Source: Candidatus Gottesmanbacteria bacterium (GTDB taxonomy: Bacteria > Patescibacteriota > Microgenomatia > 2-02-FULL-39-11). From it: 64,000 nucleotides of DNA. How positions within the stretch are numbered: the stretch's first letter is position 1; the number at the start of each line of letters is the position of its first letter. Positions 1-64,000 of this stretch are shown one piece after another. The stretch is taken from positions 899 to 64,898 of the forward strand of contig JACPZE010000003.1 of NCBI GenBank assembly GCA_016195685.1, in the 5' to 3' direction. The translations under genes were made by a program, and so were the position numbers. Below the pieces are notes generated by a model. It worked only from the letters and a program-made list of their open reading frames with translations, was not told where the DNA came from and did no database searches.

Positions 1-20
1 AGTGAGGAAAATCCCAATGA

Positions 21-212
21 TCAGGAAGGTTTGGATGAAGAATAGTGGACTATTTTCTTTTTCAAAAATAAGATTACTCCTGAAATAGATTTCTTCCTAT
101 CAATTTTCAATTTATATAGTTCAGCCGGTACTGACAATTCACGATTGGCGGAACGGATAGCAAGAAAAATAGAAATGACCAAAATTACGAATATGCTTCC
201 CAAAATTATCAT
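21..212 (-). CDS. small hydrophobic ORF (63 aa), weakly supported
   Basis: ORF track only; TM-like N-terminus MIILGSIFVILVISIFLAI; no recognisable family. Confidence 0.2.
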   Translation of the reverse strand: MIILGSIFVILVISIFLAIRSANRELSVPAELYKLKIDRKKSISGVILFLKKKIVHYSSSKPS

Positions 213-1192
213 TGTAAATACTCCTGGCCCAGAATAACTTTGATATCAGAAACATCCGTCTCATTACTCTCTTCCACACTACATTTATAAAACTTTTTTA
301 GTCTATCAACTATTATACTTGAAGATAGCTCGTGTCGAAAAGTAACTACCCTACAATTTCCATTTTCTTTTTGGACAGCCGTTGATTTCGAAACTACGTT
401 TGCGCCTAAATTATGTAAAATGCGGCTAAATTGAGAAGCAACCTTTTCCCGATCAGTGGCGTTTATCACCTCAACAGATACGTTTTGCAATCTGACTACT
501 TGGTCTTGAAAACTGGGAGAGAAAAATTGATCAAGTAAATCCGGGTCAGTTTTATAAACAATTGATCCATCTGGTAATTTCTCCTTTATCAAAGCATGAC
601 TATTAACCAAATCCACAATTTTTATATTATCGCTTCTTAAATATCTTACTGCATTCCAAAAGCGTACAATATCGGCCAGATTAAGATCAGTTTTGACATT
701 TTTAATTCCTGATTGGATTGAGAAGATTGACGGTAATAATCTTCTAAAAGAAAAATATTTTCTTTTTAAATCTAAAACTTTATCTAACTCAGTTGGTAAT
801 AAATACTTATCCGAATCGCCTCTAGCAAAAAAACCTCCTACCACAATACCGAAAGTGTTTTCAATACTTTTGCTCAATAATTTCCCCCCTCCTCTTTTTG
901 GATCCAGATTTCCTAACTCATAAACAGCACCTGCCGGATAGGTATTATATCCATATGGAACATCCAAAATCGTATTGACCGGTATGGTAACAAGTATAGC
1001 TTGATGCGTTGACGGTTCTAGTGAAAAAAGGAATAAAGGATTTCCATCTATTATTACCGTAAACCGACGCATACCATCCCACTTGCCGCCTGTTGTTAAT
1101 TTAACCACCAATATTAAAACCAAAAAAAATGTTGCCGCAACTAAAATTAGGCGGCAAATGCGAAAAAATTCTGCTCCCCTTTTTTTTCTCAT
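209..1192 (-). CDS. LytR-CpsA-Psr (LCP) family envelope protein with LytR_C-like C-terminal domain
   Basis: N-terminal membrane anchor; LCP-like core (VTIPVNTILDVPYGYN...AVYELG); C-terminal segment VEVINATDREKVASQFSRILHNLGANVV resembles LytR_C. Confidence 0.55.
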   Translation of the reverse strand: MRKKRGAEFFRICRLILVAATFFLVLILVVKLTTGGKWDGMRRFTVIIDGNPLFLFSLEPSTHQAILVTIPVNTILDVPYGYNTYPAGAVYELGNLDPKRGGGKLLSKSIENTFGIVVGGFFARGDSDKYLLPTELDKVLDLKRKYFSFRRLLPSIFSIQSGIKNVKTDLNLADIVRFWNAVRYLRSDNIKIVDLVNSHALIKEKLPDGSIVYKTDPDLLDQFFSPSFQDQVVRLQNVSVEVINATDREKVASQFSRILHNLGANVVSKSTAVQKENGNCRVVTFRHELSSSIIVDRLKKFYKCSVEESNETDVSDIKVILGQEYLQ

Positions 1193-1203
1193 TGATTCGT
1201 ATT

Positions 1204-1350
1204 TCAGCTTTCTTGTTTGCCTTTCTTGATAATTTCTATACTCGGCAGAACAAAACTCTGTTTTTGAGTTAGGGTCCTTGCTTTCTTATCTAGCAATTCC
1301 TTTTTTGTTTTTTTCTTGTCTCCTTTATAAAAGCCTCCAAAATTACCCAC
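1204..1350 (-). CDS. small Lys-rich ORF (48 aa) with perfect SD, translationally adjacent to LCP gene
   Basis: AAGGAGGTGATT followed by GTG; MGNFGGFYKGDKKKTKKELLDKKARTLTQKQSFVLPSIEIIKKGKQES; below ORF-track cutoff. Confidence 0.3.
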   Translation of the reverse strand: MGNFGGFYKGDKKKTKKELLDKKARTLTQKQSFVLPSIEIIKKGKQES

Positions 1351-1488
1351 AATCACCTCCTTTAGAAACAGTTAATGAATAAAATTTACTCTTTCTTCAG
1401 CCCTCCGTTAAGGCTTACCGCCAAAGGCGGGATAAGTTAAGGCTGGTTATAATCATTAATTATATTACAATACATAATTATTCTGTTG

Positions 1489-3213
1489 TCAAAATCCATT
1501 ATGCGATCGGTATTCTCTCTGCAAATTTCTAACTTTCCCTTCTATTTCTTTCTCCTGTAAATTGAGCATATGAAGTAATTCTTCTGTCATAGAAATCGCG
1601 GCTTCGAATTCTGGTTGGACAATGGTATTTACACCAAGACTTTTTAATAATTTCCAATCTTCTTCAAAATGGGTTCTGACTATCAGTTTAACATTTGCAT
1701 TCAAAGTCAAAATGTTGGCTATAACTGTTTCTTGCGTATGACGATCGGCATAAGCCAAAATGACAACTTTAGCGTTTTTCACTTGGGCAAAATTAAGTAC
1801 GTCAATTTCCGCCGGATCTCCATAGATTACGGAAATCCCTTGCCTGCGCAAACTTCTTACTAATTTATGATTATAATCGATAACTATAAAAGGAATCTGG
1901 GAAATGGAAAGTGCATGACAAATATATTTTCCTACTCTGCCGTGACCCAAAACTACTACATGATTGGAGAGATCTTCAACTTCTTCATTTTTGGATCTGT
2001 CCAGGGTGGTAAATATTTTCCTACCCAAAGGAATAAAACTTATCGCATGCTTTAACCGATAATAAATTCTTTCGCCCAAACTTATAAAAGGAACCGATAC
2101 TATCAAGGAGATGAAGGAGACAGATAATATTGTCATGTAAATATCATTTGTTATCAAATTACTACTAAGCCCGATGATTGCCAAAATGAAGGCAAATTCT
2201 CCAACCGAAACTAGCGAAAATCCCACCAGGAATGCGGTTTTACTATGATATCCAAGCAATAAAACCAATATTATAGAAACAAGAAGCTTTACACTGATAA
2301 CGATTAAGGAAAATAATAGCAAAATGGCAGCGTGTGAAATAAAATAAGACGGGTTTACCATAAATCCCAAAGAAACAAAAAAAACCGTGGAAAATAAATC
2401 TCTTAAGGGACGTACTTCTGCAAAAATACCGTGATTAGCAGATGAAGTAGAAAGGATAATTCCGGCTATAAAAGCTCCTAGAGCAAAAGATAAACCAAAA
2501 TGTTGAAAAACATATGCAAATAATAAGCAGATTGAAACCGCTCCAATCAACAGTAATTCACGACTTTTAAAGTCTGCTATTTTCTCTATAATTTTGGGTA
2601 CGATATTTTTTCCTACGGTAATTACGAAAAAAAACGATAGCAATGCGAAAAAAAGACTTTTAGCAAATGTAAGTATTGGAGCAATCCCGATCCCTGGTCC
2701 TCTAATCAAATATGCTATCGTAGGCAAAAGAATAATAATGGGTAATGTATAGACATCCTGCATAAAAAGCCACCCTTGTGCCATCTCTCCATGCAGAGTT
2801 TCTAACTCTCCTTTGTCCGACAAGGTTTTCAAAACCAAAGCAGTTGAAGATAAAGAAAATACGCACCCTAAAAATAATGCACTGTAAAAATCTATTCCGA
2901 AAAGGGTAAAAATCAAGATAAACAGAAGTATGCAAAAAAATACCTGGACAAGAGAACCAAAAATTATAACTTCTCCTAAACTTTTAAGTTTTGACAAAGA
3001 AAATTCAAGCCCGAGTGTAAAAAGTAACATCGCTACGCCAATTTCTGCAATATTGCCGACTGCACTTCCAAAAGAATTAAACTTGGTAAAAAATGAGGAG
3101 ATAAATATTCCGCCAACAAGATATCCCAGTAGTATCGGCATCTTGAGCTTCTTAAATATTACGCCACCGATAAAAGCGGTAAGAAGTATTATGATGAGAT
3201 CCCGAATAAACAT
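1489..3213 (-). CDS. monovalent cation:proton antiporter (CPA2, KefB/KefC-like) with C-terminal RCK/TrkA-N domain
   Basis: about 12 TM helices followed by a Rossmann motif VVVLGHGRVGKYICHAL and an RCK-like region (VIDYNHKLVRSLRRQGISVIYGD). Confidence 0.8.
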   Translation of the reverse strand: MFIRDLIIILLTAFIGGVIFKKLKMPILLGYLVGGIFISSFFTKFNSFGSAVGNIAEIGVAMLLFTLGLEFSLSKLKSLGEVIIFGSLVQVFFCILLFILIFTLFGIDFYSALFLGCVFSLSSTALVLKTLSDKGELETLHGEMAQGWLFMQDVYTLPIIILLPTIAYLIRGPGIGIAPILTFAKSLFFALLSFFFVITVGKNIVPKIIEKIADFKSRELLLIGAVSICLLFAYVFQHFGLSFALGAFIAGIILSTSSANHGIFAEVRPLRDLFSTVFFVSLGFMVNPSYFISHAAILLLFSLIVISVKLLVSIILVLLLGYHSKTAFLVGFSLVSVGEFAFILAIIGLSSNLITNDIYMTILSVSFISLIVSVPFISLGERIYYRLKHAISFIPLGRKIFTTLDRSKNEEVEDLSNHVVVLGHGRVGKYICHALSISQIPFIVIDYNHKLVRSLRRQGISVIYGDPAEIDVLNFAQVKNAKVVILAYADRHTQETVIANILTLNANVKLIVRTHFEEDWKLLKSLGVNTIVQPEFEAAISMTEELLHMLNLQEKEIEGKVRNLQREYRSHNGF

Positions 3214-3217
3214 AATT

Positions 3218-3949
3218 TCAACTTAAAAGCAAAAGCGTATCTAAAACATCCTGTAAATCCTGTGGCAACTTACTATCAAACTCTAAAACTTTGTCTGAAA
3301 CTGGATGCGAAAATTTTAAATATTGAGCATGTAAAAATAGTCTTGGGCAAAATTTCACATCCCACCTAAAAGTCTTCCTGCCTGCATAGAAACTATCAGA
3401 AACGACAGGGTGTCCTAGATATTTTAAGTGTATCCGTATTTGATGAGTCCGTCCAGTATGTGGAGTCACTTCAAGAAGCGTAAGTATTTCTCCTTTAGGT
3501 GACTTAAGTGACTTAAGTGATTTATAGAAAGTCATCGCTTCCCTACCCCCAGGCAATACTCCGAACCTTTCTCTGTTCCATGGCAGTCTTCCTACACTCG
3601 CTTTGATTTCACCCTCACCTGGAACAACATTTCCATGTACAAGTGTCTTATATTTTTTGGCGATTTGCCTTTCTTTAAATTGTTGCTGAAGAGTGAAAAA
3701 TGCTTGAGGGTTTTTCGCTATTATTAAAAGTCCAGAAGTATCTTTATCTAGTCTATGAACAATTCCCGCTCTACTATAAAAATCAGTTTCCTCTGTGACT
3801 TTTAACTTTTCACTTTTAACTTTTAACTTCTTTTCCGCCCAATCTTGAATTGTTTCAACCTTCACCGATTCTGCTTTATTCACCACTACTCCTGCGGGTT
3901 TATCTATTACAAGAAAACTGTCATCCTCAAAAATGATGGGGATTTGCAT
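3218..3949 (-). CDS. RluA-family 23S rRNA/tRNA pseudouridine synthase
   Basis: catalytic motif HRLDKDTSGLLIIAKN; VIDKPAGVVV substrate-binding segment; contains short in-frame tandem nucleotide repeats. Confidence 0.8.
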   Translation of the reverse strand: MQIPIIFEDDSFLVIDKPAGVVVNKAESVKVETIQDWAEKKLKVKSEKLKVTEETDFYSRAGIVHRLDKDTSGLLIIAKNPQAFFTLQQQFKERQIAKKYKTLVHGNVVPGEGEIKASVGRLPWNRERFGVLPGGREAMTFYKSLKSLKSPKGEILTLLEVTPHTGRTHQIRIHLKYLGHPVVSDSFYAGRKTFRWDVKFCPRLFLHAQYLKFSHPVSDKVLEFDSKLPQDLQDVLDTLLLLS

Positions 3950-4011
3950 GGGAAAATTGATATTGGAGATTATTAATTGGTTCTAGATATGTTACCCAAT
4001 TAACAATCCTT

Positions 4012-4374
4012 TTATTTTTTTTCTCTTTTCCTCTCACAATCTACGCAGTAAAGAGCTGTTGGTTTCACTGTCAATCTTTCGATACTGATCATCTTACCGC
4101 AGGACAAACATTTTCCGTAGATTCCTTTTTTAATCCGCAATAAAGCTTCTTCGATCTCAGACATATGCAAACGCAACTCCTTTTCCAGTGCCTGCATTCG
4201 TTCATGTGATATCTCTTCCTTGGCGTCGGTATCAGAAGCAGCGTTATCATTTAGCCTATCAGGGTCAGAAAATGGATCTTGGGATTTAAGCGACGTAATT
4301 GTAGTATCGACTTTTCTTTTTTCTTTAAGTAATGATAAATTTATTTTTTTCAGAAAATCAAGTGTAATTTTCAT
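4012..4374 (-). CDS. TraR/DksA-family C4-type zinc-finger protein
   Basis: C-terminal CLSCGKMISIERLTVKPTALYCVDCE four-Cys finger preceded by a coiled-coil region. Confidence 0.65.
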   Translation of the reverse strand: MKITLDFLKKINLSLLKEKRKVDTTITSLKSQDPFSDPDRLNDNAASDTDAKEEISHERMQALEKELRLHMSEIEEALLRIKKGIYGKCLSCGKMISIERLTVKPTALYCVDCERKREKK

Positions 4375-5128
4375 TATTTTTTTGGCTCCTCCTTTTAAAT
4401 TTTATAATCAGCGGAACTACAATTGCCACAAGCAATATTAAAACACCTACCTGGCGAAAACTCAGACCATATAAGTATAGGTTATAAACTTTTAGGAATT
4501 CAAGTAGGAATATAATCAACGCAAGACCTATTCCGAAAATGGATGCGACCAACCCTTCGGGCAAAATATTTCTTTTAACCCGTTTGTAAATAAGATAAAG
4601 TATTAATGTAAGTATAGATAACAAAAATGCTTCATAAAGTTCTACAGGATGATGTTTTCCCGGTAACCCTATAATTTTTATTCCCAGAAAAAAGTTCGTT
4701 TCTCGACCAAATCCTGCACCACCTAGTTGTTCACCAAGTTTGGCAAGAATCAGGGCAAAACTGGAAGCAAGCGAAAAAAGATCCAGTAGCTTCCAAAAGT
4801 TTCTTTTTATTCTCCTGGCATACCAAAAAAGGAAAATAAATCCACCAAATAATCCGCCCACAAGGGATAAACCAGGAGTTTCCCTGACTACGATATATTT
4901 GAGAAAATTCAGTCCGAATTCATTAAAATGAAATAGGATAAACCCTAGTCTGCTAGCGATTAATGATGCTAAACTTGTATAAAGAAAAGCATCTAAGTAT
5001 TCCTCCTCGGCAAGTTCCTCTTTGGCATTTTTCCATACAATAAAAGTGGAAAAAAGAAATGCTAAAGAGAGAAAAAATCCGAATGCGTAAACATTAAATG
5101 ACCCGATGGTAAAAAGTACAGGAGACAT
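4358..5128 (-). CDS. lgt: prolipoprotein diacylglyceryl transferase
   Basis: polytopic membrane protein with Lgt signature region GRETNFF...HPVELYEAFL and conserved N-terminal FTIGSF..YAFG. Confidence 0.7.
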   Translation of the reverse strand: MSPVLFTIGSFNVYAFGFFLSLAFLFSTFIVWKNAKEELAEEEYLDAFLYTSLASLIASRLGFILFHFNEFGLNFLKYIVVRETPGLSLVGGLFGGFIFLFWYARRIKRNFWKLLDLFSLASSFALILAKLGEQLGGAGFGRETNFFLGIKIIGLPGKHHPVELYEAFLLSILTLILYLIYKRVKRNILPEGLVASIFGIGLALIIFLLEFLKVYNLYLYGLSFRQVGVLILLVAIVVPLIIKFKRRSQKNNENYT

Positions 5129-5129
5129 A

Positions 5130-6413
5130 TTAGTTAATCGTAGTATTTACTTTTCTCCTTTGCAAGTAATGGTAAATTCCACTTATAAGTACTAATACCC
5201 CGATGACCGAAAGTGCCCTACCAACACCAGCAACATCAGCAAGAATACCGGAAAAAATACCAGGAAGTATTGAAACTCCACCTGTGAGTGATGTTAATAC
5301 ACCATAGATACGACCCTGCATTTTGGTATCTGAATCAGATTGTAAAATAGCATTTGCCGGAACGCTTACGAAAGAATTAAAAATCCCCAGAAAAAATAAA
5401 AGACCAATTGCCATCATAAGATTATTTAGTACAAACCGTCTGTGCAAAAAATATATAAACAGACCAATACTGGGTTTCCCCGCTTTGGTCAAAAGAGACA
5501 ACAAAAGTAAACAAAAAGCAACACCCCACATCCCCAAAAGTATGATCGTGCCTTTAAGATATCTATTCCCAAATCCTCCCACCCAAAATGCTCCCAAAAC
5601 TAAACCGATCGCTGCTGGACCCATGATCAAATATGAAGCATCTTTAAGATCTATATTTAGTATTCTGTCAGAAAACCCAGGACCCAATACCGCTAGTGTC
5701 GCTATAAGTGCTTGAGAAAAAGTAAGAAGAAGTAAACTTTGCCTTACACGAATATTTTCCCGGATAAAAAGTAAGCCTTCTTTTGTCGTATCCGTGAAAA
5801 GACTAAATGTTATATTTATTTTGGATTTTCCTTTTGTAGCTTTTATACTGGGTAATAAATAAATAAACGCTGTAGCCAAAATCATAAGACTTCCCATAAA
5901 TAGATAGACAAAAGTTTCACCAAAAAGGCGAATCATTGGTCCGGAGAGAATAAATCCTAAAACAGTGGATAAATAAAAACTGATCGTAAAAAGAGAGTTG
6001 GCGGTAAGAATTTGTGAAGGCTCAACCAAATTCGGAATAGATGGTGCCTCGGCTGGAATAAAAAATTGGGTACTTATGGAGATAAGTATTGCCAGAATAA
6101 AAATAGCAAGAATGTTATTTGCAAATAAAAAAAATCCGATAAAAATAAAAACTCTAGAAATATTACACAATAAAAGGACAATTCTTTTATCATAAAAATC
6201 GACAATCCCTCCGGCTACTACCCCAAAAATAACCGACGGAATAGCAAAACATAAAAGCATCAAAGATACTACCGTACTAGACCTGGTAGTTTGATATACC
6301 ATGATTGCCAGAACAAAAATAAGCATGTTTAAGGAAATTTGAGAGGTAATTTGACCAAGCCAAATATTGCGGAAATTTGTATTTTTTATAACTGAAATGT
6401 AGGAGTTCAGCAT
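5130..6413 (-). CDS. MFS-type transporter
   Basis: 12 predicted TM helices in a 6+6 arrangement; no family-specific motif recognised. Confidence 0.65.
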   Translation of the reverse strand: MLNSYISVIKNTNFRNIWLGQITSQISLNMLIFVLAIMVYQTTRSSTVVSLMLLCFAIPSVIFGVVAGGIVDFYDKRIVLLLCNISRVFIFIGFFLFANNILAIFILAILISISTQFFIPAEAPSIPNLVEPSQILTANSLFTISFYLSTVLGFILSGPMIRLFGETFVYLFMGSLMILATAFIYLLPSIKATKGKSKINITFSLFTDTTKEGLLFIRENIRVRQSLLLLTFSQALIATLAVLGPGFSDRILNIDLKDASYLIMGPAAIGLVLGAFWVGGFGNRYLKGTIILLGMWGVAFCLLLLSLLTKAGKPSIGLFIYFLHRRFVLNNLMMAIGLLFFLGIFNSFVSVPANAILQSDSDTKMQGRIYGVLTSLTGGVSILPGIFSGILADVAGVGRALSVIGVLVLISGIYHYLQRRKVNTTIN

Positions 6414-6425
6414 TTAAAAATGAAC

Positions 6426-7970
6426 TTATAAGTTTCCCAATATGTACTCCAGAAGAGTTCTTACCCCAAAACCTACCCCTCCGATAGAAGAAAGAGGAGT
6501 ATCGCGTTCGGCGAAAGCAGGACCAGCTATATCCAGATGTACCCAAGGCGTATCCCCAACGAACTCAGCCAAAAATAAAGCGGCGGTAATGGCTCCACCG
6601 TATCTGCCTGTCTGGATGTTTTTGACGTCTGCAATGTGGCTCTTGATAAGGGATTTATAGTCGGAAAAAAGCGGCATGTTCCATACCCATTCGCCTACAT
6701 TTTCTCCTGATTTACTTATAGAATCTATAAGTTTGGTATTATTCCCCCACATACCGGCAATATCATCACCTAAAGCAACCATGCACGCACCCGTCAGTGT
6801 AGCTAAATCTATGATTTCATCAGGTTTCTCTTTCAAATTGGCATAAGATATGGCATCGGCTAAAGTAAGTCTTCCTTCAGCATCGGTATTGAGTACTTCA
6901 ATCGTCTTTCCGTTCATGGCTTTTAGTATGTCTCCGGGTTTTAATGCTTTTCCAGAAGGCATATTTTCACAAGCGGCTATAAGACCCACTACCTCAATAA
7001 TAGGATTTAAAAGTGTGATGGCATGAAATACTGCTAAAATTGCAGCTGCTCCGGCCATATCCAGTTTCATCGTTTCCATGTGCTCGGCTGACTTAAGAGA
7101 AAGTCCGCCGGTATCAAAAGTGATCCCTTTACCTATTAACACTATTTTTTTCGACGATCCGGCAGGTTTATACGATAAATGGATAAATTTTGGCGGTTTA
7201 TCACTGCCCGATGCTACCCCCAGAAATGAATTCATTCCTAATTTGGCTATTTCATCCTTGTCCATAATTTTTACTTTCACGGTGTTTTTACTTTCCTTTG
7301 CAATATTTAAAGCAACATCAGCTAAATAACTAGGTGAGGTAATTTCAGGAGGTTCATTTATAAGATCACGGGCGAAAACAGTTGAATTGGAAAATATTTC
7401 ACCCTTCCGCATTCCTTCTTCACCCAAAGTTAATTTGGGTGCGGAAAGAGATAATAGGACTTCTTCGATAGGGCGATTATTTTTCTGTTCCTCCTCACCT
7501 TTGTATTTGATAAATTTATATGAGGAAAGATTAACTGCCTCTACAACGGATTGAATGACTCTTTCCACCGGATATTTTTTCATCCAATAATCATCTACTA
7601 TTAAGGCTATTTTGGCCGGTTTAGTATCTATAACGCGTTTGATGGAAGTTGCAATCAATTTGTATAGTTTGTAGATATCAAATTCCTCTTTTTTACCTAT
7701 CCCAAACAAAAAAAACTTATACGCTGCTAAATCACCTTTGGGATAAACAAACAGTGTTTGACTCTCTTTCCCTTTGAATTCTTCCTTTTCGGCAAGAGTT
7801 TTTAATTCATCTAAAAAAGCCTTGGGGAGCGACGCGACATTTGAAAATTCTCCTTCCCAACAGTATTTTATAAGCACATCGACTTCTAGTTTTTCTGGAT
7901 TTGTAGGTTTGAGAAGAAATTTCATTTGTTTGACTAATACGAGTGTACAAAATATAATGATTGGAGTCAA
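6426..7970 (-). CDS. pepA: leucyl aminopeptidase, peptidase M17
   Basis: M17 signature NTDAEGRLTLADA and metal-binding region around VGKGITFDTGG. Confidence 0.85.
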   Translation of the reverse strand: MTPIIIFCTLVLVKQMKFLLKPTNPEKLEVDVLIKYCWEGEFSNVASLPKAFLDELKTLAEKEEFKGKESQTLFVYPKGDLAAYKFFLFGIGKKEEFDIYKLYKLIATSIKRVIDTKPAKIALIVDDYWMKKYPVERVIQSVVEAVNLSSYKFIKYKGEEEQKNNRPIEEVLLSLSAPKLTLGEEGMRKGEIFSNSTVFARDLINEPPEITSPSYLADVALNIAKESKNTVKVKIMDKDEIAKLGMNSFLGVASGSDKPPKFIHLSYKPAGSSKKIVLIGKGITFDTGGLSLKSAEHMETMKLDMAGAAAILAVFHAITLLNPIIEVVGLIAACENMPSGKALKPGDILKAMNGKTIEVLNTDAEGRLTLADAISYANLKEKPDEIIDLATLTGACMVALGDDIAGMWGNNTKLIDSISKSGENVGEWVWNMPLFSDYKSLIKSHIADVKNIQTGRYGGAITAALFLAEFVGDTPWVHLDIAGPAFAERDTPLSSIGGVGFGVRTLLEYILGNL

Positions 7971-7983
7971 TTAGACGATCAAT

Positions 7984-8068
7984 GCCGAGGTGGCGGAATG
8001 GCAGACGCGCAGGTCTCAAAAACCTGTGGGCCTCAAAGCCCATGAGGGTTCGACTCCCTCCCTCGGCA
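7984..8068 (+). tRNA. tRNA-Leu (anticodon CAA) with long variable arm
   Basis: GCCGAGGTGGCGGAATGGCAGACGCG; anticodon stem-loop caggt-CTCAAAA-acctg; long extra arm; GGTTCGACTCC T-arm; acceptor 3' strand cctcggc then discriminator A. Confidence 0.9.
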
Positions 8069-8141
8069 CATATAATTTATCACTAAATAAATTTAGGTCA
8101 TGAAATTTTTAGTATAGTATAATGAGTTTATTGATTAAAAA

Positions 8142-9566
8142 ATGTCTAAACAACAAGCAACAAAGACAAAAACCTATTTGTTCGTTGGAATTTCAATTCC
8201 TTTATTACTAATAATACTTGTTTACTTCTTAAACAAAACATACAATTATTCCTCTATAGTTCATTCAGAACCGGCAGTAAAACCAATCGAACCTGAACCT
8301 CATCAGGTTCTTGTCTGTCCTGAGAATGAAAAAGACAAACCCAATAACAATTGTAATTATTTCGGAGGAAATGGTCTTGCTAAAGCCATAAATGACGCGG
8401 ATAAAAACATTGATACCATAATCAAATTAAAACCTTCAGAATATACCAGACTAGAAAATTCGGAGACATTTACAGATAATGAAGGAATCAATCAGAAATG
8501 CTTCCTCTACTCGAAAGACAAAAATATCAAACTAGTTGGTCTTGAATCTGACGATCATACAAAACCAATTATCAACGGCCGAGGCATGGATAATCCTATG
8601 TCCGGTATTTGTATTGATGGAGGTCATTTTGAAATAAGCAACATAATACTAAAAGATTTTCTAAGATCTACTACGTTTTGCACAAAAGAGGACGTCGATT
8701 GCTCTGAAGGATCCGGAATTGCTATCTTGTCCTACAATTCAGAAATTACCATAAAATCAGTAATTCTGGGAACGGGAAATTTCAGTGCAATGAAATCTGA
8801 TAATTCTAACCTGGCAATTTCTGATTCAGATATTGCAGAAAACTCTGATGGAATATCACTGTATAATGGTTCCATAAAAGTTTCCGGCTCCAGATTTTAT
8901 AACAATCGCTTTTCAGCTGGATATTACGTTAACTCAGATGTAGTTTTCCAAAATAATATATTTTTTGAAAATGGACCAAAAGGAGGAATGAACCTTTATA
9001 ATTCTAACAAAACTCCTAACTATACCATCATTAATAATACTTTTTATAAGAATACATATGCCAATTTGAATATAGAAATCGGTTATGGCAGCGATTCTCC
9101 ATTCATGAAAATAACCAATAATATTTTCACAGATGCACAAGTCTATTTTGGTTCGCTAGGAAGCTGGGGTGAAGGTATTCACTTGGAAGATTACGATAAT
9201 TATCTAGCCAAAAAACCCGAGAATTTCGATATAGGTTTCAACCTTTTTTGGAAAAATGGCAATACACCGGAAAAGTATTGTGCAAATAACTATTTATTAT
9301 GTAACATGAAAGGATCAATTATTGGCAAAGATCCCTTATTTAATAATCCAAATGAAAAAGATTTCCGATTGAAAACCGGTTCTCCAGCCATAAATGCCGG
9401 AGCAAATGGCTTAACGATTGGAGCTATTGAGCAAACTGTAGATACTACAAGTGAGGATAAAAAACCGGCTATTCCGAATGATCAACCTGTTCCTGAAACT
9501 GATACTCCAGTAGAAGCATCATCACCCACTGAAACACCATCTCCAGACTCAACTTATAATCCGTAA
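8142..9566 (+). CDS. secreted/membrane-anchored right-handed beta-helix (pectin-lyase-fold-like) repeat protein with Pro/Thr-rich C-terminus
   Basis: N-terminal TM/signal anchor; repeated Asn/Gly-rich beta-helix-like units (NNIFFENGPKGGMNLYNSN, NNTFYKNTYANLNIEIG); C-terminal PVPETDTPVEASSPTETPSPDSTYNP. Confidence 0.55.
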   Translation: MSKQQATKTKTYLFVGISIPLLLIILVYFLNKTYNYSSIVHSEPAVKPIEPEPHQVLVCPENEKDKPNNNCNYFGGNGLAKAINDADKNIDTIIKLKPSEYTRLENSETFTDNEGINQKCFLYSKDKNIKLVGLESDDHTKPIINGRGMDNPMSGICIDGGHFEISNIILKDFLRSTTFCTKEDVDCSEGSGIAILSYNSEITIKSVILGTGNFSAMKSDNSNLAISDSDIAENSDGISLYNGSIKVSGSRFYNNRFSAGYYVNSDVVFQNNIFFENGPKGGMNLYNSNKTPNYTIINNTFYKNTYANLNIEIGYGSDSPFMKITNNIFTDAQVYFGSLGSWGEGIHLEDYDNYLAKKPENFDIGFNLFWKNGNTPEKYCANNYLLCNMKGSIIGKDPLFNNPNEKDFRLKTGSPAINAGANGLTIGAIEQTVDTTSEDKKPAIPNDQPVPETDTPVEASSPTETPSPDSTYNP

Positions 9567-9699
9567 ATTCCGGTTCCTAACTTTGATAAATCTTTTATAT
9601 TAAATATATTAATAGCTATATCATTCCGAAATTTCAAGAATAAATTTATCCATAGCCCAACTCCCTCCCTCGGCATCAAAATATTATTTTAAATAATTT

Positions 9700-10617
9700 T
9701 TATCTTATTCGCACTGGAGGTGTTCGTGTAGGAACAATATAAATTGGGGTAGGAAATTCTTGTCGCATTCTTTCATCACCAACAAATTTTGCATATTGCA
9801 TTAAATCGTAATAAGCGTCTTTCGTCAGATGTGATAGATCAAATTTATCTCTATATCTTAATAAAATTTTTGTTGGGTCAACAAACACAACAAACTTGTT
9901 ACGTGCATAATGATCTTGTAACACTTTTACTAAGCGGCGTTGCCGATCTTCCATCAATTTTCTAAACCCAACGTCCTCAGAATTTGAAGGGTATGGCAAT
10001 ATATATTCTATTAATACCCCTTTATAGTACAGATCATTCAGCAAAAAATCTATCAATTTAAAGTAATCCGCTGCAATACTGGTTTTATTTTCATCGCCTG
10101 GATTGGGTATCACTTCAATCCTTTCTTTAGCTGGATTCATGTTGGCCAATTTTTTATCTACTCCAAATATTAATCTTAATCTTTGGGGTTTTTCAGGATA
10201 AAATGACGGTACCAAACCATTTTCAAATTCTTCTCTTGCAAAATCAACATCCATATCAGGGAATCCTATTTCAAAGCATATTCCATCAGGAGAATAAATT
10301 AGCTTACAACCGTTCTCAGTCAGAACTTCAGAAGAAATAAATTCCTCAGAAGAAGTACCTACGCCCATTTGCAAATTTTTGAGGTTTGGTCTTAATATTT
10401 CGGTCGGGGTTGGCAACACTGTTGCAGTAGGATAAATTAATGTCCTTGTTGGTAATGGTGGAGGGATCAGATTTTTATTTACCGGAGTTATAGTGGGCGT
10501 TCTATCTTGAGAAGCAATCGTTTGTGTAGGAAATATGTTTGCACTTCTTGCACATCCCATTAAGGCGAAGGCTATGCCAATTTCGCTCCCAATCTCCAAC
10601 CCCCTACGCCATGACAT
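9700..10617 (-). CDS. hypothetical lipoprotein
   Basis: signal peptide with lipobox-like LMGCARS; Pro/Thr-rich linker; no recognisable domain. Confidence 0.45.
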   Translation of the reverse strand: MSWRRGLEIGSEIGIAFALMGCARSANIFPTQTIASQDRTPTITPVNKNLIPPPLPTRTLIYPTATVLPTPTEILRPNLKNLQMGVGTSSEEFISSEVLTENGCKLIYSPDGICFEIGFPDMDVDFAREEFENGLVPSFYPEKPQRLRLIFGVDKKLANMNPAKERIEVIPNPGDENKTSIAADYFKLIDFLLNDLYYKGVLIEYILPYPSNSEDVGFRKLMEDRQRRLVKVLQDHYARNKFVVFVDPTKILLRYRDKFDLSHLTKDAYYDLMQYAKFVGDERMRQEFPTPIYIVPTRTPPVRIR

Positions 10618-10622
10618 AAACT

Positions 10623-11951
10623 TTACCCTTCTTTTTTCTCTACCCCGTAGAATTTTATTCTGTCACCCTTAAAGACTAAGTCCACTTCTCCAGTAGGACC
10701 ATTTCTGTGTTTTGCTATAAGAAATTTCACTATCTGATGCTCCCATTTTTCAGTCGTATCCTGGTCTTCCCGGTATAAAAACACCACTACATCGGCGTCC
10801 TGTTCTATAGAGCCTGATTCTCGAAGATCGGCAAGCTGAGGTATTTTGGTACCCCTAGACTCAACGGCCCTGGATAATTGGGATACACAAAGGACCGGAA
10901 TTTTTAGTTCACGGGCGAGATTTTTCAATGATTGGGAAATTATAGACACTTCTTGTACACGATTATCATATCGCCTACCCGGATCAATCAATTGCAGATA
11001 ATCAACAATCAATAATTTCATCTGTTGATTCACCATAAGTCTTCTTGCTTTGGTACGCATCTCAAAAAGATTAATGCCAGGTGTATCATCTATAAAAAGT
11101 GGCGCATCTGCCAACTCTCCCATTGCTTCCGAAAGCCTCGTAAAATCATCATCTGAAAGTCTACCGGTCTTTAACCTCCAAGCATCCACATCTGCTTGTG
11201 AAACTAATAGCCTGTCAACCAATTCCTCTTTGCTCATCTCAAGAGAAAAAATTCCTACTGTCTGTTTTTGCGATACTGCTACATATTGGGCAATATTTAA
11301 TACTAAAGCTGTTTTGCCTTGTCCGGGTCTTGCGGCAAGAATTAAAAGATTAGAATCCTGCATTCCGGATAACCTGCGATCTACATCTGCAAATCCTGTA
11401 GATACTCCCCGAAGGCCTGATCCTTTCTTGTGAAGTTCATCAAGCCTGTCAAAACTTTCAGCAAGCGCATCTTTTATGGGTATAAAATCCTTGTGACTTC
11501 GAAGCTGGGAAATAGCTAAAATTTCACTTTCTGCCTTATCCAATATATCCTTAACGTCTTTTTTCTCAGAAAAAGCTTCCTGACTGACAGTAGCTGAAAC
11601 ATCTATAAGTCTTCTTTTTGTAAAATGGTCTGCTACAATTTTTCCATAAGTTTCTATGTTGGCTGATGTAGGAACCATGTTAGTTAAGTCACTTAGATAT
11701 GTTGATCCCCCCACATCCTTGTATTTCCCCATTTTTTTAAGTTCCGCAGTTACTGTAACTATGTCTACCGGTTCGTGTTTTTCAAAAAGAGCCATCATGG
11801 CAGAGAAAATATGGCTATGGGCTTCTTTGTAAAAATATTCCGGACGAAGAAAATCTATAACATCAGACAATGCATCCTTGTCTATAAGGATCGCACCTAG
11901 GACAGAAGATTCTGCTTGTTCATCATGGGGAGAGATACGGGCTTCGGACAT
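10623..11951 (-). CDS. dnaB: replicative DNA helicase
   Basis: Walker A ARPGQGKTALVLN; DnaB N-terminal domain and RecA-like C-terminal domain; no intein. Confidence 0.9.
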   Translation of the reverse strand: MSEARISPHDEQAESSVLGAILIDKDALSDVIDFLRPEYFYKEAHSHIFSAMMALFEKHEPVDIVTVTAELKKMGKYKDVGGSTYLSDLTNMVPTSANIETYGKIVADHFTKRRLIDVSATVSQEAFSEKKDVKDILDKAESEILAISQLRSHKDFIPIKDALAESFDRLDELHKKGSGLRGVSTGFADVDRRLSGMQDSNLLILAARPGQGKTALVLNIAQYVAVSQKQTVGIFSLEMSKEELVDRLLVSQADVDAWRLKTGRLSDDDFTRLSEAMGELADAPLFIDDTPGINLFEMRTKARRLMVNQQMKLLIVDYLQLIDPGRRYDNRVQEVSIISQSLKNLARELKIPVLCVSQLSRAVESRGTKIPQLADLRESGSIEQDADVVVFLYREDQDTTEKWEHQIVKFLIAKHRNGPTGEVDLVFKGDRIKFYGVEKKEG

Positions 11952-11968
11952 AATTGCACCTTGAACTT

Positions 11969-12613
11969 TTATTCTAATACTACTACCATCGGTTCCACCG
12001 GCAGTTTATCCTTTGTGATAACCAATTTCTGTTGAGGAAAAATACCCTCCTTACCCATTTGTTTTAAGAAAACTTCAACACCTGCCAATTTGGAAAATAC
12101 TTTTTGGTCCAGGCTTGGAGTATTATAGTGCATCGGAATAATAATACTCGGATTCACCTGAGAAACAACTTCGGATGCGGTTGCCGCATCTATAGTATAA
12201 AATCCCCCTACAGGAAGCATCAATATATTTGCTCCTTCTAGTGTTTCCAACTGAATGTCATCAAATTTATGACCCAAATCACCGCAATGCACTATCGTTA
12301 CTCCATCAACAGTCATTCTATAAACTGTATTTTTGCCACGTTCGGTACCCTTAGAGTTATCGTGAAATGTTGGAATACCGATTATCTTTGCTCCTTTTAC
12401 TTCATATTCTCCGGGAGCTGAAAAAATTATCGGTTCTCCCTCAAGTTGTCCTTTGAAATTATGATCCTCATGATCATGTGAAATCGTCACTACGTCAGCG
12501 GTAACGCTTGGGAATTTTATCCCCAACATTTGCGGATTGAATGGGTCTGTTACCAGCGTGACGTTTTTACCGCGTATTTTAAAAGATGCATGACCCAAGT
12601 GAGTAATTTCCAT
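11969..12613 (-). CDS. MBL-fold metallo-hydrolase
   Basis: HLGHASFKI...ISHDHEDHN metal-binding motifs; start moved to the internal Met (MEITHLGH) because the longer ORF overlaps a divergent gene. Confidence 0.65.
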   Translation of the reverse strand: MEITHLGHASFKIRGKNVTLVTDPFNPQMLGIKFPSVTADVVTISHDHEDHNFKGQLEGEPIIFSAPGEYEVKGAKIIGIPTFHDNSKGTERGKNTVYRMTVDGVTIVHCGDLGHKFDDIQLETLEGANILMLPVGGFYTIDAATASEVVSQVNPSIIIPMHYNTPSLDQKVFSKLAGVEVFLKQMGKEGIFPQQKLVITKDKLPVEPMVVVLE

Positions 12614-12680
12614 AATGTCATTAATTTTTACCACTTTTGCCAAGTATTGACAAGAGGCAGCAATCGGATTTAACATTGAA

Positions 12681-13124
12681 TTGAATTTAATGAAAAAAGA
12701 TATCGCTGTAGCTATTTTTGTAGGCTTTATCATAGGAATTGTAGTTGCTCTTACGGCTGTCAATTTGCCGGTAATTTTAAAAGAAGGAATAAAAATTTCA
12801 AAAGGTTTACCCGCACCTACAGTAACCCCCATACCAGTGAATGCAACCACTCAAAACTTGGATTTCACGCTTGATTCACCCAAAGATGAAAGTATTGCGG
12901 AATCCAAAACTGTAGAATTTTCTGGACATGCAAAGGCGGGACAAAGTGTTTTTATAGAAAGTTTCTACGACCATAATGCAACTATCGTTCATGACTCTGG
13001 ACAATTTAGTACTAAATTAAATTTAGCCGAGGGAGTAAATAATATTTTTGTGTCTATCTTTGATGATACGGGAAACTCAAGTTCAAAGACGATAAACGTT
13101 TATTTCACATCTGAAAAGTTATGA
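12681..13124 (+). CDS. membrane-anchored hypothetical protein
   Basis: N-terminal TM helix IAVAIFVGFIIGIVVALTAV; ATGA overlap with next gene. Confidence 0.4.
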   Translation: MNLMKKDIAVAIFVGFIIGIVVALTAVNLPVILKEGIKISKGLPAPTVTPIPVNATTQNLDFTLDSPKDESIAESKTVEFSGHAKAGQSVFIESFYDHNATIVHDSGQFSTKLNLAEGVNNIFVSIFDDTGNSSSKTINVYFTSEKL

Positions 13125-13906
13125 AAAAAATAATATTTATAGTAATCATTTTTGCTGTTTTGATTTTAAATTCTTCAATTGTCCAAGCCATTACTTCTAC
13201 CCCCACACCATCTGATTCCCCAACACCTACTATCACAACATTTATCGATAAATTAAAACAGATAGAAATATTAAAAGAAAAAATAGCGACCAAAGTTGCA
13301 GAGATAAGACAAACTGAAAAGTCCGGACTAAACGGTACGATTAAATCTGTCGCTGATACATCTATCACACTTACCACCAAATCCACTGATCAGGTAATTT
13401 CTTATTCCGAGGATACAATATTTTTCAAGATGACAGATGGGGTTAAAAGCGAACCTTTAGATTATAAACAGGCAAAAAAACTTAAAAGCGGCGATCAATT
13501 AGCAATTTTAGGCTATTTTGATTCTTCACACAGTACTTTTTCTGCCAAATATGTCTATATGACTGTCACACCGCTTCACTTGATTGGAAAAATCGCAGAC
13601 ATGGATAAAACTAACTACACTATTACCGTGAATGAACCGAAAGGAAATACTCTTGTCGATATAGAGACTTACACCAAGATTTACTCTTTTACCAAAAAGG
13701 CAGGCCTTGTGAAAAGCGGATTTTCAAAACTTAAAGAAAATGACGTCGTGCATATTTTTGCGACAACAAATCCCAAAGAAGAAACAAGGGCATCTGCTAG
13801 CAAAATCGTCAGTTTGGCTTTTGGAGAAATGGTCAGTACTCCGTCTGCTACTCCAATGGTGAAAATAAAAGATGCATCCCCATCTGCGGCTTCTAAAAAT
13901 AAATAA
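13121..13906 (+). CDS. secreted hypothetical protein
   Basis: signal peptide MKKIIFIVIIFAVLILNSSIVQA; Thr/Pro-rich segment; no domain recognised. Confidence 0.45.
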   Translation: MKKIIFIVIIFAVLILNSSIVQAITSTPTPSDSPTPTITTFIDKLKQIEILKEKIATKVAEIRQTEKSGLNGTIKSVADTSITLTTKSTDQVISYSEDTIFFKMTDGVKSEPLDYKQAKKLKSGDQLAILGYFDSSHSTFSAKYVYMTVTPLHLIGKIADMDKTNYTITVNEPKGNTLVDIETYTKIYSFTKKAGLVKSGFSKLKENDVVHIFATTNPKEETRASASKIVSLAFGEMVSTPSATPMVKIKDASPSAASKNK

Positions 13907-13911
13907 TTCCA

Positions 13912-14991
13912 ATGAACAATCTCAATAAAATCAGGGAAGATATTAAAAGTTTCAACATCGATTCTATTTTTATCACGAATCAACAAAATGTCAGTTATCT
14001 TACGGGATTTGTAGGATTAGCCCCGTCCGAACGGGAAGGATTTCTTTTCATCACTCTCCAAAAAGCATATCTACTGACTTTCCCTACCTATTTTGGCCTT
14101 TATGAAAAGGGCGGGGATGGATTTATAACTGTCAATATTACCCAAACTAAAAGACTATCGGATCATTTAGCTGAAATATTAGGAATTGACGGCGTTCACT
14201 CTATCGGTGTTGAAAAGGAAAATTTAACCGTTGCCGAACTGAATTCACTTAAGGCCAAATTAAAGGCAAAATTTGTAGAAACAGAAGGTATTGTAGAAAA
14301 ACAAAGACTGATAAAGAACAAAATAGAAATCCAAAATATAAAAAAAGCAGCAGAAATCACTGATCTTGCTTTTGAATTTATTAAAACAAAAATCATAAAA
14401 GGGATCACCGAAAAAAACTTGGCTCTAGAGCTGGAATTTTTCCTCAAAAAAACAGCCGGCGATATCGCCTTCTCTCCTATCGTGGCCTTTGATGAAAACG
14501 CCGCCATCCCCCATTATCTACCGACTAACAACCACCAACTAACAACTAATAACTTAATTTTATTAGATTTTGGAGCAAGGGTAAACGGATACTGTTCCGA
14601 CATGACGCGTGTGGTATTTTTAGGGAAAGCGAATGAACATCAAGTAAAAATTTATGAAACTGTTCTTCAAGCACAAAGACTCGCTTTAGAATCTGTAAAG
14701 AATGGTATCTTAGCCAAACTACCGGATAAAATAGCAAGAGAGTATATCAAATCCCATGGGTTGCCAGACTATCCCCACGGATTAGGCCACGGGGTGGGAT
14801 TAGCCATCCATGAAAGGCCAAGACTCCGTATCGGAAGTGATGAGCAACTTTTAGAAAATATGGTTGTAACTGTTGAACCGGGCATTTATCTTCCGGGTGA
14901 CTGTGGTGTGCGGATCGAAGATTTGGTAGTATTGAGAAAGGACGGAATAGAAATATTATCAAAATCGAGTAAAGAATTGATAATTTTATGA
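13912..14991 (+). CDS. Xaa-Pro aminopeptidase / M24-family peptidase
   Basis: M24 pita-bread motifs [13 protein letters not shown] and VEPGIY; N-terminal creatinase-like domain. Confidence 0.8.
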
Positions 14992-16199
14992 TTACTCCAC
15001 AAACTCTGAAAGGTTTTCGTGATTTTTTGCCCGAGGAAGCAATGAAACGTCAGTATGTAATAGATATCATTCGGAAAACTTTTGAATTGTACGGATTTGA
15101 ACCGATAGAAACTCCTGCTATCGAATATCTGGAAGTTTTTACCGGAAATATCGGGGAAGATGAAAAATTATTTTATAAATTTACAGATACGGGTGGAAGA
15201 CAAGTGGCGCTTCGTTATGATCAAACTGTCCCCACTTGTCGAGTAATTGCTCAATACCCGGAGAAAATTACTCTTCCTTTCAAACGCTACCAAATTCAGA
15301 CAGTTTGGCGAGCAGAAAAACCGCAAAAAGGAAGATATCGAGAATTTCTGCAATGCGATGCCGATATTTTTGGTGTGGATGACAGAACAGCAGATGCAGA
15401 AACAATTGCTTTGACTATCGATATTTACAAAAATCTGGGTTTTAAAAACCCTATTGCTATCATCAATGACCGTGATCTTTATGCCGGAATTCCATACAAA
15501 GCCATAGTCGCCATAGATAAACTCGGTAAGATAAAGGAAGAAGGGGTGCTTGAGGAATTGGTTTCAAAAGAGTACACAAAAGACGAAGCAGTTAAACTAT
15601 TAAATTCAGTAAAGAACAATAAGCCAAATGAGCGTTTAAAACAAATATTTACTTTTCTTGATAATTACGGAATGAGCGAAAATTATCTTTATAAACCTAC
15701 TCTAGCCCGTTCTTTTTCTTATTCAGAAGGAACAATTTGGGAAATAATAATTGAAGGATTTACTGCAGGTTCTGTATGCGGTTGTGAAAGATATGATAGT
15801 CTAGTATCTCGCTTCTCAAAAAAAAGAATTCCTGGAGTTGGATTTGCCGTCGGATTTGACAGAACTGTGTTGGCTATGGATGAATTGGGCTTATTTCCTC
15901 CCATGCAAACTAAAACTTTAGTTTTGGTCACAGTTTTTAACAAAGACATGCTACCCCACTCTCAAAAACTTACACAAGAATTAAGAAAAGAAAATATTAA
16001 TTCAGACCTTTACCCAGATCCCAATGAAAGGTTGGATAAGCAAATAAAATATGCAGACAAAAAAGGAATTCCATATGTTGCTATAATCGGTCCGCAAGAA
16101 GCAAAAAGTAAAAAAGTGACTGTGAAAAACCTCAAAGACAGATCGCAAATTACTGTATCCTACGATGAACTTTCTGCCCTACTCCAAAAACCAGCATAG
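14988..16199 (+). CDS. hisS: histidyl-tRNA synthetase
   Basis: N-terminal KGFRDFLPEE, class II motifs, RYDQTVP, C-terminal anticodon-binding domain; ATGA overlap with upstream gene. Confidence 0.85.
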   Translation: MITPQTLKGFRDFLPEEAMKRQYVIDIIRKTFELYGFEPIETPAIEYLEVFTGNIGEDEKLFYKFTDTGGRQVALRYDQTVPTCRVIAQYPEKITLPFKRYQIQTVWRAEKPQKGRYREFLQCDADIFGVDDRTADAETIALTIDIYKNLGFKNPIAIINDRDLYAGIPYKAIVAIDKLGKIKEEGVLEELVSKEYTKDEAVKLLNSVKNNKPNERLKQIFTFLDNYGMSENYLYKPTLARSFSYSEGTIWEIIIEGFTAGSVCGCERYDSLVSRFSKKRIPGVGFAVGFDRTVLAMDELGLFPPMQTKTLVLVTVFNKDMLPHSQKLTQELRKENINSDLYPDPNERLDKQIKYADKKGIPYVAIIGPQEAKSKKVTVKNLKDRSQITVSYDELSALLQKPA

Positions 16200-17088
16200 C
16201 CAAGCCATACTTGCCTTGATACTTGCAAACATCATTTGGGGTATCGGCTCCCCAATCTTTAAACTGGCCTTGCAAAATATCCCTCCGTTTACACTGGCGT
16301 TCTTTAGATTCTTCGGCGCCATGCTTATACTTTTCCCATTTACTGTCTCCAACCTTTGGATAAAAAAAGAAGACTGGTTTAAATTAATCGTACTTTCATT
16401 TTTTGGAATTACGGTAAACATCACTTTTTTCTTTTTGGGCTTAAAATATGCTCCATCCATAAATGCACCAATCATCGCCTCTGCCGGACCTGTATTTTTA
16501 TACCTGTTTTCCATATTTTATTTGCATGAGAAGAATCATCCAAAGGTACTCATTGGAACAATCATCAGTTTGATTGGCGTATTTGTCATCATCGGCCAAC
16601 CAATACTTAAAGAAGGTTTGGATGGACAAGTTTTGGGTAATTTGTTTTTCCTACTTTCCGCACTGGGAGCGGTAATCCACGCTGTCATGATGAAGCAAAT
16701 AAATAGTAAGTATCCGGCGTCAGTTTTAACGTTTTGGTCATTTCTTATTGGTAGTCTAACCTTCTTGCCATTTTTTATCTTGGAAATGACGACTCTTCAT
16801 CCCTTTAATACAATCGACAACCGCGGATGGCTGGGATTGGTATTTGGAATACTACTATCTTCTCTAGCAGCATATTGGTTATTTGATTGGGGACTGAAAA
16901 AAATCGCCGCTCAGGAAGTGGGACTATTTTATTATATCGACCCTATAGCTGCAGCGGTAATTGCCATACCACTCCTGGGAGAAACAATCAGTCTACTTTT
17001 CGTAACAGGAAGTATACTCGTCTTTGGCGGGATTTTTATCGCCGAAGGCAGATTACATTATCATCCGTTGCATAAGTTGAGTAGGTAA
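16165..17088 (+). CDS. EamA/DMT-family transporter
   Basis: 10 TM helices in two EamA-like halves. Confidence 0.7.
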   Translation: MNFLPYSKNQHSQAILALILANIIWGIGSPIFKLALQNIPPFTLAFFRFFGAMLILFPFTVSNLWIKKEDWFKLIVLSFFGITVNITFFFLGLKYAPSINAPIIASAGPVFLYLFSIFYLHEKNHPKVLIGTIISLIGVFVIIGQPILKEGLDGQVLGNLFFLLSALGAVIHAVMMKQINSKYPASVLTFWSFLIGSLTFLPFFILEMTTLHPFNTIDNRGWLGLVFGILLSSLAAYWLFDWGLKKIAAQEVGLFYYIDPIAAAVIAIPLLGETISLLFVTGSILVFGGIFIAEGRLHYHPLHKLSR

Positions 17089-17134
17089 ACGGTAAACTTG
17101 ACAACCATTATAAAACCATTATAATTATAATAAT

Positions 17135-17416
17135 ATGAATACAACAATAATTCAGGTTCCAGTAACTAAGGTATTACGAGATCAAGCCGTCAGAGTTGCT
17201 CAAGAAAGCGGCTTTTCGTCTCTCCAAGATGTAATCAGAATTTTTCTTACCAAGCTGGCAAGAAAGCAAATTGCAGTCAACTTAGAAGATACCTCAATGC
17301 CATTAAGCTGGAAGAACGAAAAAAGATATATTCGGATGGATAAGGATTTTGATAAAGGCAAAAATGTGAAATCGTTTTCTTCTGTTGAAGAGCTGATGAA
17401 AAATCTACGGGCATGA
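17135..17416 (+). CDS. RelB/DinJ-like antitoxin
   Basis: 93 aa; N-terminal ribbon-helix-helix-like segment; ATGA overlap with downstream toxin. Confidence 0.45.
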   Translation: MNTTIIQVPVTKVLRDQAVRVAQESGFSSLQDVIRIFLTKLARKQIAVNLEDTSMPLSWKNEKRYIRMDKDFDKGKNVKSFSSVEELMKNLRA

Positions 17417-17676
17417 TAGTTGAAAGGCACAAACAATTCCTCAAAAATTATCACAAACGTATCATCCCTCATCCCACCATAGATCATAAATTTGAAGAAA
17501 GATTAAAATTATTCCTACTTGATCCAAAAAATCCAATTCTGAAGGATCATCAGCTAACAGCCAAAAAGAAAGCATTTAGATCTTTCTCTGTAACTGGAGA
17601 TATAAGAGTGGTTTATAAAATAGAGGGAAACTCAATACGTTTATACGACATCGGAACTCACAATCAAGTTTATTGA
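17413..17676 (+). CDS. RelE/YafQ-family mRNA interferase toxin
   Basis: 87 aa; C-terminal pattern DHQLTAKKKAFRSFSVTGDIRVVYKIEGNSIRLYDIGTHNQVY typical of YafQ/RelE. Confidence 0.55.
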   Translation: MIVERHKQFLKNYHKRIIPHPTIDHKFEERLKLFLLDPKNPILKDHQLTAKKKAFRSFSVTGDIRVVYKIEGNSIRLYDIGTHNQVY

Positions 17677-17721
17677 TTTTCCTCCACCACCATACTCTTC
17701 ATAATTTGAGATTTTCATTTA

Positions 17722-17982
17722 TTAATAGTCGAATTCCAACGGTTTCCAAGATAGAGTATTTCTCAATTGACACCCTCCGTTTCCTTTCCTACAATCTAAA
17801 CTAAGCGCTTGCGTAGTTTCACAATACACTGATCCTACTCCATCTCCTTTATCTACACATACTAAATTTGGTTCCTGGCCAGTAGCTACCCTTCCTTTAC
17901 ACCAATTAGGCACAAATCTTTGCCTTGCTTGTTGCTCGATTTGTTCAACGTTTGCCATATTCAATTTTAACCTATAGTACAC
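17722..17982 (-). CDS. small Cys-rich hypothetical protein
   Basis: ORF only; five Cys in about 78 aa; no signal peptide; convergent with toxin gene. Confidence 0.25.
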
Positions 17983-18056
17983 TCTCTCTGCCTAAAAGTC
18001 AAGATTTTGGAGTGCTTATTTCCTTTTTTATAAGAATTTTGTATAATAAGAGTCTT

Positions 18057-18365
18057 ATGAAAGCTGGAATACATCCAACTTGGTATCCGGACGCACAAGT
18101 AGTGTGTGCCTGTGGTAATTCTTTTACGATTGGTTCTACCAAGCAATCTATCCACATGGAAATTTGCCACAAGTGTCATCCCTTCTTTACAGGAGAGATG
18201 AAATTCGTGGATACTCTGGGTAGAGTAGAAAAATTCCAAAAAAAGCAAAAAACAGCTGCCGCCCAAGCTCAAGTCCTGGCAGACAAGAAGAAAAAGAAAT
18301 TGCAAAGACAGGAAGAAGTCAGACACCCCAAATCCCTTCGAGAGATGTTAATGGGATCCTCATGA
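18057..18365 (+). CDS. rpmE: 50S ribosomal protein L31 with Lys-rich C-terminal extension
   Basis: [29 protein letters not shown]...[10 protein letters not shown]; start at internal ATG 18057; TGA stop overlaps next start. Confidence 0.85.
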
Positions 18366-19060
18366 ATAATGATGTTGCCATACTAGAAATAAGAGGTGCC
18401 ACCGGTGGCGATGAGGCGAAAATCTGGGCAAATGACCTAGTGCGTATGTATAGCCGATATGCTTTATCCAAAGGATGGACCGTGCAATCACTGGATGATG
18501 CGGTAATAAGGATAAAAGGATTAAATGCTTTCTCGCAACTTCAGTATGAAGGAGGGGTACACCGCGTACAGCGGATACCTAATACTGAAAGATATGGCAG
18601 AATCCATACTTCTACAGCAACTGTCGCAGTGCTCCCTGAAATTGCCGACAATCAAATTTATATTAACCCTTCTGAACTGGAATGGGATTTCTATAGAAGC
18701 GGCGGTCATGGAGGCCAAAATGTAAATAAAGTATCAACTGCAGTACGGTTGCGACATAAACCTACCGGCATGGTAGTCACGGCCTCACAGGAAAGATTCC
18801 AGGAACAAAACCGCAGAATAGCCTTAAATTTACTCCGCTCCAAATTATGGGAAATCGAAGAGGAAAAGCGCCTTGTGGAAATCGGCGGAGCCAGAAGTGC
18901 AATTGGTAGAGGCATGAGGTCTGAAAAGATCCGCACGTATAATTTTCCGCAGAACCGCCTTACTGACCACCGCATCAATAAAAGCTGGCATAATTTGGAA
19001 GATATTATGAACGGAAAATTGGATAAAGTCCTTACTACGTTACTGAGTACCGTCGTTTGA
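18362..19060 (+). CDS. prfA: class I peptide chain release factor (RF1-like) lacking N-terminal domain 1
   Basis: GGQ motif [11 protein letters not shown]; RF1-like recognition region [26 protein letters not shown]; begins at the position equivalent to E. coli RF1 residue ~105 ([11 protein letters not shown]). Confidence 0.75.
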
Positions 19061-20209
19061 TCCGATAGCCACCTTTAAATTCACGGTTTTGCCATCACGC
19101 CAAATTTCTATACTCAAAGTATCTCCTACTTTTTTCCCTGAAATGATAGAAGATAAGCCACCATTTGCATCCGTAATTTTTTTACCATCTATTTTGGTAA
19201 TGATATCATCGGTTTTTACGCCTGATTTATCGGCGGGTGAACCATTTACTACTTGTTGTACATATGCTCCCTCGGGCACTTCATTTAAAAGAGCCAGGTC
19301 ACGCGTAATCATCTTGTATCGGACTCCTAAAAACGGCCTCTCAAATTTGCCGCCGCTTTTATGGAACTGATCCAGTGCGTCTTTCACTACATTTATGGGA
19401 ATTGCAAAACCTATGTTTTGCCCATCGGCTGAAACAGCCGCATTTATACCAATTACTTGCCCGGAAGAATTAAGCAGTGGTCCACCTGAATTACCCGGGT
19501 TTATTGCCGCATCTGTCTGGATGACGTTATCCAATCTTTCTACAGACCCCTCGTAGGGACTGCCTGCTGTGATACCTCTTCCTAATCCAGAAATCACCCC
19601 TACAGTCACTGTATTTCGAAATTCTCCGAGTGCAGTACCTATAGCGATAGCCATCTGGCCTACTTTGAGTTTTGAGGAATCACCCAGTGTAACAGGTTTT
19701 AAGTCAGTAGAATCGATTTTGATAATGGCCAAATCGTTTGCCGGATCGCGATAAATCTTTTGGACGTCGTATGATTTATCATCTTTGGTCACAACTTTAT
19801 ATTTCGCTTGTGTATCAGAAACTACATGCTTGTTGGTCACTATCAAACCATCTGCCGAGACTACAAAACCGCTGCCGATATCCTGTTGTAATTTTTGCGG
19901 TTGATTCCCTTGGGGTTGTTGGAACATATTAAAAGGATCCATGGGGTTGATTTCAAAAATTTTTCCTATAGATTTGGATTGAACAATAGATACAGTAACC
20001 GTGGAAGGTGAAACTTTATCCACGACATCTGTAATAACAGATTCTTCTTGGACTATTTTCACCTTTTCCCCACTCGTATTAGTATCTAATGAAGATTTTG
20101 AGGGAAGATAATTTTTCAGGGAATTTAAATTCAGTTTAAAGCTCCCGGTAGATGTGCCAATCAAAAGAAATATGATAATAAGAGCCGCTAATATGAGTAC
20201 TCTTTTCAT
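19040..20209 (-). CDS. HtrA/DegP-family serine protease with PDZ domain
   Basis: signal anchor; trypsin-like catalytic region GNSGGPLLN; C-terminal PDZ. Confidence 0.85.
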   Translation of the reverse strand: MKRVLILAALIIIFLLIGTSTGSFKLNLNSLKNYLPSKSSLDTNTSGEKVKIVQEESVITDVVDKVSPSTVTVSIVQSKSIGKIFEINPMDPFNMFQQPQGNQPQKLQQDIGSGFVVSADGLIVTNKHVVSDTQAKYKVVTKDDKSYDVQKIYRDPANDLAIIKIDSTDLKPVTLGDSSKLKVGQMAIAIGTALGEFRNTVTVGVISGLGRGITAGSPYEGSVERLDNVIQTDAAINPGNSGGPLLNSSGQVIGINAAVSADGQNIGFAIPINVVKDALDQFHKSGGKFERPFLGVRYKMITRDLALLNEVPEGAYVQQVVNGSPADKSGVKTDDIITKIDGKKITDANGGLSSIISGKKVGDTLSIEIWRDGKTVNLKVAIGSNDGTQ

Positions 20210-20215
20210 AATAAA

Positions 20216-21511
20216 TTATTTTACTAAAGTTTCAATTGCCGTTTCAAGTTGTAGATCTTCATCTGATTTATTGTCGTCATTTTCTACTTTTATATCCGGT
20301 GTAATACCACTTCCGTTGATCCATTTACCGTTGGGAAGTAACCACTTGGCCGTGGTGATATGGATACCCGCTCCACCTGGCAATTCTTGAGCTTCTTGAA
20401 CGCTTCCTTTTCCAAATGATGCTTCACCTACAATTTTTGCCCGACCCCGCACCTGAAGAGCTCCAGCAACAATTTCACTGGCGGAAGCGCTTCCCTTATT
20501 TACCAACACAACCATCGGGATATCCGTAAATTTTCCTTTCCTGTCTACTTCATATGATTGCTTTCCACTTGCGATAGATTCCTGGGTGACAACAGTACCG
20601 TCTTTTAGAAATTCTGAAGCTATAAATATTGAGCCGGAAAGGTATCCACCGGGATTGTTGCGCAAATCAAATACCAATCCCTTGATTTTATTTTGGGAAT
20701 TTGCAATCTTGGTTTTGATATCAGTCACTGCTTTATTCCACTCATCTGTGGTTTGATCACCAAAGCGTGTCAACCGCAAATCTATGACTTGCCCACAATC
20801 TGTACAGTCGTCTTTCACAATTTTGATTTTTGTTTTACCTGATTCAGATGCAACAATTGATGATTGATTTTTGAATTTTAATGTTTCCCATTCAACCGAG
20901 GCTACACTGATAGTATCTCTCATCACAGAAATATCAACCGGCTTTGCACCGTCTTTGTGCAAAATATTTAAAACCACACTACTGCCTTTTGTCCCGCGAA
21001 TCTTAGATACCGCTTCTGGCAAAGTCCAATTGGAAGTATCCTTACCATCGACTTTTACAATCCAATCGCCAGCCCGAAGACCTGACTTTTCGGCGGGAGT
21101 ACCTTTAAGTGGAGCTACTATAACTATTTTTTTGTCCTTTATACCAAGCTGTGCTCCGATACCTTCGAATTTCCCTCCCAAGTCATCTTTGACTTCTTGA
21201 TTTTGATCTGGAGGAAGAAATACAGTATACGGATCACCTAGAGAAGAAACAACACCCGATATGGCACCGTATACCATCTTTTGGTAATCCAATGCTTTTT
21301 TATCTATATAATATCGATTTAATCTGTCCCAAACATCCCAAAAAAGAGAAAAATCAACAGAGGTAGGTTTGACGGGTATATTGCCTACGATTGGAGTATT
21401 TTGTAGTATTTCTCGTCCGACTCCCCTTGCTCCCGCACGATATCCCACTCCCATCGCAACAACCATTAGAGCTAATATTAAAAATAAATTACGCAAAGTT
21501 TTCAAAGACAT
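20216..21511 (-). CDS. S41-family C-terminal processing peptidase with PDZ domain
   Basis: S41 motifs LVNKGSASASEIVAGALQ and PDZ segment; N-terminal signal anchor. Confidence 0.85.
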   Translation of the reverse strand: MSLKTLRNLFLILALMVVAMGVGYRAGARGVGREILQNTPIVGNIPVKPTSVDFSLFWDVWDRLNRYYIDKKALDYQKMVYGAISGVVSSLGDPYTVFLPPDQNQEVKDDLGGKFEGIGAQLGIKDKKIVIVAPLKGTPAEKSGLRAGDWIVKVDGKDTSNWTLPEAVSKIRGTKGSSVVLNILHKDGAKPVDISVMRDTISVASVEWETLKFKNQSSIVASESGKTKIKIVKDDCTDCGQVIDLRLTRFGDQTTDEWNKAVTDIKTKIANSQNKIKGLVFDLRNNPGGYLSGSIFIASEFLKDGTVVTQESIASGKQSYEVDRKGKFTDIPMVVLVNKGSASASEIVAGALQVRGRAKIVGEASFGKGSVQEAQELPGGAGIHITTAKWLLPNGKWINGSGITPDIKVENDDNKSDEDLQLETAIETLVK

Positions 21512-21512
21512 A

Positions 21513-22238
21513 TTAATCTAGAATTACTATCTGTTTCTGGTTAGGTCTTAACCAAACTTTTTTCTTATCACAGTTTATCAGTTTCTCAAAAATATTTTCT
21601 TCAACCAAAATCCAGGGTAAAATAGTATCTCCTTTTATTTTTTGCATCACCATTCCTTTTACTCCGATTACTGAAAACTTTACTAATGTTGCTTCTTGTG
21701 CATATTTGCATAAAACTACAGATTCTTCAAGATTATCGTGACTTTCCAATACGCCTACGACATCACCTTTTAAATATTTTAATTCACCCATTACATCCTT
21801 ACCATCACCTTTTATTCCTTTTACGCTTTGGTTTTTCACTTCAATTTCAATAGCAAATTTACCTATAGCCATAATCTTACCGGAAACTGGAGACACCAAA
21901 TCTTTTTTCGCATCAATGGAATATTTGGTAAGACTGATTGTACCTTTTGACAAATCCATTTCCAAAAGTTCTCCGTCTATCGGGCTTTTAACTATTGTGG
22001 AGGAAAAAAATCCTTTTTTTTCTGCAATTATATCTCCCGCATGAATCTTGTCTCCTACTTTTCTCTGAAGATACCCTGCAATTTTTGCACTGTTTACTCC
22101 TAGTAATTTTGCCAAGTGGATTGTTTCTAGATTGTGGACTTCATCAAACTTTGCCAAAGTAGTCTTATCGGTAATATGATCTCCTTCCTTAACTAATATC
22201 TTTGCGGAAGAAGTTATAGGCAGTGTTATGATACTCAT
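21513..22238 (-). CDS. hypothetical protein co-transcribed with rpsR
   Basis: ORF only; possible barrel-sandwich-like N-terminus; no confident family. Confidence 0.35.
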   Translation of the reverse strand: MSIITLPITSSAKILVKEGDHITDKTTLAKFDEVHNLETIHLAKLLGVNSAKIAGYLQRKVGDKIHAGDIIAEKKGFFSSTIVKSPIDGELLEMDLSKGTISLTKYSIDAKKDLVSPVSGKIMAIGKFAIEIEVKNQSVKGIKGDGKDVMGELKYLKGDVVGVLESHDNLEESVVLCKYAQEATLVKFSVIGVKGMVMQKIKGDTILPWILVEENIFEKLINCDKKKVWLRPNQKQIVILD

Positions 22239-22487
22239 TTATGAGGGACGGACTAAATAAGGAATTAAAGCGAGAAATCTTGCTTGCTTGATAGAAGAAG
22301 CAAGAAGTCTTTGGTGTTTTTGACAAACGCCACTACTTCCCCTTGGTATAATTTTACCTCTTTCGGTTATAAAATGTTCCAAAGTGGCCGTTTCTTTGTA
22401 GTCCGGAACAATTTTTTGCTTGCAATACAAGCAATTTGTCGGTACTCGCTTCACTATTCGCCTGGTTTTTTTAAATGGTTTTTTCAT
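22239..22487 (-). CDS. rpsR: 30S ribosomal protein S18
   Basis: YKETATLEHFITERGKIIPRGSSGVCQKHQRLLASSIKQARFLALIPY matches S18. Confidence 0.85.
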   Translation of the reverse strand: MKKPFKKTRRIVKRVPTNCLYCKQKIVPDYKETATLEHFITERGKIIPRGSSGVCQKHQRLLASSIKQARFLALIPYLVRPS

Positions 22488-22494
22488 AATTTAT

Positions 22495-23094
22495 TTAAAA
22501 TGGTATATCGTCGGGAGTAATATCCTCGGTCATTGGTTTTTCTTCTTCTTTTTCTTCTTTCTTCTTATCAGTAGGTTTTTTACCGGAAGGCGCTTGGGCA
22601 ACTGCTTTTTTCTCTTTCGGCTTGTCCTGCGAAGTATTTTCACCTTGGGGAACTACATCGGCTTTCACATCGACTTCGGGTACTTTAACTGGTTCAGCCG
22701 CTACCTTCACCGTTGGTTCTGCCACCGTTCCTGCCGATTCACCTTCCCTTAGGAGTCTTTTGGAATCGAGGATAATCATATCCTCTATCACTACTTCGGT
22801 TGTCATTCTTTGCGTCCCATCTTGGCCTGTCCAACTGTGGGTAGAAAGCCTGCCTTCTACGTAAGTTTTTCTACCTTTTGCCAAAAGTTGTGCACACAAT
22901 TCTCCTAATTTATTCCATGCCACAATCCTGTGAAATTCCGTTTCCTCTTTTGTCTCACCTGTCTGTGTAGTCCAGCTTCTGTTGGTAGCTAATCCAAATG
23001 TACAAACAGCCGTCCCGGCAGGTGTGTAACGGAGTTCCGGATCCCTAGTCAAATTCCCTATCAAAATAACCTTGTTTAACGATCGTGCCGACAT
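22495..23094 (-). CDS. ssb: single-stranded DNA-binding protein
   Basis: OB-fold N-terminus (LNKVILIGNLTRDPELRYTPAG), Gly/Pro-rich linker, acidic tail ending DDIPF. Confidence 0.9.
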   Translation of the reverse strand: MSARSLNKVILIGNLTRDPELRYTPAGTAVCTFGLATNRSWTTQTGETKEETEFHRIVAWNKLGELCAQLLAKGRKTYVEGRLSTHSWTGQDGTQRMTTEVVIEDMIILDSKRLLREGESAGTVAEPTVKVAAEPVKVPEVDVKADVVPQGENTSQDKPKEKKAVAQAPSGKKPTDKKKEEKEEEKPMTEDITPDDIPF

Positions 23095-23096
23095 AG

Positions 23097-23384
23097 TTAT
23101 TGATTTCTGATAACCAAATATCTCAAAACATCAACATTCAATGCCAATTTCTTGTTGATGGGAGCAGATTCTTTCCCTTCCACTGTAAACTTTATTATAT
23201 AATAAAATCCTTCCGTTTCTTTTTTTATGGAATAGGCTAATTTTTTTTTGCCCAAAAGTTTAGCCTCATCCGCTTTGCCGGAAACCGAAGTAATGTATTT
23301 TTTCACTTCATCCAGCACTTTTTTCTGCTTTTCCTCAGCAAGTTTAGCGCTTAAAAGCAATGCTAATTCGTAACTGTATAACAT
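23097..23384 (-). CDS. rpsF: 30S ribosomal protein S6
   Basis: S6-like sequence and the conserved rpsF-ssb-rpsR order. Confidence 0.8.
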   Translation of the reverse strand: MLYSYELALLLSAKLAEEKQKKVLDEVKKYITSVSGKADEAKLLGKKKLAYSIKKETEGFYYIIKFTVEGKESAPINKKLALNVDVLRYLVIRNQ

Positions 23385-23602
23385 AGGGGAAAGTATAACA
23401 TAACTTAGTTAAAAATTAAATACCAATTAGTTAATTTGTTAATTAGTTACTTGGTTACTTAGACAGTTAATTAAAGAGAAAGGATGGAATAAATTTTGAA
23501 GATCTTTGCAATTGAGCGCGAGAATACTAAGATTTATGGATAGAAGCTAAGGGCTATTCCGAACGCGAACTGCAGAGTCTGAAAAATTTATTCCTGATTA
23601 AG

Positions 23603-24679
23603 TTATGCATTTACTTTAAACTCAACAACATCACCATCTCTTATAATATAATCACGCCCTTCCATCCTCACTTTTCCCACCTCTCTGCACTTCGTCCATC
23701 CTCCATATTTTACAAATTCATCAAAAGAAACAGTATCAGACTTTATAAATCCTTTTTCAAAATCGGTATGGATGACTCCAGCAGCTTGTGGCGCCTTCAT
23801 CCCTTTCTCTATTGTCCATGCTCTCACTTCTTTTTCTCCGCAGGTAAGAAATGAGATAAGACCTAGTGACTCATAAGCAAGTCTAATTAGCCTATCCAAT
23901 CCGGCTTCTTTCATACCGAGCTCTGCGAGGTATGCCATTTGTTCTTCTTCGGACAAACTGGATAATTCCGATTCAATCTTGGCCGAGATAGACATGATTG
24001 GCTTTAAACCAAAGGTATCTTGCAATTCCTTTGCTATTGCACCCTCCGCAACATTTGCTACATAAATCACAGGTTTCATCGTCAACAAATGCAAATCTTT
24101 TATTGCTTCCTTTTCCTCATCAGTTAGATTTACGTCTTTTGCTAAAATGCCTTTATCTAATTCATTTATAAGTTTCCCAACTAGTTCCGGAGTAAATTTC
24201 ACTTCCTTATTTTTTGTATCTTTGTTTTTTGAAAGAGTTTGCAGGTCTGCCAAAATAAGTTCTGCTTTTATAATCTCAACATCGCGTTTCGCATCCACGC
24301 TTCCAGAGACATGAATAATATTCGTATCCTCAAAAAACCTAACTACATGACAAATGATATTCACTTCACGAATATGTGACAAGAATTTATTCCCCAATCC
24401 CTCTCCTTCTGCGGCCCCGGAAACGAGTCCCGCGATATCTACAAATTGTACTGTTGCCGGCAATATAGGTGGCAATTTATCCATCTTTATTTCTTCTTTA
24501 GTAATTTTTGCTAGCCTTTCTAAGCGTGGATCCGGTACCGGCACCACTCCAATATTCGGCTCTATGGTAGCAAATGGATAATTGGCCACAAATGCCGTTT
24601 GTCTTTTCAAAAGCGCATTAAAAAGAGTACTTTTTCCTACATTCGGAAGGCCTACTATACCTACTGAAACAGATGACAT
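23603..24679 (-). CDS. ychF: ribosome-binding ATPase YchF (Obg family)
   Basis: G1 motif GIVGLPNVGKSTLFNAL; C-terminal TGS domain. Confidence 0.9.
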   Translation of the reverse strand: MSSVSVGIVGLPNVGKSTLFNALLKRQTAFVANYPFATIEPNIGVVPVPDPRLERLAKITKEEIKMDKLPPILPATVQFVDIAGLVSGAAEGEGLGNKFLSHIREVNIICHVVRFFEDTNIIHVSGSVDAKRDVEIIKAELILADLQTLSKNKDTKNKEVKFTPELVGKLINELDKGILAKDVNLTDEEKEAIKDLHLLTMKPVIYVANVAEGAIAKELQDTFGLKPIMSISAKIESELSSLSEEEQMAYLAELGMKEAGLDRLIRLAYESLGLISFLTCGEKEVRAWTIEKGMKAPQAAGVIHTDFEKGFIKSDTVSFDEFVKYGGWTKCREVGKVRMEGRDYIIRDGDVVEFKVNA

Positions 24680-24774
24680 TTCTAAGATTATATCATCCCT
24701 TTGTGCTGAAGAATAATTAAATTCTGCTTTGATAGAAGATTGTGTATTAGCGCAACTATTAATATACTAGTTAT

Positions 24775-25776
24775 ATGGATAATAACGTTTGGATGGAAAT
24801 TCTTGAATATGCACGATGGTCCGCATCACCCCACAATGTTCAACCATGGAAAATTGAGGTCGTTTCAGCAACTGAAGCAAATATTCTATACGATCCAATA
24901 CGTTTACTACCTGTTGAAGATCCTACAGGTTGTTTTACAACTGCCGGTTTTGGAATGTTCATTGAAAACTTATCTGTTGCTGCCCACAGTAAAGGCTTTA
25001 AAATTGAAGAAAAATATACTGAAACAATTTTAGACCATACGAAAAAAGAATTAACTCCTTTTGCCAAGATAAAATTAGTAAAGACCGATGATAAAGAAAT
25101 ATTCGATAGAGAGCTTATAACAGAGCGCCGTACCTCCAGACTTCCTTATAATGGGAAACCTGTAACCGATGATGTAATAAGGGAACTTGTAAAAATTGCA
25201 ATGGAATTTGGACATACTTTTACATTTAGTAAAGACATGAGGATGATTAATTGGGTATTAACGCTTAATAGAGATACCATTTTTTATGATATGAATGATG
25301 CTGAATCAAGAAATGAAATAGGTTTATGGCTACGGTATTCAGCAGAAGATGCTCACAAAAAGAATGATGGCTTATGGGCTCATTGTATGAATTTCCCAGG
25401 AGCACTTATGTACCTTTTTTTTCATACACGCTGGTTATTTAATTTTCCTATAATAAACTCTTTTGTTAAATATTTATATTTGCAATCAACATCAGGAACG
25501 CGTACAGTTGCTTGGCTATCTGGACCATTCAATACACCTTATGACTGGTTAAATGCAGGACACATGCTTGCTCGCTTGTGGCTCTGTATGACCAAACACC
25601 ATGTATATCTTCATCCATTTGGATCTATTATTACTAACAAAAAGTCGCATAAACGATTACGAGAAAAATTTAATGTTGAAGAAAAAACCAATAAAATATG
25701 GTTAATCGTTCGGTTGGGATACAGCAAATTACCACCTCGCAGTCTACGATTAAGTGTGGCAGATATTTTAGTATAA
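24775..25776 (+). CDS. nitroreductase-superfamily protein (extended, two-lobed)
   Basis: N-terminal nitroreductase signature EYARWSASPHNVQPWKIEVV; 333 aa, roughly twice a single nitroreductase domain. Confidence 0.55.
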   Translation: MDNNVWMEILEYARWSASPHNVQPWKIEVVSATEANILYDPIRLLPVEDPTGCFTTAGFGMFIENLSVAAHSKGFKIEEKYTETILDHTKKELTPFAKIKLVKTDDKEIFDRELITERRTSRLPYNGKPVTDDVIRELVKIAMEFGHTFTFSKDMRMINWVLTLNRDTIFYDMNDAESRNEIGLWLRYSAEDAHKKNDGLWAHCMNFPGALMYLFFHTRWLFNFPIINSFVKYLYLQSTSGTRTVAWLSGPFNTPYDWLNAGHMLARLWLCMTKHHVYLHPFGSIITNKKSHKRLREKFNVEEKTNKIWLIVRLGYSKLPPRSLRLSVADILV

Positions 25777-25778
25777 AT

Positions 25779-27287
25779 ATGAAGCAAAAAATCATTTTTT
25801 CATTTCTTAAACTTGCTAAAATTATTCGTAATCTATCATCATCTTCTGATAAAGCATATAAACTCTTGTTTACTCCTGGGTTTGAAAATTTTCGTTGGAT
25901 GATAGGAAAATGGAAAGCATGGCAAGTTTTTGAACATGCAAAAACAACAACTCCCGCATATAAAGATTTCCTTGTAAAACATCCTAAAGCGAAAATAATT
26001 ATGAGCGGTTGGAATCCTGACTTATCTTCGATTCCTGTGATGGATAAAGAATCATATATCAAAAAGTATTCTATTGAATCAAGATGCATAAATGGACTTA
26101 TTCCTTCGCAAGGCGTTGTAATTGATGAATCCTCTGGCACCAGCGGAACGCCAAATAATTGGGTCAGGGGACCAAAAGAAAGAGCAGACGTTAAAAAAGC
26201 ATTGCAGGTTGCCCTCCACTTTCATTTTGGGGACAAACCAATATTTATTATAAATGCTTTTGCACTTGGCCCATGGGCAACAGGCATGAATGTTTCGATG
26301 TCGCTTGTTGATATATCCGTACTTAAATCGACAGGTCCAGATATTAAAAAAATTGAAAACACTTTAAACTTTTTTGGCCCAAAGTATAATTATGTCATTA
26401 TGGGTTACCCGCCCTTTCTGAAATCTTTAGTTGACAGTACAACGGTTGATTGGAAAAAATTTAAAATTACTGCAGTTTTTGGTGGAGAAGGAATGAGTGA
26501 AGGAATGAGAACATACTTAAATAAGGTTTTCCAAAAATGTTATGGATCATATGGAGCTTCTGATTTGGAAATTAATATTGCAGCAGAAAATGATTTTACA
26601 ATTGCCTTGCGTCAATTACTCATTGAAAATAAAGAGCTGACAAATAAAATTATAAAAAATCATAACAGCTCTATACCTATGATATTTCAATATAATCCTT
26701 TGGATTATTTTATTGAAAACAATGATTCGGGCGAACTTATAGTAACACTCTGTCGTCTTGCAAATGTTTCTCCAAAGATTAGATATAATATTCATGATAC
26801 TGGCCATGTACTACGATTCTCACAACTCAAAAAAATCTTGGATGAATGTAAAATCAAAATTGCTGATATTTGTAAAGAATATTCTGATCTGCCTCTTCTT
26901 TTTCACTACGGCAGAGCAGATATGGCTGTTGCATTTTATGGATGTAAAATTACTCCTAGCGACATACAGGAAATTATTTACAATAACCCCGATTTAGCTA
27001 AAATAATTAGTTCGTTCTCTTTGATCACTTCTGAAGATGAGAATGCAAATAAGAAATTGACATTGGCACTGGAAATGGCTGAGGGGAAAGAATTAATTGC
27101 AAAGAATATTGAAATGTATCGAGAAGAAATTTTTGAGCACTTGAAAATTATAAATCAAGACTATAGGGAAGCTTCAAAGATGATACCAAAAGGATTTGAA
27201 CCGGGGTTAGAATTTTATGCTTTTGGAGCTGGTCCTTTTGCGACCAATGATATTCGATTAAAAAAACATTATATCCAGAATCGTTAA
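25779..27287 (+). CDS. ANL-superfamily adenylate-forming enzyme of the GH3/PaaK (F390-synthetase-like) type
   Basis: adenylation P-loop-like SSGTSGTPNNW; YGASDLE; GELIVT...RYNIHDTGHV resembling GH3 YELVVT...RYRLGD; start at internal ATG 25779 just after previous stop. Confidence 0.6.
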   Translation: MKQKIIFSFLKLAKIIRNLSSSSDKAYKLLFTPGFENFRWMIGKWKAWQVFEHAKTTTPAYKDFLVKHPKAKIIMSGWNPDLSSIPVMDKESYIKKYSIESRCINGLIPSQGVVIDESSGTSGTPNNWVRGPKERADVKKALQVALHFHFGDKPIFIINAFALGPWATGMNVSMSLVDISVLKSTGPDIKKIENTLNFFGPKYNYVIMGYPPFLKSLVDSTTVDWKKFKITAVFGGEGMSEGMRTYLNKVFQKCYGSYGASDLEINIAAENDFTIALRQLLIENKELTNKIIKNHNSSIPMIFQYNPLDYFIENNDSGELIVTLCRLANVSPKIRYNIHDTGHVLRFSQLKKILDECKIKIADICKEYSDLPLLFHYGRADMAVAFYGCKITPSDIQEIIYNNPDLAKIISSFSLITSEDENANKKLTLALEMAEGKELIAKNIEMYREEIFEHLKIINQDYREASKMIPKGFEPGLEFYAFGAGPFATNDIRLKKHYIQNR

Positions 27288-27294
27288 TTCTTTT

Positions 27295-27849
27295 ATGAAT
27301 GTAGAAACAACTAGTCAAAAATTGGTCAACGGATTATTACTGGAACAGACCATTGAGTTTTTGAAAACTAAAAAGGGTGAAAACGCTGTTTCAGAACTGG
27401 AAAAATCACTCGGCCCATTTATTTTTGATCAATACCGTATGTATCCGGTCGAGCAATTAATTTTATTGCAACGAGAAGTTGTAAAATCAGCCTTTGGCAG
27501 CGAATCTGATGAGGGATATTATATTTTGGGAAAGAATGCTTTCGACAAGTATGCTCATACTTTGGTTGGGGCGACTTTGACAAATATTTCTTCTTCCCCA
27601 ATTGAAGTTTTAAAGAAAATCCAGGATATTTGGAATTCAGTCGTTAATTTCGGAACAAGGAAATTGATTGAAGCAGACGAAGTAAAAGGCAAGGCAATAA
27701 TTGAAATTGCGGATGACCCCAGAAACTATTCTTATTTACGCGGGGTGATTGAAGGGGGGTTAAATGCAACACATGTAATTAATCCTTCAACCAAAATTAT
27801 TTACAAAGATAACAATAAATACGATATAGAAATAACATGGCAACCCTAA
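27295..27849 (+). CDS. hypothetical protein (184 aa), third gene of the module
   Basis: ORF only; 8-nt spacing from upstream gene. Confidence 0.4.
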   Translation: MNVETTSQKLVNGLLLEQTIEFLKTKKGENAVSELEKSLGPFIFDQYRMYPVEQLILLQREVVKSAFGSESDEGYYILGKNAFDKYAHTLVGATLTNISSSPIEVLKKIQDIWNSVVNFGTRKLIEADEVKGKAIIEIADDPRNYSYLRGVIEGGLNATHVINPSTKIIYKDNNKYDIEITWQP

Positions 27850-27861
27850 AAGTAGTATAAG

Positions 27862-27900
27862 AACAAAGGATTTATCTTTTCTTTGTTTTTTTCTTTTTTT
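27862..27900 (+). terminator. intrinsic terminator after the three-gene module
   Basis: hairpin aacaaagg-atttatctttt-ctttgtt followed by a long T-run. Confidence 0.5.
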
Positions 27901-27951
27901 TCATCATAACTATTTTCACCTCCTTTTTCTACAATTAATCTGTCAGGTAAC

Positions 27952-28989
27952 TTACTCTACTGATTCTCTTAAGCTCTTCAAAAAACACGTGAGTAATTTA
28001 ATGCAATTTACCACATCATTCCAGCAAAATAATTCTCCAGGAAAGTGTGTGTACCTTACCGGTATACCAACAACAATAGTAGCAGTTCCTATACCACTAA
28101 TTTGAATAGGATCGGCATCAGTTGCCGTGGGTCCTGCATCTGCTTCTACCTGATAAGGAATACTTTCTCTTTTTGCAATTTCTTTTAGAATAAAAAATAA
28201 ATCGGGATTTGTATTGCTCCCTCTTGTAATAACTGGTCCTTCTCCGAGTACAATTCTTCCAATTTCTTCTTTATCTGCTATGGGAGTATCGGTTGCTCTA
28301 ATAGTATCAATAATTATTGAATATTTTGGCTGTATGTGATTTACTGCAGGCTGTGCTCCACGCGAACCAACTTCTTCTTGTGTAGTTGTTACTGCGTATA
28401 GACTCACATTTGGATTTGGCTTTTGTGATAAGGTATGAATAAGTTGAATTAGGGCATATACTCCTAGTTTATCGTCTGCGCCTCTGGCTAAAATAAATGA
28501 GTCTTGTAAAACTTTACAAGAGGTATCAAAAGTAACTGTATCTCCTATTGCAACTAATTGTGCTGCCTTCTTATTTGCACCAATATCAATCCATAAGTCT
28601 TTATAAGGAATGCTCTTTTCCGACTCTTTAGTACTGGCAGTATCCCAAACTTCTTCTCGTCCAATAATACCAGGTACTATCCCATTTGATGTATGAATAT
28701 TGACGGCTTGACCCACAGCAATATCTGCATCAATACCTCCAACAGGTTGAAAATAAATAAAACCCTCATCGTTAATAAATGTAATAATGAAACCTACTTC
28801 ATCCGCATGAGCTGTAATGAGTACCTTTTGAGGTCCCTGTCCAACTTGCACTGTAAAATTATTTAGTATATCGGCAAATTTAATTTCGGAGTATGCAGAT
28901 AATTCTTTTGCAACAAGTTTTTGAAAAAGTGATTCATTTCCAGAAATACTGGGAATTGCAACAAGTTTTTGAAATAATTCATCAACCAT
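27952..28989 (-). CDS. M42-family aminopeptidase (FrvX/CelM-like)
   Basis: HADEVGFIITFI metal-binding motif and overall M42 architecture. Confidence 0.8.
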   Translation of the reverse strand: MVDELFQKLVAIPSISGNESLFQKLVAKELSAYSEIKFADILNNFTVQVGQGPQKVLITAHADEVGFIITFINDEGFIYFQPVGGIDADIAVGQAVNIHTSNGIVPGIIGREEVWDTASTKESEKSIPYKDLWIDIGANKKAAQLVAIGDTVTFDTSCKVLQDSFILARGADDKLGVYALIQLIHTLSQKPNPNVSLYAVTTTQEEVGSRGAQPAVNHIQPKYSIIIDTIRATDTPIADKEEIGRIVLGEGPVITRGSNTNPDLFFILKEIAKRESIPYQVEADAGPTATDADPIQISGIGTATIVVGIPVRYTHFPGELFCWNDVVNCIKLLTCFLKSLRESVE

Positions 28990-29156
28990 AACTATAATAT
29001 TAGTATAGCATGATTGTTTTTTAAATAATCCAGTGTGGATATTAAATTAATTGGACTCATTGTTTAGAATGAACTATTCTCACTCACTCGTCCCTTCATG
29101 AAGTTTATATAACAGAGTGGAAAACATTATTGACATAAAGTGGAAATACTATAACA

Positions 29157-29783
29157 TTGGAGAAGATGATGTCTAAAAAATTACTCGCGGAATTTATCGG
29201 AACTTTTTCTTTGACGTTTGTCGTACTTCTGTCTTCTGCTACCGACAAATTCCCTATCCCCACTCCTGTTTTTGCAGGTCTGACTCTCGGACTTTTTGTA
29301 TACTTTATAGGAAATATTTCCGGTTGTCATATAAATCCAGCTGTCACACTGGGATTATTATCGATTAAAAAAATTGAGGTATCTGAAGCAGTAAGGTACA
29401 TAATAGCCCAAGTCGCAGGTGCCATACTTGCTTTAATGGTGATGAACACACTCGGTGCTGATGTTACCGGCCAAAGCTTTCTGAAATCCAAATATGTATT
29501 CGTCGGTGAAATTATCGGAACCGCCCTTTTCACTTTTGGAATTGCTTCTGTGGTTCTGGGAAAAATAACAAGCGGAATTAAAGGAGTAATTATAGGTTCT
29601 TCTCTACTTCTGGGAGCCAGCTTTGCAGTCATGATTGGTGCACCGGGATTTTTAAATCCAGCTGTAGCTCTTGGCACCAATTCACTTACAATTACAACAC
29701 TTTTGGGGCCGATAATCGGATCGATAGTTGGTATGCAGCTTTATAAATATCTCATCACAGACAAATCTTCTCAAAAGAAATAG
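29157..29783 (+). CDS. aquaporin (MIP family channel)
   Basis: two NPA boxes (HINPAVTLG and FLNPAVALG); six TM segments. Confidence 0.85.
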   Translation: MEKMMSKKLLAEFIGTFSLTFVVLLSSATDKFPIPTPVFAGLTLGLFVYFIGNISGCHINPAVTLGLLSIKKIEVSEAVRYIIAQVAGAILALMVMNTLGADVTGQSFLKSKYVFVGEIIGTALFTFGIASVVLGKITSGIKGVIIGSSLLLGASFAVMIGAPGFLNPAVALGTNSLTITTLLGPIIGSIVGMQLYKYLITDKSSQKK

Positions 29784-29827
29784 TTATTATTTACTTTTTA
29801 CGCTACGGTTGGAAAAGATGATTTTCA

Positions 29828-30520
29828 TCAAGTGGGCGGTTGGCCAAAGATGGTGATCGCTGTTCCGGGATTTGTATCAGAAGCATTCGTAGTATCACCT
29901 GTGCTTTCTGGTCCTGCCCAATAATAAAGTTTCTTTGCATCCTCAGGCCTTATGTTCACACACCCATGGCTCATGGGGTAACCAAAGTTATTATGCCAAT
30001 ATGCTCCGTGTAGACTAAATCCGCGACCAGCAGATGCGTTTGGACCAGAATAAAACATCGTATAAGGAATATTATATAAATTATAATAAGTCCCATCAGC
30101 CGGGTTTCCACCAGACATATGGGCATATCGTAGTTTTATCCAAATTTTAAACTCCCCTGTGGGAGTAGGAAACCATTTACCAGAAGATATAGGGAATTCC
30201 ATCACTTTTTTATCTCCCGCAAACGCTGAAAGACTCTGTCTTTGTAAATCTACATAAATGTGTTTTTTCTCACTCGTCTCCCCTAATACACCTGATGAAA
30301 TATAATTATCCGCTATATAGTCAGGAGAGTTTACATCTTTACCCATAAATACATTGTTTTTCCCGTACTGGTAGGTAGCAGATAAATCCTTTGCACAGGT
30401 TATGGAATTTGCACAAACAGAAGATTTTCCTGTTAATTTATTAAATAGAAGCACCACAATGAAAATAAAACAGCCAACTACAATCCAGGAAAGAGGGAAA
30501 TGAGATCTTCTTTTAGCCAT
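29828..30520 (-). CDS. L,D-transpeptidase (YkuD family)
   Basis: catalytic motif SHGCVNIRPEDAKKLY; N-terminal membrane anchor. Confidence 0.8.
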   Translation of the reverse strand: MAKRRSHFPLSWIVVGCFIFIVVLLFNKLTGKSSVCANSITCAKDLSATYQYGKNNVFMGKDVNSPDYIADNYISSGVLGETSEKKHIYVDLQRQSLSAFAGDKKVMEFPISSGKWFPTPTGEFKIWIKLRYAHMSGGNPADGTYYNLYNIPYTMFYSGPNASAGRGFSLHGAYWHNNFGYPMSHGCVNIRPEDAKKLYYWAGPESTGDTTNASDTNPGTAITIFGQPPT

Positions 30521-30632
30521 TGTATCTATCGTAGTTTATATATGTGAAAAAGTAAACTTTCAAACTTGACAAATAACCTATAGTATGTTATAGTCTGTGA
30601 TATAAAGGATCCTTCGGGATCCTATTTTAATT

Positions 30633-31280
30633 ATGATAATCATATTCCTTATCTTATATTTACTTTTTGGAGGTCACAGTTATCACGTAGCTTTTTTTGA
30701 TAACAAACCTTTAGCTATACACGAATTTTCCCTAAATAATAGATATAAAAATTCGTATGTAAATAACGTTTTTAAAGATAACGTTTTACTGGCTATAAAA
30801 TATACAACTGGTGTAAAAATTAACCCAAAATCCATAGATTGGAATGATGTCGAGGCGCCATTTATATATAAAATGACGCTTAAACCGGGTGAAGTTTTTG
30901 CTTTTCACGATGATGTACTCCCCCAATATAGCGGAAAAGTCATAAAAACAACAAACGCACACTTTAACTTTCAGGAAGGATTTAAGTCCGATGGATATCT
31001 TGTAGGAGACGGAGTTTGTCATTTAGCATCACTTTTATATTGGGTAGCCACAGATGCGGGACTTTCTGTATACGCTCCCACAAGCCATAATTTTGCACAG
31101 GTTCCGGAAGTTCCAAAAGAATTTGGAGTTTCTATATACAATTATCCTGGAAGAAGCTCTTCAAATCGACTTCAAAATTTGTATATTACCAACAATAAGA
31201 ATAGGAATATTGCATTCGAATTTAGATTTTCGGGAGAATATTTAAAAATTAGTGCACTTGAGTCTTTATCGACTAGCTAA
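30633..31280 (+). CDS. VanW-family protein
   Basis: GDGVCHLASLLYWVATDAGLSV and downstream SHNF...YNYPG resemble the VanW domain. Confidence 0.55.
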   Translation: MIIIFLILYLLFGGHSYHVAFFDNKPLAIHEFSLNNRYKNSYVNNVFKDNVLLAIKYTTGVKINPKSIDWNDVEAPFIYKMTLKPGEVFAFHDDVLPQYSGKVIKTTNAHFNFQEGFKSDGYLVGDGVCHLASLLYWVATDAGLSVYAPTSHNFAQVPEVPKEFGVSIYNYPGRSSSNRLQNLYITNNKNRNIAFEFRFSGEYLKISALESLSTS

Positions 31281-31904
31281 TATATAAAAATTCTTGCCTT
31301 CCACATCAAACCAGAAAGACGGACCTTTTGTACCATCACCTTTGACAGTATATACATGAAGTAAGTTATTGGAATCCCAACCTGTAATATCAGACAATTT
31401 ATATTCGTATTTTTTATTTTCAAATAAAGGTACTACATCTATATATTGTTTCCCATCTGCAAATGATTCTCCTGTTGACTTAAAGACAAAAAAAGATACT
31501 TTGTCTTTGTCAGTTTCTTTCAAAAACAAATATTTATTATCCGGAGACCAGCTATTATCAGGAATTTGGATTGATTGATTTTCGCCCAGAGTCCTTGAGA
31601 GAATAATTTTCTTATTTGTTCCTGATATTTCTGAAACAGTAATCGTATAGTTTGCCAAAGCTTGGGGTCTGGTTGTTTTGTCCATAACAATTTTCATCTT
31701 TCCATCTGGAGAATGAACTTCTGATGTTTTAGAAGCTTCTTTTATAGGAACCAGAGTTGGGACAGGAAGAATAGTATTTGCAAAAGAAAATCTGTTAAAT
31801 AACATTGAAGAAGTGTTGGATAATTGTATTGTAAAAACAACTGCAAATATTGCAATTATAAATGTAGAGATAAAAACTTTGGGTGTTATTAAAAATTTAG
31901 CCAT
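31266..31904 (-). CDS. secreted hypothetical protein
   Basis: N-terminal signal/TM; ORF only. Confidence 0.4.
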   Translation of the reverse strand: MAKFLITPKVFISTFIIAIFAVVFTIQLSNTSSMLFNRFSFANTILPVPTLVPIKEASKTSEVHSPDGKMKIVMDKTTRPQALANYTITVSEISGTNKKIILSRTLGENQSIQIPDNSWSPDNKYLFLKETDKDKVSFFVFKSTGESFADGKQYIDVVPLFENKKYEYKLSDITGWDSNNLLHVYTVKGDGTKGPSFWFDVEGKNFYILASR

Positions 31905-31944
31905 CTACTCTAGAATAAAAAGACTATAGGAAGAAGTCAATGAT

Positions 31945-32499
31945 CTAATTCGGCTTCGGGGGAAATGTGCCGTCAGGAGCGTACCAATCTTTTACCTGTA
32001 CTTCTGTGTTGGTTTCTCCTGCTTTCACTGTAACCAGTATAAAAGAATGGTCATTGCAGGAAACAGATAGTCCACAAGGCACAGCCTTCGTATAACCACC
32101 AGCGAGTTTAGAATTACCTTTTGGATATGCGACAAAATAATAAGTCCCTGGGTCAACCTCTAGTTGAAAAGTGGATACGTTTTGAGCGGTTTCTACAAAG
32201 TTATATTTTGTTTTATCATTGGCATTAATAGCATAAACTAAAAGTGGTGGGATTCCTTCCGCCGGGTATCCAAGAGTTCCTTCAACTTTTGCCTTCTGTT
32301 GTATGGCTTTGGGCGGTAACTTCATAAGCGTGGGTATCGATGTTGGGGATTCCACTGTAACTGTAGGAATCGTAGATATCTGCGTCACGGCCTGTTGGAG
32401 CTGGGTGTTTTGTTCTTTAAGTTGTGTATATTTCGTCCAACCATAAAAAAGACCAATACCTACCAGAAAGCATAAAATTCCCACAACCACAGTTTTCAT
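31945..32499 (-). CDS. secreted hypothetical protein
   Basis: N-terminal signal anchor; ORF only. Confidence 0.4.
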   Translation of the reverse strand: MKTVVVGILCFLVGIGLFYGWTKYTQLKEQNTQLQQAVTQISTIPTVTVESPTSIPTLMKLPPKAIQQKAKVEGTLGYPAEGIPPLLVYAINANDKTKYNFVETAQNVSTFQLEVDPGTYYFVAYPKGNSKLAGGYTKAVPCGLSVSCNDHSFILVTVKAGETNTEVQVKDWYAPDGTFPPKPN

Positions 32500-32561
32500 G
32501 AGTAGTAGTATAACACCTCTCAGAGATAAATTAAACTAAAAAAGACTACTTAGAAGGTATT

Positions 32562-33083
32562 TTAAAAAGGATAACCTTTGAGACCCTGTACTCCTTTTGC
32601 CGCTGATACCTCACCCGTGAGATTGGCAATATGTAGTACAATAAAGTTAGAAATCACAAATGCCATGGTTTGTTTACCCATACCCATAAAAGATAGGTCC
32701 ATCTCTTTATCTAAATCTGCATCTTTGAGTGACGCCAGATACTCATCCGTAGCCTTGTAGACTTTTTGAGCATATTTTTTAAGCCTTGGCAAATCCACTT
32801 TGACTGACTTATACCAGGCTTCATGTTTATCCCAATTTTTCAAATCTGGCATAGGCTTTGACAATCCAGTTTCTTGACTTTTATATAACGGGTCTTTCAT
32901 AGCTAACATCGTTGAGACTGCCATATCTTCACCCCAAACAGAATGTGCGTAAGCTGCTCCCACCGGGATAGCTTTTCCCGTATTTCGAAAGTGAGCGGTA
33001 TGGAGGGAAACATCAGCCATCGTTGCTTCCTGGGTCTCATGAGCTGATTTAAACTGTAGCCGAAGAAGTCCAACTGCATTCAT
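32562..33083 (-). CDS. DinB/YfiT-like four-helix-bundle protein
   Basis: weak resemblance to the DinB_2 superfamily with conserved His positions; low confidence. Confidence 0.35.
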   Translation of the reverse strand: MNAVGLLRLQFKSAHETQEATMADVSLHTAHFRNTGKAIPVGAAYAHSVWGEDMAVSTMLAMKDPLYKSQETGLSKPMPDLKNWDKHEAWYKSVKVDLPRLKKYAQKVYKATDEYLASLKDADLDKEMDLSFMGMGKQTMAFVISNFIVLHIANLTGEVSAAKGVQGLKGYPF

Positions 33084-33183
33084 ATATTTTTTCCTTTCAA
33101 TAATAAATTTATAATATGTGTTAAAGAGTACTATAATTTTCTCAAAGAAGCAATATTTAAATCAAGCAGTGTATAATTTGGTT

Positions 33184-34203
33184 ATGAAAAAAATTATTAT
33201 AATTTGTGTAATTTTAATCTTTATCGTTACGGCAGCAATTTTTTTATTTTTTACCAAGTCAAATTCCAATAAATTACTTAGCCCCATAAATAAAATCACG
33301 GAAAAACCGCTGGAGAAATACGGATTTGAGAAACTAAAAAACAGAATTCCTGCCGGAGGGAATATTGAAATTGGTGAACAACAGAAAAAAGAAAACAGCT
33401 TTTCTTCACATATTTTCTATTTCACTACAGAAGGCAAGAAGGTAAGCGGGATGATGAATATCCCTACAAAACCGGGTAAATATCCGGTATTAATTCTACT
33501 GAGGGGATTTATTGACCAGCAAATTTACACTACAGGTGATGGCACGAGAAGAGATGGAGAGATATTTGCCCAAAACGGATTTATTACCCTCGCTCCTGAT
33601 TTTTTGGGATATGGAGAGTCCGCTTCCCCATCGGCTAATCCCGTAGAGGAGCGTTTTCAAACTTATACAACTACATTGGATTTATTATCTTCCATAAATA
33701 ATATCAACCAATCACTATCAACTCTAAATGGCAATATAATTGCAGACACACAAAAAGTAGGCATCTGGGGACACTCAAACGGCGGACAGATTGCATTGTC
33801 AGTTTTGACAATCACAGGTAAAAATTATCCAACTGTCCTTTGGGCACCTGTATCCAAACCGTTTCCCTACTCTGTACTGTACTATACTGATGAATTTGAT
33901 GATCACGGCAAAAAACTGCGCAAAGTGATAGCCGATTTTGAAATTGATTACGACAGCGAGCTTTATACTTTTACCAATTATTTAGATTGGATAAATGCAC
34001 CTATCCAGTTAAATCAAGGAACAACTGATGAAGAAGTACCGCAGAGATGGTCGGATAGATTGGTAAAAGAATTAAAAGATAAGCAAAAAGAAATCACTTA
34101 TTTCACATACCCTGGTGAAGATCACAATTTTACAAAAGGAGATTGGTCAAATATCATCGCCAGAAACATCGCTTTCTATCAAAAAGTTTTTGCAACCCAC
34201 TGA
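33184..34203 (+). CDS. alpha/beta hydrolase (S9/dienelactone-hydrolase-like)
   Basis: signal anchor; nucleophile elbow GIWGHSNGGQ; C-terminal YPGEDHNF. Confidence 0.65.
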   Translation: MKKIIIICVILIFIVTAAIFLFFTKSNSNKLLSPINKITEKPLEKYGFEKLKNRIPAGGNIEIGEQQKKENSFSSHIFYFTTEGKKVSGMMNIPTKPGKYPVLILLRGFIDQQIYTTGDGTRRDGEIFAQNGFITLAPDFLGYGESASPSANPVEERFQTYTTTLDLLSSINNINQSLSTLNGNIIADTQKVGIWGHSNGGQIALSVLTITGKNYPTVLWAPVSKPFPYSVLYYTDEFDDHGKKLRKVIADFEIDYDSELYTFTNYLDWINAPIQLNQGTTDEEVPQRWSDRLVKELKDKQKEITYFTYPGEDHNFTKGDWSNIIARNIAFYQKVFATH

Positions 34204-34787
34204 TCTATCTCTTCCCAATTTTTTACCCTCTTCACATTTTCCGGCAAAGTCCCTTGATTCCATGGCCGGTCGATTAAATATACGGGGATATCCAAAGATT
34301 TTGAAATATCTAGACTATCTTCTATGAAAATATCCAGTTTTTTCTTGTCTGCAATATCTCTTTTATAATTGTTAATCCGGGATATGTGCTTGAAATTATG
34401 CTCTTTTTCATTATACAAGTCCAGAGTGACTCCCTTTACCCAAAACCCATGTTTTTTCAACCATTTTAACGTTTCATTTTTTGTATCTATTGGTCTTGAA
34501 GTGATGTAATGGATCCAATAACCTTGTTTTATCCATTTTTTGATTATCGACAAGGCATTTACTACCGGAGGAATTCGTAATTGAAATTCCTCTGAATGAA
34601 CTATAGATTCGATAAATTCAGAAACTTTCGCCTCTTCTATTCCTACATTTTTCTCCAAATAATAAAAATGGAAAATCTCCTCGTACTGAACTGTGGTACC
34701 AAATTCCTTATTGAATGCATCTATGTACAGAGGATATGAGTCTGCAATCACATTATCTATATCTATACCGATTTTGAGATGTTTCAT
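34179..34787 (-). CDS. 5'(3')-deoxyribonucleotidase (NT5C-like HAD phosphatase)
   Basis: HAD motif I IGIDIDNVIAD and NT5C-like overall pattern. Confidence 0.65.
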   Translation of the reverse strand: MKHLKIGIDIDNVIADSYPLYIDAFNKEFGTTVQYEEIFHFYYLEKNVGIEEAKVSEFIESIVHSEEFQLRIPPVVNALSIIKKWIKQGYWIHYITSRPIDTKNETLKWLKKHGFWVKGVTLDLYNEKEHNFKHISRINNYKRDIADKKKLDIFIEDSLDISKSLDIPVYLIDRPWNQGTLPENVKRVKNWEEIDQWVAKTF

Positions 34788-34793
34788 TGGATA

Positions 34794-34991
34794 TTATCCC
34801 TCAAATATTGTTCTAGTATCTGAAGCCCCAAGAGGTCTAGGAGGAGTAATGTCAAATTGTGACCTACCTCGACCAGGAGTGAATTGTCTCGCAGGACGTT
34901 CATCGTGAATATTTAACTTGATTGGACCTTGTGCTTTAATCAATTGTTCGGAAGTAACTTCAACATTTAATTCTTTAACAGTAGGAGCCAT
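34794..34991 (-). CDS. small hypothetical protein (65 aa)
   Basis: ORF only, between cysS and the nucleotidase gene. Confidence 0.25.
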   Translation of the reverse strand: MAPTVKELNVEVTSEQLIKAQGPIKLNIHDERPARQFTPGRGRSQFDITPPRPLGASDTRTIFEG

Positions 34992-35014
34992 ATATACGCT
35001 AATTATACTATTAA

Positions 35015-36550
35015 CTAATTCTTTTTAACAACTGTACCCAAAGCTGTATCTTTAATAGAAACTTTATCTATTTCTTCTATTTCTTTTTTAATCTCATCTG
35101 CTTTCTTGAAATCTTTATTTGACCTAGCAAGTTCTCTCATATCAACTCTTGAAATTGTAGCACCACTAAGATCAGGAATAGAAGTAATAAGATTCCCTTT
35201 TGATTTTGGCAAAGCAATTTTTATCTCTTGTGTAATATTAGTTACACTTAAGTTAAGACCCAGAACTTCATCAAAACGCATAAGCAAGTCGTATTTATCT
35301 CCCGGTGGAATATTACTTTTTAGAACTTCCCAAACTACAGCCAACCCTTGTGCAGTATTTAAATCATCACTGATTACCTCTGTGAATTTCCTACGGAATA
35401 TATCTAACTTCTCTAATTTTTCTTCCGACAAACTATTTCTTTCAGTCGATTGGCTTTTGATATTTATTAATTGACTTACCAAACTATCATAAGCCGTCTG
35501 GACCGCTTCCAAAGATTTCCAAGTGAAATTCATTTGAGACCTGTAACTGGCCGTAAGGAATAGATAACGAAGAGCAAGCGGAGAAAATCCTTTCTTTTCA
35601 ATATCCGATAAACGATAAAAATTCCCCAAAGACTTACTCATTTTCTCTCCATCCACTAAGAGATGATCTGCGTGGAGCCAATATTTGACAAATGACTTGC
35701 CGGTTGCCGCCTCGCTTTGGGCAATTTCGTTGGTATGATGGATGGGGATATGGTCTACTCCACCTGTATGGATATCAAAAGTTTCTCCCAAGTATTTTAT
35801 AGCCATAGTACTACATTCTATATGCCATCCAGGGAAACCAATCGTTGACCAAAATTCTTCAGAAACATTAAGTCTATTAGTTGCGGTAACGAGTTGTCCT
35901 TTTAATGGTCCTTCGAAATACCACTCCATTTGTCTAGGAGTACCCGGAGGTGAAAATTTCCAAAGAGCAAAGTCTGTAACGTTTTTTTTACCACTCACCA
36001 ATTCAACTCTGGCTCCTGCCTTTAAAGTTTTCTGCAGTTTCTCAAAACTTTGTCCAGTAAGTTTTCCATAGTCGGGAAATTTGGAAGTATCAAAATAAAT
36101 TCCGTCTTTTATTTTGTAAGTAAATCCTTTTTTCTCAAGAATTTTTATCATCTCTATCATTTCTTTGACATGATCAGTTGCCTTACAAATAATTTCTGGT
36201 CTTTTAATATTTAATTTTGATAGCATTTCAAAAAAATCTTCTGTATAAAAAGCCGCTATATCCCATACAGATTTACCTTCTCTTTTTGCACCTTTTTCCA
36301 TCTTATCTTCACCCACATCACTGTCAGATGTAAGATGGCCTACGTCCGTAATATTCATGACTCTTTTCACTTTGTAGCCGTTAAATTCCAATACTTTTTG
36401 CAAAACATCTGTAAAGATATATGTACGTGCATGGCCTATATGGGCAAAATCATAAACTGTGGGACCACAGGAATAGTAACCTACTTGTATCGTATTAAGC
36501 GGTTTAAAATCTTCTATTTTTCTTGTAAGAGTATTGAATAAACGCAACAT
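35015..36550 (-). CDS. cysS: cysteinyl-tRNA synthetase
   Basis: HIGHARTY and KMSKSLGN class I motifs; start at Met13 ([11 protein letters not shown]) immediately after the upstream stop. Confidence 0.9.
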
Positions 36551-36551
36551 G

Positions 36552-37034
36552 TTATCCAACCTTCGAATCCTTTTGCAATCCTTCAAATCCTTTGTTGGCT
36601 GATTTTTTCCTGCCCCCTAACATTCCTCTGGCCTGTTTACTGGAAGGCATTGGCAGAGGTTGGGGATTTTTTTTCTGCGCTTCTAGTTGTTGAGCTTTTC
36701 TCCTTTCTTCTTCTTGCGCTAATACTTCAAAAGGACGAAGTTCGGGAGGTTTTTGTTCCGGCTGCATATGGCGTGGAGTAGTATTTTTGAGGACTTTTCT
36801 CGCTTCTTCCAATTCTTTTTGCTCAGAAGTTTGATATTCCTGTTTCCTTTTTTCCATTTCTTCGGGAGAGAGATTGGGACCAAGGTTTTTCAGATAATCG
36901 CCAAATTCGTTTTTAGGCTGTTGCCCTAAAGCTTGTCTAGCAAGAGCATCCGGACTGACAGTCTGTGCTATTTGTTTGGCAGAATCTTTGACAAACTCCA
37001 ACCCCCCGGTAATGATTTTTTTAACTTTAATCAT
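36552..37034 (-). CDS. charged low-complexity hypothetical protein
   Basis: ORF only; Lys/Glu/Gln-rich. Confidence 0.35.
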   Translation of the reverse strand: MIKVKKIITGGLEFVKDSAKQIAQTVSPDALARQALGQQPKNEFGDYLKNLGPNLSPEEMEKRKQEYQTSEQKELEEARKVLKNTTPRHMQPEQKPPELRPFEVLAQEEERRKAQQLEAQKKNPQPLPMPSSKQARGMLGGRKKSANKGFEGLQKDSKVG

Positions 37035-37205
37035 ATAAGTAAGACGAGTATTATAAATTTTTCAAAGCGCACATACGGAACGTTTGAACCAAGTAGATAA
37101 ATCAAGATCAAGTAGTAAGTTGCTGAAACAAGTTCAGAATGACAACGCAATAACGAAATACTGACATCTTGTAAGCTAGAAAAATTTATATGCGAGTCTT
37201 AACTT

Positions 37206-37508
37206 TTAAAAGAACCCTAATTTTACTCTTGCTTCTTTGCTCATTTTTGAAGGATCCCACGGCGGATCAAATGTAAGTTCCACGCTTACATCTTTTACTC
37301 CTTTTAACTTCTGCAATTCACTTCTAACCGGACCTTCTATGAGATCAAAAAGTGGGCAACCCATCGTGGTCAAAGTCATCGTCACTTCTACGTCCCCGTC
37401 TTTATCCGCTTTCACTCCATAGACAAGACCAAGATCAACTATCGAGATCCCCAATTCCGGATCAGGAACATTCTTGAGTTGATTAAGTAACAGTTTTTTG
37501 GATAACAT
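37206..37508 (-). CDS. Fe-S cluster assembly protein, DUF59/MIP18 (SufT-like)
   Basis: VPDPELGISIVDLGLVYGV...MTLTTMGCPL. Confidence 0.7.
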   Translation of the reverse strand: MLSKKLLLNQLKNVPDPELGISIVDLGLVYGVKADKDGDVEVTMTLTTMGCPLFDLIEGPVRSELQKLKGVKDVSVELTFDPPWDPSKMSKEARVKLGFF

Positions 37509-37528
37509 ATTTGTTCTATTGTAACATT

Positions 37529-38164
37529 CTAGAACTCTCTTCTTCCCTCAACAGCATTTGACAAGGTTACTTCATCTGCGTATTCTATATCCCCGCCTAC
37601 CGGCAATCCATGGGCCAATCTGGTAACAGAAATATTTTCCAGATTTGGTCCGCCAACTGGCGGATGAGATTTGAGATTGGAAATTTCACGTTTTATGTAC
37701 ATCGCAGTTGCCTCCCCTTCCATATTGGGATTGGTGGCTAAAATCACTTCTTTTATTTTACCAGATCTTAATCGATCTATAAGTTCTACAATATGGATTT
37801 CATCCGGGCCAATGTTATTAAGAGGATTTATAGCGCCATGAAGCACATGATACAATCCTTTGTATTTACCGGTTTTTTCCAAAGACACTATATCTATCGG
37901 TTGTTCGACAACACACACCAAAGATGCATCTCTATCGGTATCTAGACAAACCACACAAGGATCAGTTTCTCCTATATTTAAACACTGCGAGCAAAAGACC
38001 GTATTGGTTTTTAGGCTTTTTACTGCATCACCAAATTGGTCAAGCTGTATTTGCGGAACATGAAGAAGGTAAAAAGTGAGTCGATTCGCAGTCTTGGGAC
38101 CGATACCCGGCAGTTTTTGAAATGACTCAATAACTTTTTCAACTGATTTTGGCAATATTTTCAT
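37529..38164 (-). CDS. recR: recombination protein RecR
   Basis: HhH N-terminus LPGIGPKTANRLTFYLL; C4 zinc finger; Toprim domain. Confidence 0.9.
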   Translation of the reverse strand: MKILPKSVEKVIESFQKLPGIGPKTANRLTFYLLHVPQIQLDQFGDAVKSLKTNTVFCSQCLNIGETDPCVVCLDTDRDASLVCVVEQPIDIVSLEKTGKYKGLYHVLHGAINPLNNIGPDEIHIVELIDRLRSGKIKEVILATNPNMEGEATAMYIKREISNLKSHPPVGGPNLENISVTRLAHGLPVGGDIEYADEVTLSNAVEGRREF

Positions 38165-38340
38165 ATTTTTTCAAGTTTAAAAGACGAGCAATGTAAAATT
38201 TTAGAAGATCGCATACGGGACTCTTGAATTATGCTGTAAACAATATTCAGTATATAGTTATTGAATAAATATTATTGCAAGTACTCTATATGATCTGCCT
38301 ATATTACGAGCTAGAAAATTTTATATTCGAGTCTTTACTC

Positions 38341-39249
38341 TTATTTTATCATTTTTTTCATGGCAGAGGCGATAATGGAGGCAATTGGAAAAACCGTAAG
38401 CTTGGCAAATCTCCGATCCTCATGCACCGGAATAGTATCAGTAACCCAAATCTTATCAATGGGACTATCCTGCAATATTTTATCGGCTCCCCCAACAAAG
38501 TCTGCATGAGTGGCTGCAGCTATCACTTGTTTTGCCCCTTTTTGCTTCAGTAAATATGCAGCGTTGATTAGCGTACCTCCAGATACAATCACATCATCTA
38601 CTATAAAGGCCCGTTTATCTTTCACATCCCCCACTACTTTCATTGAAATTATCTTGTGAGCCTGATTTAAGTCCCTTTTTTTCTCGATATAAGAAAGTGG
38701 CAGGTCAAGCATTTCGGCAAAACTTTGAGCCCTTTTTGCCGCGCCCGCATCCGGGGATACAATCACAACATCATCTTTGTTTTTCTCAATTTCTTCTTTG
38801 AAAAGTGACAATCCGGATAGGTGTATAAGAGGAATTTTGAAAAACCCCGAAATGGCATCGGAGTGCAATTCTACGGTAATAAGTTTATCAAAACCAATTG
38901 ATTCAATTAATTTGGTAACTACGGATGCAGAAAGACATTCTCCCATCCGATGGACTCTATCTTGCCTGGCATATCCATGGTAAGGCAGTACTGCGATCAC
39001 TTTTCTCGCCTCGCCTCTTTTGACTGCATCACCCAGCAAAAGTAACTCCATAAGATTTTCATCTACGGGATTTGATACTGATTGAATTATAAATACGTCT
39101 TGGTCGACAACGTCTTCTTCTATCCGGACACGGCATTCGGAGTCGGCAAATCTGATGATTTCTACCTTGGAAAGAGTTTGGCCAAGTTGCTTTGCGATTT
39201 CTCGAGCAAGAAGTGTATTACTATTGCCGGAAAAAATTTTAAACCCCAT
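38341..39249 (-). CDS. prs: ribose-phosphate pyrophosphokinase
   Basis: MGFKIFSGNSNTLLAREIAKQLG N-terminus and PRPP-binding loop VDDVIVSGGTL. Confidence 0.9.
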   Translation of the reverse strand: MGFKIFSGNSNTLLAREIAKQLGQTLSKVEIIRFADSECRVRIEEDVVDQDVFIIQSVSNPVDENLMELLLLGDAVKRGEARKVIAVLPYHGYARQDRVHRMGECLSASVVTKLIESIGFDKLITVELHSDAISGFFKIPLIHLSGLSLFKEEIEKNKDDVVIVSPDAGAAKRAQSFAEMLDLPLSYIEKKRDLNQAHKIISMKVVGDVKDKRAFIVDDVIVSGGTLINAAYLLKQKGAKQVIAAATHADFVGGADKILQDSPIDKIWVTDTIPVHEDRRFAKLTVFPIASIIASAMKKMIK

Positions 39250-39372
39250 CGAGTTTTATTATGAGGTTTTGCCCATTTTTTTGCAATAGGAAAATTATGA
39301 TACAATCCTCTTGGTTGAGGAGAGCCATAAAAGTTCACTACTTAGACTCTCCCCAACCATTGATTATCCGCT

Positions 39373-39681
39373 TTAACTTTCTAAACTTCCTCTTACTTTT
39401 ATATCGGAAAGAATACCTCTATAAAGAATACTTGAAGCGGTCTCTTCACCATTTAATCTGACTAATTCTCTTCCCAATCTGCGTCTAACTTTTTTGCCAA
39501 ATTTTTCCTTTCTTCCTATTCTTCTATCTTCATTTGGATCTTTATTCAAATAATCTATTATTCGATGTCCTACTCCGTGTCTAACAAACGGTGATCGGTT
39601 AGGATCAAATAATATTCTAATGAAAGTTTTATTTTCTATCGCCATATTTCTCACCTCCTTTCTGATAAAATTTATTTTCAT
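39373..39681 (-). CDS. basic small hypothetical protein
   Basis: ORF only; Arg/Lys-rich. Confidence 0.3.
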   Translation of the reverse strand: MKINFIRKEVRNMAIENKTFIRILFDPNRSPFVRHGVGHRIIDYLNKDPNEDRRIGRKEKFGKKVRRRLGRELVRLNGEETASSILYRGILSDIKVRGSLES

Positions 39682-39688
39682 ATAAGTA

Positions 39689-40453
39689 TTATCTTGTTAC
39701 AAAATAATATTCCCGAGCAGGTCCTCTACGATTGGGTGGTTGCAATATATTTTCATACTTTTGACGTAATTCATCTGGTGGCATAAAACCAAGCTGAGTC
39801 GGATAATTTATCCTCGCGTTCTCAACTCTTTCATCCATTTCTTGAGGCGTTACAGATAAATAATGACTGGCTTTCAGAGGATCAGAAGTTATTTCAATTA
39901 AATGTGGTCGTCTTTTGATTGCGGGATGACCGGGAGGTAAATTTTTTGTATTTACTTGTTCTGCGCTAATAACTATATCTCCACCCGGATGATCCGTGTT
40001 ATCCCATTCAGGCGTAATCTCGTTACGGTGAATCGTGACTACATAATCCGGATTGGCGGCTTCAAGTAAAGTGCTAACTTTATCTATTACATTTTCTTTA
40101 CGCCTATATAAAACTCCATCCCCTAAATCCAGGGTAAATTGTGAAGTTTTATAATACCGCATGGCATGATTCGCTTCCCCCTGCCTCACCTCGCGTACTA
40201 TTTCCTCCGGTTCTGTCTCTCCATTTAATTTTCCTTTTTCCCCTTCAGTAAGATATACAAATACAACATCATAACCTTTCTCCTGAAATTTTCGTCTTAA
40301 TTTATCACCAAACGCCGTATCATCATCTTGATGCGGAAAGAAAAACATAACCAATCCCGTAGTTCCCTTAACGGGATCAACAGATGCATCTGGAATTTCT
40401 AATAAATCCAAAGTATGTGTATATTCAATTGAAACACGTTCACTTTCCATCAT
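39689..40453 (-). CDS. PIG-L/LmbE-family N-acetylglucosaminyl deacetylase
   Basis: FFFPHQDDDTAFG (HxDD) motif; start moved to MMESERV because a terminator hairpin overlaps the longer ORF. Confidence 0.65.
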   Translation of the reverse strand: MMESERVSIEYTHTLDLLEIPDASVDPVKGTTGLVMFFFPHQDDDTAFGDKLRRKFQEKGYDVVFVYLTEGEKGKLNGETEPEEIVREVRQGEANHAMRYYKTSQFTLDLGDGVLYRRKENVIDKVSTLLEAANPDYVVTIHRNEITPEWDNTDHPGGDIVISAEQVNTKNLPPGHPAIKRRPHLIEITSDPLKASHYLSVTPQEMDERVENARINYPTQLGFMPPDELRQKYENILQPPNRRGPAREYYFVTR

Positions 40454-40460
40454 ATTTTTC

Positions 40461-40488
40461 CCACAAAAAAACCCCGCAAATGCGGGGC
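40461..40488 (-). terminator. intrinsic terminator (minus strand)
   Basis: GC hairpin ccccgcaaatgcgggg followed on the minus strand by TTTTTTTG. Confidence 0.55.
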
Positions 40489-40625
40489 TCATGCTATATT
40501 TATTAAATGTTATTTAATCCACTAACAAATATACCTCCCCGCTATTTGAGAGGTACAACAACAAACTACTAGATTATTTAATTTTCTCTGCATTATATTT
40601 ATTTTATTATAAATAGACCGGATTA

Positions 40626-41492
40626 TCAAGCTTTTACAACTTCCAATATTATCGGTTTCATATCATCCCACGGCCCATCCACTTTAAAATCATCACAAGC
40701 ACGCGCCATAAGCCTGACTATTTCCAAGAAATTCGCTTGTTTGCCTCCGGATGACCCCTGTACCAGGCACAAATCATAAGATCGGGCAGTGATAGGTGTA
40801 CCGTTTAAAGTATTGATCACTAGATGGGAATAACCATTGATAGTCACCCGGAGAATTCTGGATTTGAGTACATTTTCCTTCAGATGACTTTTTTTAATCG
40901 TTGTTTTTAAATTTCCATATCCATCAACTGATGCTAACTTATATAATGGCACATCGGGAATTTTATTTATGCTTATCTCATCTCCAATTTTACTCATATC
41001 ACCCGAAAGAATTGCCATTGCGGCTTCTGGATAATAATCACGAGAACGAAATTGTGTCCCTTCGTTGGAACAATCCACTATCCAAAGACCTTTTAACCTG
41101 CTTTTTACAAATGACAAATTATATCCGGCATTCACTGCAAAGACCGGAATACCATTATCCAATATTCCGCAGACAAAATACTGCCTTTGTTCTCCATGCC
41201 AGGTGATATCACCCCGAGGTGCTGTATTTGAGAAAATTACCAGATCTTTATGCTCACTATGGAGTCCCTCTTGGGCTATCCAAAATCCCGTTTCTATCGT
41301 GGAGAATGCATAAACAGGATGCTCTGTGATGTTCCTGATTTTTTTATCCTTGTCAAAGCGGTAAAAATGATTGCGCACTTCGGCAAAAGCATGATCTGTA
41401 GTATATCCTCCTCCATAATCAGCGATAACTTCAATATGAAGGCTGTTTTTTTCTATTTTACTTGTCGGTCGATAATTCCATTTGAAAGACAT
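40626..41492 (-). CDS. SAM hydroxide adenosyltransferase family protein (DUF62, fluorinase/chlorinase-like fold)
   Basis: N-terminal IADYGGGYTTDHAFAEV and C-terminal SVDGYGNLKTTI resemble DUF62 motifs (LTDFG..D.YVG / IDxFGNLxTN). Confidence 0.65.
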   Translation of the reverse strand: MSFKWNYRPTSKIEKNSLHIEVIADYGGGYTTDHAFAEVRNHFYRFDKDKKIRNITEHPVYAFSTIETGFWIAQEGLHSEHKDLVIFSNTAPRGDITWHGEQRQYFVCGILDNGIPVFAVNAGYNLSFVKSRLKGLWIVDCSNEGTQFRSRDYYPEAAMAILSGDMSKIGDEISINKIPDVPLYKLASVDGYGNLKTTIKKSHLKENVLKSRILRVTINGYSHLVINTLNGTPITARSYDLCLVQGSSGGKQANFLEIVRLMARACDDFKVDGPWDDMKPIILEVVKA

Positions 41493-41539
41493 ATGATAAT
41501 TATAACAAATTGCCTGAAAAATCTATAGCTACTTAAATT

Positions 41540-41884
41540 TTATTTTGGATTTTGATTTGAGGATCCGAATGAGGTAGCGGTTGGCAAATAGATTTTCACA
41601 TTGGGATAAAGTCTACCACATATTATATCGCCTTGTGGTAAAGAAGAATCACCTGGTCTAATTGCGTCACAAATATTTGATCAGGGTCTAAGTGCTGAAC
41701 AACTACGAGCATCTGATTGACTACAATTGACACGAAATACGGTTTTTCCCTTTACAGAAACAATCGTGTTTAATTGAATATGATCCGCTGGTATTACTAC
41801 AACATATCCACCAACTGGTTTCGCCAAGTCTGGAAAAGAGGCAGTTGCTTTATTTTCATCAAAATATTCTATAGGTAAACCCAT
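41540..41884 (-). pseudogene. ORF interrupted by an in-frame TGA (67-aa ORF plus 47 in-frame codons downstream)
   Basis: translation continues in the same frame after the TGA at 41681-41683 (…SALRP*SNICDAIRPGDSSLPQGDIICGRLYPNVKIYLPTATSFGSSNQNPK). Confidence 0.3.
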
Positions 41885-41906
41885 ATTCTATTTAGAAAAT
41901 ATTAAA

Positions 41907-43178
41907 TTATGTTCCCTCTTGCCAATTATTAAGGTAGTTTTCTTGTTCTTTTGTCAGTTTATCTATTTTAACTCCCAGCGCTTCCAATTTCAACCTTGCT
42001 ATATCTGTATCAATTTTTTGGGGAAGTCTGTAGACTTTGGGTGACAACTTCCCTCGGTGTTTTACCAACCATTCACAAGCAAGCGCTTGATTGGCAAAAG
42101 ACATATCCATCACTTCAGCCGGATGACCCTCTGCAGCTACTAAATTTATAAGCCTTCCCTCACCTAAAACATAGATTTTCTTCATTGTTGATTTTTGAAC
42201 CTTGATCGAATATTCTTCTACAAATGGTCGAAGTTGTCGCTTTTTTACAGAAATTTTTTCAAGCTTTTCAATCGCAATTTCCACATTGAAATGGCCTGCG
42301 TTGGCTAAAATTGCGCCATCCCTCATCTGCAAGATATGATCTATTGAAATCACGTGTTTATCTCCAGTAACGGTAACAAATATGTTTCCGATTTTGGCTG
42401 CATCACCTATCTTCATCACTTCATACCCATCCATCACCGCCTCGAGTGCCTTTACCGGATCAACTTCTGTAACTACAACATGTGCTCCCATCCCTCTTGC
42501 CCTTGATGCTAAACCTCTTCCGCACCAACCATATCCGCATACTACAAATGTTTTTCCGGCTAGTAATATATTTGTTGCTCTCATAATTCCATCTATGGTT
42601 GATTGCCCCGTGCCATAGCGGTTATCAAACATGTGTTTTGTATCACTGTAGTTTATAGCCATAACAGGAATTTTTAATGCCTTTTCTTTTTCCATTGCTT
42701 TTAGCCTTATAATTCCAGTTGTTGTTTCTTCATTTGAACCAATAACTTCTTTAATCTGTTCTTTTCTTTTAGTATGAAGAAGTGAAATTAGGTCTCCCCC
42801 ATCATCCATAGTAATTTGGGGATGGGTATCCAAAACTGCATTTATATGTTGGTAATAGACTTTATTATCCTCACCCTTTATGGCAAATGTAGGTATTTCA
42901 TAGTCAAATACTAAAGAGGAAGCTACATCATCCTGGGTGGAAAGAGGATTACAAGCACACAATGCTAAATTTGCTCCACCAGCCTGAAGAGCAAGCATCA
43001 AATTGGCAGTTTCTGCTGTCACATGCAAACACGCACCGATATTTATATCTCTGAGGGGTTTTTCCTTTTCGAACCTATCTTTTATAAGCGACAAGACTTG
43101 CATTGATTCACCAGCCCATTCAATTTTTTTCTTACCGACCGAAGCTAAAGTTTTATCTTTTATATCGAATTTAATCAT
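41907..43178 (-). CDS. ahcY: adenosylhomocysteinase
   Basis: NAD-binding [34 protein letters not shown]; overall SAHH architecture. Confidence 0.9.
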
Positions 43179-43194
43179 AGATTGTAATTATCTC

Positions 43195-43893
43195 TTATTT
43201 TTGTATGATTTTCAAAAATACTTCTTTTTCTTTTAAGGAATCCAATATAAACTCTGCTCCTGCTTTTTCTAAAACATCCCTCTTATCATAACCTGAGCAA
43301 ACGCCGATCGGGTGAATATTTGCTTTTTTATCCGCATCCATATCGTATTTCGAATCCCCCACGTCATAGATATTTTCCTTAAAAAATTTCCTGCCCAATA
43401 TTTTTTCTGCATTTCCTATGGCGATTTCGATAGATTCCGCCTTGGAAGAAACATTATCTCCCCATCCGCCGGTAGTAAAATAACTTTCCAATTCACAACT
43501 TTTTAATCTATACATACCTATTTTTTCCAAATTACCGCTTTTTATGGCCAGAGGAATATTTTTTTGCGAAAGAGTAAAAAGAAGGTCAACTACGCCGGGC
43601 AAGATATATTTATGGTAATCTTTTTGTGCATGTGCAAAAAAATATTCTATTTTGGCTTGTTTTAAGTCCCCGATTTTTTCATTGATGACTTCCTTTTTGA
43701 TTTCATGACAAAGCTCCGGTACCTTTGCCAGTAAAACTACATCGGGCTGCCCATGGTGATCCGGCCAGTCGGAAAGTTTGGCATCTATCCCTAATACACT
43801 TTTCCATGCATAAGAAAATCCGTCTATATGTTCGGGTAATCCTCCGGCAAGAAGCGTCCAGTCTATGTCAAAAAGAATGAGAAGCTTATCCAT
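43195..43893 (-). CDS. HAD-superfamily hydrolase
   Basis: motif I LILFDIDWTL; start at internal Met giving ATGA overlap with upstream kinase gene. Confidence 0.55.
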   Translation of the reverse strand: MDKLLILFDIDWTLLAGGLPEHIDGFSYAWKSVLGIDAKLSDWPDHHGQPDVVLLAKVPELCHEIKKEVINEKIGDLKQAKIEYFFAHAQKDYHKYILPGVVDLLFTLSQKNIPLAIKSGNLEKIGMYRLKSCELESYFTTGGWGDNVSSKAESIEIAIGNAEKILGRKFFKENIYDVGDSKYDMDADKKANIHPIGVCSGYDKRDVLEKAGAEFILDSLKEKEVFLKIIQK

Positions 43894-44831
43894 CAAAGTT
43901 GTATCGTCACGCCAAAATTTTCCTTGTACCTTTTGCAAAACTCTTCGATTGTAAATTTATGAGTTGTCGTACCAAATTTTTCTACCGTGTATATCGCCGT
44001 CAGAGATCCCATCTGTCCGCAAGTTTTCAGAGGCAGATTGCGTAAGTATCCTGCTACAAATCCTGATCTATAGGCATCCCCCGCTCCTGCGGGGTCAGAG
44101 ATAGATTTGGCCCGGCCGGGCATGATTTTAATCTTCTCATTTTTGGTCATTATTTCTGAACCCTGATCTCCCATTGTAGTGATAATTATTTTATCTTCTT
44201 TTGCATAATCTGATATTGGAGCTTCCACTTTTTTCTCTATGATGCTCATTTCGTAATCATTGCCGATGATGATTTTAGCGCCGATAAAGGCAGATCTTAA
44301 TTCCCCTCCCGTTAACCAAGGAAGCTGCATACCCGGGTCAAATAAATACGGAATTTTTTTTTGTTGGTATTCCCTGGCAAATTTGATCATAGATCTGGGA
44401 TTTTGAGGTGATACAATACCGAAATCAATCATCCTATCTATACTATAAATTGATAGATGCTCGGATAATTTATCTGCACCCATATAAAATCCCCATATTT
44501 GATTATCTTTCGAATCTGTAATGCCAAAAGCAGTTGAAGTATATAAATTATTTACTACTTTTATGTATGAAGTATCTACCTGATTTGACTCTAAGAAATC
44601 CTTGTATGTGTTGAAATCCTCTCCTGCCACAGCCAAAATGCCTGTTTTAATACCTAAAAGAGATAGAGAGTAAGCTATGTTGCCTGCGGTACCTCCGAAA
44701 CTTTTGCGCATTTCGTCCACCAGGAATGAAACATTGAGTATGTGAATTTTATCCGGCATTATGTGGTCCCCTAATTTGCCGGGGAAATTCATAATATGAT
44801 CAAAAGCAAGCGAACCGGTTACTAGTATCAT
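43893..44831 (-). CDS. PfkB-family carbohydrate/nucleoside kinase (adenosine-kinase-like)
   Basis: PfkB signature DPAGAGDAYRSGFVAGYL; N-terminal GG motif region. Confidence 0.75.
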   Translation of the reverse strand: MILVTGSLAFDHIMNFPGKLGDHIMPDKIHILNVSFLVDEMRKSFGGTAGNIAYSLSLLGIKTGILAVAGEDFNTYKDFLESNQVDTSYIKVVNNLYTSTAFGITDSKDNQIWGFYMGADKLSEHLSIYSIDRMIDFGIVSPQNPRSMIKFAREYQQKKIPYLFDPGMQLPWLTGGELRSAFIGAKIIIGNDYEMSIIEKKVEAPISDYAKEDKIIITTMGDQGSEIMTKNEKIKIMPGRAKSISDPAGAGDAYRSGFVAGYLRNLPLKTCGQMGSLTAIYTVEKFGTTTHKFTIEEFCKRYKENFGVTIQL

Positions 44832-44868
44832 AAAAAATTAGGCGAGTAAGAATTTTCTTATTGCGAGC

Positions 44869-45156
44869 TTATTTATTTCCTCCTCCAAGTAATCCCTGCA
44901 AGCCTCCACTCATCTCAGTCAGCTTTTTGGCCGCAATTTCTTGGGATTTTTTGATAGCTTCGGAAAGCGCTTCTTTTACTTTCCAGTCATCCTGGCCATC
45001 TATCACCAGAGATTTTATTTTCTGGTCTCCGGTCATGACTACTTTCACACCATTTCTCTCCACCACCACTTCCTCGCCGGCTAACATCTGCTGCATTTTT
45101 ACCGCCTGGTCACGCATCGACTTCAGATCCCCAACGGCTTTAAACGGATTAAACAT
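44869..45156 (-). CDS. ybaB: nucleoid-associated protein YbaB/EbfC
   Basis: MFNPFKAVGDLKSMRDQAVKMQQ...GLQGLLGG typical YbaB; downstream of dnaX. Confidence 0.85.
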   Translation of the reverse strand: MFNPFKAVGDLKSMRDQAVKMQQMLAGEEVVVERNGVKVVMTGDQKIKSLVIDGQDDWKVKEALSEAIKKSQEIAAKKLTEMSGGLQGLLGGGNK

Positions 45157-45256
45157 TTTTTCCTCCTTTAATATTTAAAATTAATAATATTCAATCTAAT
45201 ATAATCTACTATCCACATTTTAGATTAGAATGTCAAATCTAATAAAGATTTGAGTT

Positions 45257-46354
45257 TTACGTTGTAGTTTTGAGTTCCTGTTCGCACCACTCCACCACCG
45301 CTACTTCCAAAGGTATTTGTGGCATGCTTGCATTTTTAAGATCGGTGTATACTTTGGAAAATAATTTTATAAGAGTAAGTACCTCTTTTGTTCCAAAAAC
45401 ACCGGTTAATTCAGTTTCTTCTCTTTCTTCCGATACATCGTGCTGTTTTAAAAGTATCTGATGCAATAAACGCAAAATATCTTCTACAAAGAAACGTATA
45501 TTTACTCCTCTTTCGACCATTTGATTTATTTGAGTGAGTACAACTTTTAAATTTTTTGCGGACAGAAGTTTGAGAAACTTTCCTGCTGTCATGTTGTCCC
45601 GACCCAAAATATGGGATAATTTTTCGGCAGTCAGCGCATTTTCCAAAATTGCCTGCTCCAGTATTTTTGTAGCATCCCGAAAAGACCCTTCGGAACTTTG
45701 GGCAATTTGGGTAAGAAAATCATCCGTTACGTCCAGTTTCTCTCCCTTAACCACTCTTTTTAGACAATTGACTATCTCAGAAACTTGTGCTTTTTTGAAG
45801 TTGAATATGATACAGCGAGAGAGAATTGTTGCCGGCAGTTTATCCGGTTCGGTAGTAGCCAGTACGAATACCGCATGGGCAGGAGGCTCTTCCAAAGTTT
45901 TCAGAAGAGCATTGAAAGCCTCTGTTGTCAACATATGAACTTCGTCAATGATATAAACCTTAAAGCGGGAAGAAACCGGCGCCAGCTTTATTTTTTCCCG
46001 AAGATCGCGGATCTCATCAATTCCTCTATTTGAAGCAGCGTCAATTTCCAAAACATCCAGATTTCTTCCCTCTGTTATGGAAATACAACTTTCGCAAGTA
46101 TTGCAAGGTTCGATATTAGTTGGTAGTTGTCCTTTATCCTTACTTTTCAATTCCTGACTCTTAATTCGCTTCTCGCAGTTTAAAATTTTCGCTACAATTC
46201 TGGCTGCGGATGTTTTCCCAGTACCGCGACTTCCGCAAAAAAGAAGAGCATGGGGGGTAAATGCAGATGAAAATGTCCGGATCAATCTATCCCTTACTTC
46301 ACTACTATCTAGCTCAGATAAATTTTGAGGACGGTATTTTCTGTACAGAGTCAT
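45257..46354 (-). CDS. dnaX: DNA polymerase III subunit gamma/tau (short form)
   Basis: AAA+ P-loop GSRGTGKTSAARIVAKILNC; Zn module CNTCESC; SRC motif ATTEPDKLPATILSRC. Confidence 0.85.
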   Translation of the reverse strand: MTLYRKYRPQNLSELDSSEVRDRLIRTFSSAFTPHALLFCGSRGTGKTSAARIVAKILNCEKRIKSQELKSKDKGQLPTNIEPCNTCESCISITEGRNLDVLEIDAASNRGIDEIRDLREKIKLAPVSSRFKVYIIDEVHMLTTEAFNALLKTLEEPPAHAVFVLATTEPDKLPATILSRCIIFNFKKAQVSEIVNCLKRVVKGEKLDVTDDFLTQIAQSSEGSFRDATKILEQAILENALTAEKLSHILGRDNMTAGKFLKLLSAKNLKVVLTQINQMVERGVNIRFFVEDILRLLHQILLKQHDVSEEREETELTGVFGTKEVLTLIKLFSKVYTDLKNASMPQIPLEVAVVEWCEQELKTTT

Positions 46355-46365
46355 ATTTAAATGTA

Positions 46366-46761
46366 TTACTCATGGTGCTGTCCCAACAAATGCAACATAC
46401 TATGTGCCACTAATTCATCTATCTTGTCATCCACTAATTTATTTTCTACCGATGCATCTTCCCTGGCCTGAGGATAAGATATAATAATATCACCTAACCT
46501 CAAAATATTATCCGGAGGATCTACAAAGGGTTTATCATTTGCGTCACCTCCAAGAGGAAAAGAGAGTACATCGGTAGTTTCATCTAAGTTCCGGTATTTT
46601 TTATTTAGCTCCTTCATCAACCGATCGCCCACTATATTTACACTTACCTCTATTTTTCCTTTGACTCCTTTTTCTCCTAATACTTTCTCTACGGCACTTC
46701 TTATCCTCTGCCGATCTACCGTGTAATGTGACTCTGTTTTAATGAGTACATTGATCATCAA
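46366..46761 (-). CDS. ybeY: rRNA maturation endoribonuclease YbeY
   Basis: metal-binding motif HSMLHLLGQHHE. Confidence 0.85.
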   Translation of the reverse strand: MMINVLIKTESHYTVDRQRIRSAVEKVLGEKGVKGKIEVSVNIVGDRLMKELNKKYRNLDETTDVLSFPLGGDANDKPFVDPPDNILRLGDIIISYPQAREDASVENKLVDDKIDELVAHSMLHLLGQHHE

Positions 46762-46967
46762 ATTTTCGATACCCTTGCGCGGGCGCGTTTCCTAGCCTTT
46801 TGACGTCTTTGAATTTCTTTATTATGCTCTTTTCTTTTTTCTGCAGGTTTTTGATAGAATTCTTTCTGTTTAAATTCTAAAAGAAGTCCCTCCATAATCA
46901 CCTTTTTGGTAAATTTACGGATGACAGAATCAGTTGTATCACCTGGTTGAGCTTTCACAAAAATCAT
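46758..46967 (-). CDS. rpsU: 30S ribosomal protein S21
   Basis: basic 69-aa protein with S21-like REFYQKPAEKRKE...RARARV. Confidence 0.75.
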   Translation of the reverse strand: MIFVKAQPGDTTDSVIRKFTKKVIMEGLLLEFKQKEFYQKPAEKRKEHNKEIQRRQKARKRARARVSKI

Positions 46968-46988
46968 AAAATATAAAACACCCCCTTT

Positions 46989-47336
46989 TTATACTTGCCA
47001 TCCCGGGCTTTTATTCCATCCTCCCAAAAGATGCAAGTGCAAATGGAAAACCAATTGTCCTGCCCCTTCTCCATTATTTATTACCACTTTATACCCGCCT
47101 TTATCAATCCCCAACTTCTTGGCAACATTGTGGACAGTCAAAATTACCTCTCCCATTAAATCTTTCTCACCGTCATTGACCGAACGCAATGATTCCAAAT
47201 GCTTTTTAGGCATTACTAATACATGAACTGGGGCCTTGGGACTTATATCGTAAAAACCTACCATCAACTCATCCTGATAAACAAATTTTGCCGGTATTTC
47301 CCCTTTTATAATTTTACAAAAAATACAATCAGTCAT
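46989..47336 (-). CDS. HIT-family (histidine triad) protein
   Basis: HLHLHLLGG histidine triad. Confidence 0.85.
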   Translation of the reverse strand: MTDCIFCKIIKGEIPAKFVYQDELMVGFYDISPKAPVHVLVMPKKHLESLRSVNDGEKDLMGEVILTVHNVAKKLGIDKGGYKVVINNGEGAGQLVFHLHLHLLGGWNKSPGWQV

Positions 47337-48211
47337 TTCTGCAAAACATCAATAATCTCCCTTAGTGTCAACGAACTTGGCTTGCTATCAGGATTCTTGA
47401 CAGATCCGTTTAACACCATTTTTCGGCTTGCATGCAAAAACCATGTAGCTTGCGGGTCCATTTTCTTATATATATTGTAACACGGAGTAAGATTTGCTTT
47501 CGATTCCGGAAGTGCTTTTATTCTGACAAAGCCTTTTTTGGGATCTTTCCTTACCGCTACTGTATATCCTTGTTTTTGGGCTATCCGCACAGTCTCATCA
47601 TTTATAGTTTCTAAAGCTAATCCCTTACCCCAAGGAGTTTTAAATTCTATTCCTTTTTCTTTTATCTCTTCTTCTGCCCAAACTTTGTTTTGGAATGATT
47701 TATATATCCCGTCCAGTGCAATCATACTGAAATCTACAATTTTTATGTTTTTATCAGCCATAGTCAGTTTCAACCCGTCCAGGATACCAATCAATCCCAT
47801 TTCATAAAAATCAGCATTGGGATTGGGATAATAAACCTCCCGGAAATGGTCTATATCATTTACTACTTCTACTAACCTTTCTAATGCTTCATTCTCCCAT
47901 TTTTGATTTTTGCCCGCCCCGCGCCGGGCGAGGCCGGGGCTTTTTGACTTTTGAGTTTTAGATTTGATGTATTCCAAACATCTTCTCGCTGCGCAGGTAT
48001 CTTCATCGGTTTGGTGATGATCAAGTATCCCCATACCTGTATCTACATGTAGAATTTCGGGGTCACTATCCACTATTTCATTATTCAAAGTTTTCCCGGC
48101 CGGCACGAAGTCCACGTCCGCCTTTTCCCATCCGGGTAAAAATCGCTTCAGCAACCAAACAGAAGTAACCGCATCCACATCAGGCGCAATATGAGTAACT
48201 ATCGTTTTCAT
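47333..48211 (-). CDS. DHH-family phosphoesterase (NrnA-like)
   Basis: HIAPDVDAVTS and LDHHQ motifs; contains an unusual GC-rich in-frame segment. Confidence 0.65.
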   Translation of the reverse strand: MKTIVTHIAPDVDAVTSVWLLKRFLPGWEKADVDFVPAGKTLNNEIVDSDPEILHVDTGMGILDHHQTDEDTCAARRCLEYIKSKTQKSKSPGLARRGAGKNQKWENEALERLVEVVNDIDHFREVYYPNPNADFYEMGLIGILDGLKLTMADKNIKIVDFSMIALDGIYKSFQNKVWAEEEIKEKGIEFKTPWGKGLALETINDETVRIAQKQGYTVAVRKDPKKGFVRIKALPESKANLTPCYNIYKKMDPQATWFLHASRKMVLNGSVKNPDSKPSSLTLREIIDVLQK

Positions 48212-48251
48212 CGCTCTATTTTAAAACTAATGGGGATTTGAAACAAGACTG

Positions 48252-49457
48252 TTAATATGCTTGGGCGAAATACCAGCGGTGGGTAGATGCTTTGCCGCAA
48301 TAAATACATTCCCCTTTATCTTCTTTAGCATCCAAAGGTAATACCCTACTGGTTGCTTTAGTTTCTTCTTTTATCTTGGCTTCACAGACCGGATCTTCAC
48401 ACCAGAAAGTATAGATCAATCCCTTTTTTGTCTTCATTATTTCTTTAAACTCGACGTAGTTTTCTATTTTGTGTGTATTTTCTTCTCGGAATTTTTTCAT
48501 CCGCCCAAAAATATTTATCTGTATTTCATCCAGTAATTTTTTCATCTCGCTTACCAACTTTGTCCTACTTACCTTTATTTTCTCTCCCGTATCTCGTCTT
48601 ACTACTGTCATTTCATTTGCATCTATTTCCCTTTCTCCCAGTTCAATTCTCAAAGGTACTCCTTTTAGTTCCCATTCGTTGAATTTCCATCCTACGGTTT
48701 TTTCTTCTCTATCATCTACCTGTACTCGGAAACCTTGTTTATTTAAAAGTATTTTTAATTCTTCGCTGTATTTTTTAACTTTTGAAGTGATTTTGATAGG
48801 TACAATCACTACTTGGATCGAAGCAATTTTAGGCGGAAGGATAAGTCCCTGGTCATCTCCGTGTGAAAGTATTAAGGCACCTATTACACGGGTTGTTTCT
48901 GCCCAACTAGTTTGCCATACATATTGCTGCTTACCTTCCTTATCCAAATATTTTATATCAAATACTTTGGCAAAATTGTCTCCAAGATGATGTGACGTAC
49001 CCATCTGGATAACTTTTCCATCCGGCATAAGTGATTCGAGGGAATAAGTAATAGCTGCCCCGGGAAATCTTTCACTTTGGGATTTTTTTCCAGTAATCAC
49101 TGGAATGGCTAATATTTCCTCATCAAATTTTGCATATATTTTTAGTATTTTGCGGGCAAAATTATCTGCGTCTTCAAAAGTTGCATGAGCAGTATGCCCT
49201 TCCTGCCAAAGAAATTCAGTCGTACGTCTGTGCGGAATAAACAGAGGAAAATAAGCGTTCTTTACTCCCAATTCTTTAAATCGATCATCCAGATAATCTT
49301 GAATTTTTTCCCAAATCTCGTAACCGTAAGGCCTAATGATCATACAGCCCTTTACCGGTGAGTAATCCGCCATTTCGGCTTTGAGAATAACATCGGTATA
49401 CCACCTGTCAAAATCCTGAGACTTTTTTGCGATCTCTTTTTTATCGAACTGTTTCAT
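48252..49457 (-). CDS. proS: prolyl-tRNA synthetase, archaeal/eukaryotic type
   Basis: class II core with archaeal-type N-terminus (DFDRWYTDVILKAEMADYSPVKGCMIIRPYGY) and C-terminal Cys-rich Zn module ending ...Y. Confidence 0.85.
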   Translation of the reverse strand: MKQFDKKEIAKKSQDFDRWYTDVILKAEMADYSPVKGCMIIRPYGYEIWEKIQDYLDDRFKELGVKNAYFPLFIPHRRTTEFLWQEGHTAHATFEDADNFARKILKIYAKFDEEILAIPVITGKKSQSERFPGAAITYSLESLMPDGKVIQMGTSHHLGDNFAKVFDIKYLDKEGKQQYVWQTSWAETTRVIGALILSHGDDQGLILPPKIASIQVVIVPIKITSKVKKYSEELKILLNKQGFRVQVDDREEKTVGWKFNEWELKGVPLRIELGEREIDANEMTVVRRDTGEKIKVSRTKLVSEMKKLLDEIQINIFGRMKKFREENTHKIENYVEFKEIMKTKKGLIYTFWCEDPVCEAKIKEETKATSRVLPLDAKEDKGECIYCGKASTHRWYFAQAY

Positions 49458-49458
49458 A

Positions 49459-49785
49459 TCAATAAATTCTTTTTCCCAATTTGGCCTGCGGAAGAGGAGT
49501 TAGAAGTTCATATCCTCCTTCATCACGCTGTGCTCCCAAAGTCAAAACTTCAGAGATAAAAGGACCTATCTGTTTCGGCGCAAAATTAACTACACAAATT
49601 ACTTGCCGTCCGATAAGTTCTTCTTTTTTATAATTTACTATCTGTGCTGAAGATTTTTTTATCCCCAACGGTCCAAAATCAATCGTCAGTTTATAAGCGG
49701 GTTTGATAGCTTGTGGGAAATCTTCTACTGCAATCACCTTTCCCACCCGCATATCCACTTTTGCAAAATCATCATACGTTATCAT
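49459..49785 (-). CDS. CsaA/Trbp111-like tRNA-binding domain protein
   Basis: OB-fold tRNA-binding pattern DFAKVDMRVGKVIAVEDFP...KKSSAQIVN. Confidence 0.75.
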   Translation of the reverse strand: MITYDDFAKVDMRVGKVIAVEDFPQAIKPAYKLTIDFGPLGIKKSSAQIVNYKKEELIGRQVICVVNFAPKQIGPFISEVLTLGAQRDEGGYELLTPLPQAKLGKRIY

Positions 49786-49810
49786 ATTTATATAATTATA
49801 TATGCTGTTT

Positions 49811-50833
49811 TTAATTTAATAAAGCAAATAAATCTTTAGGATCGGTAACTACTGGTGTCATATTGAGTTCTTCACCTATGTGATATTTTTGGGCAAGCTC
49901 ATATGTTAACCTTAGCACTGAATAATCTTCCAGTGCTATGCCGACGGAATCAAATAGAGTTATTTCCCGCTCATTTTCGCGGCCGCATTTAAAACCATTT
50001 ATCAATTCATAAAGCTCTCCATACACAAGTTTTTTTGCTTGAGATTTTTCCAGAACCTGGATTTCTCCTTCATCCTTTGATTGGTCAAAATATTCCACTA
50101 CTATACGACTCATAGGTAAAATACTTGCTTCCAACTCCGTTTTGCCTTTACTATCTCCACCGATAGCGTTTATATGAACCCCAGCCTTCACCCAATCCTT
50201 TTTTAGTGCTTCCATATGACCATAACATACCGTACAAACCGTAATAATATCAGCACTTTGTGTTGCTTCTTTGGCACTCTTACATCTTATTAGTCTTAAA
50301 TCTTTTCCGCTTAAATTCTTCTCGAATTTATCCATTGCTTTTGCATCTATATCAAAATATCGTACTTCCTTAATTCCTCTTATAATTTGCATTGCTTTCA
50401 CTTGAAATTCACTTTGGGCACCAGTTCCGATGATTGCTAAAGTCTTGGCATTTTTGCGAGCCATGAAATCCGCTGCTAACGCTGAGGTGGCCGCGGTTCG
50501 CAAAGCTGTAAGTATGGTCATCTCACTAAACATAAGTGGATAACCGGTGGCAATACTGACAAGTTGACCGGTAGCCACAATTGTTTGTTTACCAATCGAC
50601 GGGTTTTTAGGATGTAAATTCACGTATTTGAAAGTGTAATAAAGCTCATTATCACAAATAGGCATAAGCTCCAATACGCCAGCCGAGACACGCATACCCG
50701 GACGAGGTATTTTCGCAAACGTATGCCAACGACCAAAATCTCTCCGAAGAGATTTCATAACATCCCCCATGAAATTATCAAATCCATGAAGATTAAGCAG
50801 TTTAATTAGTGATTCCTCAGTTATTATTTTCAT
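49811..50833 (-). CDS. ornithine cyclodeaminase / mu-crystallin family enzyme (likely proline-forming)
   Basis: Rossmann motif AIIGTGAQSEFQVKAM and OCD-family length and pattern; sits under a T-box-type leader with proS. Confidence 0.7.
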   Translation of the reverse strand: MKIITEESLIKLLNLHGFDNFMGDVMKSLRRDFGRWHTFAKIPRPGMRVSAGVLELMPICDNELYYTFKYVNLHPKNPSIGKQTIVATGQLVSIATGYPLMFSEMTILTALRTAATSALAADFMARKNAKTLAIIGTGAQSEFQVKAMQIIRGIKEVRYFDIDAKAMDKFEKNLSGKDLRLIRCKSAKEATQSADIITVCTVCYGHMEALKKDWVKAGVHINAIGGDSKGKTELEASILPMSRIVVEYFDQSKDEGEIQVLEKSQAKKLVYGELYELINGFKCGRENEREITLFDSVGIALEDYSVLRLTYELAQKYHIGEELNMTPVVTDPKDLFALLN

Positions 50834-50869
50834 AATAGATTCGTCGTTTCACTCCTCAAACTCTGTTCA

Positions 50870-51110
50870 CTTCCACAAAAAAGTCCTCTCCTCCGCCAAC
50901 TGGCGGATTCAAGGACGTTAAGTTTAACGTGGTACCACCTTGTTTTTGGTCTTTAAAAAAGCACAACATTTAGTTGTGCGTCTTAAAAACTCTTTTAATG
51001 CTCCTTCCCGCTTGGCGGGATGACACACTTTGTTTTATTTTTACGGTTAAACTTCCGGAATGCTTATCGCATTCAGCTCATCTAGCGGGAAACTAGACTA
51101 TAGCGCTTTT
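50870..51110 (-). promoter_or_regulatory. T-box-type riboswitch leader (candidate tRNA-Pro-responsive) controlling ocd-csaA-proS
   Basis: minus strand: -35 TTGACA; Stem-III-like hairpin GCACAAC-UAAAU-GUUGUGC; T-box core AAGGUGGUACCACG; terminator hairpin (GUCC..CCGCC-AGUU-GGCGG..GGAC) followed by UUUUUU, 45 nt before the start codon. Confidence 0.6.
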
Positions 51111-51151
51111 ATTTATTCTATTATACTACAAACTGTCAACTCACTCACTTA

Positions 51152-52309
51152 TTATTTTATAAATATTCTTACAATATCGTTGAAAGTTACAAAAAGCATA
51201 AGAGCCAAAAGTAAAGCCATCCCTATCTGATGTATATGACGCTCCCAGTTGGCCTTTACCTTCTTACCGGTAATGCCTTCGATTACTACAAAAAGTAATC
51301 TTCCACCGTCAAGAGCCGGAAACGGCAATACGTTAAAAATAGCCAGGCTTATCGTCATCAAAGCCATAAGTTGAACTATGTTAAAAAATGCTTCAAAACC
51401 TCCGATTTTTAGAAAACTACCTATAACATTAAATATCCCGACTGGCCCGGATAAATTTTTTGCAATCGGATCAACCGTCCTGGTAGCTACAGAAGTACTG
51501 ATCAAAGTACCCAAAACTTTCATAGTATAAACACCCATGTCATAGGTCAGCGTAAATCCGGATATCAATTTTTGAGAAAAAGCCGGATAAGATATTTCCA
51601 ATACATCGGCTATTTTTATACCCATCGGTCCCTCGCCTTTCGGCGGATTCGCACGAGGTATAGCAAAAACATTTCGGGGATTTATAGGAATTTGGTGATA
51701 TAACTTTATATTTATGCTTTTTCCTGACTTTTGCTTCGTAACGTTCATCATTCCTTCGGATCCATTTATATCTTGACCATCTACCGAAACCAATATATCC
51801 CCATCTTTGATACCTGCTAAATCAGATGGGGATCCTTTTGCAACATCAGTCACAATCACTCTTTTTGCTTGAAGGGCATTGTGAAAATTATATTTGGCAA
51901 AATCCGGCACAAATGTTTTAAATGATGAAAGAGACAACATCATGTACAATAGGACCACCCCCAATACCAAATTCATCGTCACTCCGGCCAGAAGTATCGC
52001 AGCTCTAGCCCAAGGAGTTTTGTGGACAAACGAGGCCGGGTTACTACGCTCTTCATCGCCCTCTTCTCCCAAAAGCCTAACAAATCCTCCGAAAAGTACA
52101 GGATAAACAGCCCAGATCATCTTGTCCTTGCCTTTTTTGGAGAAAAGCGGTTTTGTGAAAGGAAGTCCAAGAGCAAATTCTTCTACTTTTACTTTAAAAA
52201 ATTTGGCAGCAAGGAAATGCCCAAACTCATGGACCAAAACTAATACTGATAAAACAACAAAAAAAATTAAAAGTACAAACAAAAATACTAAAATAGTTGG
52301 AAGAAACAT
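51152..52309 (-). CDS. rseP: RIP site-2 metalloprotease RseP (M50) with PDZ domain
   Basis: HEFGHFLAAK HExxH in TM1; PDZ; C-terminal LDGG motif region. Confidence 0.85.
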   Translation of the reverse strand: MFLPTILVFLFVLLIFFVVLSVLVLVHEFGHFLAAKFFKVKVEEFALGLPFTKPLFSKKGKDKMIWAVYPVLFGGFVRLLGEEGDEERSNPASFVHKTPWARAAILLAGVTMNLVLGVVLLYMMLSLSSFKTFVPDFAKYNFHNALQAKRVIVTDVAKGSPSDLAGIKDGDILVSVDGQDINGSEGMMNVTKQKSGKSINIKLYHQIPINPRNVFAIPRANPPKGEGPMGIKIADVLEISYPAFSQKLISGFTLTYDMGVYTMKVLGTLISTSVATRTVDPIAKNLSGPVGIFNVIGSFLKIGGFEAFFNIVQLMALMTISLAIFNVLPFPALDGGRLLFVVIEGITGKKVKANWERHIHQIGMALLLALMLFVTFNDIVRIFIK

Positions 52310-52364
52310 AGGGAAAATTTCTAATTACTAATGAAAGTTTAAATATTTTAAAATTAAAATTCTC

Positions 52365-52928
52365 TTATATCTCACTTAGCTCCTTCTCCTTATTCTCCCT
52401 CATCATGTCTATCTCTGCCATAAATTCATCTGTAAATGTCTGTATCTCCTTTTCCAGATGTTTTTTCTCATCCTCTCCTAATTCCTTAGCTTCAAATTTA
52501 TGCTTCAGTTGTACCATGGACTCATGCCTGACTTGTCTCACCATCACCCGTCCTCCTTCAACTTTAGCATGGGCTAGCTTTATGTATTCCTGGCGCCTAT
52601 CATCCGTAAGGGGCGGAATACTGATCCGAAGGATATTGCCATCGGAAGCGGCAGAATAACCTAAATTAGCCGTATTGATGCTACGCTCGATATCCCGAAT
52701 GACTGTCGGATCAAAGGGGGCGATGACTAGCATCCTCGGACCATCGGTTGTGATGGTGGCCATTTCTTTAAGTCTTAGATGTTGGGTATTATCGTAAGCA
52801 GCTATTACTAAATTCTCAATAAGGGCAGCAGTGGCCCGGCCTGTTCTTATGGTACCCAAGTCTTCGGATAGGACTTTCATGGCCTTGACCATTTTATCTT
52901 TTGTCGAAGCTAGAAACTGTTGATCCAT
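52365..52928 (-). CDS. frr: ribosome recycling factor
   Basis: RRF pattern ...DDRRQEYIKLAHAKVEGGRVMVRQVRHE. Confidence 0.9.
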   Translation of the reverse strand: MDQQFLASTKDKMVKAMKVLSEDLGTIRTGRATAALIENLVIAAYDNTQHLRLKEMATITTDGPRMLVIAPFDPTVIRDIERSINTANLGYSAASDGNILRISIPPLTDDRRQEYIKLAHAKVEGGRVMVRQVRHESMVQLKHKFEAKELGEDEKKHLEKEIQTFTDEFMAEIDMMRENKEKELSEI

Positions 52929-52977
52929 GTGTCATTAGGATAACAAGAAACAGTATGTAAAACAAGTAGAAATTATT

Positions 52978-53348
52978 TGTCATTGCGAGCGAAGCGAAGC
53001 AATCTCTATAATAAAATTAGTGAAAAAACAATATTTTGTTTATATTGCTACGAATACAACGAATCGTGTTCTTTATACAGGAGTCACTAATAACTTAATT
53101 AAAAGAAATTTCCAACATAAAAAACAGTTTATATCCAGTTTTACCTCAAAATATAAAATTAATAAACTCGTTTATTATGAAATATTCGATGATATCAATG
53201 AAGCAATTAAAAGAGAAAAACAAATTAAAGGAGGATCTCGTAAAAAGAAAATAGATTTAATAAGAAACCTGAATCCTGGTTTTATTGATTTATATGAAGA
53301 AATTATTAAGTAAAGATTGCTTCGTCGCTAACGCTCCTCGCAATGACA
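52978..53348 (+). mobile_element. compact GIY-YIG element bounded by imperfect terminal inverted repeats
   Basis: left end tgtcattgcgagcgaagcgaagcaatct (52978-53005); right end agattgcttcgtcgctaacgctcctcgcaatgaca (53314-53348); outer 12 nt and inner 11 nt are exact inverted complements. Confidence 0.5.
53020..53313 (+). CDS. small GIY-YIG nuclease-family protein (97 aa)
   Basis: GIY-YIG core YFVYIATNTTNRVLYTGVTNNLIKRNFQH and conserved downstream E/R (YYEIFDDINEAIKREKQIK). Confidence 0.7.
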   Translation: MKKQYFVYIATNTTNRVLYTGVTNNLIKRNFQHKKQFISSFTSKYKINKLVYYEIFDDINEAIKREKQIKGGSRKKKIDLIRNLNPGFIDLYEEIIK

Positions 53349-53373
53349 TAAATGAATTAGTTGAATTAGTTTA

Positions 53374-55563
53374 ATGTATACTTATATTATGAAGGAAGAA
53401 AAAGTAGTATTGGAGCTTCGGACTCCCAAAACAGCCGAGGAAACACCTGAACATATGCAGCAGGTTTTCTCCGCGCTTTTTTCCGGCGGACACATCCCCC
53501 ATTGGAAAAGGCTTTGGATAAAAGTACGCACCCTTTCTTTTGAAATCGCATCGTTTAACCAAAGCATACATTTCTATACCGTTATCCCTAGGCCTTTTAA
53601 GACCTTCATCGAAAGCCAGCTCACCAGCCAGTATCCCAAGATCCTTATATCCGAAACGCCGGATTACATGGCAAATATCACCAAAAACAGATTTTTAGCC
53701 ATAGGAAATCTGCAACAAGCCGCCCCATTTTATTACCCTATAAAAACTCATGCGGATTTTAAAGAAATTGATTCCATATCTTCTATTCTGGGTGTACTCT
53801 CCAAATTCAGCCCGGAGGAAAGCTGCGTCATACAGATGGTGATAGAACCTCCGCATTTCAACTGGCAAGGTATGATACAACGGATGGTAGACCGAGGCAT
53901 TCCCGATCCTACTACCACGGCACCCAACCGGACCAAATCATTCCCTCATGCAAGTTTGATCGAGCAGAAAGTCAAACAAAGTGGTTATCGTACCTACATC
54001 AGAATCATGGTAGGAGCAGAAGATAACAAAAAAGCCCTATCCCTTCTTTTTAATATCGCCGGATCGTATGGAGCCTTTGCCTTGGGTGAAGGCAATAGAC
54101 TTGTTCTTCGTCGTCCCAGGCTTTTTTGGAAAAAAGTCATCTACAATAGAATACTGAAGCGCGAAAAAAGCCATTATCCCAGACACCAGGTATTAAATAC
54201 AGGCGAACTGGCTACCATCTGGCATCCGCCCACGATGCTACTTGCTGGGATAAAAAATATCGTCTGGGGCAGATCACTCGTGGGAGAACCTCCCCAAAAT
54301 CTGCCTGTTGCCGCAAATATCACAGAAATTGAAAAAGGGGATATAAATTTCATCGCCCGGGCTGAATTTAAAAATACCCTCACCACTTTTGGTATAAAAA
54401 GACCGGACAGAAGAAAACACATTTACATAATAGGGAAAACCGGTACCGGTAAATCTACCATGATCGCCAATATGGCTATAAACGACATGAGGAATCGGGA
54501 AGGTCTAGCTGTCATAGACCCTCATGGAGACCTATCTGACATACTTTTAAATTATATTCCCTCATATAGGATAAACGATGTCATATATTTGGAACCTTTT
54601 GATGTGGAACATCCCTTTTGGATGAACCCGTTGGAAGTGAAAAATCCCATCCACAAAGAATTGGTCACCTCCGGAATCGTATCGATCTTTTCCAAGCTTT
54701 ATGCCAAATCCTGGGGTCCCAGGCTTGAGTATATACTGCGGAATGTCATCCTTACTCTTATGGATTATCCGGATGCCACACTGGTTATGGCTTTGGATCT
54801 TTTATCTGACCAGAATTTCCGCCAGGGAGTACTAAATAAAGTAGAAAATAAGATCCTGCAGAATTTTTGGCACAATGAATTTGACAAAATGCACCCCAGG
54901 CTTAAAAGCGAGGCTATAGCTCCAATTCAAAATAAAGTAGGCCAGTTTGTACAATCTCCCACTATACGTCAAATCATCGGACATCCTACATCTACCATAG
55001 ACCTGGAGGAAGTGATGAACCAGGGGAAAATACTGATACTGAATCTTGCACAGGGTAAATTGGGTGAAGACAACGCAGCGCTTTTGGGTGCCATGTTTAT
55101 CACCAAAATGCAATTGGCAGCCATGAACAGGGTAAATTTGCCGGAGGAACAGAGGCGTGATTTCTACCTTTATGTAGATGAGTTTCAAAACTTCGCTACC
55201 ACATCTTTTATAAAAATATTATCTGAGGCGCGGAAATACCGCCTTGATCTTATCATGGCCAACCAATACATCGGACAAGTGGAGGAAGAAGTGCAAAAAG
55301 CTATTTTTGGCAATGCCGGATCTCTTATTTCTTTTGTCATCGGCGCCCAGGATGCTAGTGCTCTGACTAAGGAATTCGGCCAGTGGTATAAAGAAGAAGA
55401 CCTTGTAAATTTGGGTTCTTATCAGATAATCATCAAACTGGCTATAGATAACCTGACTTCACTTCCATTTCACGCACTCACTTTGCCACTTCCTAAATCA
55501 AAGAATCAAAACCGCGATAAAGTCGTGCGCCTCTCCAAAGAAAGATACACTAAGAAGCCTTAG
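53374..55563 (+). CDS. FtsK/HerA/TraG-VirD4-superfamily P-loop ATPase (DUF87/T4CP-like), 729 aa
   Basis: Walker A IIGKTGTGKST followed by AVIDPHGDL; Walker B LYVDEFQNF; downstream RKYRLDLIMANQYIGQ arginine-finger/Q motif region; non-TM 340-aa N-terminal domain. Confidence 0.6.
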   Translation: MYTYIMKEEKVVLELRTPKTAEETPEHMQQVFSALFSGGHIPHWKRLWIKVRTLSFEIASFNQSIHFYTVIPRPFKTFIESQLTSQYPKILISETPDYMANITKNRFLAIGNLQQAAPFYYPIKTHADFKEIDSISSILGVLSKFSPEESCVIQMVIEPPHFNWQGMIQRMVDRGIPDPTTTAPNRTKSFPHASLIEQKVKQSGYRTYIRIMVGAEDNKKALSLLFNIAGSYGAFALGEGNRLVLRRPRLFWKKVIYNRILKREKSHYPRHQVLNTGELATIWHPPTMLLAGIKNIVWGRSLVGEPPQNLPVAANITEIEKGDINFIARAEFKNTLTTFGIKRPDRRKHIYIIGKTGTGKSTMIANMAINDMRNREGLAVIDPHGDLSDILLNYIPSYRINDVIYLEPFDVEHPFWMNPLEVKNPIHKELVTSGIVSIFSKLYAKSWGPRLEYILRNVILTLMDYPDATLVMALDLLSDQNFRQGVLNKVENKILQNFWHNEFDKMHPRLKSEAIAPIQNKVGQFVQSPTIRQIIGHPTSTIDLEEVMNQGKILILNLAQGKLGEDNAALLGAMFITKMQLAAMNRVNLPEEQRRDFYLYVDEFQNFATTSFIKILSEARKYRLDLIMANQYIGQVEEEVQKAIFGNAGSLISFVIGAQDASALTKEFGQWYKEEDLVNLGSYQIIIKLAIDNLTSLPFHALTLPLPKSKNQNRDKVVRLSKERYTKKP

Positions 55564-55647
55564 GCTATAAATACACATCCTTATACATGTTTTAATACAT
55601 ATCTCAATACTTGACAGAATATGTATTTTGTGATATGTTAGCTTTGT

Positions 55648-55902
55648 ATGGACACGATAATTATTCCCATAACGGATTTTTTAAGGAAAGCCGGAGAATA
55701 CGCGGATAGACTTCCTTCACTTGAGAAAATCATCATAACCAGAGGCGGAAGACCGTTTGCTGAATTAAAGGCATCTCCCCAGGAAAAAAATAGAAAACTC
55801 ATAGAACTTATAAAAAGTTTTAACGGTAAACTTTTTGAAAATGAAGAAGTATGGAAAGCAGTATATACCAGAAGAAATAGAAAAAAGCCCATTACAATAT
55901 AA
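55648..55902 (+). CDS. Phd/YefM-family antitoxin
   Basis: 84 aa; IIPITDFLRKAGEYADR...IIITRGGRPFAELKA typical Phd/YefM. Confidence 0.55.
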   Translation: MDTIIIPITDFLRKAGEYADRLPSLEKIIITRGGRPFAELKASPQEKNRKLIELIKSFNGKLFENEEVWKAVYTRRNRKKPITI

Positions 55903-56262
55903 ATGAATTTTTTAATTGACACCTCTATACTTATAGAAATGCTTAGGAAAAATAAAGATGTTTTGGATTTTCTAGCTAATCATCTGGAAGATAGGTTTCT
56001 CACAAGCAGTATATGTGAGGCAGAAATTTGGGAAGGAGTTTATAGAGAAAAACCGATTAATTTTGTAAAAAGAAAGAAAAATGTTGAAGTTTTATTGGAA
56101 TCCCTGACAGGGACCATTACTTTTGATTCAAATCAGGCACAGATTGCAGGACAAATAAGATCTTCCCTTTCCTTAAAGGGAGAATTGACGGGTGACCTGG
56201 ATATTTTGATAGCCGCATCTGCTGTAACAAACGATGCAACCCTATATTTAATTTACCCATAA
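55903..56262 (+). CDS. VapC-type PIN-domain toxin (C-terminus looks truncated)
   Basis: MNFLIDTSILIE PIN N-terminus; immediately follows antitoxin; ends ...TNDATLYLIYP without the usual terminal acidic motif. Confidence 0.6.
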   Translation: MNFLIDTSILIEMLRKNKDVLDFLANHLEDRFLTSSICEAEIWEGVYREKPINFVKRKKNVEVLLESLTGTITFDSNQAQIAGQIRSSLSLKGELTGDLDILIAASAVTNDATLYLIYP

Positions 56263-56290
56263 AAAAGAGGTATCAAAACCAATCCTTTTA

Positions 56291-56623
56291 TCACCTCGTC
56301 TGGTGAATGATGTCTACTCCTTCTTCTACATTTTTCACTTTATCACCAGGTGCTAAAAAACTTCTGCTAGGCCCAACGAGAATTTGTTTTTCATCTGATA
56401 TTCCGTATCCTATATCGCATATATTATTTGGGTCAGTACCAGGTAGATGAACCATTACATCCACGTGTAAAATACGCCCACTTGAAAGCTTCCCCGAAAA
56501 ACTACTATTGCCTGTAATTTGTCCATCATCGACGATAGGATTATTCTTTCCATGATCGACAAAAATTAATCGACCATGACAACGTGGTATACCAAAAGTA
56601 TATTTGATACCTTCTCTAAACAT
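56291..56623 (-). pseudogene. N-terminally truncated dCTP deaminase/dUTPase-family gene fragment
   Basis: 110 aa matching only the C-terminal two thirds of Dcd (SSGRILHVDVMVHLPGTDPNN...FLAPGDKV versus [23 protein letters not shown]...ALRPGMLIG). Confidence 0.4.
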
Positions 56624-56701
56624 ATTAAATATTATACTAAATCTATCCTATAGTTTCAACAAAACTTGACTTATACTATAGGTTATGATATAAATTGCAG
56701 T

Positions 56702-56800
56702 CTATGCGGTATCAACAGGCCGTTTTTATTGTGGACCAATTTTTTGTGAATATCACCTTTATAAAAGGCAAAGCTTCCCTTTTGCGGGAAGATTTTTGCT
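56702..56800 (+). ncRNA. candidate ~100-nt small RNA (promoter plus intrinsic terminator, no ORF)
   Basis: TTGACT(56666-56671)-17 nt-TATAAA then about 100 nt ending in hairpin cttccc-ttttgc-gggaag (56774-56791) followed by ATTTTTGCTGAATTTTG. Confidence 0.3.
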
Positions 56801-57116
56801 GAATTTTGTTGTAAGTTCCGGTCCTAAATTGTGGGTATTTGCACTCACAACCAAAAACTGAAACTTACGACTTCGGAGCAAACGCTTCGAATAGCACTTT
56901 AACAAGGGAAATAGTGAAATTTATACCTCTAAATTATCTGGTTGTAGAGCTTCACATGGCAGAAAAATCTTTTCTACCAACTGTAGCTTTACAATCGGAT
57001 GAAAAAGGGTAAATAATGTTTGGTAAATATAGTTAATATTTAAGGATAGCGCTGTTGTTATAGAAAACATAATCTCAGTGACAGAAGATCTAAATCCGAC
57101 GTCACAAGAGGTTAAA

Positions 57117-58007
57117 ATGTTTAAAAGCAAAAGCACGCGGATCGCGGTAATTCTCGCGATCATCATGTTCGTCACGACTTTCGCTTTTACCGCGAACGTC
57201 GCAAGCGCACAGGGTCCCACACCTACGAAAAGCGTTGGTAGCAACAACGTTAATCAGGACTGTTTCGACTTGAAAAGTCCGTCTGGACCCCGAACAAAAC
57301 CTGGGGGGAAAGATAGCGCCGGGAACACCTGCGTCGCTGGCTTGCTCTGGACTGACCCCCAAGGCCGGTCGCTCAACGTCCCATACAACGGATACGCACT
57401 CAGTGCATCTAGCACAACGACGGGGACGATTACGCCAGGTGTGTCACTCACGAACACGGCTCCCTCCGACAATCTGGCAGCACCAACGGGTTCGACAAGA
57501 CCGAAGTATAATGTGTGCACGTTCAACGAGGACGGCACAAAGTATACGGTCGAACCAGATGCAGCCCCGGCAGTGGTCCACGCGCCTAACGGTACAATCG
57601 TTACTTTGGCGTGCACTTGGGATGATTCTCGCGGGGCAGTACCGGATCGGTCGGAAAAAACAGCGCTCGAAGTACAAATCGAAACCTGGCGGAGTGTCCT
57701 CTGGACAGGGATCACGATGATCCTCTCCGTTGTGTTTGCGATTGGCGCGCTGGTAGCAGCTGGGTTCATCGCGGTAGCGATGGTGCATGGCGACTTGTTC
57801 CGATCGGTGCGTGACTTCTGCTCTTCATGCACATCCCTTTGGTGGGGGTGGCGGCGGAGCACCCGGTGGTGGAGAACACGCTGCGAAAGAAAACCACTAG
57901 AAGCAGGCTCCTCAATGAGTCGACTTCGCTGTACGAAAGGTACCAGAACGAAAGATAAGGGGCCGCCGGGGAGTGGAGAAGCTGTTTTGTGGACCAACAC
58001 AAAATAA
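57117..58007 (+). CDS. GC-rich (foreign-composition) secreted protein with C-terminal TM anchor
   Basis: signal peptide MFKSKSTRIAVILAIIMFVTTFAFTANVASAQ; Thr/Ser/Pro-rich ectodomain with Cys; TM helix ITMILSVVFAIGALVAAGFIAVAMV; third-codon positions mostly G/C, unlike every other gene. Confidence 0.55.
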   Translation: MFKSKSTRIAVILAIIMFVTTFAFTANVASAQGPTPTKSVGSNNVNQDCFDLKSPSGPRTKPGGKDSAGNTCVAGLLWTDPQGRSLNVPYNGYALSASSTTTGTITPGVSLTNTAPSDNLAAPTGSTRPKYNVCTFNEDGTKYTVEPDAAPAVVHAPNGTIVTLACTWDDSRGAVPDRSEKTALEVQIETWRSVLWTGITMILSVVFAIGALVAAGFIAVAMVHGDLFRSVRDFCSSCTSLWWGWRRSTRWWRTRCERKPLEAGSSMSRLRCTKGTRTKDKGPPGSGEAVLWTNTK

Positions 58008-58176
58008 ATGCGGTTCACCGCAGCTTCCTCCGCCTTCGGCGCGACATCACAACCAAACATCATCACTATTTCCCTTATCTTTCAAATCTTCAGAATTCTG
58101 GAAGTTTGGGAGATAGGACAGAACAATTTCTAATTACTGATTTTTAATTTCTAATAAATTTAGATTGGAAATTGGG

Positions 58177-58422
58177 TTAATTTTGGGGTACGATTTCGAG
58201 GCGTTCTTCTATAAGTTCAACTCTCTTCCGGAGATCGAGATACTCTTTGTCGAAAAAATCAGCGATTGTACTTATATCTTTACGGATTTTTGTATTATCT
58301 TTTTTTATCACCTTCACATCTGATTTTAAAGCATTCAAATCAGTTTTTATGGGATGAAGTTCTTCTTTAATAAATTTCATTAAAGTATTTCTAATAGATA
58401 GAAGATCAATTTTTGTCAACAT
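58177..58422 (-). CDS. small coiled-coil hypothetical protein (81 aa)
   Basis: ORF only; its promoter and first 11 codons are duplicated 580 bp away. Confidence 0.4.
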   Translation of the reverse strand: MLTKIDLLSIRNTLMKFIKEELHPIKTDLNALKSDVKVIKKDNTKIRKDISTIADFFDKEYLDLRKRVELIEERLEIVPQN

Positions 58423-58511
58423 GAAAAGATATTACCAAGTGAAAATTACGAAGTCAATTACTAATCAGAAGAATTGCATTTGACAAAAAAGTTAAAAGCA
58501 GGAAAATAGAG

Positions 58512-58949
58512 GTGCTTATGACCGATCATAGAATTGATGCGGATAGAATCGGTGAAGTAGCAGCTAAATACCGGTCGAAATTGGATTATCATCAAAGAGA
58601 CGTTGTTCAGAGTTTCGATATTTTTGTTTACAGAAATGCTTCTAGAATAATTAATAACCCCAGAGGTGACCAATCTCCGGTAGGTTTGAATTGGGCACAT
58701 CAATCTGAAGCAAAAACGACCGCAGATACATTAAGAGCAGATTTACAAAGAGCTCGAGTTTTTAAAAAAATTCCACTAAGTGCACTAATTTATTTTACCG
58801 CCGGAGATATAATCGCATACCAACAAGAAAATATAAGAGATCCCAGAAGAAGGGAATATCCCCATGTCATTTTGCAAAGTGTTGCTTTTGATGTAGTTGG
58901 AGTAATTTTTCCTAATAATGGATTGAGAAGAGATATACCGAATTGGTAA
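58512..58949 (+). CDS. hypothetical protein (145 aa) between duplicated segments
   Basis: ORF only; no domain recognised. Confidence 0.3.
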   Translation: MLMTDHRIDADRIGEVAAKYRSKLDYHQRDVVQSFDIFVYRNASRIINNPRGDQSPVGLNWAHQSEAKTTADTLRADLQRARVFKKIPLSALIYFTAGDIIAYQQENIRDPRRREYPHVILQSVAFDVVGVIFPNNGLRRDIPNW

Positions 58950-58974
58950 GGTGAATCCTTATTGTATTTCTGAT

Positions 58975-59038
58975 AGATAAAAGATCGATTTTTATCAGCA
59001 TGAGGAAATATTATCAAGTGAAAATTGTGAAGTCAATA
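58975..59038 (-). repeat. second copy of a ~65-nt promoter/5'-CDS segment (first copy 58397-58460)
   Basis: about 85 % identity; copy 2 encodes MLIKIDLLSIRNT then stops after 29 codons (copy 1 begins MLTKIDLLSIRNT). Confidence 0.6.
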
Positions 59039-59099
59039 AGTTTGTTAGAAAAAAAGAAGAAAAATTATTTCCCACCTAATTGATAGCGAATGAAGTAGA

Positions 59100-60080
59100 C
59101 TAGTGTCCCCTATTTATCCAGTAATTTTCATCCACTTTACCGTTTGCCAAATCATTCCAATAATCTTCCCCCATTAAATTTCCGCTTCTTTCTTTCATAC
59201 GCTTTTTCATGAGGGATATTTTTGCATATAATATGCTGTCAGATTGAGCAATATTCATAATATCCTGATACTTATTCATCAACCACCATGCAACAGTTGC
59301 CTGATCTTCATCAGCATCTACAGTTCCGTACCGTTCAGCAAATCCTTGCGGTCTTGAGTTAATATCAAAATATTTCCAGGTTCTTCTATCAAAAAGATTA
59401 AAAGCTGGCAGTGGCCACTGATATTCATATAACTCTGCACCTTCCGGACCATTCAAATTTACCCATTCAGCATCCCCGATTGGAAATTTTTGCTCCCTTT
59501 TGATTGCAAGATGATTTAACTCATGATGAAAACCCCACGGCTCACCATTATCATCCAGCTCTACAAAAAATGAGTTTTCGATCGGACATGCTTCTGAACG
59601 GGAAGAACATGCCTTTCCACCCCAATCGTTACCATCTTGCTTCAATTTCTTAATTAACCTAATTTCATCTAATTTAGTGTACCTTATATATGTGGGAGGA
59701 TATTTGGCCAGTTCCTTCTTAAGGCTATAAATCGCGTTTAATTCCTCACAGGCCGTAAGTTTTTGGCCTGAAAATTTTGCCCTTTTTTCTTCATCAGTCA
59801 AATCTCCAGAATAGATATATACACCATAACGTACCTTCAATTCTGCTTTCAATTGCGCAATAGCTTTATTTTGACTTTCACCATCTGCTGGACAACCTAA
59901 ATCTGAAAATGCAGCTGTTTGAACCCCAACCGTAGAAGAATTAATACTTGCATAAGTGGGAGTAGTGGTGGTAAAACCTCGTTGCGTTCCTGTACCAGCT
60001 AATTTTTGTAACGCGTCAATTGAATCTACTATAGGTTTCGCACCAAATACATATGCGGCGGCTTGTGCGCTATTACGCAA
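59100..60080 (-). CDS. HExxH-motif putative zinc metallopeptidase (C-terminal part of a split gene)
   Basis: FHHELNHLAI motif; begins at TTG directly after an in-frame stop; overlaps upstream ORF in another frame. Confidence 0.4.
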   Translation of the reverse strand: MRNSAQAAAYVFGAKPIVDSIDALQKLAGTGTQRGFTTTTPTYASINSSTVGVQTAAFSDLGCPADGESQNKAIAQLKAELKVRYGVYIYSGDLTDEEKRAKFSGQKLTACEELNAIYSLKKELAKYPPTYIRYTKLDEIRLIKKLKQDGNDWGGKACSSRSEACPIENSFFVELDDNGEPWGFHHELNHLAIKREQKFPIGDAEWVNLNGPEGAELYEYQWPLPAFNLFDRRTWKYFDINSRPQGFAERYGTVDADEDQATVAWWLMNKYQDIMNIAQSDSILYAKISLMKKRMKERSGNLMGEDYWNDLANGKVDENYWINRGH

Positions 60081-60406
60081 AAATCTCGTCTAGTAATAGC
60101 ATTTCCTGTAAATTGATGATTGACTAGTATAGCATGTTCATCCGATACTGCCACCGAATGAACCGTTTCTTTTTCTGGATTACCTATCACCCTGCGAATA
60201 AACCCCCTTCTTGGCAGTTGAGATGAGGCTGTTAAGATATTCTCTTTTGGAAATACAATACTTGATTGAGCTGTTTGGGCGGGACTGACCGGAACTAAAT
60301 GTGTCTCAGGTACAGGAATTAATGCCGTTGACTTTGGATCAGCTACAACAAAATCCGGCATTCTTTTTACCGATGTAAAAGTATCCATTTCCTGTCTGAT
60401 TGACAT
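60029..60406 (-). CDS. N-terminal part of the split HExxH gene (125 aa)
   Basis: 52-nt out-of-frame overlap with 59100..60080 around a T5 homopolymer. Confidence 0.35.
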   Translation of the reverse strand: MSIRQEMDTFTSVKRMPDFVVADPKSTALIPVPETHLVPVSPAQTAQSSIVFPKENILTASSQLPRRGFIRRVIGNPEKETVHSVAVSDEHAILVNHQFTGNAITRRDFCVIAHKPPHMYLVRNL

Positions 60407-60489
60407 AACTATAGGATATTATAGACTAAAAACCGTGCAGGTTCAAGTTTCTATAGGGATTTAAATTATTTAGTATTCTAGAGGAATAT

Positions 60490-60948
60490 TTACTTTTCTC
60501 CAAGCTGGAAGCGGATGAAGCGAGCTACGGTGATATTTTCTCCAAGTTTACCAATCACTTGCTTTACTAATCTTTCAATTGTCAATCCCGGATCACGGAT
60601 ATATTCTTGGGCAAGAAGTGCTTTCACATCTTTCGGATTCATAGAGGCTATTTGAAGACAAAGTTCGTGGGCGAGATTTTTAAAATCATCGGTTCGGGCG
60701 ACAAAATCTGTTTCACAAAGTAGTTCTACCAATACTCCCACTTTCCCCCCGGGATGGACATAACTGTCTACAATACCAGCTTTGGTCTCTCGGCCTACTT
60801 TTTTCTCCGATTTCTCTATCCCCCATTTGGCTAAAAGTGCTTCAGCCTTTTTCTCATCTCCTTTGGTTTCTTCCAAAGCGCGCCTGCAATCCATGATACC
60901 GGCGCCTGTTTTTTCCCGGAGTTTTTTGATTTGAGCAATTGTGGACAT
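60490..60948 (-). CDS. tsf: elongation factor Ts (short form)
   Basis: N-terminal UBA-like IAQIKKLREKTGAGIMDCRRALEETKGD; 152 aa. Confidence 0.85.
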   Translation of the reverse strand: MSTIAQIKKLREKTGAGIMDCRRALEETKGDEKKAEALLAKWGIEKSEKKVGRETKAGIVDSYVHPGGKVGVLVELLCETDFVARTDDFKNLAHELCLQIASMNPKDVKALLAQEYIRDPGLTIERLVKQVIGKLGENITVARFIRFQLGEK

Positions 60949-60960
60949 AAGTTTCTAAAG

Positions 60961-61767
60961 TTACTTAAGTTTCTTAGGTTTTGATTTTTTCTGCGGTTTC
61001 TCTTCTTTCTTTGCTTCAATTTTTTCTTCTGTTTTTTTCGGTAATTCTTTCTCTTTCGGTTCTGAAGTGTCTTCTTTTTTCTCACCAAGTTTTTTGCCTT
61101 CCAGATATGCATCTGCCAAGTAATTTACGATAAATTGGATGCTTCCAACTGCATCATCGTTGGCAGGTATGGGATAGTCTACATTATTCGGATTGGTGTT
61201 AGTGTCTATAATGGCCACTATCGGAATTTTACATTTGACGGCTTCCCGAAGAGATGATATCTCCCTTTTGATATCTATGATGAATATGGCTTCTGGGACT
61301 CTGGTGAGTTCTTTTACACCGGTATATACAGACTCCAGCTTACGGAGATCTTTCTCCAATTTCACTTGTTCATGCTTGGGGAATTTTTTCCAGATACCTC
61401 CATCCAGCTCTTTCCTCATCCTGTTTGCCTTGTCTATATTTTTCTTGACTTCTTCCCAATTGGTCAGAAATCCACCAATCCAACGGTTTGTGAGATAGAA
61501 AACAACTGCTCTTTTGGCAGCATCTGAAACAATGCCCTTTGATTGCCTTTTGGTAGCTACAAAAAGAACAACTTTACCTGTCTGGCCGAGATTTTTGAGA
61601 TATTCTCCAGCATTTTTCAGCCCGTCGCGGGTCTTCACCAAATCTATGATGTGTATCCCTTCACGCTCACCAAAGATAAATTCAGCCGCTTTAGGATGCC
61701 ACCTCTCTACCTTGTGGCCAAAATGACAACCTGCTTCCAATAGATCTTTCAGTGATACGTCTTTCAT
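60961..61767 (-). CDS. rpsB: 30S ribosomal protein S2 with Lys/Glu-rich C-terminal extension
   Basis: LLEAGCHFGHKVERWHPK... S2 core; tail KKEDTSEPKEKELPKKTEEK. Confidence 0.9.
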   Translation of the reverse strand: MKDVSLKDLLEAGCHFGHKVERWHPKAAEFIFGEREGIHIIDLVKTRDGLKNAGEYLKNLGQTGKVVLFVATKRQSKGIVSDAAKRAVVFYLTNRWIGGFLTNWEEVKKNIDKANRMRKELDGGIWKKFPKHEQVKLEKDLRKLESVYTGVKELTRVPEAIFIIDIKREISSLREAVKCKIPIVAIIDTNTNPNNVDYPIPANDDAVGSIQFIVNYLADAYLEGKKLGEKKEDTSEPKEKELPKKTEEKIEAKKEEKPQKKSKPKKLK

Positions 61768-62038
61768 ATTATTCTTATCTTTCTTTCCGGGTCCTGCCGC
61801 TTAGGTATCCCAAACTACGATACATCTTCGTTTGGGACCTCGCACCTATCGCGTCACCCGTAGTTAAAATTACGGTAAATAAATAAAAAACGCAAGAACA
61901 AATCTTGCGTCTGCGAAAATTTGTCTCCTTCAACCTCCATCTGAAACAAATTTTGTCAGGAGACTATTCAGATGTGAGTAATACTAATAATATAACACAA
62001 TATTAAGATATAGACAATAGACGATCAAAAGCATCTAC

Positions 62039-62713
62039 TCACCACCCGCCGCTACTTCCGCCTCCTCCGGATGATCCGCCTCCGAATCCGCCAAATCCTC
62101 CGCCTCCACCCCCATCTCCTCCAAATCCTCCCCAGGTAGTGAAAAATCCTGTCGGTAATCCCTTTGCTTTCCTCACGTTGTAATTTTTCGTCAGGATCCA
62201 GTCAAAGAAAAGACCTAGCAAGCCAAAAATTACAGCACCAAAAATCAGCCCTAAGATTGAAGCAATAAATATTCCACCTATACCTCCTAATATGATTCCT
62301 AATACTCCCCCCGGCCAAATTTCTTTTGTTCTACCCAGATACCCTGCAATATAAGTTGCAAGAAAATATAAAACTACAAATCCTATTCCTATCAAACTTC
62401 CTATCGAATCTTTTGATTGGGAATTGCCCGAAGATGTTACAGGTGCTATATCCTTGTCGGAGATATATTTCTCAAGTTGCGCTACCGCAGCAGAAGTACC
62501 ACCCTCGTAGTTTTCTTTTTTAAATTCGGGGGCTATCGTATTTCTGATGATATCTCCCGCCCTTCCGTCTGTAATATATGGTTCGAGTCCGTATCCTACT
62601 TCTATCCTGACTTTTCTGTCTTCTTTGGCGATAAGTAAGAGCAGTCCATTGTCTTTTCCCTTTTTCCCTATTTTCCAATTTTCAAAAAGTTTCACTGCAA
62701 TAACAGAAAACAA
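62039..62713 (-). pseudogene. TPM-domain (YgcG-like) protein gene, N-terminally disrupted, with Gly-rich C-terminus
   Basis: only the second half of the TPM domain is present (WKIGKKGKDNGLLLLIAKEDRKVRIEVGYGLEP); a separate 18-codon signal-peptide ORF (MKNIFFILLSVICFLLLQ) stops with TGA just upstream in another frame. Confidence 0.5.
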
Positions 62714-62882
62714 ATAACAGATAACAAAATGAAAAATATATTTTTCATATAATTCACTTAATTTAAAGAGTCTGCGGGGAGGTCATGCTTTTTGAGCACG
62801 CCCACCGTGTTTGAATCCGTCACTAGGCGGATGAGTTTGGGAGGTGCGCAAAAAAGCCATGGCCGACCTCAGCAGACGAAAA

Positions 62883-63437
62883 TTATAACTCCACCTTCGG
62901 CGCGACTTCTGAACCAGTTGTCGCCTTGAAATATGCTCGTTCCCGAAATCCAAACATGCCGGCTACAATATTGGTCGGCACTGTCTTAATCTTGGTATCA
63001 TATATTTGCACCAACTCGTTAAATCTTCTTCTCTCGACACTGATGCGATTTTCTGTTCCTGCTATTTCATCCATCAGTTTGGATACAGTCTGGTCGGATT
63101 TTAAGTTGGGATAATTTTCCATGATCACTAGTAATCGCGACAATGCGCTATCCAGACTAGAAGCACCGGCTACTTTTTCATCAACTGTTCTTGCTCCGGC
63201 GTATTGTGTCCTGGCTTGGGCAATATCGTCAAATATGCCTTTTTCCTGCTTAAGAAAACCCTTGGTAGCATTTACCAAATTGGGTATAAGATCAAACCTC
63301 CTTTGGTATTGGGTTTCCACCTGTGCCCATTGTCCGTCTATGGCAGTATTTTGGGTCACCAATCCATTGTACGAACCAAAAAGCATGACACCGACTAGAA
63401 GAATTGCGCCAATAATGACTAATAATATTTTGTTCAT
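62883..63437 (-). CDS. lemA: LemA-family protein
   Basis: N-terminal TM; conserved LemA core GLVTQNTAIDGQWAQVETQYQRRFDLIPNLV. Confidence 0.85.
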   Translation of the reverse strand: MNKILLVIIGAILLVGVMLFGSYNGLVTQNTAIDGQWAQVETQYQRRFDLIPNLVNATKGFLKQEKGIFDDIAQARTQYAGARTVDEKVAGASSLDSALSRLLVIMENYPNLKSDQTVSKLMDEIAGTENRISVERRRFNELVQIYDTKIKTVPTNIVAGMFGFRERAYFKATTGSEVAPKVEL

Positions 63438-63461
63438 AAACTATCACCTCCAATCACAATT

Positions 63462-64000
63462 TTAAATTTTGAATTGCAATTTTGCATTTTGCATTTTGAT
63501 TTTTGACTTTACTACATCCCAAATCTCTTTCTCCACTTCCGCTATCGATTTACTACCATCTAATACAAAATACCGATCCTTAAAATTTACAGTTAGTTTC
63601 TTATAACCTTTATATACACGATCATAGAAATCTTTTTGCTGCAAATCAAGACGGTCAATTTTCTCAGTACCATTTCGACGAGAAAATCCCAAAGCAGGCG
63701 TTACATCTAGGAAAATTGTAAGATTTGGCAAAACTTCATCTATAGCTAATTTATTTAACTGCCAAATGGTTTCCTCACTTAATCCCCTTCCATATCCCTG
63801 GTAAGCAAGCGAAGAATCGACGAAGCGATCAACGATGACAATTTTATTGTCTTTCAGGGCCGGACGTATAATTTCGCGCACTAATTGTGCACGGGCCGAA
63901 GACATAAGATATGCCTCGGTTGTCGCCGTCAGATCCACATTCTCACGTCCGTGCGTGATGTTTCGGATAAGTTCACCTATTCTTGTCCCTCCGGGTTCCC
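63462..64000 (-). CDS. tmk: thymidylate kinase (partial; 5' end beyond window)
   Basis: DRFVDSSLAYQG and LID-region pattern; reading frame stays open upstream of the annotated GTG up to the window edge (…GTRIGELIRNITHGREN). Confidence 0.7.
   Translation of the reverse strand, partial: EPGGTRIGELIRNITHGRENVDLTATTEAYLMSSARAQLVREIIRPALKDNKIVIVDRFVDSSLAYQGYGRGLSEETIWQLNKLAIDEVLPNLTIFLDVTPALGFSRRNGTEKIDRLDLQQKDFYDRVYKGYKKLTVNFKDRYFVLDGSKSIAEVEKEIWDVVKSKIKMQNAKLQFKI

What the first reader, a model, noticed from the sequence alone, without database searches (positions are those of the whole stretch)
52929..60489. A ~7.5 kb accessory island sits inside the conserved rpsB-tsf-(pyrH)-frr locus
In most bacteria rpsB, tsf, pyrH and frr are contiguous. 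Here rpsB-tsf (61767..60490) and frr (52928..52365) are separated by about 7.5 kb that contains no pyrH. The insert is mixed-strand and decayed. It holds a GIY-YIG mini-element with inverted repeats, a 729-aa FtsK/HerA/T4CP-like ATPase, Phd-VapC, a truncated Dcd/dUTPase fragment, a candidate sRNA, a GC-rich foreign gene, duplicated promoter segments, and a frameshifted HExxH protein. This reads as an integration hotspot, a defence-island-like variable region in an otherwise syntenic core.
Basis: partly seen in the sequence, partly recalled or inferred. Interest (0 to 1): 0.7.

Follow-up and report, generated by a model that had tools for sequence, protein, structure and literature searches.

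The report
Conserved ATPase flanked by variable slots
The 7.5 kb between tsf and frr in this Gottesmanbacteria (CPR) genome is not a single foreign island: a conserved, vertically inherited VirD4-like ATPase gene sits there in all sampled relatives, and only the two gaps beside it are hot spots that collect toxin-antitoxin pairs, small mobile elements and decaying orphan genes.

Summary
rpsB-tsf (61767..60490) and frr (52928..52365) lie 7,561 bp apart, and there is no pyrH anywhere in the 64 kb window.

The organism is a Candidatus Gottesmanbacteria (Patescibacteria).
- In one GTDB genome and about 35 metagenome or Logan contigs, the order proS-rseP-frr(-) | 729-aa ATPase(+) | tsf-rpsB(-) is always the same.
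- The ATPase is 64-91% identical across them. It is more conserved than Frr (mean 78% vs 68%) and co-diverges with it (r=0.87).
- A sister lineage has rpsB-tsf-frr contiguous, still without pyrH, with the ATPase next door.
- So the missing pyrH and the ATPase are ancestral, not inserted.

What varies is the two intergenic slots.
- The frr-ATPase gap is 39 bp to 3.4 kb in relatives. Here it holds a 371-bp GIY-YIG element with inverted repeats.
- The ATPase-tsf gap is 10 bp to more than 4 kb. Here it is 4.9 kb, the largest fully bounded case.
- Relatives carry other toxin-antitoxin pairs, IS200-like transposases and orphan surface proteins at these spots.
- Relic copies of the tsf and ATPase 3' ends mark past insertions.

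Sub-claims:
- The frameshifted HExxH gene, the GC-rich orphan and the duplicated promoter segment are confirmed.
- The Dcd/dUTPase fragment is not supported.
- "Defence island" is not supported.

This is an ordinary flexible islet of modest interest.

The parts
60961..61767 (-). rpsB (ribosomal protein S2), conserved flank
   Evidence: Pfam Ribosomal_S2 E 8e-78. It is 64-73% identical in relatives.
60490..60948 (-). tsf (short 152-aa EF-Ts), conserved right anchor of slot B
   Evidence: Pfam EF_TS E 1e-19. It is 66-84% identical in 14 related loci and always convergent with the ATPase.
59100..60406 (-). Frameshifted gene for a Tat-signal, HHExxH-motif secreted protein (ORFs of 125 aa and 326 aa; shift at the T5 run 60079-60083)
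   Evidence: The frames are shown. A full HMMER scan finds 330 remote homologues of about 300 aa. Homologue P0122 starts with 'LTRRDFLK', which matches the split junction 'ITRRDF|LRNSAQAAAYVFGA', and the HHExxH motif is conserved in homologues. There is a weak NCBIfam LIC13305-lipoprotein match at 3e-14, below the cut-off. The same split is present in an independent Logan contig, L054, at 99.9% identity.
59065..59106 (-). Relic copy of the tsf 3' end (TLVYFIRYQLGGK*), marking the far end of the HExxH insertion
   Evidence: tblastn hit and alignments. The score is 40, against 12.5 +/- 3.6 (maximum 32) in 1000 simulated slots.
58956..59037 (-). Second copy of the 82-nt promoter-plus-5'-end repeat (decayed paralogue of the orf81 start)
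   Evidence: the repeat finder family D1, 83% identity. Promoter-like TTGACT-17-TAATAT site. The similarity ends after about 15 codons.
58512..58949 (+). orf145, orphan ORF of unknown function
   Evidence: Coding-like GC1/GC3 pattern of 0.49/0.23. It is called as a 143-aa gene on L054. No Pfam or NCBIfam hit.
58177..58458 (-). orf81 (coiled-coil-like small ORF) with its promoter-like segment (first copy of the 82-nt repeat, 58377-58458)
   Evidence: Only sub-threshold coiled-coil Pfam hits.
57078..58007 (+). GC-rich orphan gene encoding an N-terminal signal/anchor segment, an ectodomain of about 170 aa and a C-terminal TM helix. A more likely start is the ATG at 57117.
   Evidence: GC 0.55 and GC3 0.58. 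Hydrophobic segments at residues 18-44 and 204-241. No homologue among 5.8 billion protein clusters, IMG/VR, plasmids or phages.
56660..56918 (+). Conserved non-coding element: promoter-like TTGACT-N17-TATAAA (56666-56694) plus a conserved block at 56893-56918. It marks the ancestral sequence that follows the ATPase stop in close relatives.
   Evidence: blastn and pattern matches to L043, L045, L046-48, L015 and L050. Alignment. Fold z-score -2.1. No Rfam family.
   Evidence: No match in Pfam, NCBIfam, PDB or PADLOC. BLASTP against Dcd gives E 2.4. The AF2 model has pLDDT 47.
55648..56262 (+). Type II toxin-antitoxin pair: Phd-like antitoxin (55648-55902) and PIN/VapC toxin (55903-56262, slightly short at the C-terminus)
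   Evidence: Pfam PIN 2.6e-8 and PhdYeFM 0.008. NCBIfam VapC 2e-15, below the cut-off. The Phd is homologous to the L029 slot antitoxin. A promoter-like TTGACA-17-TATGTT site lies at 55611-55639.
53374..55563 (+). Conserved VirD4/TrwB-like (T4CP-type) ATPase with an N-terminal DUF8128 domain. It is the fixed anchor between the two slots. The likely true start is 53389.
   Evidence: Pfam matches. PDB TrwB match at 2e-7. 7,933 homologues, mostly Patescibacteria, carrying precomputed PF26449 (DUF8128). Walker A GKTGTGKST and Walker B LYVDEFQ are invariant in 36 sequences. AF2 pLDDT 79; Foldseek hits TrwK/VirB4, Cag-beta and TrwB. No TM segment. Same position in all relatives.
52978..53348 (+). 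371-bp GIY-YIG mini-element: 97-aa ORF (53020-53313) between imperfect inverted repeats (52978-53005 and 53314-53348), 23% GC
   Evidence: Pfam GIY-YIG 1.3e-14. Inverted repeats. It is absent from the 57-102-bp frr-ATPase spacers of the closest relatives. Logan unitigs of the same strain break inside the left repeat.
52365..52928 (-). frr (ribosome recycling factor), conserved left anchor, divergent from the ATPase
   Evidence: Pfam RRF 7e-49. It is 62-81% identical in 29 related loci.

Best explanation
The tsf-frr interval is an ancestral three-part arrangement of a Gottesmanbacteria subclade: rpsB-tsf, then the ATPase on the opposite strand, then frr-rseP-proS. It is not an inserted island.

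The ATPase:
- It is a TM-less VirD4/TrwB-type P-loop motor with an N-terminal DUF8128 domain.
- It belongs to the chromosomal 'orphan T4CP' family that is near-universal in Patescibacteria.
- It is inherited vertically under strong purifying selection.

pyrH:
- pyrH was already absent from this operon before the ATPase came to lie between tsf and frr.

The two slots:
- Only the two short spacers around the ATPase are plastic. Slot A is the divergent frr/ATPase promoter region. Slot B is the convergent ATPase/tsf terminator region.
- Slot B tolerates insertions because no promoter or operon is interrupted there.
- In this genome slot B has accumulated at least three or four independent pieces:
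  1. About 1.1 kb with Phd-VapC and orf110, inserted between the ATPase stop and a conserved promoter-like element.
  2. A compositionally foreign GC-rich surface-protein gene.
  3. orf81 and orf145 with a duplicated promoter segment.
  4. About 1.4 kb with a Tat-signal HExxH gene, inserted at the 3' end of tsf and leaving a relic tsf terminus.
- Slot A received a 371-bp GIY-YIG element.

Mechanism and fate (inferred, not shown):
- Insertions enter by recombination at or within the 3' ends of the flanking core genes. This could be homology-facilitated recombination with DNA from related strains or small site-specific elements, with IS200-like transposition occurring in some relatives.
- TA modules may help their retention.
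- Most cargo then decays, as seen in the frameshift, the truncation and the orphan fragments.
For: Synteny:
- L001 (GTDB genome) and metagenome or Logan loci L015-L050 all show frr(-) | ATPase(+) | tsf(-) in the same orientation. 29 loci show frr plus ATPase and 14 show ATPase plus tsf.

Conservation of the ATPase:
- The ATPase is 64-91% identical (71-91% over full-length matches), against 62-81% for Frr. The means are 78% vs 68% and Pearson r is 0.87 (n=17).
- Walker A and B are invariant.

Outgroup:
- In L055 (60% ATPase identity), rpsB-tsf-frr is contiguous without pyrH and the ATPase is adjacent.
- No pyrH is found in about 40 related loci, while it is present upstream of frr in five non-CPR controls.

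Family identity of the ATPase:
- Pfam, PDB and Foldseek results.
- A distant homologue lies inside a complete T4SS cluster.
- The literature reports 5,713 VirD4-like T4CPs in 2,918 Patescibacteria genomes, only 148 of them near virB4 (PMC12102498).

Variability of the slots:
- Gap A is 39-3,357 bp and gap B is 10-2,555 bp where both ends are seen. L021 has at least 4,024 bp, and the window has 4,926 bp.
- Slot proteins are shared only between sister contigs.
- Relatives carry Phd-PIN, MazE-Doc, RHH plus toxin, Y1_Tnp and secreted PT-rich proteins in the same slot.

Insertion scars:
- A tsf 3' relic in the window (p<0.001).
- ATPase 3' relics in L016 (E 2e-14) and L017 (E 5e-5).
- A conserved element lies 11-13 nt after the ATPase stop in L043 and L050, but 1.1 kb after it here and 0.76 kb after it in L046.

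Composition and decay:
- GC3 is 0.58 for the GC-rich gene and 0.16 for GIY-YIG, against about 0.3-0.45 for the host.
- The frameshift is shown.
Against: - The sampling was seeded with the ATPase, so genomes of the clade that lack it at this site would have been missed. The only unbiased probe, Frr against GTDB species representatives, returned a single close relative, which does have it.
- No integrase, and no transposase in the window itself, explains the insertions. The recombination mechanism is inferred from three relic 3' ends only.
- The stretch 53001-58242 is not covered by any independent contig of the same strain. No exact product of the ATPase, VapC or orf110 is on record. The continuity of the GC-rich patch therefore rests on this assembly alone.
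- Whether any cargo gene is expressed or functional is unknown.
Confidence: 0.8

Rival explanations
1. One reading: the whole 7.5 kb, ATPase included, is an accessory or defence-type island that inserted into rpsB-tsf-pyrH-frr and displaced or deleted pyrH.
For: - The ATPase has conjugation- and HerA-type domains typical of mobile or defence loci.
- The interval has mixed strands, a TA pair, a compositionally odd gene and pseudogenes.
Against: - The ATPase is present at this site in every related contig and co-diverges with Frr.
- pyrH is already absent in the sister lineage, which has contiguous rpsB-tsf-frr.
- No PADLOC system is found.
- No integrase, relaxase or T4SS genes occur in the 64-kb window.
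Confidence: 0.05
2. The locus is the eroded remnant of an ancient integrative conjugative or mobilisable element. Its coupling-protein gene was domesticated, and its other genes have been replaced piecemeal, which would explain why the flanks stay unstable.
For: - The ATPase shows T4CP homology.
- In a distant relative the orthologue still lies inside a full T4SS cluster.
- TA modules and an NTase-type TA sit next to the ATPase in several lineages, including the outgroup.
- The literature suggests that Patescibacteria T4SS genes were acquired horizontally and that T4CP may be exapted (PMC12102498).
Against: - No integrase, relaxase or other T4SS gene occurs in any of about 40 loci around this site.
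- The ATPase family is near-universal and chromosomal in the phylum.
- At 57-59% identity the gene sits in unrelated housekeeping contexts such as groESL and coaD-like genes. The link to tsf/frr is therefore a later local rearrangement rather than an element boundary.
Confidence: 0.1
3. Part of the interval, especially the GC-rich patch at 57.1-58.05 kb, is an assembly or binning chimera rather than real contiguous sequence.
For: - GC jumps abruptly from about 30% to about 60%.
- The ORF has no homologue anywhere.
- Independent Logan contigs of the same strain stop at 53000 and at 58243 and do not cover the stretch.
Against: - The ORF begins in AT-rich host-like sequence with a canonical signal peptide and ends with a TM helix.
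- Upstream of it lies an element shared with relatives.
- Secreted, TM-anchored orphan proteins occupy the same slot in other lineages (L017, L018, L030).
- Logan unitigs break at any repeat or strain variant, so their ends are weak evidence.
Confidence: 0.07

Closest known systems
Flexible genomic islets / integration hot spots between conserved core genes (as described generally for bacteria and, for Patescibacteria, in PMC12455944)
   Same: - Conserved flanking core genes with lineage-specific content between them.
- Compositional heterogeneity.
- TA modules, small transposases and orphan genes.
- Decay of the cargo.
   Different: - Very small scale: 0.01-5 kb, with single-gene insertions.
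- No tRNA and no integrase.
- There are two slots on either side of one conserved gene.
- The insertion scars are duplicated 3' ends of protein-coding genes (tsf and the ATPase).
Patescibacteria chromosomal VirD4-like type IV coupling protein homologues (PMC12102498)
   Same: - TrwB/VirD4-type nucleotide-binding and all-alpha domains, with Walker A and B.
- Encoded far from virB4 and without a relaxase, like most of the 5,713 homologues reported.
   Different: - It has an N-terminal DUF8128 domain instead of the transmembrane anchor of classical T4CPs.
- The full-length fold search ranks VirB4/TrwK first (E 1e-10, low TM).
- In this subclade it is fixed between tsf and frr.
Canonical rpsB-tsf-pyrH-frr operon (E. 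coli, Bacillus; seen here in controls L002, L003, L004, L006 and L010)
   Same: rpsB-tsf are adjacent and co-oriented, and frr is on the same strand downstream.
   Different: - pyrH is absent from the locus in the whole clade and in its sister lineage.
- An antisense ATPase gene separates tsf from frr.
Type II Phd/YefM-VapC (PIN) toxin-antitoxin modules
   Same: - A small antitoxin ORF abuts a PIN-domain toxin ORF (stop and start codons adjacent), with its own promoter-like site.
- The acidic residues D6, E39/E41, D97/D99 and D111 are present.
   Different: - The antitoxin is below the Pfam threshold.
- The toxin is about 10-15 residues short at the C-terminus relative to VapC profiles (positions 1-110 of 130 matched).

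Membership tests
Genomic island / insertion hot spot | Content between conserved flanking genes differs among related genomes | tested here: met
   Gap sizes are 39-3,357 bp (slot A) and from 10 bp to at least 4,024 bp (slot B). The proteins are unrelated across lineages.
Genomic island / insertion hot spot | The whole claimed interval (52929-60489) is accessory | tested here: not met
   The ATPase (53374-55563) is conserved at this site in all related loci.
Genomic island / insertion hot spot | Atypical composition of the cargo | tested here: met
   GC3 is 0.58 for the GC-rich ORF and 0.16 for GIY-YIG, against about 0.3-0.45 for neighbours.
Genomic island / insertion hot spot | Mobility gene (integrase or transposase) or att-like repeats at the borders | tested here: inconclusive
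   There is no integrase or transposase in the window. Y1_Tnp occurs in the same slot of L017 and L050. Relic 3' ends of tsf (window) and of the ATPase (L016, L017) act as scars.
Defence island | Cluster of several recognised anti-phage systems | tested here: not met
   PADLOC gives only generic mad8/HerA ATPase similarity for the conserved ATPase and no hit for the other eight ORFs. One TA pair is present.
Type IV coupling protein (VirD4/TrwB) | P-loop nucleotide-binding domain with Walker A/B plus an all-alpha domain | tested here: met
   Pfam TrwB_AAD_bind covers residues 345-638 (E 2.5e-12), with TraG-D_C also matched. PDB TrwB match at 2e-7. Foldseek TrwB TM(target) is 0.5-0.57. The motifs are invariant.
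Type IV coupling protein (VirD4/TrwB) | N-terminal transmembrane anchor | tested here: not met
   No hydrophobic segment is present (maximum Kyte-Doolittle 19-residue mean 1.29). The N-terminal 300 aa form a soluble alpha/beta DUF8128 domain.
Type IV coupling protein (VirD4/TrwB) | Genetic linkage to a relaxase or T4SS genes | tested here: not met
   None occurs in the 64-kb window or in the related loci. Linkage is seen only for a 56%-identical homologue (L051).
Integrative conjugative / mobilisable element | Integrase plus relaxase (with or without T4SS), with defined ends | tested here: not met
   No such genes occur in the interval or in about 40 related loci.
rpsB-tsf-pyrH-frr operon | pyrH between tsf and frr | tested here: not met
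   tblastn is negative in the window and in all Gottesmanbacteria loci, and positive in five control loci.
Type II TA, Phd-VapC | Adjacent small antitoxin plus PIN-domain toxin | tested here: met
   PIN scores 34.9 bits against a cut-off of 23.6. The Phd-like ORF is weak here (16.3 bits against 29.8) but homologous to the L029 Phd, which passes.
Dcd/dUTPase | Sequence or fold similarity to the dUTPase-like beta-barrel | tested here: not met
   No Pfam, NCBIfam or PDB hit at E<=10. BLASTP gives E 2.4. The model is too poor to test the fold.

The most novel reading that the evidence does not exclude
The TM-less DUF8128-VirD4/VirB4-like ATPase is locked between translation-factor genes and evolves more slowly than RRF and S2. 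It may be a housekeeping DNA or protein translocase exapted from the type IV secretion machinery. The insertion-prone spacers with duplicated gene 3' ends, together with a conserved promoter-like/RNA element just after its stop codon, might then reflect a functional link between this motor and the uptake or integration of foreign DNA in CPR bacteria.
Probability: 0.08. Interest if true: 0.6.

Novelty: new member of a known kind. Interest (0 to 1): 0.25.

Why it matters
- It corrects a plausible misreading. In this CPR lineage the 'broken' rpsB-tsf-pyrH-frr operon is an old, stable arrangement, and the conjugation-like ATPase inside it is a core gene.
- Only about 5.4 kb of the 7.5 kb is truly flexible.
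- The locus gives a compact, well-delimited example of how very small genomes still gain and lose genes: single-gene insertions at the 3' ends of convergent core genes, with different toxin-antitoxin pairs landing at the same spot.
- It adds a synteny marker for a Gottesmanbacteria subclade.
- It adds one data point to the open question of what the orphan VirD4-like ATPases of Patescibacteria do.
- None of this is surprising to a specialist.

Tried and rejected
1. Dcd/dUTPase identity of orf110. Nothing supports it.
2. Origin of the GC-rich ORF. There is no hit among 5.8 billion protein clusters, IMG/VR, PLSDB (blastn) or INPHARED (tblastn). The donor is unknown.
3. Viral origin of the HExxH gene. 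No IMG/VR relative was found.
4. Known RNA family in the interval. Rfam at E<=1 gave only a spurious plant miRNA hit.
5. Defence systems. PADLOC was negative.
6. Independent confirmation of 53001-58242. Exact-product look-ups of the ATPase, VapC and orf110 found nothing.
7. Relic ATPase 3' end or target-site duplications around the Phd-VapC insertion in the window. None was found.
8. Tat-signal HMMs on the repaired HExxH protein. Pfam gave no hit. The motif is supported only by direct comparison with homologues.
9. VirB4/T4SS cluster elsewhere in the window. The 20 largest other ORFs are housekeeping genes or have no Pfam hit.
10. Literature on DUF8128 or on GIY-YIG mini-elements. Nothing useful was found.

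Full report
**What is there**

The window is a low-GC (37.6%) chromosomal stretch of housekeeping genes. Source names of the ATPase homologues place it in Candidatus Gottesmanbacteria (Microgenomates, Patescibacteria).

rpsB is at 60961-61767, tsf at 60490-60948 and frr at 52365-52928, all on the minus strand and separated by 7,561 bp. tblastn with a Bacillales PyrH finds nothing in the 64 kb. The same query finds pyrH directly upstream of frr in five non-CPR control loci.

**The key test: related genomes**

- An Frr search of GTDB species representatives gave one close relative, L001. It has rpsB-tsf, a 728-aa ATPase on the opposite strand, and then frr-rseP-proS.
- The two ATPases are 75% identical, against 63% for Frr.
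- A metagenome scan seeded with the ATPase returned 28 contigs. Exact-product look-ups for the closest homologues (91% and 86% identity) added more.
- In every contig with enough flank the order and orientation are identical: proS-rseP-frr(-) | ATPase(+) | tsf-rpsB(-). 29 contigs show frr plus ATPase and 14 show ATPase plus tsf.
- ATPase identity (mean 78%) exceeds Frr identity (mean 68%) and co-varies with it (r=0.87, n=17).
- Walker A (GKTGTGKST) and Walker B (LYVDEFQ) are invariant in a 36-sequence alignment.
- The ATPase is therefore a vertically inherited core gene of this subclade, not cargo.

**Deeper history**

- A 60%-identical homologue (L055) lies next to a contiguous rpsB-tsf-frr block whose tsf-frr spacer is 196 bp, with no pyrH.
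- The absence of pyrH therefore predates the arrangement seen here.
- The ATPase was already a neighbour of this operon. A local rearrangement then placed it between tsf and frr.
- At 57-59% identity the gene sits in other housekeeping contexts.
- At 56% identity it sits inside a complete monoderm-type T4SS cluster with PrgI, a TraC-like gene, VirB4, an M23 peptidase and four T4SS pilins.

**What the ATPase is**

- Pfam matches TrwB_AAD_bind, DUF87 and TraG-D_C, with a precomputed N-terminal DUF8128.
- TrwB is the only PDB sequence hit (2e-7).
- The AF2 model (pLDDT 79) matches TrwK/VirB4 over its full length (E 1e-10, low TM). It matches Cag-beta and TrwB over the motor (TM(target) 0.47-0.57).
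- It has no transmembrane segment.
- This fits the published finding that Patescibacteria carry thousands of chromosomal VirD4-like T4CP homologues, mostly remote from virB4 and without relaxases, and possibly exapted (PMC12102498).
- It works like a T4CP-type hexameric motor. Strict T4CP membership fails on the TM anchor and on genetic linkage.

**What is variable**

- The frr-ATPase spacer (slot A) ranges from 39 bp to 3.4 kb in relatives.
- The ATPase-tsf spacer (slot B) ranges from 10 bp to 2.6 kb where both ends are seen, and is at least 4.0 kb in L021. The window's 4,926 bp is the largest bounded case.
- Slot proteins are shared only between sister contigs. The only cross-lineage match to window cargo is the Phd antitoxin of L029.
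- Relatives hold the following in slot B:
  - Phd-PIN (L029).
  - MazE-Doc plus an IS200-like Y1 transposase (L017).
  - RHH plus a toxin (L046 group).
  - A Y1 transposase (L050).
  - Secreted PT-rich proteins (L018, L030).
  - Membrane proteins (L024).

**Anatomy of the window's cargo**

- Slot A holds a 371-bp, 23%-GC GIY-YIG element with inverted repeats at 52978-53005 and 53314-53348. It is absent from the 57-102-bp spacers of the closest relatives. Unitigs of the same strain break in its left repeat.
- Slot B, first piece. A promoter-like element (TTGACT-N17-TATAAA, 56666-56694) lies 11-13 nt after the ATPase stop in L043, L045 and L050. Here it lies 1.1 kb after the stop, and in L046 it lies after a different TA pair. 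This delimits Phd-VapC-orf110 (55564-56659) as one discrete insertion at a spot hit independently in another lineage.
- Slot B, second piece. The GC-rich ORF (GC3 0.58) encodes a signal peptide, an ectodomain and a TM anchor. It has no homologue anywhere.
- Slot B, third piece. orf81 and orf145 sit with an 82-nt duplicated promoter/5' segment.
- Slot B, fourth piece. The HExxH gene is truly frameshifted. The Tat motif TRRDF|LRNSAQAAAYVFGA is split at a T5 run (60079-60083) and matches 'LTRRDFLK' of the best homologue. 330 remote homologues of about 300 aa share the HHExxH motif.
- Insertion scar. Immediately after the HExxH stop lies a relic tsf terminus, TLVYFIRYQLGGK*. It scores far above 1000 simulated slots (40, against a maximum of 32) and resembles tsf ends of other Gottesmanbacteria.
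- Analogous relic ATPase 3' ends lie inside slot B of L016 and L017.

I infer that insertions enter by recombination at the 3' ends of the two convergent core genes. This step is not demonstrated.

**Not supported**

- The Dcd/dUTPase reading of orf110.
- A defence island.
- An ICE or prophage: there is no integrase, relaxase or viral relative.
- The candidate sRNA remains only a lead: a conserved promoter-like element, z=-2.1 and no Rfam family.

**Caveats**

- The main scan was seeded with the ATPase, so relatives lacking it at this site would be missed.
- The stretch 53001-58242 is not independently covered by contigs of the same strain. A chimeric join at the GC-rich patch cannot be fully excluded.

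**Verdict**

This is an ordinary small flexible region in two slots flanking a conserved orphan VirD4-like ATPase, within an ancestrally pyrH-less rpsB-tsf/frr neighbourhood. It is a new member of a known kind, with interest of about 0.25.

Noticed in passing
window 59065-59106 (-); L016 12623-12736; L017 13995-14063: Relic copies of the 3' ends of the flanking core genes lie inside the variable slot: tsf in the window, and the ATPase in L016 and L017. They suggest that insertions recombine within or at the gene termini.
   Followed up: partly
window 56660-56918 (+); L043 12186-12215; L046 12414-12461 and 12586-12611; L050 9441-9456: A conserved promoter-like element (TTGACT-N17-TATAAA, with the spacer also conserved) and a second conserved block lie downstream of the ATPase in the closest relatives. 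This may be a small RNA or a leader. In L050 an IS200-like element has replaced the -10 region.
   Followed up: partly
window 49811-50833 (-): An ornithine cyclodeaminase/mu-crystallin gene sits between rseP and proS only in this genome and in L032. Other relatives have rseP next to proS or hold other genes there, for example a tRNA_bind protein in L046. This is a second small variable slot.
   Followed up: partly
L013/L014 ends at window 53000-53003; L054 end at window 58243: Logan unitigs of the same strain (99.9-100% identical) stop inside the left GIY-YIG inverted repeat and inside orf81. No exact ATPase, VapC or orf110 product is on record. This could reflect repeats, strain heterogeneity or fragmentary assembly.
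   Followed up: partly
L051 1-18187 (homologue P0108): A 56%-identical orthologue of the ATPase lies in a full Patescibacteria T4SS cluster next to dnaN: PrgI, a TraC-like gene, VirB4, an M23 peptidase, four T4SS pilins and a 1402-aa protein.
   Followed up: no
L005, L007-L009, L011 (Holophagaceae): These non-CPR control loci also lack pyrH directly upstream of frr, so the canonical tsf-pyrH-frr adjacency is not universal outside CPR either.
   Followed up: no
window 60029-60406 (-), residues ~70-85 of the 125-aa ORF: Upstream of the true Tat motif, the 125-aa reading frame contains a second RR-type motif, 'LPRRGFIRRVIG'. It resembles the N-terminus of homologue P0130 ('IPRRGLVKRIVKAG'). It may be a decayed duplicate N-terminus.
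   Followed up: no
L034 3580-3591; L031 3509-3781: The GIY-YIG inverted-repeat core TGTCATTGCGAG recurs upstream of rpsB in L034. A 49%-identical GIY-YIG ORF sits between rseP and frr in L031. The element family is therefore scattered around this neighbourhood in relatives.
   Followed up: no

Follow-up and report, generated by a model that had tools for sequence, protein, structure and literature searches.

A GIY-YIG nuclease gene between inverted hairpin repeats in a CPR bacterium: a probable Ssn-type cassette that has moved laterally

In a 64-kb window (the whole stretch of DNA that was analyzed, with a GC content of 0.376) from a Candidatus Gottesmanbacteria genome (CPR/Patescibacteria), a small gene for a GIY-YIG nuclease lies between two inverted copies of a hairpin repeat, in the space that separates frr from the gene for a TrwB/VirD4-like ATPase. 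We read this locus as a further instance of the nuclease and hairpin-repeat kind described in 2025 under the name Ssn, and not as an ordinary transposon with terminal inverted repeats (TIRs). Judging from the sequence comparisons below, the cassette is very probably an Ssn-type module, that is, a single-domain GIY-YIG gene accompanied by inverted copies of the structured motif that would be its target. It has the behavior of a selfish or semi-domesticated unit acquired by lateral transfer, and closer relatives lack it. The evidence presented here comprises the anatomy of the cassette, the homology of its protein to SsnA, an association of gene and motif across phyla, covariation in the stem of the motif, empty sites in relatives, and a cassette that is younger than the genes on either side of it.

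Ssn proteins, the site-specific single-stranded-DNA nucleases (CDD cd10448, GIY-YIG_unchar_3), are single-domain GIY-YIG enzymes of about 94 amino acids (Chenal et al. 2025, Nat Commun, PMC11893778). SsnA of N. meningitidis (NMV_0044) is 94 amino acids long (PMC11893778). The characterized enzymes, which come from Neisseria and Wolbachia, bind and cut only ssDNA, and they do so on a single strand just 5' of an oriented hairpin repeat; dsDNA is neither bound nor cut, and Neisseria SsnA shows no RNA binding (PMC11893778). The repeat is known as NTS in Neisseria (CGTCATTCCCGCGMAVGCGGGAATCYRG) and as SRM in general, and ssn genes are typically flanked by their own NTS/SRM repeats (PMC11893778). 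The Neisseria system restricts transforming ssDNA that bears NTS (PMC11893778). The authors of that study described the architecture as IS-like, raised the hypothesis of a present or past mobile element for NTS-ssnA-NTS, and also drew the analogy with RAYT/REP systems (PMC11893778).

Structure of the cassette

The left hairpin repeat (TGTCATTGCGAGCGAAGCGAAGCAATCT; 52978-53005, plus strand) is in sense orientation and is composed of TGTCATTGCGAG-CGAAGC-GAAGCAATCT. Its layout, from 5' to 3', is T-GTC, the stem half ATTGC, the internal loop GA(G), the mini-hairpin GCGAAGC, GAA, the stem half GCAAT, and C-T. The right repeat (AGATTGCTTCGTCGCTAACGCTCCTCGCAATGACA; 53314-53348) has its sense on the minus strand, where it reads TGTCATTGCGAG-GAGCGTTAGCGAC-GAAGCAATCT. 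The arms of the two repeats are perfectly complementary over the outer 12 nt and the inner 11 nt, and the centers are unlike, with 6 nt on the left and 13 nt on the right. Between the repeats lies the nuclease gene (53020-53313, plus strand), which has a GTG start and a TAA stop and encodes 97 amino acids (MKKQYFVYIATNTTNRVLYTGVTNNL...). The stop codon at 53311-53313 abuts the right arm, and the repeat starts at the very next base (53314). A preliminary description of this DNA had reported a 97-aa GIY-YIG ORF within imperfect inverted repeats at 52978-53348, with its stop codon against the right repeat, and each of these elements is in place.

The outer 12-mer occurs at just 2 sites in the 64 kb, compared to 0.13 expected when up to 1 mismatch is allowed. 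This rarity, together with the presence of the two-box motif at 78 of 80 homologous genes (see below), places the pairing of the arms beyond chance. No second cassette and no solo repeat was found in the 64-kb window beyond the two copies that flank the gene. A candidate third copy at 44857-44894 required 2+2 substitutions and was judged to be a chance match. We also looked for traces of insertion at the edges of the cassette. The flanks (GAAATTATT ahead of TGTCA on the left and TAAATGAAT after TGACA on the right) contain no direct repeat that could be a target-site duplication, and a search for a flanking target over 421 motif copies found no conservation beyond positions -1 and +2.

The neighbors of the cassette are two housekeeping genes, frr (52365-52928, minus strand; RRF, E=7e-49, Pfam) and the gene for the TrwB/VirD4-like ATPase (53374/53389-55563, plus strand). 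The cassette had earlier been suggested to mark the boundary of an island. However, the ATPase gene adjoins frr in close relatives and is thus a conserved neighbor of it, so that the cassette marks no island edge. The actual local insertion is located at 55564-60489, about 4.9 kb between the ATPase gene and tsf, where one of these relatives (L105) has 21 nt.

A consensus scan returned a promoter-like TTGCGA-18 nt-TATAAT (52983-53012, plus strand) with a score of 10/12. Its -35 hexamer lies within the left repeat, and its -10 hexamer follows directly after the repeat, 8 nt ahead of the GTG. Promoter-like sites in the region were no more numerous than in shuffled sequences. Hexamers resembling TATAAT come after the repeat in some of the close loci (L003 and L019), and not in most other phyla; the site is therefore a weak promoter candidate that is not general across phyla. 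On the other side of the gene, the right copy is followed by no T-run, and no terminator-like site was found.

Relationship of the protein to SsnA

The Pfam GIY-YIG profile (PF01541) matched the 97-aa protein from position 1 to position 76 of its 78 (E=1.3e-14). The domain occupies residues 4-77, with no accessory domain in the remainder. The catalytic residues of GIY-YIG enzymes (two Tyr, Arg, His, the metal-binding Glu, and Asn) are present. In an alignment of 20 sequences, Y8, Y19, G21, R29, H33, E66, and N85 were invariant; when 30 sequences were aligned, Y19, G21, R29, E66, and N85 were invariant and Y8 and H33 were found in at least 90%. The AF2 model (pLDDT 93.6) has one compact alpha/beta domain with the GIY-YIG fold, for which Foldseek returned 1ZG2 (E=5.6e-4) and Slx1 as the closest solved folds, with TM values of about 0.57-0.60; the PDB entries searched include no Ssn structure.

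The link to SsnA was obtained from N. gonorrhoeae. A tblastn search against its chromosome gave a match with 40.9% identity and 96% coverage (E=8e-16 in a 7.3-Gb database); the gonococcal chromosomes searched were PLSDB entries labeled as plasmids. The matching ORF is 94 aa long and lies amid 10 NTS copies within 2.7 kb, and its length and the ten NTS copies around it identify it as the ssnA orthologue. Aligned pairwise with this orthologue, the window protein was 41% identical over 93 aa with no gaps (E=2e-25), which places it within the published threshold for SsnA homology (E<1e-10 over >75% of the length).

Other resources returned no match. There was none in a PDB search with the protein sequence, none among the NCBIfam models for the 97-aa protein, and none in the INPHARED phage collection. 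Rfam gave no match at the gathering threshold or at E<=1, and a literature search with the repeat sequence returned nothing but unrelated primers.

Conservation of the hairpin motif

Relatives of the protein were collected by a protein scan of one genome per species, which gave at least 515, and the best 80 loci (54-72% amino acid identity) were analyzed. These best 80 loci span more than 15 phyla, including Patescibacteria, Chloroflexota, Cyanobacteria, Bacteroidota, Planctomycetota, Nitrospirota, Bacillota, Actinomycetota, several classes of Proteobacteria, Elusimicrobiota, and Omnitrophota. The motif query was GTCATTGCGAG-N0-70-GAAGCAATC, with up to 2 substitutions allowed in each box, and it found 421 copies in 770 kb, compared to 7 in the reversed-sequence control.

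A sense copy was present within 150 nt upstream of the gene at 75 of the 80 loci (median gap to the start, 29 nt), and an antisense copy was present within 150 nt downstream at 66 (median gap from the stop, 8 nt); the motif stood on both sides at 63 loci and on at least one side at 78. Orientation was strongly polarized, with 80 plus versus 32 minus copies upstream and 77 minus versus 31 plus copies downstream. About a quarter of all copies (107/421) were more than 500 nt from any ssn gene, which indicates that solo copies exist in many hosts. In other genomes, arrays of 5' half-copies in a register of about 20 nt were observed upstream of full copies (L057, L025, and L007).

The consensus of the 421 copies is Y-GTC-ATTGC-GAG-(variable)-GAA-GCAAT-C-YC. 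The basal stem ATTGC/GCAAT shows compensatory Watson-Crick changes at three of its pairs, in 23, 20, and 11 copies. The boxes and the pairing are conserved, and the distal stem or center varies freely between loci. The distal spacers fold better than shuffled sequences (mean z = -1.45), often into a clean hairpin, and 122 of the 421 copies contain GCGAAGC. The two window copies have minimal centers, GCGAAGC on the left and GCGTTAGC on the right. These minimal centers account for the result that the window repeats, when folded singly as DNA, were no more stable than shuffles (z +0.45 to +0.88). Since single repeats give no folding signal, the structural support comes entirely from the comparison across copies.

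The published SRM search sequence is HGTCWYN(0-2)YYVSBRHN(0-5)WNVSBRGN(0-2)RNCYNB (PMC11893778). The left copy in the window needs 2 substitutions to fit it and the right copy needs 4. None of the 421 family copies fit (0/421), and the same script recovered 9 of 10 gonococcal NTS. Judged against this search pattern, which is the heuristic of that paper and not a definition of the Ssn family (PMC11893778), the motif by its sequence is apparently an uncatalogued class.

Among the viral contigs of IMG/VR, 24 distant relatives of the protein (39-48% identity) were found, with the motif at 2 of those loci. So few and such distant relatives suggest that phages are not the main vehicle, and the distant viral relatives that are without the motif are compatible with a separate site for each Ssn clade.

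Evidence for lateral transfer

Orthologous sites were identified through frr homologues and their contigs, and also by a metagenome scan with frr. The latter found just three close relatives, one of which was cut off 106 nt from frr. The contig of the closest relative (L098) ends 2 nt past the expected start of the left repeat. A look for empty sites in relatives had been proposed as a check, and clean ones were found in L099, L100, and L102-L105. In these genomes frr and the ATPase gene are divergent neighbors 55-72 nt apart, and the intergenic sequence is well conserved and contains no GIY-YIG gene and no repeat. Identity to the window was 85% for both frr and the ATPase gene in L100, 81% and 87-91%, respectively, in L102-L104, and 81% and 83% in L105; frr of L099 was 87% identical. 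In the window, a patch of 429 nt (52947-53375), consisting of the cassette with 31 nt to its left and 27 nt to its right, replaces about 25 nt of the empty frr-ATPase intergenic region. The window and the empty sites share the anchors TTAG(A/G)ATAACA by frr and GTATACT by the start of the ATPase gene.

The sole other filled site is that of L001, whose frr and ATPase gene are 79% and 74% identical to those of the window. In the frr tree, L001 belongs to a separate, more basal clade, and the lineages with empty sites fall between it and the window lineage. The cassette protein of L001 is 91% identical to that of the window. Counted at conserved codons, synonymous differences between the two reached 15.7% in the cassette gene and 49-50% in frr and the ATPase gene, three-fold fewer in the cassette than in the flanks; third-position identity was 85% versus 45-47%. 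When identity to L001 was plotted in a sliding comparison, a plateau of about 0.92 was confined to 52954-53313, with the flanking genes at about 0.69. Taken together, these data bear the mark of a recent lateral event, and not of vertical inheritance, in which the cassette arrived at the same intergenic site accompanied by about 30 nt of flanking sequence on either side. The nuclease gene is thus no single-copy gene fixed in synteny across relatives, as there are empty sites and the cassette is younger than its surroundings.

The repeats turn over quickly; L001 has three rearranged repeat copies downstream where the window carries one. In one Gastranaerophilales MAG with two paralogous cassettes, the two begin to resemble each other precisely where the outer end of the left repeat lies. 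At the frr-ATPase locus, the segment that differs from the empty sites overshoots each repeat by about 30 nt, so that the repeats are not demonstrably recombination endpoints there. The preliminary description had taken the cassette for a mobile or selfish unit bounded by inverted repeats. The compact, laterally moving unit with empty sites is borne out, whereas the repeats are better described as structured hairpins, of the kind that Ssn nucleases recognize or cut (PMC11893778), than as TIRs.

Possible function and alternative explanations

By homology with the characterized enzymes, we infer cleavage specific to ssDNA and the position of the cut; the nuclease may also have some role in the spread of the cassette itself or in the policing of incoming ssDNA. 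On the top strand, the left repeat would be the site that the encoded nuclease recognizes. Homology with the Neisseria and Wolbachia enzymes suggests that duplex DNA and RNA would be ignored; the motif would be bound when the DNA becomes single-stranded, during replication, transformation, or conjugative transfer. Once folded, the motif is predicted to consist of a single-stranded YGTC followed by a basal stem of 5 bp (ATTGC/GCAAT), which leads through the conserved GAG/GAA internal loop into a distal hairpin that varies. The cut would then fall a few nucleotides 5' of YGTC and only on the sense strand of the motif. Because the two copies are inverted, one cut is predicted at each outer edge of the cassette, and the two would lie on opposite strands, a geometry that would suit a possible role in the transfer of the cassette itself.

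A stronger version would make the hairpin-ssn-hairpin arrangement an autonomous mobile element that travels via ssDNA, with the bare GIY-YIG nuclease as its mobility enzyme. Nicks 5' of the inverted hairpins on opposite strands would free or mark the edges of the cassette, the replication or repair machinery of the host would complete the movement, and the half-copy arrays and the rearranged repeat cluster of L001 would be footprints of the process. We consider this rather unlikely. If true, it would represent a previously undescribed chemistry of transposition and a case of convergence with the IS200/IS605 and RAYT/REPIN systems.

Three other explanations deserve attention. The presence/absence polymorphism at the frr-ATPase site, the onset of paralogue similarity at the left repeat's outer edge, and the IS-like architecture on which the Ssn authors also remarked (PMC11893778) could point to a classical cut-and-paste or copy-paste mini-transposon, whose arms would be TIRs bound as duplex and whose transposase would be the GIY-YIG protein. 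Such an element should occur in several near-identical copies, but the 64 kb contain a single cassette and no solo copy, and neither a target-site duplication nor a conserved flanking target is seen. Moreover, the centers of the arms differ and vary freely between loci, with only the boxes and base pairing conserved; the inserted patch reaches about 30 nt past each of the repeats; and characterized Ssn members neither bind nor cut dsDNA (PMC11893778). A mini-transposon is therefore quite unlikely. Even more doubtful is a free-standing homing-endonuclease gene, in which case the nuclease would cut the empty frr-ATPase allele and repair would copy in the cassette, with co-conversion of neighboring sequence. 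The element itself, and not the empty site, contains the conserved motif; the 80 homologous loci share no target and lie in unrelated contexts; besides its 97-aa catalytic core the protein has no domain for DNA binding; and members of the Ssn family do not cleave duplex DNA (PMC11893778). These points make homing highly improbable, although two separated lineages carry a much younger cassette at the same site and the shared flank of about 30 nt on each side resembles co-conversion. Sporadic presence at one site combined with an element younger than its flanks, as found here, is also what marks a homing gene.

The gene could, alternatively, be a resident of the host genome, and its palindromes could be expression signals instead of nuclease targets or mobility determinants. 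The upstream copy would then be a promoter, an operator, or a 5'-UTR hairpin, and the downstream copy a REP-like stabilizer of the 3' end or a terminator. The copies do hug the start (median 29 nt) and the stop (median 8 nt), the complement of a hairpin is a hairpin in RNA too, and the promoter-like TTGCGA-18-TATAAT overlaps the left copy. However, the repeat and the start codon are separated by only 3-10 nt in most phyla, which leaves no room for a -10 hexamer, and no T-run comes after the right copy, with no terminator-like site found. About a quarter of the copies (107 of 421) are farther than 500 nt from the nearest ssn gene, the box nucleotides are conserved over more than 15 phyla and beyond what promoters show, and RNA is not bound by Neisseria SsnA (PMC11893778). 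The empty sites and the young cassette also speak against a resident gene, which we regard as very unlikely.

Implications

The Ssn-type module that we favor belongs to a family of nucleases described only in 2025. The present clade crosses phyla (at least 515 matches in species-representative genomes) and is accompanied by a class of hairpin that the SRM search pattern misses. Because this class is missed, surveys based on the pattern would undercount pairs of enzyme and target, which matters for the mining of Ssn enzymes as programmable ssDNA cutters.

An intergenic site that exists both with and without the cassette, itself clearly younger than its flanks, amounts to a clean natural experiment and bears directly on the hypothesis of the Ssn authors that NTS-ssnA-NTS is mobile or once was (PMC11893778). 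This evidence of lateral movement is unusually direct. The host is a CPR bacterium with a small genome, and the 64 kb contain just two sites, both of which flank the gene itself. A selfish or minimally domesticated cassette is thus the more economical interpretation and fits better than a genome-wide regulatory network.

Relation to known systems

The closest solved folds are those of UPF0213/YhbQ-type proteins and of the Slx1 domain, at a sequence identity of just 18-24%. 1ZG2 is B. halodurans BH0048, a small GIY-YIG protein of the UPF0213/YhbQ type, and we know of no pairing of such proteins with flanking hairpin repeats. Homing GIY-YIG enzymes of the I-TevI and SegA-G type possess a long linker and a DNA-binding domain and cut dsDNA at the empty allele. 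The cassette shares with them the GIY-YIG core, the presence/absence polymorphism, and an element younger than its flanks. In contrast, homing genes have no flanking hairpin repeats, and the window protein is a bare core of 97 aa.

RAYT/REP (REPIN) systems consist of genes for IS200/IS605-like HUH Y1 transposases flanked by inverted REP hairpins. The likeness lies in a single-copy nuclease gene bracketed by inverted hairpins recognized as ssDNA, in repeats that are dispersed or clustered elsewhere, and in a status between selfish and domesticated. The enzymes differ, as an HUH tyrosine transesterase stands against a GIY-YIG hydrolytic nuclease with an unrelated fold, and to our knowledge there is no evidence that Ssn enzymes rejoin DNA.

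The Ssn/NTS system differs from the window cassette in several respects. Neisseria has a genome-wide network of targets, whereas no such amplification is visible in this 64-kb window, and the host here is a CPR/Patescibacteria bacterium. The flanking copies are inverted in the cassette family, while those of the gonococcal gene are in mixed orientations, with the copy after the stop in sense. The stem of the window motif (ATTGC/GCAAT) is followed by the GAG/GAA loop and a variable distal hairpin, whereas that of NTS is continuous (ATTCCCGC/GCGGGAAT). The likenesses reach from the protein to the repeat. Both systems have a single-domain GIY-YIG enzyme of about 95 aa, encoded by a gene with an oriented hairpin repeat on either side, and in both, solo copies of the repeat are dispersed in many host genomes. 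The two repeats also share a frame of 5' YGTCATT and 3' AATCY with a basal stem that starts ATT/AAT, as is evident when Y-GTCATT...AATC-YC of the window is set beside C-GTCATT...GGGAATC-YRG of NTS.

Turnover of the repeats

The repeats surrounding the GIY-YIG gene differ between the window and L001, the other filled syntenic lineage. Downstream of the L001 gene (4939-5060), a forward copy is joined by a variant reverse copy, which has a perfect 7-bp distal stem, and by a truncated reverse copy; the window carries a single reverse copy where L001 has this three-copy cluster. A solo repeat was also found in L001 between proS and a tRNA-binding-domain gene (1639-1664). Turnover of the repeats is much faster than that of the GIY-YIG gene.

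Orphan 5' half-copies of the repeat, consisting of YGTCATTGCGAG plus approximately 8-12 nt, were observed on the same strand as a full copy and 19-27 nt upstream of it. They were seen in L057, L025, and L007 and in about 30 further places within the homologous GIY-YIG loci (L002-L081), some as tandem arrays with a period of 20 nt. The total was 80 orphan half-copies compared to 7 in the control. These half-copies may be a footprint of repeat cutting, repair, or propagation.

The frr-ATPase interval and the ATPase start

The closest relative (L098, positions 1-91), whose frr is 91% identical, retains the full empty-type intergenic sequence upstream of frr up to GTATACTAG. Beyond that point its sequence is similar to the left flank of the patch inserted in the window (TTAGGATAA...TAGAAATTATT), and the contig ends 2 nt later. 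This tentatively suggests that the same donor segment was inserted at a different position. In a more distant relative with an frr of 72% identity (L083/L084), the interval (1617-3500) is occupied by two other genes, one encoding a Thr/Pro-rich membrane protein and one a 375-aa membrane protein. In this clade, the frr-ATPase interval is therefore a place where genes have repeatedly been gained and lost.

The ATPase adjoining the cassette contains DUF8128 and TrwB-like coupling-protein domains. Of its two candidate starts, the ATG at 53389 (MKEEKVV...) matches all relatives and is most likely the true one; the upstream ATG at 53374, which came from a mechanical ORF call, is probably not the start.

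The segment between the ATPase gene and tsf

The distance from the 3' end of the ATPase gene to tsf (60490-60948) is about 4.9 kb in the window (55564-60489) compared to 21 nt in the relative L105. This segment includes a PIN/VapC-like ORF (55903-56262), a small ORF upstream of it (55648-55902), and a signal-peptide-like ORF (57078-58007), the last overlapped by a stretch at 57000-58000 with a GC content of 0.53 versus 0.38. Several ORFs in the segment had no match in Pfam. The segment is probably the true local island.

Homologues in other records

The annotated N-terminal extension of the homologue P0012 (...CHCEEERRSNL...) is an in-frame translation of the upstream repeat, and peptide tails derived from the repeat probably contaminate many database protein predictions. 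An N. gonorrhoeae record (L106, NZ_CP119140.1) is a 2.17-Mb chromosome entered as a plasmid in PLSDB, where it is nearly unannotated (12 features in total).

A homologue with 56% identity is located on Planktothrix agardhii plasmid p1 (L107, NZ_LR882964.1, 18847-19131). The window-type repeat class is absent at that locus. The homologue is flanked by an MmeI-type restriction-modification gene on one side and DISARM drmA on the other, and its setting is a defence island.

What the first reader, a model, noticed from the sequence alone, without database searches (positions are those of the whole stretch)
53374..56262. Lone FtsK/HerA/T4CP-type ATPase followed by Phd-VapC, preceded by a GIY-YIG element: candidate defence or mobile module
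The 729-aa protein has Walker A IIGKTGTGKST with the DUF87/HerA-like AVIDPHGDL motif and Walker B LYVDEFQNF. It also has the downstream RKYRLDL-IMANQ motif typical of FtsK/HerA/TraG-VirD4 ATPases. Its 340-aa N-terminal domain has no TM helices and is unrecognised. It is not accompanied by other T4SS components. It is immediately followed by a Phd/YefM-VapC pair and preceded by a GIY-YIG element. HerA/FtsK-type ATPases with unknown N-domains are recurrent cores of anti-phage systems and of DNA-translocation machinery. Whether this one is part of a defence system, a relic conjugative element or a DNA-uptake factor cannot be resolved from sequence.
Basis: partly seen in the sequence, partly recalled or inferred. 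Interest (0 to 1): 0.6.

Follow-up and report, generated by a model that had tools for sequence, protein, structure and literature searches.

The report
Patescibacterial T4CP-like ATPase, core gene
The 729-aa ATPase is an ordinary member of a very large, conserved family of type-IV-secretion "coupling-protein-like" motors found in almost all Patescibacteria (CPR bacteria); it is a core chromosomal gene, and the toxin-antitoxin pair and GIY-YIG gene beside it are unrelated insertions, not parts of a defence or mobile module.

Summary
The ORF, its Walker A/B, AVIDPHGDL and RKYRLDL-IMANQ motifs, the lack of TM helices, and the GIY-YIG and Phd-VapC neighbours are all real. The "defence or mobile module" reading is not supported.

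More than 7,900 homologues exist and every source name among the 120 best hits is patescibacterial; the closest are Gottesmanbacteria, 91-56% identical over the full length. Their N-domain is Pfam DUF8128.

Close relatives carry the gene at the same housekeeping position, frr | ATPase | tsf-rpsB. It is as conserved as EF-Ts and ribosomal protein S2, while the genes around it differ in every genome.

In one sister clade (15 of 15 loci) the orthologue sits inside a T4SS locus: VirB6/B3-like, TrsD-like, VirB4, M23 hydrolase and a pilin array, next to dnaA.

Published work already records about two such T4CP homologues per patescibacterial genome, mostly far from virB4 and of unknown role.

Best reading: a soluble second ATPase of the patescibacterial T4SS. 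A T4SS-independent role is not excluded.

Verdict: new member of a known kind; modest interest.

The parts
53374..55563 (+). Gene for the DUF8128 + T4CP-like ATPase (729 aa; the true start is possibly the ATG at 53389, giving 724 aa)
   Evidence: ORF. Pfam TrwB_AAD_bind, DUF87 and TraG-D_C. More than 7,900 homologues. AlphaFold2 model with pLDDT 87.4.
53392..54219 (+). N-terminal domain, residues about 7-282: DUF8128, with a predicted VirB4/TrwK N-terminal-domain-like alpha/beta fold
54205..54306 (+). Conserved linker motifs ELATIWHPP ... IKNIVWG ... GEPPQNLP between the N-domain and the motor
   Evidence: Invariant columns E278, H284, N295, W298, E305, P307 and L310 in 65 sequences. Coordinates.
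54433..54459 (+). Walker A, GKTGTGKST
   Evidence: Read directly. Invariant G354, K355, G357, T358, G359, K360 and T362. Aligns to the TrwB P-loop.
54508..54534 (+). AVIDPHGDL motif, which aligns to TrwB IVDPNGDM
   Evidence: D382-L387 invariant.
54646..54978 (+). All-alpha insertion, residues about 425-535, between Walker A and Walker B; resembles the all-alpha domain of TrwB and the helical bundle of VirB4
55168..55194 (+). Walker B, LYVDEFQNF
   Evidence: D602 and E603 invariant.
55225..55269 (+). EARKYRLDLIMANQY: arginine-finger and sensor region
   Evidence: R620, K621, N630 and Q631 invariant. Aligns to TrwB GRKAGLRVVAGLQS.
52979..53347 (+). Neighbour, not part of the system: GIY-YIG gene (53020-53313) bracketed by inverted repeats GTCATTGCGAG...GAAGCAATCT
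   Evidence: Pfam GIY-YIG 1.3e-14. Repeats. A GIY-YIG gene next to the orthologue was found in only one other locus of about 83 (L034).
55648..56262 (+). Neighbour, not part of the system: Phd-like antitoxin (55648-55902) plus VapC/PIN toxin (55903-56262, apparently C-terminally truncated). A promoter-like site lies at 55611-55639, though such sites are no more frequent here than in shuffled sequence.
   Evidence: No homologue beside the ATPase in any of about 83 related loci.

Best explanation
The gene encodes the Microgenomates form of the Patescibacteria-wide T4CP-like ATPase (Pfam DUF8128 + TrwB_AAD_bind). It is a vertically inherited core chromosomal gene, not a module with its neighbours.

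**Shown here**
- It is a RecA-fold NTPase of the VirB4/VirD4/HerA branch with every catalytic motif intact.
- Its first roughly 280 residues are predicted to adopt the fold of the VirB4/TrwK N-terminal domain.
- It has no membrane anchor, whereas many distant family members have one N-terminal TM helix.
- In a sister clade the orthologue is embedded in the patescibacterial T4SS locus.
- The genome of a close relative with the same synteny is listed as carrying virB4.

**Inferred**
- The protein forms a ring, like its structural relatives.
- Its VirB4-like N-domain docks on the cytoplasmic face of the T4SS membrane platform (VirB3/VirB6/VirB8-like proteins, VirB4/TrsD), which is encoded elsewhere in the genome.
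- ATP hydrolysis then feeds or energises a substrate (DNA or protein, not known) through that machine. It would act as a soluble second T4SS ATPase that stands in for a classical membrane-anchored coupling protein.
For: **Family and conservation**
- More than 7,900 homologues. All source names among the 120 best hits are patescibacterial. They are 56-91% identical over 98-100% of the length and share the same DUF8128 + TrwB_AAD_bind architecture.
- The 80 best genome loci come from 80 different assemblies, so the gene is single-copy at this level of similarity.

**Synteny**
- The arrangement frr | ATPase | tsf-rpsB is shared with L001, L007 and L049; L005 keeps frr and RseP upstream.
- Window versus L001: ATPase 79% identical, EF-Ts 79%, S2 69%, RRF 65%.
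- The motor domain is about 70% identical, and the N-domain about 38%, across clades.

**Link to the T4SS**
- 16 of about 80 loci have T4SS genes within 10 kb.
- 15 of these have a full-length ATPase ORF, and they form one monophyletic clade in which every member is T4SS-adjacent. The sixteenth (L024) had no complete ATPase ORF and was not in the tree.
- In that clade the ATPase lies between PrgI-like/TrsD-like/VirB4/M23 genes and a pilin array, beside dnaA-dnaN.

**Structure and sequence**
- By sequence, TrwB is the only solved relative.
- 24 of 41 full-length distant representatives carry an N-terminal TM helix before DUF8128.

**Literature (PMC12102498)**
- 5,713 VirD4-type T4CP homologues in 2,918 of 3,035 Patescibacteria genomes.
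- Its Table S1 lists virB4 as present in GCA_001780955.1, the genome of L001.
Against: - About 64 of 80 related loci, and four more distant ones (L085-L088), show no T4SS genes within 8-10 kb. Their neighbours are housekeeping genes.
- The literature finds only 148 of 5,713 T4CP homologues near virB4. It also reports that the T4CP homologue of Ca. Southlakia epibionticum is dispensable for epibiotic growth while the T4SS genes are essential. The primary study saw no recognisable coupling protein in that T4SS cluster.
- This subfamily has no TM anchor.
- Two relatives carry a C-terminal S1 nucleic-acid-binding domain and one carries NUDIX. That could point to a cytoplasmic nucleic-acid role.
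- Profile-profile comparison found no sequence link between DUF8128 and the patescibacterial VirB4 or TrsD, so the N-domain link rests on predicted structure only.
- Whether this window's own genome has a T4SS is unknown.
Confidence: 0.5

Rival explanations
1. Exapted, T4SS-independent motor. The family keeps the VirB4/VirD4 ancestry but now works on its own as a cytoplasmic or membrane-proximal nucleic-acid translocase or remodeller, for example in DNA processing, segregation, uptake or RNA handling. This would be a housekeeping function of Patescibacteria.
For: - The gene sits among translation and replication genes in most lineages.
- Conservation is very high, about 70% in the motor domain across clades.
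- Two relatives have S1-domain fusions and one a NUDIX fusion.
- In two distant members the gene directly upstream encodes a Sigma70_r4/HARE-HTH protein.
- The authors of PMC12102498 themselves raise exaptation.
- T4CP homologues are found in 96% of genomes, virB4 in 80%.
Against: - A whole clade keeps the orthologue inside the T4SS locus.
- The N-domain fold is otherwise seen in VirB4 and a T7SS scaffold, both parts of secretion machines.
- Many distant members are membrane-anchored.
- The 96% versus 80% difference is what two copies versus one copy would give in MAGs that are about 80% complete (1 - 0.2^2 = 0.96). This is my inference; it means the difference does not show independence.
- The Saccharibacteria homologue is non-essential, which argues against an essential housekeeping role.
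Confidence: 0.3
2. Anti-phage defence module. A HerA/DUF87-type ATPase (MADS mad8-like, DndH-like or HerA-effector type) works with the adjacent VapC toxin and/or the GIY-YIG nuclease.
For: - The best PADLOC hit is mad8 (E 2.6e-14), with weak HerA hits.
- Nuclease and toxin genes are adjacent.
Against: - The PADLOC hits cover only the shared ATPase domain or the P-loop. No other mad, dnd or Sir2/DUF4297 partner is present.
- Neither neighbour is conserved: VapC in 0 and GIY-YIG in 1 of about 83 related loci.
- The gene is syntenic, single-copy and of normal base composition. This is the opposite of the patchy distribution typical of defence islands (general knowledge).
- The N-domain is not a HAS barrel.
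- VapC looks truncated.
Confidence: 0.04
3. Relic of an integrated conjugative element. The ATPase would be a leftover coupling protein whose T4SS and relaxase have been lost.
For: T4CP-type sequence with no T4SS genes in 64 kb. Mobile-looking neighbours: a GIY-YIG cassette, a TA pair and a GC-rich ORFan.
Against: - All catalytic residues are intact and invariant across thousands of homologues.
- The gene is vertical and syntenic.
- No integrase, relaxase or element borders were found. The minimal locus L007 has the ATPase alone between frr and tsf, so the mobile-looking genes are later insertions at this spot.
- Relaxases are rare in Patescibacteria: 109 in 3,035 genomes.
Confidence: 0.03

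Closest known systems
Patescibacterial VirD4-type T4CP homologues (Quinonero-Coronel et al. 2025, Microb Genom, PMC12102498); Pfam architecture DUF8128 (PF26449) + TrwB_AAD_bind (PF10412)
   Same: Same phylum-wide distribution, chromosomal location usually far from virB4, no relaxase, about two copies per genome, and unknown role. Orthologues of the window protein carry exactly this Pfam architecture.
   Different: Nothing essential differs. The window gene is one more member. I could not run the CONJScan t4cp1/t4cp2 profiles used in the paper, so the equation with their hits is inferred from the Pfam T4CP domains. The paper does not discuss the N-domain.
TrwB/VirD4 coupling proteins (R388 TrwB, PDB 1e9r)
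   Different: TrwB has an N-terminal two-helix membrane anchor and no VirB4-like N-domain, and it is encoded with a relaxase on a conjugative plasmid. Here there is no TM segment, a 280-aa VirB4-NTD-like domain, no relaxase, and a core chromosomal location. NCBIfam T4CP models score far below their cut-offs.
VirB4/TrwK T4SS ATPase (PDB 7o42, 8rtd; Thermoanaerobacter VirB4 C-terminal domain, 4ag5)
   Different: No hit to the VirB4 Pfam families (CagE_TrbE_VirB, AAA_10, P-loop_TraG) that the co-resident patescibacterial VirB4 matches. The HMM of that VirB4 does not find the window protein. hhalign aligns only the region around the P-loop. By sequence the motor is T4CP-like.
HerA / DndH(DptH) / MADS mad8 ATPases of repair and defence systems
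   Different: No HAS-barrel N-domain, no partner nuclease or effector that is conserved, and no island-like distribution.

Membership tests
Patescibacterial DUF8128 + T4CP-like ATPase family | N-terminal DUF8128 (PF26449) domain | tested here: met
   The test is indirect because the local Pfam copy lacks PF26449. Full-length homologues at 56-91% identity carry the precomputed PF26449 label. Residues 1-340 alone retrieve 1,456 clusters. In all nine long matches scanned with Pfam, and in those scored for N-terminal TM helices, the domain lies at or near the N-terminus, upstream of a T4CP/DUF87-type motor.
Patescibacterial DUF8128 + T4CP-like ATPase family | C-terminal T4CP-type motor (TrwB_AAD_bind, DUF87, TraG-D_C) above Pfam thresholds | tested here: met
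   46.8, 28.8 and 23.6 bits against cut-offs of 20.5, 23.2 and 22.
Patescibacterial DUF8128 + T4CP-like ATPase family | Patescibacterial host, chromosomal, single orthologue per genome | tested here: met
   Named hits are Gottesman-, Shapiro-, Levy-, Roizman-, Woese- and Daviesbacteria. The flanks are housekeeping genes. The 80 loci come from 80 assemblies.
Canonical VirD4/TrwB coupling protein | N-terminal transmembrane anchor | tested here: not met
   The highest 19-residue hydropathy mean is 1.29. Only 1 of 120 close homologues has a hydrophobic N-terminal segment.
Canonical VirD4/TrwB coupling protein | Nucleotide-binding domain with Walker A/B plus an all-alpha domain | tested here: met
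   [not shown]
Canonical VirD4/TrwB coupling protein | Encoded with a relaxase and/or T4SS genes of a conjugative element | tested here: not met
   No T4SS component and no recognisable mobile-element gene in the 64-kb window; relaxases were not searched for with dedicated profiles. A sister clade is T4SS-adjacent, but no relaxase was called in the one locus with Pfam-annotated gene calls, L003.
Canonical VirD4/TrwB coupling protein | Passes curated T4CP equivalog models (TraD, CD1115, etc.) | tested here: not met
   Best scores are 33.7 bits against a cut-off of 250, and 32.5 against 366.
VirB4 ATPase | VirB4-type N-terminal domain fold | tested here: met
   [not shown]
VirB4 ATPase | Sequence membership in the VirB4 families (CagE_TrbE_VirB, AAA_10, P-loop_TraG) | tested here: not met
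   No such Pfam hit at E <= 0.1. An HMM of patescibacterial VirB4 finds nothing in the window. hhalign gives 53% probability over the P-loop region only.
HerA-type or MADS/Dnd defence ATPase | Conserved partner genes (Sir2, DUF4297, NurA, other mad or dnd genes) next to the ATPase | tested here: not met
   PADLOC finds nothing in the six neighbouring proteins. The neighbours are not conserved across about 83 loci.
HerA-type or MADS/Dnd defence ATPase | HAS-barrel N-terminal domain (HerA) | tested here: not met
   The N-domain matches VirB4 NTD and EccE. No HerA chain appears among the N-domain fold matches listed.
Type II toxin-antitoxin VapBC (neighbour) | PIN toxin with four acidic catalytic residues, preceded by a small antitoxin gene | tested here: inconclusive
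   PIN hit at 2.6e-8. The antitoxin stop codon abuts the toxin start codon. Only profile positions 1-110 of 130 are covered and the C-terminus is aberrant, so the fourth acidic residue appears to be lost. The Phd hit is below threshold.
GIY-YIG nuclease (neighbour) | GIY-YIG catalytic domain | tested here: met
   Pfam 54.7 bits against a cut-off of 22.6.

The most novel reading that the evidence does not exclude
DUF8128 ATPases may be a distinct third branch of T4SS motors. They join a VirB4-type N-terminal docking domain to a VirD4-type (T4CP) motor and are near-universal in Patescibacteria. Some are anchored by one TM helix; in Microgenomates they are soluble. They could be the evolutionary intermediate between VirB4 and VirD4. 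They could either replace the missing coupling protein of the essential patescibacterial T4SS or have become an autonomous nucleic-acid translocase, as the S1-domain fusions hint.
Probability: 0.25. Interest if true: 0.6.

Novelty: new member of a known kind. Interest (0 to 1): 0.33.

Why it matters
The gene itself is ordinary for its phylum, so the window holds no new defence or mobile system.

The family is still worth a note. The patescibacterial T4SS is essential for epibiotic growth in the one species tested, and its gene cluster there shows no recognisable coupling protein. Nearly every genome nevertheless carries these orphan T4CP-like genes of unknown role.

Two results here make a testable link between the orphan ATPase and the machine. 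First, the DUF8128 domain is predicted to have the VirB4 N-terminal fold. Second, one whole clade keeps the gene inside the T4SS locus.

In none of the papers found and read here is the N-domain fold described. That search covers open-access papers only.

Tried and rejected
- **Defence-system membership.** PADLOC gave only ATPase-domain hits and no partner genes.
- **Curated NCBIfam T4CP, CedD and HerA models.** All scored far below their cut-offs.
- **Sequence link between DUF8128 and patescibacterial VirB4 or TrsD-like proteins.** hhalign found no signal beyond the P-loop. The alignments were shallow, Neff about 2.
- **AlphaFold DB fold search.** The afdb50 library was not available.
- **Searching for "DUF8128" in papers.** No paper found.
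- **Finding virB4 on the contigs of the closest relatives by matching contig lengths.** The 120 listed VirB4 hits were all from the T4SS-adjacent clade, so this gave nothing for the window's clade. I relied instead on Table S1 of PMC12102498 for GCA_001780955.1.
- **Table S3 of that paper.** It is cut off in the stored copy before that genome.
- **Names for distant family members.** None are on record.
- **Homologues of the GC-rich ORF at 57.1-58.0 kb.** None found.
- **Promoter and terminator scans.** Counts are no higher than in shuffled sequence.
Full report
**Observation**

The ORF at 53374-55563(+) is real and 729 aa long. The true start may be the ATG at 53389. The closest homologue (91% identical, 724 aa) begins MEEKAVLEL, which matches the window protein from residue 6-7 on.

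- GKTGTGKST, residues 354-362
- AVIDPHGDL, residues 379-387
- LYVDEFQNF, residues 599-607
- EARKYRLDLIMANQY, residues 618-632

Their key residues are invariant, or conserved in at least 90% of sequences, in an alignment of 65 homologues. Pfam places the C-terminal half in the T4SS coupling-protein families, all above threshold: TrwB_AAD_bind at 46.8 bits, plus DUF87 and TraG-D_C. The protein has no hydrophobic segment of TM strength; the highest 19-residue hydropathy mean is 1.29.

The neighbours are also real.
- The GIY-YIG gene lies at 53020-53313 (E 1.3e-14).
- A small gene at 55648-55902 gives only a sub-threshold Phd hit.
- A PIN/VapC gene lies at 55903-56262.
- The VapC match stops at profile position 110 of 130 and the protein ends aberrantly (...NDATLYLIYP*). 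It is probably truncated.

**What the organism and locus are**

The window is low-GC (about 37%) and full of housekeeping genes. The ATPase has more than 7,900 homologues at E <= 1e-5. Every source name given among the 120 best hits is patescibacterial (CPR). The closest are Gottesmanbacteria, 91-56% identical over the full length. Their N-terminal part carries the precomputed Pfam label PF26449 = DUF8128.

A scan of one genome per species returned 494 confirmed loci. The best 80 come from 80 different assemblies, so the gene is single-copy at this level of similarity.

**Core gene, variable neighbours**

In Gottesmanbacteria GCA_001780955.1 (L001, orthologue 80% identical), gene order on both sides matches the window: holB-ybeY-rpsU-HIT-DHH-proS-...-rseP-frr | ATPase | ... 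| tsf-rpsB.

- In L007 (75% identical) the ATPase is followed directly by tsf.
- L001 has a 292-aa ORF, a Y1 transposase and Fic/MazE at that position.
- L005 has other small genes there, which I did not annotate.
- The window has Phd-VapC plus about 4 kb of unrelated ORFs.

No homologue of the window's VapC, or of any ORF between 56.3 and 60.4 kb, occurs beside the ATPase in about 83 related loci. A GIY-YIG homologue occurs in one of them, L034.

Between the window and L001 the ATPase is 79% identical. That compares with EF-Ts at 79%, S2 at 69%, ProRS at 70% and RRF at 65%. The gene's base composition is that of the genome.

So the ATPase is a vertically inherited core gene. The space around it is an insertion hot spot for TA pairs and small mobile genes. 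This removes the basis for a "defence or mobile module".

PADLOC agrees. The ATPase hits mad8 (51 bits) and HerA models only over the shared motor or P-loop, and none of six neighbours hits anything.

**Link to type IV secretion**

In L003 (orthologue 56% identical) the ATPase is transcribed divergently from a block of PrgI-like (VirB6/VirB3-type), TraC/TrsD-like, VirB4-like and M23 peptidase genes. That block lies next to dnaA-dnaN. Downstream of the ATPase come a CTP_transf_like gene, a 1,402-aa protein and four T4SS_pilin genes.

HMMs built from these proteins find T4SS components within 10 kb of the ATPase in 16 of about 80 loci, and none in the window. In a neighbour-joining tree of the ATPases, the 15 T4SS-adjacent loci that have a full-length ORF form one clade. 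Every member of that clade is T4SS-adjacent. The sixteenth locus, L024, had no complete ATPase ORF and is not in the tree. The window groups with L001, L005, L006 and L007 in the frr/tsf clade.

Elsewhere the neighbours are housekeeping or cell-envelope genes: DUF11, YtxH, M23/LysM, Rho, VanW, FtsH, DnaB, GroEL and Mur ligases.

**What is already published**

Quinonero-Coronel et al. 2025 (PMC12102498) report the following.
- 5,713 VirD4-type T4CP homologues in 2,918 of 3,035 Patescibacteria genomes.
- Only 148 of these are near virB4.
- virB4 is present in 2,417 genomes, and relaxases are almost absent.
- The homologue in Ca. Southlakia epibionticum is dispensable although the T4SS is essential, so exaptation "cannot be ruled out".

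Their Table S1 lists virB4 as present in GCA_001780955.1, the syntenic relative of the window. "Lone" is therefore true of the locus and probably not of the genome.

Wang et al. 2023 noted that the Se T4SS cluster lacks a recognisable coupling protein.

One caution, which is my own inference. With about two T4CP copies against one virB4 copy, MAGs that are about 80% complete would show 96% versus 80% occupancy, which are the published figures. The wider occurrence of T4CP therefore does not show that it is independent of the T4SS.

**Structure**

The full-length AlphaFold2 model has a mean pLDDT of 87.4. A separate model of residues 1-308 has pLDDT 87.6 and pTM 0.87.

For the N-domain:
- Foldseek agrees independently. 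Its 14 best hits (E 2.6e-6 to 8e-4, probability 1.00) are all TrwK chains.
- No P-loop ATPase other than VirB4 appears in those lists, so the match must be to VirB4's N-terminal domain rather than its motor. This is an inference, because the tools do not print the aligned target ranges.

The protein therefore combines a VirB4-like N-domain with a motor that is T4CP-like by sequence. I found no sequence-level link between DUF8128 and the patescibacterial VirB4 or TrsD-like proteins, so the N-domain assignment rests on predicted structure.

**Family variation**

Residues 1-340 alone retrieve 1,456 50%-identity clusters. In all nine long members scanned with Pfam the domain lies upstream of a T4CP/DUF87-type motor.

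- Of 41 full-length distant representatives, 24 have a single hydrophobic N-terminal helix before DUF8128. Only 1 of 120 close (Microgenomates) homologues does.
- Two relatives carry a C-terminal S1 domain and one carries NUDIX.
- One locus has two DUF8128 paralogues two genes apart.
- In two distant loci the gene directly upstream encodes a Sigma70_r4/HARE-HTH protein.

**Mechanism**

Shown:
- an intact, strongly conserved VirB4/VirD4-branch NTPase;
- a VirB4-NTD-like N-domain (predicted);
- core chromosomal inheritance;
- embedding in the T4SS locus in one clade;
- membrane-anchored relatives.

Inferred:
- ring assembly;
- docking of the N-domain on the T4SS cytoplasmic platform, as VirB4's N-domain does on VirB3/VirB8 in R388 (established knowledge from the 7o42/8rtd work);
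- ATP-driven engagement of an unknown substrate.

I give this reading about 0.5. The main rival is a T4SS-independent nucleic-acid motor, at about 0.3. Defence module and relic conjugative element are each below 0.05.

**Verdict**

The class assignment is right, but the module idea is wrong. The gene is a new member of a known and catalogued family whose function is still open.

The one addition beyond the papers read here is the VirB4-like fold of DUF8128, together with the clade-wide embedding in the T4SS locus.

Noticed in passing
window 52979-53347; L034 4955-5300; L023 2495-2565; L033 12931-13013: The 97-aa GIY-YIG gene is bracketed by inverted copies of GTCATTGCGAG...GAAGCAATCT. A homologous GIY-YIG gene with similar 'TGTCAT + hairpin' ends sits directly upstream of the ATPase orthologue in L034, just after a tRNA-like sequence (read by eye, not scanned). 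Two other loci have the 11-mer as inverted pairs about 60 nt apart with no gene between them. This looks like a small mobile or palindrome-associated GIY-YIG cassette.
   Followed up: partly
window 57100-58050: A stretch of 51-64% GC sits in a genome of about 37% GC. The ORF at 57117-58007(+) has an N-terminal signal/TM segment and a C-terminal TM segment. It has no Pfam hit above threshold (only two sub-threshold matches) and no homologue among 5.8 billion proteins. It is an ORFan of foreign composition, or an assembly chimera.
   Followed up: partly
window 55903-56262: VapC appears C-terminally truncated. The PIN profile is covered only to position 110 of 130 and the protein ends ...NDATLYLIYP*, so the fourth acidic residue is probably lost. 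The TA pair may be decaying.
   Followed up: partly
window 48252-49457 (-): The prolyl-tRNA synthetase ORF is 401 aa, against 479 aa in L001 (and 480 aa for the ORF as called here in L007). BLASTP shows an in-frame internal gap of about 77 residues (L001 residues 77-153) inside the catalytic core. This is either a real deletion or an assembly artefact.
   Followed up: partly
window 58377-58458 and 58956-59037: An 82-nt direct repeat, 83% identical, with copies 579 nt apart. The copies lie on either side of the ORF at 58512-58949 in the variable stretch downstream of the ATPase.
   Followed up: no
L085 8756-9784 and L088 6199-7242: In two distant DUF8128 family members the gene directly upstream, on the same strand, encodes a protein of about 345 aa with Sigma70_r4 and a faint HARE-HTH match. 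It may be a conserved partner in other CPR classes. L085 also has a second DUF8128 paralogue two genes upstream.
   Followed up: no
[not shown]
   Followed up: no
window 59100-60080 (-): A 326-aa ORF in the variable stretch gives a sub-threshold match to the Leptospira LIC13305 lipoprotein family (E 2.6e-14, 53 bits against a cut-off of 250). It has no homologue beside the ATPase in related loci.
   Followed up: no

Follow-up and report, generated by a model that had tools for sequence, protein, structure and literature searches.

Between strains, homologous recombination exchanges whole loci for surface structures, such as those for capsule and O-antigen, and whole alleles of pilins and adhesins. 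Morons of phages and ICEs are autonomous cassettes of one gene that has its own promoter and terminator and a deviant composition and often encodes a membrane or exclusion protein. CPR bacteria (Patescibacteria) are thought to be attached to other cells, and their surface proteins for attachment or phage contact are largely unknown. The vls cassettes of Borrelia have ~49% GC in genomes of 28.6% GC, with inverted repeats at the expression site and a coding-strand GC skew of ~0.5, and their composition is said to be under strong selection (PMC11499132). The vls system shows that such a composition can be maintained in a resident locus.

The gene described here lies in a window of 64 kb (the whole stretch of DNA that was analysed), in an accessory islet between tsf and frr (Table 1), and resembles each of these systems in part. 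The best fit, and probably the correct one, is a variable surface-protein locus at which alleles are replaced. As in vls, a variable gene for a predicted surface protein lies ~20 GC points above its AT-rich genome and has an inverted-repeat/hairpin element beside it (56934-57002 plus a 14-nt repeat), which may or may not correspond to the inverted repeat of the vls expression site; unlike the vls lipoprotein, however, the product is an unrelated membrane protein of type I plus 3-TM layout, and the resemblance is only an analogy, no membership. With loci of the capsule/O-antigen type it shares identical flanks around alleles that diverged long ago and a breakpoint within a conserved segment at the edge of the variable block, but here one small gene of unknown family in a CPR bacterium is concerned and the right breakpoint alone was observed. 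Like a moron, it is a hairpin-bracketed single gene with a composition unlike that of its neighbours, encodes a small, predicted exported membrane protein and adjoins a DNA-translocase gene of the mobile-element type, but neither a prophage nor a complete conjugative element surrounds it and its promoter and terminator are consensus-level predictions. With horizontally acquired ORFan genes of islets it has in common the sharp break in GC and codon usage, the lack of a database family and the position among accessory or mobility-type genes (VirD4-like ATPase, VapBC) that break a conserved housekeeping cluster. Unlike for such genes, no donor lineage emerged and relatives hold very divergent, all-atypical alleles at the same place, which is not expected of a single recent, slowly ameliorating insertion.

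Usually, tsf and frr have only pyrH between them. In PHROG scans, phrog_5156 (unknown function) matched the VirD4-like ATPase at 5e-65, and terminase models did so weakly, at P-loop level; in IMG/VR this protein had no match. For the 81-aa ORF, a model of a minor head protein reached only 1.4e-4. No specific phage structural function came out of these scans for the neighbouring ORFs, and the gene is not within a prophage. The 326-aa neighbour, used as an anchor in GTDB genomes to seek the locus in other species, had no match. The gene does not resemble a target of a diversity-generating retroelement: no part of it recurs in the window (tblastn, blastn), and it is divergent along its entire length rather than in a C-terminal variable region. 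Among the ORFs scanned, which are part of those in the window, there was no reverse transcriptase.

Table 1 Features of the GC-rich gene, its flanks and the islet. Positions refer to the 64-kb window.
Feature	Position	Strand	Basis or remark
frr	52365-52928	-	islet border
Accessory islet, 7.5 kb	52929-60489		Pfam, NCBIfam and PHROG scans; NCBI names by exact look-up
VirD4/TraD-like ATPase	53374-55563		islet gene
VapB/VapC	55648-56262		islet genes
HY029_00960	56291-56623	-	islet gene
Further islet ORFs			81-aa coiled-coil (-), 143-aa (+), 326-aa HExxH protein (-), 125-aa (-)
Upstream block CTTTAACAAGGGAAATAGTGAAA	56897-56919	+	kept in L006: alignment, 23-nt blastn match at 87%
Left arm of perfect 14-nt inverted repeat	56904-56917	+	inside the upstream block
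Long hairpin upstream of the gene	56934-57002	+	structure kept in L006
Promoter-like site	56988-57017		consensus-level match only
Sense ORF	57117-58007	+	Shine-Dalgarno-like AAGAGG at 57106-57111
Start codon and predicted Sec signal peptide	57117-57209	+	residues 1-31; sequence, hydropathy
Ectodomain	57210-57686	+	two small Cys-pair beta modules and a Thr/Ser/Pro-rich linker
Antisense 270-aa ORF	57254-58066	-	compositional shadow, no gene
TM1 and conserved juxtamembrane motif MVHGDLFRSVRD	57687-57815	+	hydropathy, alignment; final in-frame homologous portion of the window allele
Degenerate 3' end	57816-58007	+	three-frame translation, DNA alignment with L002 and L006, tail composition
Untranslated 3' segment, GC 55%	57901-58060	+	part of the cassette
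Right arm of perfect 14-nt inverted repeat (AAGGGAAATAGTGA)	58063-58076	-	also in L001 and L002
AT-rich hairpin, ~20 bp, directly downstream	58074-58117	+	candidate terminator for the plus-strand gene
tsf	60490-60948	-	islet border

A first-pass annotation of the window had pointed out a GC-rich, foreign composition at ~57117-58050, and this was borne out. The GC content is 56% at 57130-58060 compared to 37.4 ± 2.5% elsewhere in the window. In 900-bp windows GC peaks at 0.563 (at 57151) and the remainder has a mean of 0.374, an sd of 0.025 and a maximum of 0.449, which puts the island ~7 sd out; it is the only one of its kind within the 64 kb, every other 1-kb bin being at or below 0.43. In 50-bp steps, GC rises at ~57126 and falls after ~58060. 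The annotation had equated the GC-rich stretch with exactly one ORF; the sense ORF is real, but the block extends ~55 bp beyond its stop and takes in ~160 bp that are 3' untranslated in intact relatives. GC1/2/3 amounted to 0.53/0.54/0.61 in the in-frame part of the ORF and to a mean of 0.47/0.34/0.31 in 22 host ORFs (GC3 sd 0.045), and the ORF makes a non-host choice of codons (CTC, ACG, GCG, GTC, ATC). The deviant composition thus goes beyond amino-acid content and reaches synonymous sites and the 3' UTR.

An exhaustive phmmer search of 1.84 billion representative proteins gave exactly one homologue, P0008 (E 9e-14), which belongs to contig L006 and is 34% identical to the window protein. 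A second homologue, 47% identical over 95 aligned codons, is encoded by contig L002. L002 comes from SRR12113409 and L006 from a different project, and both were assembled independently of the window; L002 spans the right junction only, L006 mainly the left one. The gene had no profile match above threshold in Pfam, NCBIfam, PHROGs, PADLOC, PDB sequences or Rfam, and the family is an orphan with just three known sequences, of which two are on contigs of ~1.2 kb. The sense ORF is a real coding gene, since codon positions 1 and 2 are conserved while position 3 is near random (identities at positions 1/2/3 of 0.71/0.71/0.37 with L002 and 0.51/0.52/0.25 with L006; random expectation at position 3, 0.26), and since Cys residues and motifs are kept.

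Both homologues are GC-rich beside AT-rich flanks, with GC3 values of 0.61, 0.58 and 0.55 for the three alleles. The alleles share a preference for CTC, ACG, GCG, GTC, ATC, TTC and AAC and, in the two-fold purine-ending sets, for AAA, GAA and CAA. Translational selection was rejected as an explanation of the high GC3 because the host genes rpsB, tsf and frr prefer other codons (TTT, AAT, GAT, ACA/ACC, GCC/GCT) and because the untranslated 3' part is GC-rich, too. The first-pass annotation had named, as evidence against its own reading, the same GC-rich gene at this position in all relatives with native codon usage; in the relatives found the position does look the same, but codon usage is non-native there as well.

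The divergence of the alleles ends abruptly. Over 58015-58597, window and L002 have no difference in 583 positions, including the end of the GC-rich block (58015-58060). The 15 differences are all found at 58014 or to its left, the switch to allele-specific sequence occurs at 57945-58014, and the DNA cannot be aligned left of 57945. Among the alleles, divergence runs over the whole gene without discrete variable regions. Altogether, the comparison shows alleles that are old, all GC-rich and apparently exchanged among otherwise identical genomes. L002 is a contig of a simplified de Bruijn graph, in which bubble popping could have swapped in the flank of the dominant strain for a slightly different one. 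The contigs L004 and L005, which carry VapC relatives, have another context and are uninformative. For the left junction of this strain, exact look-ups with VapB, VapC, HY029_00960 and VirD4 (two start codons) gave no Logan contig. For MBI3379306.1, which is HY029_00965 by inference, none of 19 ORF/start-codon candidates in or beside the island on both strands was present in the protein collection.

The first-pass annotation was right about a signal peptide and a Thr/Ser/Pro-rich, Cys-containing ectodomain (sequence, hydropathy, Cys kept in P0008). The signal-peptide-like N-terminus finishes in ASA followed by Q, cleavage after ASA being predicted from the AxA rule only, and P0008 has an equivalent N-terminus. 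The Cys pairs of the ectodomain modules are C49/C72 and C134/C166. In the alignment all four Cys residues are kept in P0008 and the CxWDD motif in all three alleles; an HxDxF motif is conserved besides. An AF2 model of P0008, which was built from a two-sequence alignment and is poor (pLDDT 58), has beta strands with pLDDT 65-79 confined to the two Cys modules. A long hydrophobic segment follows at residues 191-228 of the window protein. However, the single C-terminal TM anchor of the earlier reading did not hold, as the ancestral anchor consists of three TM helices (alignment). The intact form comprises a signal peptide, a four-Cys ectodomain, three TM helices and a His/acid-rich, presumably cytoplasmic tail, and the product is predicted to be an extracytoplasmic, disulfide-stabilised, membrane-anchored protein that is exposed at the surface.

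The gene is bracketed by hairpins and by a 14-nt inverted repeat (Table 1). The long upstream hairpin has an MFE of -35.3 kcal/mol (z -8.7) and its counterpart in L006 a z of -6.3; three of the 21 consensus pairs are changed on both sides between window and L006 and are thus compensatory, and the region gives a blastn match of E 3.6e-5. Since the distance from hairpin to ATG is only ~44 nt in L006, the hairpin probably belongs to the 5' leader. Only four perfect inverted repeats of at least 14 nt within 2.5 kb exist in the whole window. The fold of 58000-58125 has a z of -4.5, with the downstream palindrome followed by a weak T-run. An 11-nt direct repeat (TCACAACCAAA at 56845 and 58047) is one among several chance-level repeats. 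Two kinds of element were considered and rejected: the hairpins have no RYYYAAC/GTTRRRY core sites by eye, as an integron cassette would, and a MITE/IS-like element bounded by the 14-nt inverted repeat is unsupported because the right arm and the 45 bp on its inner side are the same in L002 and in the window, whose gene bodies differ.

We propose that 57117-58060 acts as a self-contained cassette with leader hairpin, gene and GC-rich 3' UTR. The locus would be a replacement hot spot, where genomes that occur together and have the same flanks differ in their alleles as much as distant orthologues do; this combination points to a swapping of whole alleles by homologous recombination, with one crossover probably in the conserved GC-rich 3' UTR. 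The driver would most likely be frequency-dependent selection on an exposed surface protein, which could serve as phage receptor, partner-cell adhesin or exclusion determinant. The alleles may be drawn from a gene pool at ~50-56% GC with a common non-host codon usage, and their descent from such a pool would be the reason why the gene stands out in a genome of 37% GC. No member of this pool was found outside AT-rich flanks among the sources searched. A predicted exported membrane protein without family, with anciently diverged alleles on otherwise identical genomes of one aquifer population, is thus a candidate for frequency-dependent selection at the cell surface, and GC-rich alleles for which no GC-rich donor was found pose a puzzle of how local composition is set in reduced, AT-biased genomes.

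A simpler history, suggested by the first-pass annotation, is that this genome acquired the gene horizontally, once and recently, from a high-GC donor such as its host and that the gene has not yet ameliorated. The foreign GC3 and codon usage, which include the untranslated 3' part, the CpG observed/expected ratio of 1.2 in the gene against 0.86 in the genome and the islet with its mobility-type genes agree with this. The foreign composition stands and the islet is accessory, but a donor was not found and relatives carry the gene: instead of being absent from the same position, a GC-rich homologue is present in both L002 and L006. No relative appeared in any high-GC organism, phage or plasmid searched. 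Besides the phmmer search, there was no match in word-indexed homology searches of 5.8 billion clusters with the window protein and with a two-sequence profile, no homologue in degenerate-pattern scans of GTDB genomes, JGI metagenomes and IMG/VR, no tblastn match of P0008 to phages and plasmids, and no match of an exact 20-mer of the conserved 3' UTR in IMG/VR. Moreover, all three known members adjoin AT-rich DNA at apparently the same locus and their divergence is at saturation, more than one recent event can explain, and this history is doubtful. The reverse, a resident variation locus whose GC-richness is not imported but actively maintained by selection or by GC-biased gene conversion at a recombination hot spot, has the precedent of vls (PMC11499132). 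All three members are GC-rich in AT-rich flanks despite saturated synonymous sites, so the locus-specific equilibrium GC appears unlike that of the genome, and a conserved long hairpin adjoins the gene, which a 14-nt inverted repeat brackets. By analogy, the variation mechanism itself, for example hairpin- or inverted-repeat-assisted recombination or gene conversion, might keep the GC high in such a CPR surface-variation cassette. However, all three alleles have a coding-strand skew of 0.01-0.04, against about 0.52 in vls; tblastn and blastn of the gene found no silent cassette array in the 64-kb window, from which paralogues and template repeats are absent as well; and variation extends over the whole gene and is not limited to discrete variable regions. 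Effects of gBGC reported in bacteria are far below 30 GC3 points. We consider a maintained resident cassette unlikely; if true, this would be the first description of an antigenic-variation-like system from an ultra-small episymbiotic bacterium.

Allele replacement also has to be set against two further readings. A chimeric join, which the first-pass annotation had named as an alternative and in which GC-rich DNA of another organism was assembled into the Gottesmanbacteria contig, would produce abrupt compositional boundaries such as these, and L001, a Logan contig of the same population, stops at 58043, just inside the island. But the AT-rich sequence contains the RBS, the start codon and the first codons, from which the frame continues into the GC-rich body, L002 independently traverses the right boundary, and in L006 upstream DNA that is AT-rich and carries the same motifs leads into a GC-rich homologue; with both junctions reproduced, a chimera is very improbable and effectively excluded. 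Just as improbable is a reading of the block as a structured non-coding RNA, or of its antisense ORF as the real gene, with an incidental sense ORF. Structured RNAs in AT-rich genomes are GC-rich, the 944 nt fold with a z of -3.5 (20 shuffles only), and the antisense ORF has the more usual pattern of GC1 > GC2 and an AAGGG...ATG start context. Rfam covariance models, however, gave no match at gathering score and no relevant one even at E <=10, and conservation is at the protein level: codon positions 1 and 2 are kept with position 3 at or near random, as are Cys residues, signal peptide and TM helices across alleles. The antisense ORFs had been taken for compositional artefacts before, rightly so, as the third codon position of the antisense frame coincides with that of the sense frame (coordinate arithmetic) and neither relative has the frame intact (74 aa in L002, <=112 aa in L006).

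The window copy itself is a decayed allele. After codon 233 it is frameshifted, TM2 is deleted with ~130 bp missing, and most of TM3 is lost, too. A TM3 remnant, LFMHIPLVGVA, is readable in the frame of 57701 and the ancestral tail GGGEHAAKENH in the frame of 57700, with the stop at 57898-57900. The annotated ORF instead runs out of frame to the stop at 58005-58007, yielding a W/R/C-rich tail of 63 aa; these last 63 codons (57816-58004) are a spurious read-through. The deposited ORF thus has 63 spurious C-terminal residues and the true protein is apparently absent from the public protein collections searched. At best, the allele encodes a single-pass version with a nonsense tail; a mixture of strains in the MAG could also have produced the frameshifts as consensus errors. 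On the minus strand, the 3' segment contains a terminator-like hairpin (58022-58009) with a T-run, which would serve the convergent 81-aa gene.

The GC-rich island reported in the first-pass annotation is real: in 900-bp windows GC peaked at 0.563 (57151), against a mean of 0.374 (sd 0.025, maximum 0.449) over the remainder of the window, in which all other 1-kb bins were at ≤ 0.43. The compositional shift of the window gene lies at synonymous sites: GC3 was 0.61 in the in-frame part of its ORF vs 0.31 ± 0.045 in 22 host ORFs. CTC, ACG, GCG, GTC and ATC were favoured, and the CpG observed/expected ratio was 1.2 in the gene vs 0.86 in the host.

Neither Pfam nor Rfam gave a match for the window ORF or the island, and among 5.8 billion protein clusters word-indexed searches found none to the window protein. 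An exhaustive phmmer search against 1.84 billion representative proteins returned a single match (E 9e-14), P0008, a complete protein of 265 aa, whose contig L006 (1.2 kb, SRR22387949) belongs to a different project. A second homologue was reached via the adjoining 81-aa protein: the Logan contig L002 (1.2 kb, SRR12113409), read in the sense orientation of the window, codes for a protein with 47% identity across 95 aligned codons. All three proteins have in common four cysteines, the motif CxWDD and a long TM helix with H-x-D-x-F at its end; a profile built from the three found no further members. Identity at codon positions 1, 2 and 3 was 0.71, 0.71 and 0.37 between window and L002 and 0.51, 0.52 and 0.25 between window and L006 (random position 3, 0.26), which amounts to purifying selection on a protein with synonymous sites saturated or nearly so. 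With two homologues recovered, the sense-strand ORF is a real gene, as had been proposed, and the antisense ORF of 270 aa is indeed a compositional shadow, because it is broken in both relatives and its third codon position coincides with that of the sense frame.

By exact look-ups, the window is part of a 65.8-kb contig from a Candidatus Gottesmanbacteria MAG, whose NCBI proteins have accessions MBI33793xx and locus tags HY029_. The window sense protein was missing from a collection of 15 billion proteins, in which its neighbours MBI3379304, -305, -307 and -309 were present. From the consecutive accessions, the interval 56623-58177 should contain one annotated CDS, MBI3379306.1; 19 candidate ORFs and start codons from both strands, in or beside the island, were compared with this accession and all failed to match. 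The public annotation at the island may be on the wrong frame or strand.

The intact architecture was read from P0008 and, for the C-terminal part, from L002. A signal peptide is followed by an ectodomain of ~130–160 aa, in which a Thr/Ser/Pro-rich linker separates two Cys-pair modules, then by three hydrophobic helices and a His/Asp/Glu/Gly-rich tail. In the window allele ~130 bp are missing after ...MVHGDLFRSVRD (codon 233, nucleotide 57815), which in both relatives code for the loop and TM2. Past codon 233 the deposited ORF continues out of frame across GC-rich DNA with few stops, giving a 63-residue W/R/C-rich tail; the TM3 remnant LFMHIPLVGVA is found in a second reading frame and the ancestral tail GGGEHAAKENH with its stop in a third. 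The window copy is a 3'-decayed allele, the decay being either biological or a consensus error from strain mixture.

A chimeric assembly join, the other option of the first-pass annotation, did not hold. RBS, ATG and first codons are in AT-rich sequence, in frame with the GC-rich body, the right boundary of the island is crossed independently by L002, and L006 has the same layout, with 34% GC upstream followed by the 50% GC homologue. Its upstream region also has in common with the window a 23-nt block (CTTTAACAAGGGAAA...) and a long hairpin (z −8.7 in the window, −6.3 in L006), both partners differing in three of its pairs. The left arm of a perfect 14-nt inverted repeat, AAGGGAAATAGTGA, which encloses hairpin, gene and 3' UTR, sits within the block kept in L006; perfect 14-nt inverted repeats within 2.5 kb number four in the whole window. 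The three other pairs (6832/9057, 16040/16512 and 43554/43634) surfaced while the significance of the bracketing repeat was calibrated. In the MFE fold of the gene RNA the 3' UTR forms a helix of ~27 bp; its 3' arm is identical in L002, and its 5' arm falls within the patchy transition zone, where it is only partly conserved.

Features in and around the GC-rich island
Feature	Position	Strand	Remark
frr	52365-52928		
Islet	52929-60489		~7.5 kb
VirD4/TraD/HerA-like ATPase	53374-55563	+	
VapB-like ORF (84 aa) and VapC PIN toxin	55648-56262	+	
23-nt block common with L006	56897-56919		
Inverted repeat, left arm	56904-56917		
Long hairpin	56934-57002		
Window ORF	57117-58007	+	
GC-rich island	~57126-58060		GC climbs from left edge, falls beyond right edge (50-bp steps)
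Stop of ancestral tail	57898-57900		
3' UTR helix	57957-57985 with 58018-58045	+	region 57957-58045
Terminator-like hairpin	58022-58009	minus	would serve convergent 81-aa gene
Inverted repeat, right arm (complement)	58063-58076		
Second hairpin	58074-58117		follows right arm of inverted repeat
326-aa ORF	59100-60080	-	
125-aa ORF	60029-60406		no Pfam match
tsf-rpsB	60490-61767		

L002 aligns with the window between 58597 and 57945, beyond which it diverges with GC still at 51–57%. The 583 bp of 58015-58597 are free of differences; the 15 that were counted are all at 58014 or further left, and to the left of 57945 the DNA is unalignable. Outside the island, L001 and L003, contigs of the same population from two sister runs, share 99.6–99.9% identity with the window. 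From the identity of the flanks and the unalignable gene body it follows that one population background carries two alleles, as divergent as distant orthologues. The breakpoint is inside the conserved GC-rich 3' untranslated segment, and this pattern, seen in L002, a contig that comes from a simplified de Bruijn graph, is the signature of, and points to, whole-allele replacement by homologous recombination. L001 (SRR12113415) ends at 58043, 17 bp into the GC-rich block; had the L002 allele caused a branch, its expected position would be 58015 rather than 58043. Its sample may contain a third variant, another allele or an empty site, diverging at 58042/58043; alternatively, coverage simply drops there.

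GC3 was 0.55–0.61 in all three alleles and codon preferences were alike, despite the saturated or near-saturated synonymous sites. Since the untranslated 3' part is likewise GC-rich, the GC-richness is a regional DNA property; translational selection as its cause was rejected on this ground and because the host avoids the island's preferred codons even in rpsB, tsf and frr. The alleles may have diverged in a gene pool that has not been sampled, with ~50–56% GC, and be imported into the site, but none of the collections searched yielded a member away from AT-rich flanks. Alternatively, GC-richness may be kept up locally at a resident locus. A documented precedent is Borrelia vls, where a variable surface locus that is both resident and GC-rich has inverted repeats next to it (PMC11499132). 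The window gene is GC-rich like vls but lacks its GC skew (0.01–0.04), varies along its entire length and has zero silent copies within 64 kb. The recent horizontal transfer from a high-GC host suggested earlier is partly supported: the composition is foreign-looking and the region accessory, whereas a recent gift from such a host was not demonstrable. The locus is best read as a swappable cassette, here with a decayed 3' end, whose product would be a variable membrane protein that is exported and belongs to a new orphan family. Persistent GC-richness together with allele swapping in a CPR bacterium is of moderate interest and worth read-level follow-up.

The window gene is located between frr and tsf/rpsB in a block that also contains a VirD4/TraD-like ATPase, a VapBC pair and several ORFs of no family. 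Usually tsf and frr have just pyrH between them and, therefore, the block is an accessory islet in a conserved housekeeping cluster; no pyrH was seen between frr and tsf-rpsB in the window. The ATPase (GC3 0.445, ~3 sd over the host mean) strongly matched phrog_5156 of unknown function (5e-65), and Bacillus phage G encodes distant relatives of it (23% identity). The gene is probably what remains of a mobile element; no further T4SS genes were found among the ORFs scanned. VapC relatives of the same 90%-identity cluster were found in other samples in other gene context (contigs L004 and L005, with MazE-like and Fic neighbours in L004) and, therefore, the toxin-antitoxin module seems to move independently. 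Every difference of the MAG from L001 (8) and L003 (5) falls in, or borders, the 326-aa ORF (span 59054-60078), and none was found elsewhere in roughly 1–2.5 kb per contig. The translation has an HExxH motif (HHELNH), and its match to the LIC13305 lipoprotein family was below threshold. With this protein the islet may have a second variable product, possibly an exported one.
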